A DNA stretch of 20,000 nt, from positions 1-20,000 of the forward strand of contig NW_021824011.1 of assembly GCF_006345805.1 (NCBI RefSeq). The letters are read 5' to 3'. A program made the translations under genes and the position numbers. This document shows positions 1 through 20,000 of this stretch, in pieces (positions within the stretch are counted from its first letter, which is position 1; each line of letters starts with the position of its first letter). The stretch comes from Octopus sinensis. Its lineage: Eukaryota. The notes beneath the pieces are model-generated. The model made no database searches, was not told the origin of the DNA, and was given only the letters and a program-made list of their open reading frames with translations.

Positions 1-149
1 ATTAAATGTTTAGATGGTGTATCGGGAAATGGTAAGTTGATACACTTCCAATGAAGGTTGATTATTTATGGAAATCGAAATCTTCCGATTTGGGAAAAGA
101 TTTTCTGATCAATACAAGCCATTTATTTCATTTCGTGACCCCTCAGGAG

Positions 150-251
150 TGCAACACACACATATGATTAATATACATTCATATATACACAGATACGCAT
201 CACACACATATATACACATACACAAACGCACATATATATGTGTGAGTATCC

Positions 252-290
<39 letters not shown>

Positions 291-688
291 ATGGATACTC
301 ACATTATATATATATGACTTGCCTCTGTATCAAGGTATGTTGGTATGTGTATGTATATGCATATATATATTATATATAATGTATATATATATATATATAT
401 ATATATGCATATACATACACATACCACATACCGATACAGAGGCAGTCATATAATGTATATATTATATATATATAATATATATATGTAGTGATGTATATGA
501 TATATACACACATACTTTGTTTCAAGCGTACCACATGAAACCGATGGTACTTGTTTTATCTCTTGAATTATAGCAAATACACACAACACATATATATATA
601 TATATATGTATATGTGTGTGTGTTTCTATATATATATGTATTTGGTCATTATATATATATATGTATATATCTATATATGCATATGTAA

Positions 689-723
<35 letters not shown>

Positions 724-890
724 ATACATATATCTATATATATCTATATATATAATATAGATAGATTAGATAGATATGATAGATAGATAGAGATAGATAG
801 ATGATAGAAGATAGATAGTAGATAGATAGATAGATAGATAGATAAATAGATAAATAGATATACCTACACACACACACACACATACACACA
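150..890. repeat. Compound microsatellite block: (TA)n, (CA)n, (TAGA)n
   Basis: Directly visible runs, e.g. (AT)n at ~250-290 and 680-720, (TAGA)n at ~760-860, (CA)n at ~866-890. ORFs 68..379 and 238..453 are YI/HT repeat translations. Confidence 0.95.
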
Positions 891-1144
891 CTTTGTCAAA
901 TACTTGTGTTAACACACTTAATATAAAACCAAGAAAATTTTAATCAAGTTTATAACCATGGTGTGTCGACAAAAAGGATGAATAGCTTTAATGAGAGAGT
1001 CTTGTTGAAGAATACAGAAGGAGACAAACCCGAAAGTTGCAAAATAAAACGTGGGCAAATTCATTGTAGGAGCAAATTCGATTGTCGTTATAACTCCCTC
1101 AACCGTATTTCTAACATTTTACTTTTAAATTAATTATGAGTAAA

Positions 1145-1277
1145 AAGACGACGAACTGACAGAGTTGTACCGTTCTGGACAAAAATGTTTGGCGGCTCTT
1201 CGTGAGATTCTTTACGTTCTGTGCTCAAATTCCGCCGAAGCCGGCTTTGCCTCTCGTCCTTTCGGGGCCGCTGTAAA
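1145..1277 (+). mobile_element. Degenerate tRNA-derived SINE, family A (5' head and central part)
   Basis: 1234-1272 cgccgaagccggctttgcctctcgtcctttcggggccg aligns with the reverse complement of 13845-13882 (cgccgaggtcgactttgccattcatcctttcggggtcg). A decayed B-box-like gctcaaattcc lies just upstream. Resembles an abundant octopus SINE as I recall it. Confidence 0.75.
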
Positions 1278-1396
1278 CTACTAAACACATTTCAAGCTTC
1301 CTATCTATATTAGAAATAACTACTTTTAATTAAAGCCAGTGAATTGGTGGGTTTGTTAGATTTTTGGGTAGAATGTTTTGAGATATTTGTTCCTAC

Positions 1397-1560
1397 ACCT
1401 TCGAGATCACATTTAGCCGACGTAACTCTATCTTTTACTCTTTCGTGGTTGATAAAATTGATTCAATTCACAGAAGTTGATTGATAGAAGTGCTGGAGGA
1501 TCAGGTGATAAGCATTATGATATCTTTTCCGGGTTACTGTGATCGACCGCAACCTTTGAA
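1397..1560 (+). mobile_element. Highly decayed second copy of SINE family A
   Basis: ttcgagatcacatttagccgacgtaactctatcttttactctttcgtggttgataaaatt aligns loosely with the family A motif ...caaattccgccgaggtcgactttgcc...tcctttcggggtcg...aaa. Confidence 0.4.
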
Positions 1561-1794
1561 AGAACACTAGTTCCATGTAGGAACGACCCACATCAAGAAC
1601 TTTTCCCAAGGAGAAACGTCAGTGGCCGGGAGACTGGAGAGTTACATGTATAGACAATTACCAGCCATTTTCAAAACATTCTTGTCCAGGTCTGCATGCA
1701 ACTATGCGCGTGCTTGGTCATCTTCGAGCGTCTGCGACCCTTTTCGTTAATTACTTAGCATCTCAGAGTTGTTTGCCTTAAATTTCTTGACACA

Positions 1795-2617
1795 TCCATT
1801 TATTTTTTATCACCTCTTTCTAAGAGGGACGTTGGTATAAAGTCTTCAGGCACGCCCTACATCGAATCATATCAGAAGCAACTGTTATTAGACGTTCCGC
1901 CTAGACTTCCAAGCATCACTACCAAAGAGTATGAATATTATTCAACTGTCTTCTTGGTCTACCCTTGCCGGTTGACTCAACTTAAAGTATATGCATTTCG
2001 AATTCTTTTCCTGCGACATTTTAATCACCTGTTTATATTACCAGAGTTATAACTTCTCAATGCGGAGAAGTAGCGGGTCGACATGGAAGGACTCCCTCTT
2101 CTCCAAGTTACGTATCTTGCCGGTCAACATTACTGCAGAGGTCTTTCGGAGGAACCCCATTTCTGTTGCTTGTGTTCGGGGTCGTACATTTTCGATCATT
2201 ACCCAACATTACTGACAATAGGTAAGGATAAGAAAGCCCAATTGACTGAAAGTTTGGTTTTTTTCTTTACCAACCTCTCCTCATCTGAATATCAATTGCT
2301 AGAGCAGGAGCATAACTGTGGCAGTACATAAAATTCTAGAATCCAGTTCAATCTCTAACCCTCCATCACACGGGAATATGGCACCGAGGTACTTAAATTT
2401 GATCATTTGCATCAATGATGTTACCTTAATATGCAGAGAGTTTTGGTAAAAAATTTCTTGAGAGGACCAACTTCTCAGTCTTCGCAATATATATTTTAAT
2501 TCCTACCTTGCAACAGTCTGAATCGAAGGCATTCAGTGCATACTGACGATGATCTCCTTAATCATACGTAATTCCTGATTAACCTAACGATCTTTTATCC
2601 TCATCATGAATATTATT
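1795..2617 (-). mobile_element. Decayed, 5'-truncated RTE-clade LINE (C-terminal half of reverse transcriptase and 3' end); pseudogenised
   Basis: Manual minus-strand translation gives, in order: IIFMMRIK; DHRQYALNAFDSDCCKVGIKIYIAKTEKLVLS; FKYLGAIFPCDGGLEIELDSRI (ORF 2299..2487); KTKLSV; LILTYCQ*CWVMIENVRPRTQATEMGFLRKTSAVMLTGKIRNLEKRESFHVDPLLLRIEK; GKGRPRR; ITVASDMIRCRACLKTLYQRP; then a short tail ending aaataaatggatg. These match the colinear motifs of RTE-clade ORFs (FKYLG..DG....EI..RI, TLTYG.E.W, QAAEM.FLR, EPLLLRIE, RGRPR, terminal PRP, GATG-type tail). Several stops and frameshifts are present. Confidence 0.9.
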
Positions 2618-2659
2618 TTAACTAATATTTAATATAAAATTTCTTGTCTCACTGTGTTA

Positions 2660-3060
2660 CCTCTTTTACTGGTTGCAGTCATTTGACTGTGGCCATGCTG
2701 GAGCACCGCCTTTAGTCGAGCAAATCGACCCCAGGACTTATTCTTTGTAAGCCTAGTACTTATTCTATCGGTCACTTTTGCCGAACCGCTAAGTTACGGT
2801 GACGTAAACACACCAGCATCGGTTGTCAAGCGATGTTGAGGGGAAAAACACTGACACACAAACATATACACACACATATATTTATATACATATATATGAA
2901 GGGCTTCTTTCAGTTTCCGTCTACCAAATCCACTCACAAGGCTTTGGTCGGCCCCGAGGCTATAGTAGAAGACACTTGTCCGAGGTGCCACGCAGTGGGA
3001 CTGAACCGGGAACCATGTGGTTGGTAAGAAAGCTACTTACCACACAGCCACTCCTGTGCC
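2660..3060 (-). mobile_element. Full-length tRNA-derived SINE, family B (CORE-like, bipartite with internal CA/TA spacer)
   Basis: Minus-strand head ggcacaggagtggctgtgtggtaag (A-box-like), ggttcagtccc (B-box-like), then gcacctcggacaagtgtcttctact (CORE-like). Colinear along its whole length with the copy at 19395-19882. Confidence 0.9.
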
Positions 3061-3093
3061 TAACACCAACTTCGACTTCTCTATCTCGCTTTT

Positions 3094-3097
<4 letters not shown>

Positions 3098-3156
<59 letters not shown>

Positions 3157-3160
3157 GAGA
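3098..3160. repeat. (GA)n microsatellite
   Basis: Near-perfect GA run with two GAAA interruptions. Confidence 0.97.
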
Positions 3161-3624
3161 CACTAGACAGCCTTCCGTTGTCCCCACCACCCGCTGTCAC
3201 CCGATGTATTATCCTTTCTAAAGTTATACCACTTTTTCAATTGTTTATACGCAATAATTATCGACATACACCACCACTGGTTTCCTCCAATTCTATTGTT
3301 TGCTGTGATAAATTTAGATAGTTTCCTCTACGTTGAGTGTATTTTCATTACTCTACTGTTCATCGATGATCTATTTACGTTACCATTACTTGGAATTTAC
3401 TAACAGTAAAGTCATCGCTCTGATATATAAAACGGCGAAGTAAATAAATAAATATAAAATCGATAGAATTTTTTTTTAGTGAATTGTTCAAAGAGTTTGT
3501 TACAATCTGTATTACTGTGATTAGTATTGAGTAAGTGTGGGAAGGAGAAACGTATGGGATTTACTCATCATTATTATAAAGCAAGCAGAATGGTTATTAA
3601 AACTGACTGGAATAGGTGGCTAGA

Positions 3625-4052
3625 CGTGTATGCGTGACTGTGTGTGTGTGTGTTTGTATGTGTGAGTGTTTGTATGTGTGTGTGTGTGTTTGTATGTGTG
3701 AGAGAGAGAGAGAAGGGGAGAGGAAGAGACTATGTATATATGAGAGAGTAGAGAGTGAGAGAGAATCAGCATGAGAGGGTATGTAGAAGTATGACGAGGT
3801 GGACTTAGATATAAATAGGGGTGGGGGTGATAAAAACTGGAATACATACGTATATTCGTGCGTGTGTGTATACATACATACGTATATATATCTATATATG
3901 TATGTATGTATACACACACGCGCATTCACAAACACTCACGCACACGCTTAAAACGTGCGTGCATATATAAAATGATATGATATGATATGATAATTATATA
4001 TATAATATATATAATATATATATACATACACATATATATATATATATATATC

Positions 4053-4083
<31 letters not shown>

Positions 4084-4400
4084 ATGTATATATATGTAAT
4101 GTATGTATATGCATGTATATATGTATGTGTGTGTGTGTGTCCATTCAACTATGTCTCTATCTATGTATGTATATATATGTATGTATTTATGTGTGTCGTG
4201 TAAGTATATACATATGTGCAGATTTGTATGTTTTGTTTTATGTATGTCTCATGCATATACTTGCATATCAAGACACGCTAATACATACATAAATGATAAA
4301 CTTCTGCTTGCATGTACGTATGCATGTACGTTTGTATGTGCGTGTGTCTGTATATGCATAAGTATGTATCCACCTACGTATGTAAATGGCGGTACATTGT
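3625..4400. repeat. Compound microsatellite block: (TG)n, (GA)n, (TA)n, (TATG)n
   Basis: Directly visible; overlapping ORFs are repeat translations. Confidence 0.9.
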
Positions 4401-4859
4401 TAGAATGCGAGACTGGTAGAGTAAAAGTTACATACAAGCATTTATGGCGCCATTAAAGTACGTCTCTCCAAATTTGCGTATAATATATGTTTCCTTGGTT
4501 TTCCAAGGTTTTTCACTACAAGAGTGTGAACGTGATTGCATAATTATTCACGTAAAATCATTGCATATTTTAAAGGAAAACTAGTTTTCCCGTTTGTGAT
4601 AAAATAGATCGAAGGTGGGATGCTTTTCACGGAAGAATGATTAAATTTTCTTGTATGAAAGGACGAGCGAAATGTTTGAAGTCTTTTATTCCAGAAGCTT
4701 CGCTTGTTGATGTAGTTTGTATTTCATCGTTGTCGGTGATAAAGTACATACCTTCTACTGATATTCAATTTCCATACATGCATAAACATGCAAATGTGTA
4801 TGTATATATGTATGTATGCATGCATGTTTGTATGTATGTACGTGCGTATATATATATGT

Positions 4860-4892
<33 letters not shown>

Positions 4893-4921
4893 CACACGCG
4901 CACACACACACACATATGTAT

Positions 4922-5081
4922 ATAGGCATGGCTGCGTGGTAAGTACCTTGCTTACCAACCATATGGTTTCGGGTAGAGTCCCACTGCGTAGCATCTTGGG
5001 CAAATGTCTTCTACTAAAGCCTTGGGTTGACCAAAGACTTGTGAATGAATTTGGGAGACGGAAACTGAAAGAAGCCTGTTG

Positions 5082-5085
<4 letters not shown>
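4922..5085 (+). mobile_element. SINE family B, 5' half only
   Basis: ggcatggctgcgtggtaagtaccttgcttaccaacc...gtcccactgcgtagcatcttgggcaaatgtcttctact...gacggaaactgaaagaagcc is colinear with the reverse complement of 2897-3060 and ends in the internal TA/TG spacer. Confidence 0.9.
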
Positions 5086-5120
<35 letters not shown>

Positions 5121-5804
5121 ATGTGTGTGTTTACGACTCCGTAATTTACCTGATAAGCAAAATAGAACGATGAAATTAGCATATTGAGCCTAGAAAGAGA
5201 AACAGAAGACAGGGATATAATGCCAATCAAACGCTTATTCAAAGCAAGGAAGAACTGAAACAGTAGTTGACAACGGTAAAATACTTCACATTGTATAATT
5301 AACATGACAAATGTTGTGGTACGTACCAGTTTCTATCAATACAAAGGCAGAAAACAAATATATATAAATGCAAAGGTGACCTGTAAGGGCAGAAAGCTCA
5401 AATTCTATATTATGTTCACATCGTGCAGTAATATGTATTGGTCAGAATGGAAACACTAATTATCAGTACGCATGCGAATACACCGGCAACATTTCAGGCA
5501 TACGCTACTCAGGCTGATCTTCCTGTGTTTCTATATAAATTAAGACAATGTCATTGTGTTAAATGAATTTCTACTTCTGAACGAAGAGGTATGTTGGATT
5601 TTCTTGTTTTGAAGGGATTTTCGGTTAACAGTATATATACCATTAGCTATTCTTATAATCAAGTTTATATAACAAAACATTTTATAAAAGTTTTCTATTG
5701 AGACGATGGATTTCATACGTTTCGACATTTATGCTTAAGTTGTAGCGGTCTTCTGATATTACTTACAGTAGAAGATTCAGGAGACCATATTATCTAATCA
5801 CACA

Positions 5805-6163
5805 ATGTATGTATACAAATGCATACAAGCATACACACACGCGCACGCACGCACGCACGCACGCGCACACACACACACACGTATATGTATACGTGCTTAA
5901 ATGTATACACCTATATATGTATATCTGAACAAAGAACTAGACACAAGATGTTATAGCAAATATATTTCTTTTGGTTAAACTAAGTCACAATGTCACCATC
6001 TACATTATACGCTATATTATATATATATATATGTATGTATGTATTGTATGTATGTATGTATGTATGTATGTATGTATGTATGTATGTATATACATATATA
6101 ATGTGTGTGTACATAATATTTATATATCTATATATATATATATATAGGTATTTATGTTGTATG

Positions 6164-6213
<50 letters not shown>

Positions 6214-6351
6214 ATGTATATGCACACATACACACACATACACACACATATACACACACATTCGAAGTTATAGGTTAATGGTTAAGAGTTTTTGATGTAT
6301 AAATTATATATGAATCAAGACATCTACGAACACTTCTTGTGCACCCATCTG

Positions 6352-6398
<47 letters not shown>

Positions 6399-6513
6399 CT
6401 CTATCTCTCTCTCTATATATATATGTATACATACACATATATATATATATGCACATACATATGCATACATATATCCACATATATCCACATATACACACAT
6501 AGACACATGTATA

Positions 6514-6554
<41 letters not shown>

Positions 6555-6602
6555 TATACATACATATATATATGTGTGTGTGTGAGTGCGCGTGCGCGCG
6601 CA
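5805..6602. repeat. Compound microsatellite blocks: (CA)n/(CGCA)n, (TATG)n, (TA)n, (TCTA)n
   Basis: Directly visible, e.g. (TATG)n at ~6033-6087 and (TCTA)n at ~6350-6397. Confidence 0.9.
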
Positions 6603-7059
6603 CAGATTTTCACATCATAAGAATTGTCACCTAAAGGCCAAAAGAGAAAAGCGAAATGTTATCAGTATTCATAAACAACCAGCCACACTCTACACCACCG
6701 TGTCTTCACTCCCCCACCCGGCTCCTCACTAATCTATTAAGATTCGAAAGAACCGCCACCACCGCTCCGCCCCACCCTCCGCTATTTTGAACACCATCAA
6801 AAGAGATGAACTATTTGTTTATATATATATATATATACACCAATATTTTTTTTATTTTTTGTTTAATTTTCTCGTGTTTTTGCTTATGTATTTGTTGTTG
6901 TTTCTTTGTTTTAATCCTTTGCTTTTTTGTGTTTTTTTTCTTGTTTTTGTTAATTATTATTTGGTTATTTATTTATTTATTTATCGCGTTATTTATTCGA
7001 TTATCTCATCCGTTCATCAAGACATCATTAGAAGTGTGTTAGTGTATTTATGGCGGTAA

Positions 7060-7103
7060 CTGCAGCAACAACAACAACAACTACAATAACAACAACGGCG
7101 GGC

Positions 7104-7137
<34 letters not shown>

Positions 7138-8125
7138 GCAGCAACGAAAACCACTGCAACTGTGACATCAACGGGTACAACAACAACAACATCATATGTA
7201 TTAGTAAGAACGCACACGTTTGACGACAATAACAACAACAACAACGACTTTGTTGATGACAACAGCAAAAAGAACGACATTGGCAGGAAGAAGAAAAAGA
7301 AGGAGCATCATAAGGAGGAGGAAGAGCAAGAGGAGTTGGAAGAGCAGGAATAGTAAGAGAAGGAGAAGGAGGAGGGGAGCAGGAGAAGGAATGATAATAA
7401 TAACGATAATAATAATGATAATAATAATAAAAAGGAGCAGGAGGATGAGGAAGAGCAAGAGGAGGTGGAAGAAAAGGAGGAGTAGGAGAAGGGGGAGAAG
7501 AAGGAAGAGGAGGAGGAGGCGTACGTGGAGGAAGAGGAGGCGTAAGTGGAGGAAGAGGAGCAGGGAAAGAAATTAGCGATGAAGAAGAAAGAGAATAATA
7601 AGAAGCAGGGGAGGAAGAAGAGCAAGAGGAGCAAGAGGAGGAGAAGAAGGAGGAAATAGCGAAGAAGAAGAAGAAGAAATGAAAGTTATGAAGAACATGA
7701 AAAAGATGAAAGTGATGAAGTACATGAAGACGATAAAAGTGGAGATATTGAAGAAGACCAAGAAGATGAAAGAAGTACGAGGAGTAGGTGCAGGAGGTGG
7801 CAAAGAAGAAGAAAAGGAAGAAGAAGAAGAAGAAGAAGAAGAAGAAGAAGAAGAAGAAGAAGAAGAGAAGAAGAAGAAGAAGAAAAGAAGAAGAAAAGGA
7901 GAAGGGGAATAAGAAAAGAAGAAATCAACAGTAACCACTATAAACGACAACAAGAGCAGCAGCGGCGGCAGAAATAAGAGCATAAATGTGACAACAACAA
8001 GATCTGCAACAATAATAATAATGACAGCATCATAATGATAAACCAATGCAGCAGCAGCAGCTACATCGATAGTAATAATGATGATAATGATGATGATGAT
8101 GGTGATGATGATGATGACAACAACA

Positions 8126-8162
<37 letters not shown>

Positions 8163-8246
8163 CAACAACACAACAACAATGATAATAATAATAATAATAA
8201 TAATAATAACATTCAATCGAAAAGTGATGATGATAATAATAATAAC

Positions 8247-8305
<59 letters not shown>

Positions 8306-8314
8306 TAATAATGG

Positions 8315-8345
<31 letters not shown>

Positions 8346-8404
8346 AGCAGCATCATAATGACAAAAGTATTAACAGCAAGAACGGCATCACAGACAACCA
8401 CAGC

Positions 8405-8442
<38 letters not shown>

Positions 8443-8580
8443 AAACAGCAAGTTCGAAACTAAAAGAAACGAAAGCAACAATAATAAAAAAAAAAGATAA
8501 AATAAACCACAGCAAACAACAAAGGTAAATATGACAACAACAAAAGCAACAAAGCAACAAAGGCCATAACAAAGAACAAA

Positions 8581-8611
<31 letters not shown>

Positions 8612-8632
8612 ACAGCAACAACAATAACAAAT
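7060..8632. repeat. Long trinucleotide low-complexity tract: (CAA)n, (GAA)n/(GAG)n, (TAA)n, (GAT)n
   Basis: Strongly purine/A-rich on the plus strand. The ORFs here are homopolymeric (poly-E/K/R/I/M) and open in several frames at once, as expected for SSRs. Confidence 0.93.
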
Positions 8633-8710
8633 GAAATTTAATAGTCTATGTTATTTAAATTATATTGATGTAATATTGTTTAATAAACATATTGGAATTA
8701 GTGTTGGGGC

Positions 8711-8870
8711 TGTTGTTGTTGTTGTTGTAGACAATGACTTTGATATCGATGTTGTTATTGTTGTTGCTGCCGTCGTTATAGTGTTGTTGTTGTTGTTGTT
8801 GTTGTTGTAGACAATGACTTTGATATCGATGTTGTTATTGTTGTTGCTGCCGTCGTTATAGTGTTGTTGT
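8711..8870. repeat. Two-copy tandem duplication, 80-bp period
   Basis: tagacaatgactttgatatcgatgttgttattgttgttgctgccgtcgttatagtgttg occurs identically from 8728 and from 8808, embedded in (TTG)n. Confidence 0.95.
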
Positions 8871-9168
8871 TGTTGTTGTTGTTGTTATTGTTGTTGTTGT
8901 TGATGTGGTTAATCTTTGTTTCTTTGTTTTCTTAATTTTGCAAACGTTGCATCTTTCGCATCTTTAATCAACGTAATTGTCATCGCCGTCGCCATAGTTA
9001 TCATCAGCATCATCCTCATGATCGTCCTTGTCCTCACAATTATCATTAGCAGCAGCAGCAGCAGCAGTGGCACGTGCACCGCCACAAAAAACCCACCGCC
9101 GCCTCCACCATCATCATCGTACTCCTCGTCAACTCATCACCTCGACAGGTGACGGACAATACCACGAT

Positions 9169-9266
9169 CACCGCCACCGCCACCGCCACCGCCACCGCCA
9201 CCGCCACCGCCACCGCCACCGCCACCGCCACCGCCACCGCCACCGCCACCGCCACCGCCACCGCCA
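9169..9266. repeat. (CCACCG)n hexanucleotide repeat, about 16 units
   Basis: Perfect run, directly visible. Confidence 0.97.
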
Positions 9267-9357
9267 ACACCAACACCACCGCCACTATCACCGTCACAGC
9301 CAGTACTACAACTACTACCACAACTACCAGAACCACCATTTCCACTACCATAACGAG

Positions 9358-9437
<80 letters not shown>
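9358..9437. repeat. (CAT)n microsatellite, about 26 units
   Basis: Perfect run, directly visible. Confidence 0.97.
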
Positions 9438-9598
9438 CGATCTACTCTAGGCACATGCAACAGCTTGAAGTCTGTTAAAATTCTAACCGAAAACGAGATT
9501 GAATTAGTTTTTTAACAAAAGAGCAAAGTAATTCAAATCTCTCACCTAATTCAAAGGGCTCGGACACACAGCATACATGAATTAGCGCATGTACACAC

Positions 9599-9636
<38 letters not shown>

Positions 9637-9654
9637 TATATATATATATATACA

Positions 9655-9824
9655 TTGACCGGTGGCTCTAAAAGTTTTTGTTTTTCATTTCATCGTGTTC
9701 CTTTCTGTTGAAGAGCTTAGGCTCGAAATGTGAAAGATTTTCTCACCTTCCCGAGCGGGAAACTAATACACCGCTTTGCTGTTTATACACCTGTCCTCGT
9801 CTTTTGTTTTCTGTAAATTTCAAC

Positions 9825-9826
<2 letters not shown>
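9655..9826 (+). mobile_element. Short interspersed element fragment carrying a degenerate minimal (Penelope-type) hammerhead-like motif at 9701-9736
   Basis: Bounded by CA/TA microsatellites on both sides. Contains cttt-CTGTTGA-a-GAGC-ttag-GCTC-GAAA-tgtg-aaag, with a helix II hairpin, GAAA and helix I cttt/aaag. Deviates from the hammerhead consensus at A6 and at the cleavage site. Confidence 0.5.
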
Positions 9827-9871
<45 letters not shown>

Positions 9872-9994
9872 TTAGCGCACCAGAACTAAGACATTTGAAA
9901 TTATCCCTAATGTAATCGGTAAAACTAAACACGTGTCTGTTTTGGCACAGAAAGCTGGGGTTAGTTTTTTCAAATTACATTACCTGTTCGGAAC

Positions 9995-10074
9995 GATCGC
10001 ACTGACGAAACTGCGGATAATTGGATTAATTAAGTAATTTTTTTGTTAATAGTTGAAACCGCCGGTATGTGATT
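9995..10074 (+). ncRNA. Type I hammerhead ribozyme, copy 1 (predicted cleavage after GUA at 10067)
   Basis: Helix I GATCGCA (9995-10001) / TGTGATT (10068-10074), 7 bp including 2 G.U. Core CTGACGA (10002-10008). Helix II AACT (10009-10012) / AGTT (10051-10054). GAAA (10055-10058). Helix III A-CC-gcc-GG-T. Cleavage triplet GUA. All invariant core positions are present; activity is untested. Confidence 0.85.
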
Positions 10075-10542
10075 AATTCTGTTTGTTTTTATATAATTTT
10101 CATCTGTCTTGCCCGCCTAATTGTTCTGGTGTCCGCTGAATTTCCCTCTAGAAAACAGTCTTTGTAGTTTGATCGTTGTTGATCTATTTCTAGCATACGG
10201 CCGACTACCTAGCGGTCTTGCCCTTTGAATATACACATTATTAGAATTTTCTCTGATTTCTTAGATTTTTGTATGCTAGGCTATTGGTTTTAAATTGTTG
10301 TTAATTAAATTAATATTAATTTGTCTCCCTCATTATTTAAATATTAGAATAAATATGTTCTCTAATAGGCAGCACTAACCGCAGTAAATTATTTACGGCA
10401 GTTCTTCGCTTCCGGAATTTTTAGCGCGCCAGAACTAAGACATTTGAAATTATCCCTAATGTAATCGGTAAAACTAAACACGTGTCTGTTTTGACACAGA
10501 AAGCTGGGGTTAGTTTTGCAAATTACATTACCTGTTCGGAAC

Positions 10543-10622
10543 GATCGCACTGACGAAACTGCGGACAATTGGATTATATAAGTAATTCTTTTGTTAATAG
10601 TTGAAACCGCCGGTATGTGATT
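10543..10622 (+). ncRNA. Type I hammerhead ribozyme, copy 2 (predicted cleavage after GUA at 10615)
   Basis: GATCGCA (10543-10549), CTGACGA (10550-10556), AACT (10557-10560) ... AGTT (10599-10602), GAAA (10603-10606), CCGCCGGTA, TGTGATT (10616-10622). Core and helices are identical to copy 1; differences fall only within the helix II insert. Confidence 0.85.
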
Positions 10623-10842
10623 AATTCTGTTTGTTTTTATATAATTTTCATCTGTCTTGCCCGCCTAATTGTTCTGGCGTCCGCTGAATTTCCCTCTAGA
10701 AAACATCTATTTCTAGCATACGGCCGACTACCTAGTGGTCTTGCCCTTTGAATATATACATATACATACATCATACACACACACACCCACACACCACACA
10801 CACATATATATATATATCATATCTATATATATATATATATAT

Positions 10843-10964
10843 ACCAGAGTAAGTACATAAATGTGAAACAAGATGGAAAGAATAGTATTCGAATGCCAGT
10901 TGTAGAGTAATATGCTTATTAAAATGCAGTAAAAATATCACAAAAAATCTGTTACTCAGAATTT
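10843..10964 (-). mobile_element. Truncated interspersed repeat fragment, possibly ending in the 3' half of another hammerhead
   Basis: Unique-looking ~120 bp between TA runs. The minus strand at 10964-10949 reads AAA-TTCTGAG-TA-acag. I recall a similar octopus repeat, but this is unverified. Confidence 0.3.
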
Positions 10965-10980
10965 ATATATATGTATAACG

Positions 10981-11264
10981 GTCATATGTTCGATTACCGG
11001 CTGCGCTTGATGTCCTTGTGAAAGACACTTTGTTTTTCAGGTTGCTCCAGTCCACTCAGATGGGAAAAATGAGTAGTACCTGTAATTCAAAAGGCCAGCC
11101 TTGTCACATTTTGTGTCACGCTGAGTCTCCCCGTGAACTAAGCAAAGAGTACGCATGTCTCTGAAGTACTCAGCCACTTGGACGTTAATTTGTTAATTTT
11201 AGGAACATGCTGTTCCGATGATCGGATCAACGGGAACACTCATCGTCATCACCCACAGAATGTC
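10981..11264 (+). mobile_element. tRNA-derived SINE, family C1 (5' end clipped)
   Basis: B-box-like tgttcgattacc (10987-10998), CORE-like tgtccttgtgaaagacactt, then gttgctccagtccactcag (11041-11059), identical to 18148-18166. Confidence 0.8.
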
Positions 11265-11266
11265 TG

Positions 11267-11267
<1 letters not shown>

Positions 11268-11355
<88 letters not shown>

Positions 11356-11365
11356 GGAGGGAGGG
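11268..11365. repeat. (TA)n followed by (GA)n microsatellite
   Basis: Directly visible perfect runs. Confidence 0.97.
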
Positions 11366-13089
11366 TGAGATAGAGAGTGACGTAATTACATATATAGGTA
11401 AATAGATAGATACATAGATAAAGAAATATCTTTTAAAATGTACGTATGCCCGTGTGGGTAAGTATATAACATAATGAATGATTTTCTATATATAAAAACA
11501 TAAATACACGCAGAAATATTCACATGCAGATATATCATAATAAAGATGATGATGATGATAATAATAACAACAACAACAACATTTTTTTTTATTGAAACCA
11601 TACATATTGCAAACGTGAGTTTCGACTTTTACCAACAGTCACGGAACGAATAAAAGAAATTTATCAATATGCCTCATATTTACGTGTGTAATAAAAAATA
11701 AACCGTTGAATGTATGACGTGTTGATTTGATTGAAAACGCATGACAATGTAACTCATATCTACTGGTGTTTATGTATTTGGAAATATTTCAATGAAAATT
11801 TCTATTTAAGTCGGCTGAAAACGTTGAGTATGTGACGCATTTTAAAACGCATCTTCCAGTTGATTTCCAGGGTTTATTATGCTAAAAGGTTGTCGAATCT
11901 TTAAGCATTTATGAATATTTAAAAACAGAATCGTAATTAGGCGAAAAATATATTGGTTCTTGACTAGCGTTAAAATTTCCTGTGGAACTCATCATTACCT
12001 TGTGTATAGTGTTTGATCTCATCTAAATGAGTTCATAGTTCCTGATAGAGTTATATACAAAATATCACATTTACTTTGATGTTATAAAGTATTTTAAGAC
12101 TTCTGAAAGTGTTTGTGTGTTAATTAATTCTTACCTTGAAAGGAAACTTAGTTTTATCGATATAACTCTTAGTAAATGAATCGTTAGCTTCAAATACTTT
12201 TGCATAGTACTCTTATGGTTTCGACAGACTACTTATTTCGTGTGAAATTTGCGAGTTTAAAGCAATTACACGAAACGAAGAACACTGAACACAAGTGTTT
12301 ACAGTTTTTGATATTCCTGTTCCTTATTACTGTAGTACAGAACAGAAACTATATTCAACCTTATTCCGATTAAATCCTCATACACCATTGTTGATTTTTA
12401 TAAAACCATTTTCTTAATGAGTTAAAAATAGATTTAGTGATACTTGTACTCGCATTTAGACCTGGACAAATTACTATATTCTTCTTTTACGGAACCAGAT
12501 AACTTATGTTGTTATTTGTGCAATTAATCTTTTTCTAAAAACCCACTCAGTTTTAATGCATTATGATAATACGGTAAGATTTGTTAAAGGTAGACACCCC
12601 TATCATGTACCGGATGACCGTGATTTTCCACAACCATCACGGCGACAACCACCACTACCACTACCTCACCCCATCATATTAGTATCACCACCACAATCAT
12701 ATCATCATAGTCATTATTTTTCGTCTCGTTCTCCTGCTTATCCTCCTCATCCTTCCCCATCATTATAGCACCAGGCAGAGGTCAAGATGACCATGATCTA
12801 CCTCAAAACAACAGCTTCTGCTTTAAACCTAGAAATATCCACCTCTAAACAAACTATTTAAGTTCTTTTTTTTCGATTGTAGCTGTTCAACTTAATTTAG
12901 AAGACTGAGACACAAAAGAGCAGCGAAAAGATCTTGATAGAATTCAAGAAAATAATTCAAAACTTTGCGAATTTCCAAGAAAATATTTCACTGATCGGAC
13001 AAAAGCAAAATTTTGTTTGAAATTAAGAGTGACACAACTGATTTGTTTAACTAACAACGTTTTCTTCTCTCTACATCTGCTCCTTCGTC

Positions 13090-13670
13090 TCCATTTTCTC
13101 TTTCATGTTTTTGCACATCATCACCATCCCTTTCTCCTCCTCCTCCTCCTCCTTCTCCTCCTCCTCCTTCTCCTCCTCCTCCTTCTCCTCCTCCTCCTCC
13201 TCCTCCTTCTCCTCCTCCTCCTCATCATCATCATCATCGTTACCAGACAGCTACCCTCAATCAATACCACCACCACAGCCATCACTACTACCACCACCAC
13301 CACCACCACAACCACCACCATACCACCACCACTACCACCACCACCACCACGATACCACCACACAGCAACCATTACCATCACCACCAAAATCATCATAGTC
13401 ATTCTTACTCTCTTTCTCCGTTTCCTGCTTATCCTCCCTCCTCCCACTCTTTCTCTTTCCTCACACACTTTATCTCTCCTCTCCCTCTTTGTCCTTCTCC
13501 TCTCCCTACCCCTTGTCCCTCTTCACCCACTCTCTTCCCTATCCTTTCACTCTCTTCCCTCTCCGCTCACTGTCTTCCCTCTCCTCTCCCTCTTTGTCCT
13601 CCTCTCCTCTCGTCAAACTCCTCCTCTCTCTCCTCCACATCATCATCATCATCATCGTCATCATCGCTGA
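13090..13670. repeat. Pyrimidine-rich low-complexity tract: (CCT/CTT)n, (CAT)n, (CCA)n, CT-rich
   Basis: Directly visible; ORFs are poly-L/S/T/P translations. Confidence 0.9.
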
Positions 13671-13738
13671 CTACTTCTTTGGCGTCATACTCAGGTACCC
13701 CAAATACCGACTGCCAACACCTATACCCACAATACCCA

Positions 13739-13882
13739 TTTCTTTACTACCCACAAGGGGCTAAACATAGAGGGGACAAACAAGGACAGACAAACGGAGT
13801 AAGTCGATTATATCGACTCCAGTGCGTAACTGGTACTTATTTAAGCGACCCCGAAAGGATGAATGGCAAAGTCGACCTCGGC
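13739..13882 (-). mobile_element. SINE family A, 3' half (head lost at the edge of the CCA array)
   Basis: tttctttactacccacaaggggctaaac...aagtcgattatatcgactccagtgcgtaactggtacttatttaagcgaccccgaaaggatgaatggcaaagtcgacctcggcg. Its reverse complement overlaps the copy at 1145-1277. Confidence 0.8.
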
Positions 13883-13902
13883 GACCACTACAACAACAGT
13901 CA

Positions 13903-14718
13903 TAATCCCCGTCAACCACCAACGCAGTCACCACCACCACCATCACCACCACCACCACCACCACTACCACCACCACCACCACCACCACCACCACAACCAC
14001 CGTCACCACCACAACCACCGTCACCACCATCACCACCACAACCACCACCACCGTCACCACCACCACCACCACTACCACCACCACCACCACCACCACCACC
14101 ACAACCACCGTCACCACCACAACCACCGTCACCACCACCACCACCACCACTACCACCACCACCACCACCACCACCACAACCACCGTCACCACCACAACCA
14201 CCGTCACCACCATCACCACCACAACCACCACCACCGTCACCACCACAACCACCACCACCACCACCACCACCACCACCACACCACCACCACAACCACCGTC
14301 ACCACCACAACCACCGTCACCACACCACCACCACCACCACCACCACCGTCACCACCACCACCACCACTACCAACACCACCACCACCAACCACCACCACAA
14401 CCACCGTCACCACCACAACCACGTCACCACCATCACCACACCACCAACCACCACCACCGTCACCACCACAATCACCACCACCACCACCACCGTCACCACC
14501 ACAATCACCACCACCATCACCACCACAACCACCACCACCGTCACCACTACCACCACACCACCACCACCACCACCACCACCACCACCACCACCACCACCAC
14601 CACCACAACCACCGTCACCACCACAACCACCGTCACCACCATCACCACCACAACCACCACCACCGTCACCACCACCACCACCACCACCGTCACCACCACA
14701 ACCTCCACCATCATCATC
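13903..14718 (+). repeat. CCA-rich minisatellite containing the 18-mer caaccaccgtcaccacca, with higher-order block duplications
   Basis: Repeated caccacaaccaccgtcaccaccacaaccaccgtcaccaccatcacc blocks near 13990, 14170 and 14600. Confidence 0.92.
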
Positions 14719-14777
14719 GTCTCTGTAGGACTGATAGTGAAGAAGCTATATTCAGTGGCGCTGTTTGTAGAGGCTTT

Positions 14778-16113
14778 GGTTGTAGCGGTGGTGGTGGTAG
14801 TGGTGATGGCTGCAGTGGCGATGGTGACAATGGTGGCAATGGTGGCGATGGTGGTTGTGGTGGCGATGGTGGTTGTGGTGGCGATGGTGGTTGTGGTGGC
14901 GATGGTGGTTGTGGTGGCGATGGTGGTTGTGGTGGCGATGGTGGTTGTGGTGGCGATGGTGGTTGTGGTGGCGATGGTGGTTGTGGTGGCGATGGTGGTT
15001 GTGGTGGCGATGGTGGTTGTGGTGGCGATGGTGGTTGTGGTGGCGATGGTGGTTGTGGTGGCGATGGTGGTTGTGGTGGCGATGGTGGTTGTGGTGGCGA
15101 TGGTGGTTGTGTTGGTGGCAATGGTGGTTGTGGGCAATGGTGGTTGTGGTGGCGGATGGGTGTTGTGGTGGCGATGGTGGTTGTGGTGGCGATGGTGGTT
15201 GTGGTGGCGATGGTGGTTGTTGTGGCAATGGTGGTGTGGTGGCAATGGTGGTTGTGGTGGCGATGGTGGTTGTGGGGGCGATGGTGGTTGTGGTGGCGAT
15301 GGTGGTTGTGTGGGGGTGGTGGGGTGGCGATGGTGGTTGTGGTGGCGATGGTGGTTGTGGTGGCGATGGTGGTGGTGGTGGCGATTGGTGTTGTGGTGGC
15401 GATGGTGGTTGTGTGGCGATGGTGGTTGTGGTGGAGATGGTGGTTTGGGTGGCGATGGTGTTGTGGTGGCGATGGTGGTCGATTGGTGGTTGTGGTGGCG
15501 ATGGTGGTGGTGGTGGCGATGGTGGTTGTTGGTGGCAATGGTGGTTGTGGTGGCGATGGTTGGTGTGTGGTGGCAAGTGGTTGTGGTGGCAATGGTGGTT
15601 GTGGTGGCGATGGTGGTTGTGGTGGCGATGGTGGTTGTGGTGGCGATGGTGGTTGTGTGGCGATGGTGGTTGTGGTGGTGATGGCGGCGGCGTGGTGGTT
15701 GTGGTGGCAATAGTGGTTGTGGTGGCGATGGGGTTGGCGGCGGCGGTGTGGTTGTGGTGGCGATGGTGGTTGTGGTGGTGATGGCGGCGGCGGTGGTGGT
15801 TGTGGTGGCGATGGTGGTTGTGGTGGCAATGGTGGTTGTGGTGGCGATGGTGGTTGTGGTGGCGATGGTGGTTGTGGTGGCGATGGTGGTTGTGGTGGCG
15901 ATGGTGGTTGTGGTGGCGATGGTGGTTGTGGTGGCGATGGTGGTTGTGGTGGCAATGGTGGTTGTGGTGGTGATGGCGTCGGCGACGGTGGTGGGGATGG
16001 CGGCGGCGGTGGTGGTTGTGGTGGCGATGGTGGTTGTGGTGGCAATGGTGGTTGTGGTGGTGATGGCGTCGGCGACGGTGGTGGGGATGGCGGCGGCGGT
16101 GGTGGTTGTGGTG
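14778..16113 (-). repeat. TGG-rich 18-bp minisatellite (ggcgatggtggttgtggt)n; indel-rich centre and a 90-bp higher-order duplication at the right end
   Basis: Perfect 18-bp periodicity at ~14830-15110 and ~15800-15960. tgatggcgtcggcgacgg recurs at 15971 and 16061. Confidence 0.95.
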
Positions 16114-16184
16114 CAGCAATACATATAAAAATGGGCGTGTAACAAACGGCAAGCAAGGAAAAAAAAAACATTGTGAGAAGCGAA

Positions 16185-16226
16185 ATAATAAAAAGAATAA
16201 TAATAACGATGATGACGTTGATGATG

Positions 16227-16274
<48 letters not shown>

Positions 16275-16292
16275 TAATAATAATAATAATAA
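16185..16292. repeat. (TAA)n microsatellite
   Basis: Directly visible. Confidence 0.95.
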
Positions 16293-16609
16293 TCAAACGT
16301 ATGTAACGAAGTATCTTTTCCTGGATGCTGCTGGGATTTGTTTGTTTTTTTATTATCGTCGCGTCGTCGTCGTCGCGTTGAGGTTGTTCGCGATGATGTT
16401 GTTTTTGTTGTTGTTGCTGTTGGTGTTGTTAACTCAGATATTCCTGGAGTTGTTATTTTTTTCTATAATTCTTTTTTTTTGGTTGTTGTTGTTGTTGTTG
16501 TTGTCGTCGTTGTTGTGGTTGGTGTTAGTTTTGAGCGGAATTGTATAAGAAAGCAAAGGAACACCAAGGAATGACATGATGATGACGACAACGACCACGA
16601 CGATGATGA

Positions 16610-16773
16610 TGATATATACATACGTACACACACACACACACGCACACACACACACATATATATATTCACATACACACACAGTTACATAAAATATATAGGT
16701 AAGTACAAATATATATATATATTGTACTTACTTATATATATTATGTGAGTGCTGGTGTGTATATATAGGTATA

Positions 16774-16825
<52 letters not shown>

Positions 16826-17090
16826 ATACATATATATGTATATGTGAGTAAATATACAATCATACTACATACATGTGTACACATACATATATACATATGT
16901 ATCTATACACATACACGCACGTAGACAGACACATCTATAAAGATATGCATTTAAATATGTATGCATACAAACAAACATATATATGTATATATATATATAT
17001 ATAATATATTATATATACATACATGTATACATATACATATGTATACATATATATATGCATATACACATGAATATATATATACATATATAT

Positions 17091-17121
<31 letters not shown>

Positions 17122-17480
17122 CATATATATTTACATATATATACATATGTATATATATACATATACATATGTATATATATATATATATATGCATATACAT
17201 ATGTAAATATACATATATATATATATGAATATACATATATATATATATATAAACATATGTATAAATATATACATATACGTACATACACACACACACATAT
17301 ATATATACATATGTATATATATATAAATTTACATATATATATATATATACATATATACATATACGTACACACACACACATATATATATGCATATGTATAT
17401 ACATATATATCTATATAAATTCACACACAAACACAGACACATACACCCCCACATAGATATATATGTAAGTATATACATAT
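16610..17480. repeat. Compound (TA)n/(CA)n microsatellite block
   Basis: Directly visible. Confidence 0.93.
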
Positions 17481-17834
17481 GAAATCATATGCGTAAGATA
17501 GGAAGGCCATCATTATGTTTGTTTCATTGATTTGTATTTGTGATCATTTGAAATGTTCCGAGTACAGATCCGGATTGGATTGGTTTGATTGATTGTACGT
17601 GTTCACGTGAGTGTCTGTGTGTGTGTGCTTCTTTTCCTGTGAGTGTGTGTTTGTGTGTTGTGTGTGTGTGTGGTGTGTGTGTGTGTGTGCATGTGTACGT
17701 GTTTGATGTGTCTCACTTATGTAATGTTCAATTATTGGTACAACCAGGGAGTGAGAAAAAAAAATGGCGAGAAGTTGTGAAAGAGATGAAACAATGTCAA
17801 TGGCTGGAGATGGAAAGATTGATACGCGTACATT

Positions 17835-17851
17835 GTGTGTATATGTGTGCA

Positions 17852-17882
<31 letters not shown>

Positions 17883-18050
17883 ATGTATGTATGTATGTAT
17901 GTATGTCTGTCTGTATGTATGTATGTATGTATGTATGTATGTATGTATGTATGTATGTATGCTTGTATCTATGCCTGAACGTGTTCATATATAGGTATAT
18001 ATATGTATATATATTTATATATTATATATATATATAATGTGTGTGTGTGT
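17835..18050. repeat. (TG)n/(TATG)n/(TA)n microsatellite block
   Basis: (TATG)n at ~17865-17960 is nearly perfect. Confidence 0.93.
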
Positions 18051-18350
18051 GAAGGCGCATCGCTCAGTGCTTAGAGCGTCGAGGTTGGGAGTTCGAATCT
18101 CAAACCGGGCTACGTGATGTGTTCTTGATCAAGGCATTTTATTTCACGTTGCTCCAGTCCACTCAGCTATGGAAATGAGTTGCAACGTCACAGCTACCAA
18201 GCTGTATGGCTTTTGCCTTTCCCATGGATAACACTGGCGGCATGGAGAGGGAAAGCTGGTATGCATGGTCTTCCATAGACAACCTTGTCCGGAATTGGCA
18301 GGGTAAATTTCTAGGTACAATCACATGGTCAGTCATGACCGAAGGATGTC
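18051..18350 (+). mobile_element. tRNA-derived SINE, family C2
   Basis: tRNA-like head gaaggcgcatcgctcagtgcttagagcgtc (A box) and agttcgaatct (B box, 18090-18100), CORE-like tgttcttgatcaaggcatttt, shared gttgctccagtccactcag block, then a tail unrelated to the C1 copy. Confidence 0.85.
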
Positions 18351-18359
18351 ACAGTAGAG

Positions 18360-18424
18360 CATACGTATATGTATGTATATAAATGCATTTATGTCTATAT
18401 ATATTGTATATATACACAGTATAT

Positions 18425-18477
<53 letters not shown>

Positions 18478-18687
18478 ATGTGTGTGTATATAATATTATA
18501 TATTGTATATATATGCATATATATGTATATATGTCTATATACATATATGTATGTATATATATGTATATATATGTATATGTATGTATGTATATGCATATAT
18601 ATAGTATATATATATATATATATATTATTTATGTATATACATATATATACATACATACATATATACATACATGCATACATATACACC

Positions 18688-18721
<34 letters not shown>

Positions 18722-18738
18722 AATATATATACACACAC
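18360..18738. repeat. Compound (TA)n/(TATG)n/(CA)n microsatellite block
   Basis: Directly visible. Confidence 0.93.
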
Positions 18739-19103
18739 GACGGAAAATTTCAGAATGCAGCTACCGTACTTCCTTCGTCTATATCACTCGACCTGAGGGA
18801 TTCGACATGAGCGGTCCTGGTGTCTGTCTGTTCGTTCTTTTCATCTTGTTGTCTTATGTCACTCTTCTATGAACCACTCACATTTACATAATGGAAAATT
18901 TTCTCTGCAATTATCAGAACAAAGCTCCTAAAACCAGCCTGTTATAACAGGCATTGTTTTATCTTCTACTTCTCATCTCTTCAACTTGTAATGATGTGCA
19001 TACATGCACCCCAACACACCCGATCGAAACACATACACACGTACGTCCATAGATACATACATACATACATACATACATACATACATACACAGATGACTGA
19101 ATT

Positions 19104-19137
<34 letters not shown>

Positions 19138-19221
19138 CATAGAATATATAATATATATATATATATATATATACATAGGATAAAGGAATAAAAGGATATC
19201 CATATATGTGTGTGTGTCTGT

Positions 19222-19337
19222 GGCGCAGTAATGGCTGTGTAGTAAGTAGCTTGCTTACTAAGTATGTAGTTCCGGGTTCAGTCCCACTGCCTGGCACCTT
19301 GGGCAAGTTTCTTCTACTGTAGCCTCGGACCAACCAG
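19222..19337 (+). mobile_element. SINE family B head, 3'-truncated
   Basis: ggcgcagtaatggctgtgtagtaagtagcttgcttact...gggttcagtcccactgcctggcaccttgggcaagtttcttctactgtagcctcgg. Confidence 0.9.
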
Positions 19338-19351
19338 TTTGTGTGTGTGTT

Positions 19352-19393
<42 letters not shown>

Positions 19394-19394
19394 T

Positions 19395-19882
19395 TTTTTA
19401 TTCTTTTATTCTTTTACTTGTTTCAGTCATTTGATTGCGGCCATGCTGGAACACCGCCTTTAGTCGAGCAAATCGACCCCAGGACTTATTCTTTGTAAGC
19501 CTAGTACATATTTTATCAGTCACTTTAGCTTAACCGCTAGGTGACGGGGACGTAAACACACCAGCATCGGTTTTCAAGCGATGTTGGGGGGACTAACATG
19601 GACGCACAAACATACACACACACACGCACAAACATACACACACACACGCACACACACAAGTATATACACACACACACACACAACTCACACATACACACAC
19701 ACACACATATATATATATACGATGGACTTCTTTCAGTTTTTGTCTACCAACTCCGCTCACAAGGCCCTGGTCGGCCCGAAGGTACAGTAGAAGAGACTTG
19801 CCCAAGATTCCAGGCAGTGGGACTGAATCCGGAACCACATGCTTAGTAAGCAAGCTACTTACTACACAGCCGTTACTGCGCC
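19395..19882 (-). mobile_element. Full-length SINE family B with expanded internal (CA)n spacer
   Basis: Colinear with 2660-3060, from the tail (tcttttacttgtttcagtcatttga) to the head (cagccgttactgcgcc). Confidence 0.92.
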
Positions 19883-19920
19883 ACGGACAAACATACACAC
19901 ACACACATATATATGGATAT

Positions 19921-20000
19921 TCTTTTATTCCTTTATTCTATAACTTGTTTTTGCCATTCGACTGAGGCAAGTCGACTCCGGGACTTATCTTTTAAGCCTG
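19921..20000 (-). mobile_element. 3' tail of a further, internally deleted SINE family B copy, running off the window edge
   Basis: tcttttattcctttattctataacttgtttttgccattcgactgaggc...gtcgactccgggacttatcttttaagcctg resembles the family B tail (acttgtttcagtcatttgactg...gaccccaggacttattctttgtaagcctag). Confidence 0.7.

What the first reader, a model, noticed from the sequence alone, without database searches (positions are those of the whole stretch)
9871..10757. Putative retrozyme: ORF-less direct-repeat element with two intact hammerhead ribozymes 548 nt apart
Seen: two ~97% identical direct repeats flank ~185 bp of unique sequence, with no ORF. Each repeat contains a complete type I hammerhead (helix I GAUCGCA/UGUGAUU, core CUGACGA, helix II AACU/AGUU, GAAA, helix III, GUA cleavage triplet). 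None of the ~9 substitutions or 2 indels between the repeats touches the core or these helices. Established: tandem hammerheads without coding capacity define retrozymes. Plant LTR retrozymes use type III hammerheads, while metazoan non-LTR retrozymes and Penelope-like elements use type I; their transcripts self-cleave to monomers that can circularise. Inference: a plus-strand transcript would be cut after 10067 and 10615, releasing a 548-nt monomer that could become a circRNA and be mobilised in trans, most plausibly by a Penelope-like reverse transcriptase. The monomer is longer than the few-hundred-nt animal retrozymes I know of. I cannot tell whether this family is already catalogued.
Basis: partly seen in the sequence, partly recalled or inferred. 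Interest (0 to 1): 0.92.

Follow-up and report, generated by a model that had tools for sequence, protein, structure and literature searches.

The report
Hammerhead-bearing tandem repeat, retrozyme-like
A non-coding 548-bp unit, present as 1.6 head-to-tail copies inside a TA microsatellite, carries a complete hammerhead ribozyme motif in each copy, so it is most likely an ordinary animal "retrozyme" (a parasite of Penelope-like retrotransposons); self-cleavage and copy number remain untested.

Summary
Positions 9872-10238 and 10421-10761 are direct repeats with 10 substitutions in 341 aligned nt and two indels. They are separated by 182 bp, which makes 1.6 copies of a 548-bp unit with no credible ORF. 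Each copy has a type I hammerhead motif with every invariant core base. The predicted cuts fall after 10067 and 10615.

A standard descriptor finds only these two sites. It found none in 1500 shuffles of the window or in 48 Mb of random sequence.

New supporting evidence:
- The + strand monomer folds better than shuffles (z = -3.7; window controls -2.4 to +1.5).
- One compensatory change (A-U versus G-C) lies in a long stem around the ribozyme (P about 0.04).
- Helix III is unstable alone but stable as a dimer.
- The insertion sits in (TA)n.

Evidence against:
- No Rfam hammerhead model matches, even at E <= 10.
- The 10.1-11.1 pair is A-U rather than the usual G-C.
- "Core spared by mutation" is not significant (P = 0.25).
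- I could retrieve no other copy, and the host is unidentified.

Published animal retrozyme units span 51-972 bp, so 548 nt is not unusual. Verdict: probably a new member of a known kind (non-LTR retrozyme / non-autonomous Penelope-like derivative). Activity is unproven. Interest is moderate to low.

The parts
9825..9871 (.). (TA)n microsatellite directly abutting the 5' end of the element. It is the likely insertion target.
   Evidence: TRF; sequence.
9872..10238 (+). Repeat copy 1, the duplicated part of the 548-bp unit.
   Evidence: 97% identical to 10421-10761.
9870..10141 (+). Predicted about 270-nt RNA domain. A long stem (9870-9893 with 10105-10141, continued by 9896-9904 with 10093-10102) encloses hairpin 9908-9982 and the hammerhead. 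It contains the pair 9879A-10130U, which is 10428G-10678C in copy 2.
   Evidence: Fold. Compensatory change with permutation P = 0.039.
9995..10074 (+). Hammerhead motif 1 (type I). Helix I is 9995-10001/10068-10074, extended by 9989-9993/10077-10081 beyond a C/AA internal loop. Core C3-A9 is 10002-10008. Helix II is 10009-10054. G12-A14 is 10055-10057. Helix III is 10058-10066. A17 is 10067, and the predicted cut is 10067|10068.
10157..10181 (+). 25-nt segment present in copy 1 and absent from copy 2.
10239..10420 (+). Part of the unit present only once (AT-rich, no ORF). It has no tRNA-type primer-binding site or polypurine tract next to the repeats.
10421..10761 (+). Repeat copy 2, truncated. 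The 3' boundary is uncertain within 10751-10761 because it merges with TA/CA-rich flank.
10543..10622 (+). Hammerhead motif 2, with the same core and helices as motif 1. The helix II extension has C-G where copy 1 has U-G (10566, 10588). The predicted cut is 10615|10616.
10068..10615 (+). Predicted 548-nt monomer released by two cuts. As a circle its MFE is -129.1 kcal/mol, z = -3.68, with 64% of bases paired.
   Evidence: controls.
10804..10843 (.). (TA)n microsatellite 3' of the element, after about 42 nt of CA/TACA-rich sequence (10762-10803). No target-site duplication can be read in such repeats.

Best explanation
This is a non-autonomous retroelement of the animal non-LTR retrozyme type, meaning a short ORF-less derivative that depends on Penelope-like elements (PLEs).

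**Shown.**
- A 548-bp AT-rich unit is present as 1.6 head-to-tail copies, abutting (TA)n on its 5' side, with (TA)n again about 42 nt beyond its 3' end.
- Each copy has a type I hammerhead motif with all invariant core bases.
- The + strand RNA is unusually well folded.
- One compensatory change separates the two copies.
- Helix III is stable only as a dimer.

**Inferred mechanism.**
1. Read-through transcription of the + strand gives an RNA with two hammerheads 548 nt apart.
2. Their near-palindromic helix III (ACCGCCGGU) pairs between copies to form a double hammerhead.
3. Cleavage after A10067 and A10615 frees a 548-nt RNA with 5'-OH and 2',3'-cyclic phosphate ends.
4. A host RtcB-type tRNA ligase can close that RNA into a circle.
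5. A PLE reverse transcriptase/GIY-YIG endonuclease nicks a (TA)n tract and copies the circle, or an uncleaved multimer, for more than one unit length. This leaves a partial tandem.

The ends of the insertion (9872 and about 10761) do not coincide with the cleavage sites. The template therefore spanned the cleavage junction twice.
For: **Repeat structure and lack of coding.**

**Hammerhead motif.**
- The complete core and three helices occur only at 10002-10067 and 10550-10615.
- There were 0 hits in 1500 shuffles and 0 in 48 Mb of random sequence.

**RNA structure.**
- The circular + strand monomer has z = -3.68, against -1.62 for the - strand.
- Fourteen control folds from the same window range from -2.39 to +1.48.
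- The long stem around the ribozyme keeps its pairing through A-U versus G-C between the copies, P about 0.04.
- Two helix II differences are U-G versus C-G.

**Dimer requirement.** Helix III is +0.4 kcal/mol as a hairpin and -10.2 kcal/mol as a homodimer. This matches the dimer-dependent animal hammerheads in PMC4209133 and PMC7229834.

**Fit to published element properties.**
- Low-GC tandem units with a type I hammerhead and no LTR, PBS or PPT (PMC7229834).
- Unit consensus lengths of 51-972 bp, and derivation from PLE pseudo-LTRs (bioRxiv 10.64898/2026.07.22.740005).
- PLE partial tandems and the (TA)n preference of Naiads; non-autonomous PLE derivatives that form head-to-tail insertions (PMC8557442).
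Against: - No Rfam hammerhead family matches at gathering score, or at E <= 10 on the 911-nt region.
- Pair 10.1-11.1 is A-U, whereas G-C is described as highly conserved (PMC4209133).
- Helix II is atypically long (46 nt).
- There is only one locus, with two near-identical copies, so there is no family-level covariation, no copy number and no evidence of mobility.
- No target-site duplication is readable.
- TRF with the published retrozyme pipeline's settings does not report a 1.6-copy repeat.
- No PLE coding sequence occurs in the 20-kb window.
- For one PLE tested in vitro, hammerhead cleavage was not needed for insertion and required the protein (PMC11167929). The role of cleavage in mobilisation is therefore not settled even for known elements.
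Confidence: 0.6

Rival explanations
1. This is a remnant of an autonomous Penelope-like element. The two repeats would be its pseudo-LTRs, and the 182-bp spacer would be what is left after the RT/endonuclease ORF was lost at this locus. On this reading it is a dead one-off deletion derivative, not a member of a dedicated retrozyme family.
For: - PLE pseudo-LTRs carry type I hammerheads, arise from partial tandems, and insert in microsatellites.
- Retrozymes and pseudo-LTRs are phylogenetically intermingled.
- Only one locus is available here.
Against: - No trace of RT or GIY-YIG coding sequence lies in the spacer or elsewhere in the window.
- The strand-specific structure of the whole 548-nt unit and the compensatory change point to selection on the short RNA itself.
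- The distinction from the best explanation is one of degree.
Confidence: 0.2
2. This is a local tandem duplication of ordinary non-coding DNA, by slippage or unequal exchange between microsatellites. On this reading it happens to contain a hammerhead-like string, and there is no ribozyme and no mobile element.
For: - No Rfam match.
- A non-canonical A10.1-U11.1 pair.
- A single locus embedded in an extremely repeat-rich, microsatellite-dense window.
- Sparing of the core by substitutions is not significant.
Against: - The motif is expected far less than once per 24 Mb of random sequence.
- The unit's + strand folds well outside the range of local controls.
- There is an in-phase compensatory change.
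- Helix I and helix II each have internal loops at the distance from the core where natural hammerheads make tertiary contacts.
- The element's edges abut (TA)n, as for PLE-type insertions.
Confidence: 0.1
3. This is a satellite- or SINE-like hammerhead repeat transcribed from an internal Pol III promoter, as proposed for Schistosoma Sm-alpha, and mobilised by a LINE rather than a PLE.
For: Hammerhead-bearing SINE-like repeats exist (cited in PMC4209133). Weak A-box- and B-box-like strings can be read at about 9873 and about 9985 (direct reading).
Against: - ARAGORN finds no tRNA-like structure.
- The box-like strings match poorly and are about 110 nt apart.
- There is no poly(A) or simple-repeat tail at the 3' end.
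- A more-than-unit-length partial tandem is the PLE signature, not the LINE/SINE one.
Confidence: 0.05

Closest known systems
Invertebrate non-LTR retrozymes, e.g. Mytilus galloprovincialis repeats of 350-390 bp (Cervera & de la Pena 2020, PMC7229834)
   Same: - ORF-less, low-GC head-to-tail units, each with a type I hammerhead.
- A highly self-paired predicted RNA.
- Mussel hammerheads also lack the archetypal loop 1-loop 2 nucleotides.
   Different: - The unit here is 548 bp, and only 1.6 copies are seen.
- Helix II is a 46-nt imperfect hairpin.
- The 10.1-11.1 pair is A-U.
- Expression, circles and copy number are unknown here.
Amphibian satellite 2 / axolotl retrozymes (HHR_Amex1/2; PMC7229834)
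   Same: Helix III is too weak to work alone. A palindromic helix III/loop 3 allows an active double hammerhead between neighbouring units.
   Different: The amphibian motifs have a 1-2 bp helix III with a tetraloop and conserved loop-loop contacts. Here helix III is 3 bp with a 3-nt loop, and the dimer has a central C-C mismatch.
Hammerheads in the pseudo-LTRs of Penelope-like elements (Cervera & de la Pena 2014, PMC4209133; Frangieh et al. 2024, PMC11167929)
   Same: - Type I topology.
- A larger than usual helix II.
- A dimer-oriented helix III.
- Partial-tandem genomic arrangement.
- Microsatellite targets (PMC8557442).
   Different: - PLE min-HHRs usually have a bulged base between A9 and 10.1, a G10.1-C11.1 pair and a short (4-5 bp) helix I. 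None of these holds here.
- No RT/GIY-YIG ORF is present.
Non-autonomous PLE derivatives that form pseudo-LTRs and head-to-tail insertions (e.g. MRC1/Chlamys in Chlamydomonas; PMC8557442)
   Same: A short ORF-less unit inserted as a more-than-unit-length tandem, with microsatellite insertion bias.
   Different: Those elements lack hammerheads and occur in green algae.
Plant LTR retrozymes (Cervera et al. 2016, PMC4918200)
   Same: Two direct repeats, each with a hammerhead, flank a non-coding spacer. Their circular RNAs of 600-1000 nt are close in size to this 548-nt unit.
   Different: The plant elements have type III hammerheads, a PBS and PPT, 4-bp target duplications and Gypsy dependence. 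None of these is seen here.

Membership tests
Hammerhead ribozyme, type I | Invariant core C3-U4-G5-A6-N7-G8-A9 and G12-A13-A14 | tested here: met
   CUGACGA is at 10002-10008 and 10550-10556. GAA is at 10055-10057 and 10603-10605.
Hammerhead ribozyme, type I | A15.1-U16.1 pair and a non-G base at 17 before the cleavage site | tested here: met
   A10058-U10066 and A10067 (a GUA triplet). The same holds at +548.
Hammerhead ribozyme, type I | Three helices around the core, with helix I open (5' and 3' ends leave through helix I) | tested here: met
   Helix I is 7 bp (+5 bp). Helix II is 5 bp plus an extension. Helix III is 3 bp. The HHR-constrained fold lies within 2.4-2.6 kcal/mol of the free MFE.
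Hammerhead ribozyme, type I | G10.1-C11.1 closing pair of helix II (highly conserved, but not one of the invariant catalytic bases) | tested here: not met
   The pair is A10009-U10054. Its conservation is stated in PMC4209133.
Hammerhead ribozyme, type I | Recognition by curated covariance models (Rfam hammerhead families) | tested here: not met
   No hit at gathering score on the window, and none at E <= 10 on 9860-10770.
Hammerhead ribozyme, type I | Helices supported by covariation among family members | tested here: inconclusive
   Only two 97%-identical copies are available. Helices I and III and the base of helix II are invariant. Two one-sided U-G/C-G changes fall in the helix II extension. 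No other copies could be retrieved.
Hammerhead ribozyme, type I | Mg2+-dependent site-specific self-cleavage | not testable with these tools
   This needs in vitro transcription of monomer and dimer constructs.
Non-LTR retrozyme (animal) | Head-to-tail tandem units of tens to hundreds of bp, with a type I hammerhead in consecutive units | tested here: met
   There are 1.6 units of 548 bp and two complete motifs 548 nt apart. HHR MFEs are -13.3 and -19.0 kcal/mol, below the -5 cut-off used in bioRxiv 10.64898/2026.07.22.740005.
Non-LTR retrozyme (animal) | Detected as a tandem repeat by the published pipeline (TRF, period up to 1000) | tested here: not met
   TRF with those parameters reports nothing at 9872-10761, because 1.6 copies is too few.
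Non-LTR retrozyme (animal) | No coding capacity; low GC; no LTR-type PBS or PPT | tested here: met
   The longest ORF is 59 aa, with no Pfam match or homologue. GC is 35%. No PBS- or PPT-like strings lie next to the repeats.
Non-LTR retrozyme (animal) | Multi-copy family in the host genome, co-occurring with PLEs | not testable with these tools
   No eukaryotic genome collection is on hand. There is no second copy in the window. An abundant local SINE-like repeat was also absent from genome contigs, so the negative scans there say nothing about copy number.
Non-LTR retrozyme (animal) | Expressed as linear and circular monomer RNAs | not testable with these tools
   This needs RNA-seq back-junction reads, northern blots or RNase R. 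Only the predicted fold is available (z = -3.68).
Autonomous Penelope-like element | ORF with reverse transcriptase and GIY-YIG endonuclease between pseudo-LTRs | tested here: not met
   There is no such ORF or domain in the element or anywhere in the window.
Plant LTR retrozyme | Type III hammerhead in LTRs, PBS/PPT, 4-bp target duplication | tested here: not met
   The topology is type I. No PBS or PPT is present. The flanks are microsatellite, with no readable duplication.

The most novel reading that the evidence does not exclude
The unit could represent an uncatalogued retrozyme family, possibly cephalopod, whose hammerhead is a functional structural variant. Its features would be an A10.1-U11.1 pair, a 46-nt helix II, and tertiary contacts made between internal loops of helices I and II. 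It would yield about 548-nt circular RNAs. The in-phase compensatory difference between adjacent units would mean that the array was copied from a population of RNAs evolving under structural selection, possibly with an RNA-to-RNA step, rather than from one circle.
Probability: 0.25. Interest if true: 0.5.

Novelty: new member of a known kind. Interest (0 to 1): 0.35.

Why it matters
**If confirmed.**
- It would extend non-LTR retrozymes to another animal lineage.
- It would add a hammerhead that current covariance models miss. This bears on how completely ribozymes and retrozyme-derived circular RNAs are being counted in invertebrate genomes.
- It would give one more case linking hammerhead repeats to Penelope-type insertion at (TA)n sites.

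**What it does not do.** It does not open a new class of element or mechanism. Such elements are known in cnidarians, molluscs, arthropods, fishes, amphibians and reptiles.

Tried and rejected
**Rfam.** I scanned the whole window at gathering score and the region at E <= 10. There were no hammerhead hits, only chance-level snoR9 and PCA3 matches.

**Other copies in the window.** blastn with word size 7 found none.

**Other copies elsewhere.**
- A hammerhead-specific gapped pattern found nothing in metagenome contigs, viral contigs or genome contigs.
- A 25-mer from the post-cleavage region found nothing in metagenome contigs.
- These negatives are uninformative. A pattern matching all four local copies of an abundant SINE-like repeat also found nothing in genome contigs, so that collection holds no detectable host DNA. 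The SINE control was not run on metagenome contigs or viral contigs.

**Reaching public eukaryotic assemblies through spurious ORFs.** The 59-aa ORF of the element and a SINE-derived peptide found no candidates.

**Host identification.** Searching the paper library for SINE strings gave 0 papers. The SINE-like repeats look octopus-like to me from memory only.

**Coding remnants.** Pfam on the ten most complex stop-free frames gave nothing. This rejects an autonomous PLE in the window.

**tRNA-like Pol III head.** ARAGORN found none.

**Core sparing as evidence of selection.** Rejected as not significant, P = 0.25.

**Monomer length as a novelty.** Rejected, because the published range is 51-972 bp.

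Full report
**1. The observation**

The sequence at 9872-10761 is 1.6 head-to-tail copies of a unit of 548-549 bp. Positions 9872-10238 are repeated at 10421-10761, and 10239-10420 (182 bp) occurs once.

The copies differ by 10 substitutions in 341 ungapped positions, seven of them transitions. There is also a 1-nt indel in a T run, and a 25-nt segment (10157-10181) is missing from copy 2.

There is no credible coding capacity. The longest ORF with a start codon is 59 aa, and the longest stop-free frame is 91 aa. None has a Pfam match or a homologue.

**2. The hammerhead motif**

Coordinates below are for copy 1; copy 2 is the same at +548.

| Part | Sequence | Position |
|---|---|---|
| Helix I | GAUCGCA / UGUGAUU | 9995-10001 / 10068-10074 |
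| Core C3-A9 | CUGACGA | 10002-10008 |
| Helix II | AACUG / UAGUU, closing an imperfect AU-rich hairpin | 10009-10054 |
| G12-A14 | GAA | 10055-10057 |
| Helix III | ACC / GGU around GCC | 10058-10066 |
| A17 | A | 10067 |

The order of the parts is type I.

A descriptor looser than what is observed (helix I >=5, II >=4, III >=3 bp, G-U allowed) finds exactly these two sites in the 20-kb window, on either strand. It found nothing in 1500 dinucleotide-preserving shuffles. It also found nothing in 24 Mb each of two first-order Markov models. The motif is therefore not a chance string at the scale of a window. At the scale of a multi-gigabase genome a handful of chance matches remain possible, by my analytic estimate.

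The two motifs are one duplicated observation, not two.

**3. What weakens the hammerhead call**

- Rfam's covariance models give no hammerhead hit at gathering score on the window.
- They give none at E <= 10 on the 911-nt region either.
- The pair closing helix II is A10.1-U11.1. G10.1-C11.1 is described as highly conserved in canonical and PLE hammerheads (PMC4209133).
- Helix II is 46 nt long.
With 10 substitutions and 44 of 341 positions at stake, it happens by chance 25% of the time.

**4. New evidence that the + strand RNA matters**

(a) Folded as a circle, the predicted monomer 10068-10615 has an MFE of -129.1 kcal/mol. That gives z = -3.68 against shuffles, while its reverse complement gives -1.62. 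Seven non-microsatellite 548-nt controls from the same window, folded on both strands, range from -2.39 to +1.48.

(b) In both copies the fold puts the hammerhead and a neighbouring hairpin (9908-9982) inside a long stem. That stem is 9870-9893 with 10105-10141, continued by 9896-9904 with 10093-10102. Two of the ten substitutions are the two partners of one pair in this stem. It is A9879-U10130 in copy 1 and G10428-C10678 in copy 2. A permutation test gives P = 0.039 for at least one such in-phase double change. This is one event judged post hoc, so it is suggestive only.

(c) Two of the four differences inside helix II turn U-G into C-G, and the other two lie in its terminal loop.

(d) Helix I continues after a C/AA internal loop for 5 more pairs. 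Helix II has a 2x2 internal loop after 5 pairs. These are the distances from the core at which natural hammerheads make helix I-helix II contacts. That link is inference.

(e) Helix III alone is unstable at +0.4 kcal/mol. Two copies of ACCGCCGGU pair at -10.2 kcal/mol. This is the double-hammerhead arrangement described for newt or axolotl and PLE motifs.

**5. Context**

- The element begins directly after a (TA)23 tract (9825-9871). It ends in TA/CA-rich sequence followed by another (TA)n tract at 10804-10843. No target-site duplication can be read in such sequence.
- The insertion ends (9872 and about 10761) are not the hammerhead cleavage sites. The copied template therefore ran across the cleavage junction twice. 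It was either a circle or an uncleaved multimer (inference).
- Partial tandems ("pseudo-LTRs") and a microsatellite insertion bias, (TA)n in the Naiad clade, are hallmarks of Penelope-like elements. Non-autonomous derivatives of PLEs also form head-to-tail insertions (PMC8557442).
- The window holds no RT or GIY-YIG sequence, no tRNA-like structure and no second copy of the unit.

**6. Comparison with what is known**

Animal non-LTR retrozymes are defined as low-GC, ORF-less tandem units, each with a type I hammerhead and lacking LTR, PBS and PPT. [quoted passage not shown]

A 2026 preprint reports family consensus lengths of 51-972 bp, averaging 650 bp in ray-finned fishes. It places retrozymes as sister to PLE pseudo-LTRs (bioRxiv 10.64898/2026.07.22.740005). 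A 548-nt unit is therefore within the known range.

Under that paper's operational rule the locus has two consecutive units with complete motifs, and its HHR MFEs are below -5 kcal/mol. However, its TRF step does not report a 1.6-copy repeat.

The mechanistic role of cleavage is not settled even for PLEs. In vitro, one PLE inserted uncleaved RNA, and its hammerhead cut only in the presence of the protein (PMC11167929).

**7. What could not be done**

No eukaryotic genome collection is available here.
- Pattern scans of the metagenome, viral and prokaryotic genome collections found nothing.
- A control pattern matching all four local copies of a SINE-like repeat also found nothing in genome contigs. 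That collection therefore holds no detectable host DNA, and these negatives say nothing about copy number. The control was not run on the metagenome or viral collections.
- Protein-word searches with spurious ORFs failed as well.
- The host was not identified. Literature string searches returned nothing. The SINE-like repeats look octopus-like to me from memory only. My two library searches, combining hammerhead or retrozyme terms with octopus, squid and cephalopod terms, turned up no paper that describes a retrozyme in cephalopods.

**8. Verdict**

The best explanation, at about 0.6, is a retrozyme-type non-autonomous element that depends on Penelope-like machinery and carries an atypical but core-complete type I hammerhead that probably works as a dimer.

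The rivals are:
- a one-off deletion derivative of an autonomous PLE (about 0.2);
- a chance motif in a local duplication (about 0.1);
- a SINE-like hammerhead repeat (about 0.05).

This is a new member of a known kind. Self-cleavage, circles, copy number and mobilisation are all still to be shown.

Noticed in passing
window 2846-3060 (+), 4929-5133 (-), 19665-19882 (+), 19222-19328 (-): There are four copies (78-85% identical) of an approximately 210-bp interspersed SINE-like repeat. Each follows a CA/TA microsatellite. ARAGORN sees no tRNA-like head. The repeat looks like an octopus SINE to me from memory only, and no tool confirmed the host.
   Followed up: partly
window 2662-2876 and 19410-19624: A second 215-bp repeat (90% identical) lies immediately upstream of two of the SINE-like copies. 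The two may form one composite element.
   Followed up: no
window 13929-16110: There are very long simple arrays. One is (CAC)n of about 780 bp (13929-14710). It is followed by an 18-bp minisatellite, TGGTGGCGATGGTGGTTG, of about 70 copies (14822-16066). These create spurious ORFs of 300-600 aa on both strands.
   Followed up: no
window 7066-9440: This is a block of trinucleotide and hexanucleotide arrays of changing motif: CAA, AGG/AAG, TAA, ACA, TGT, CACCGC and CAT. It includes an 80-bp tandem (8699-8886, 2.3 copies, 97% matches). No gene-like ORF is present.
   Followed up: no
window 9908-9982 and 10457-10530: An imperfect 75-nt inverted repeat (hairpin) lies just upstream of each hammerhead. 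It is tighter in copy 2, which has 10 perfect pairs, GUAAAACUAA/UUAGUUUUGC. Copy 1 has an extra U and a U-U mismatch there.
   Followed up: partly
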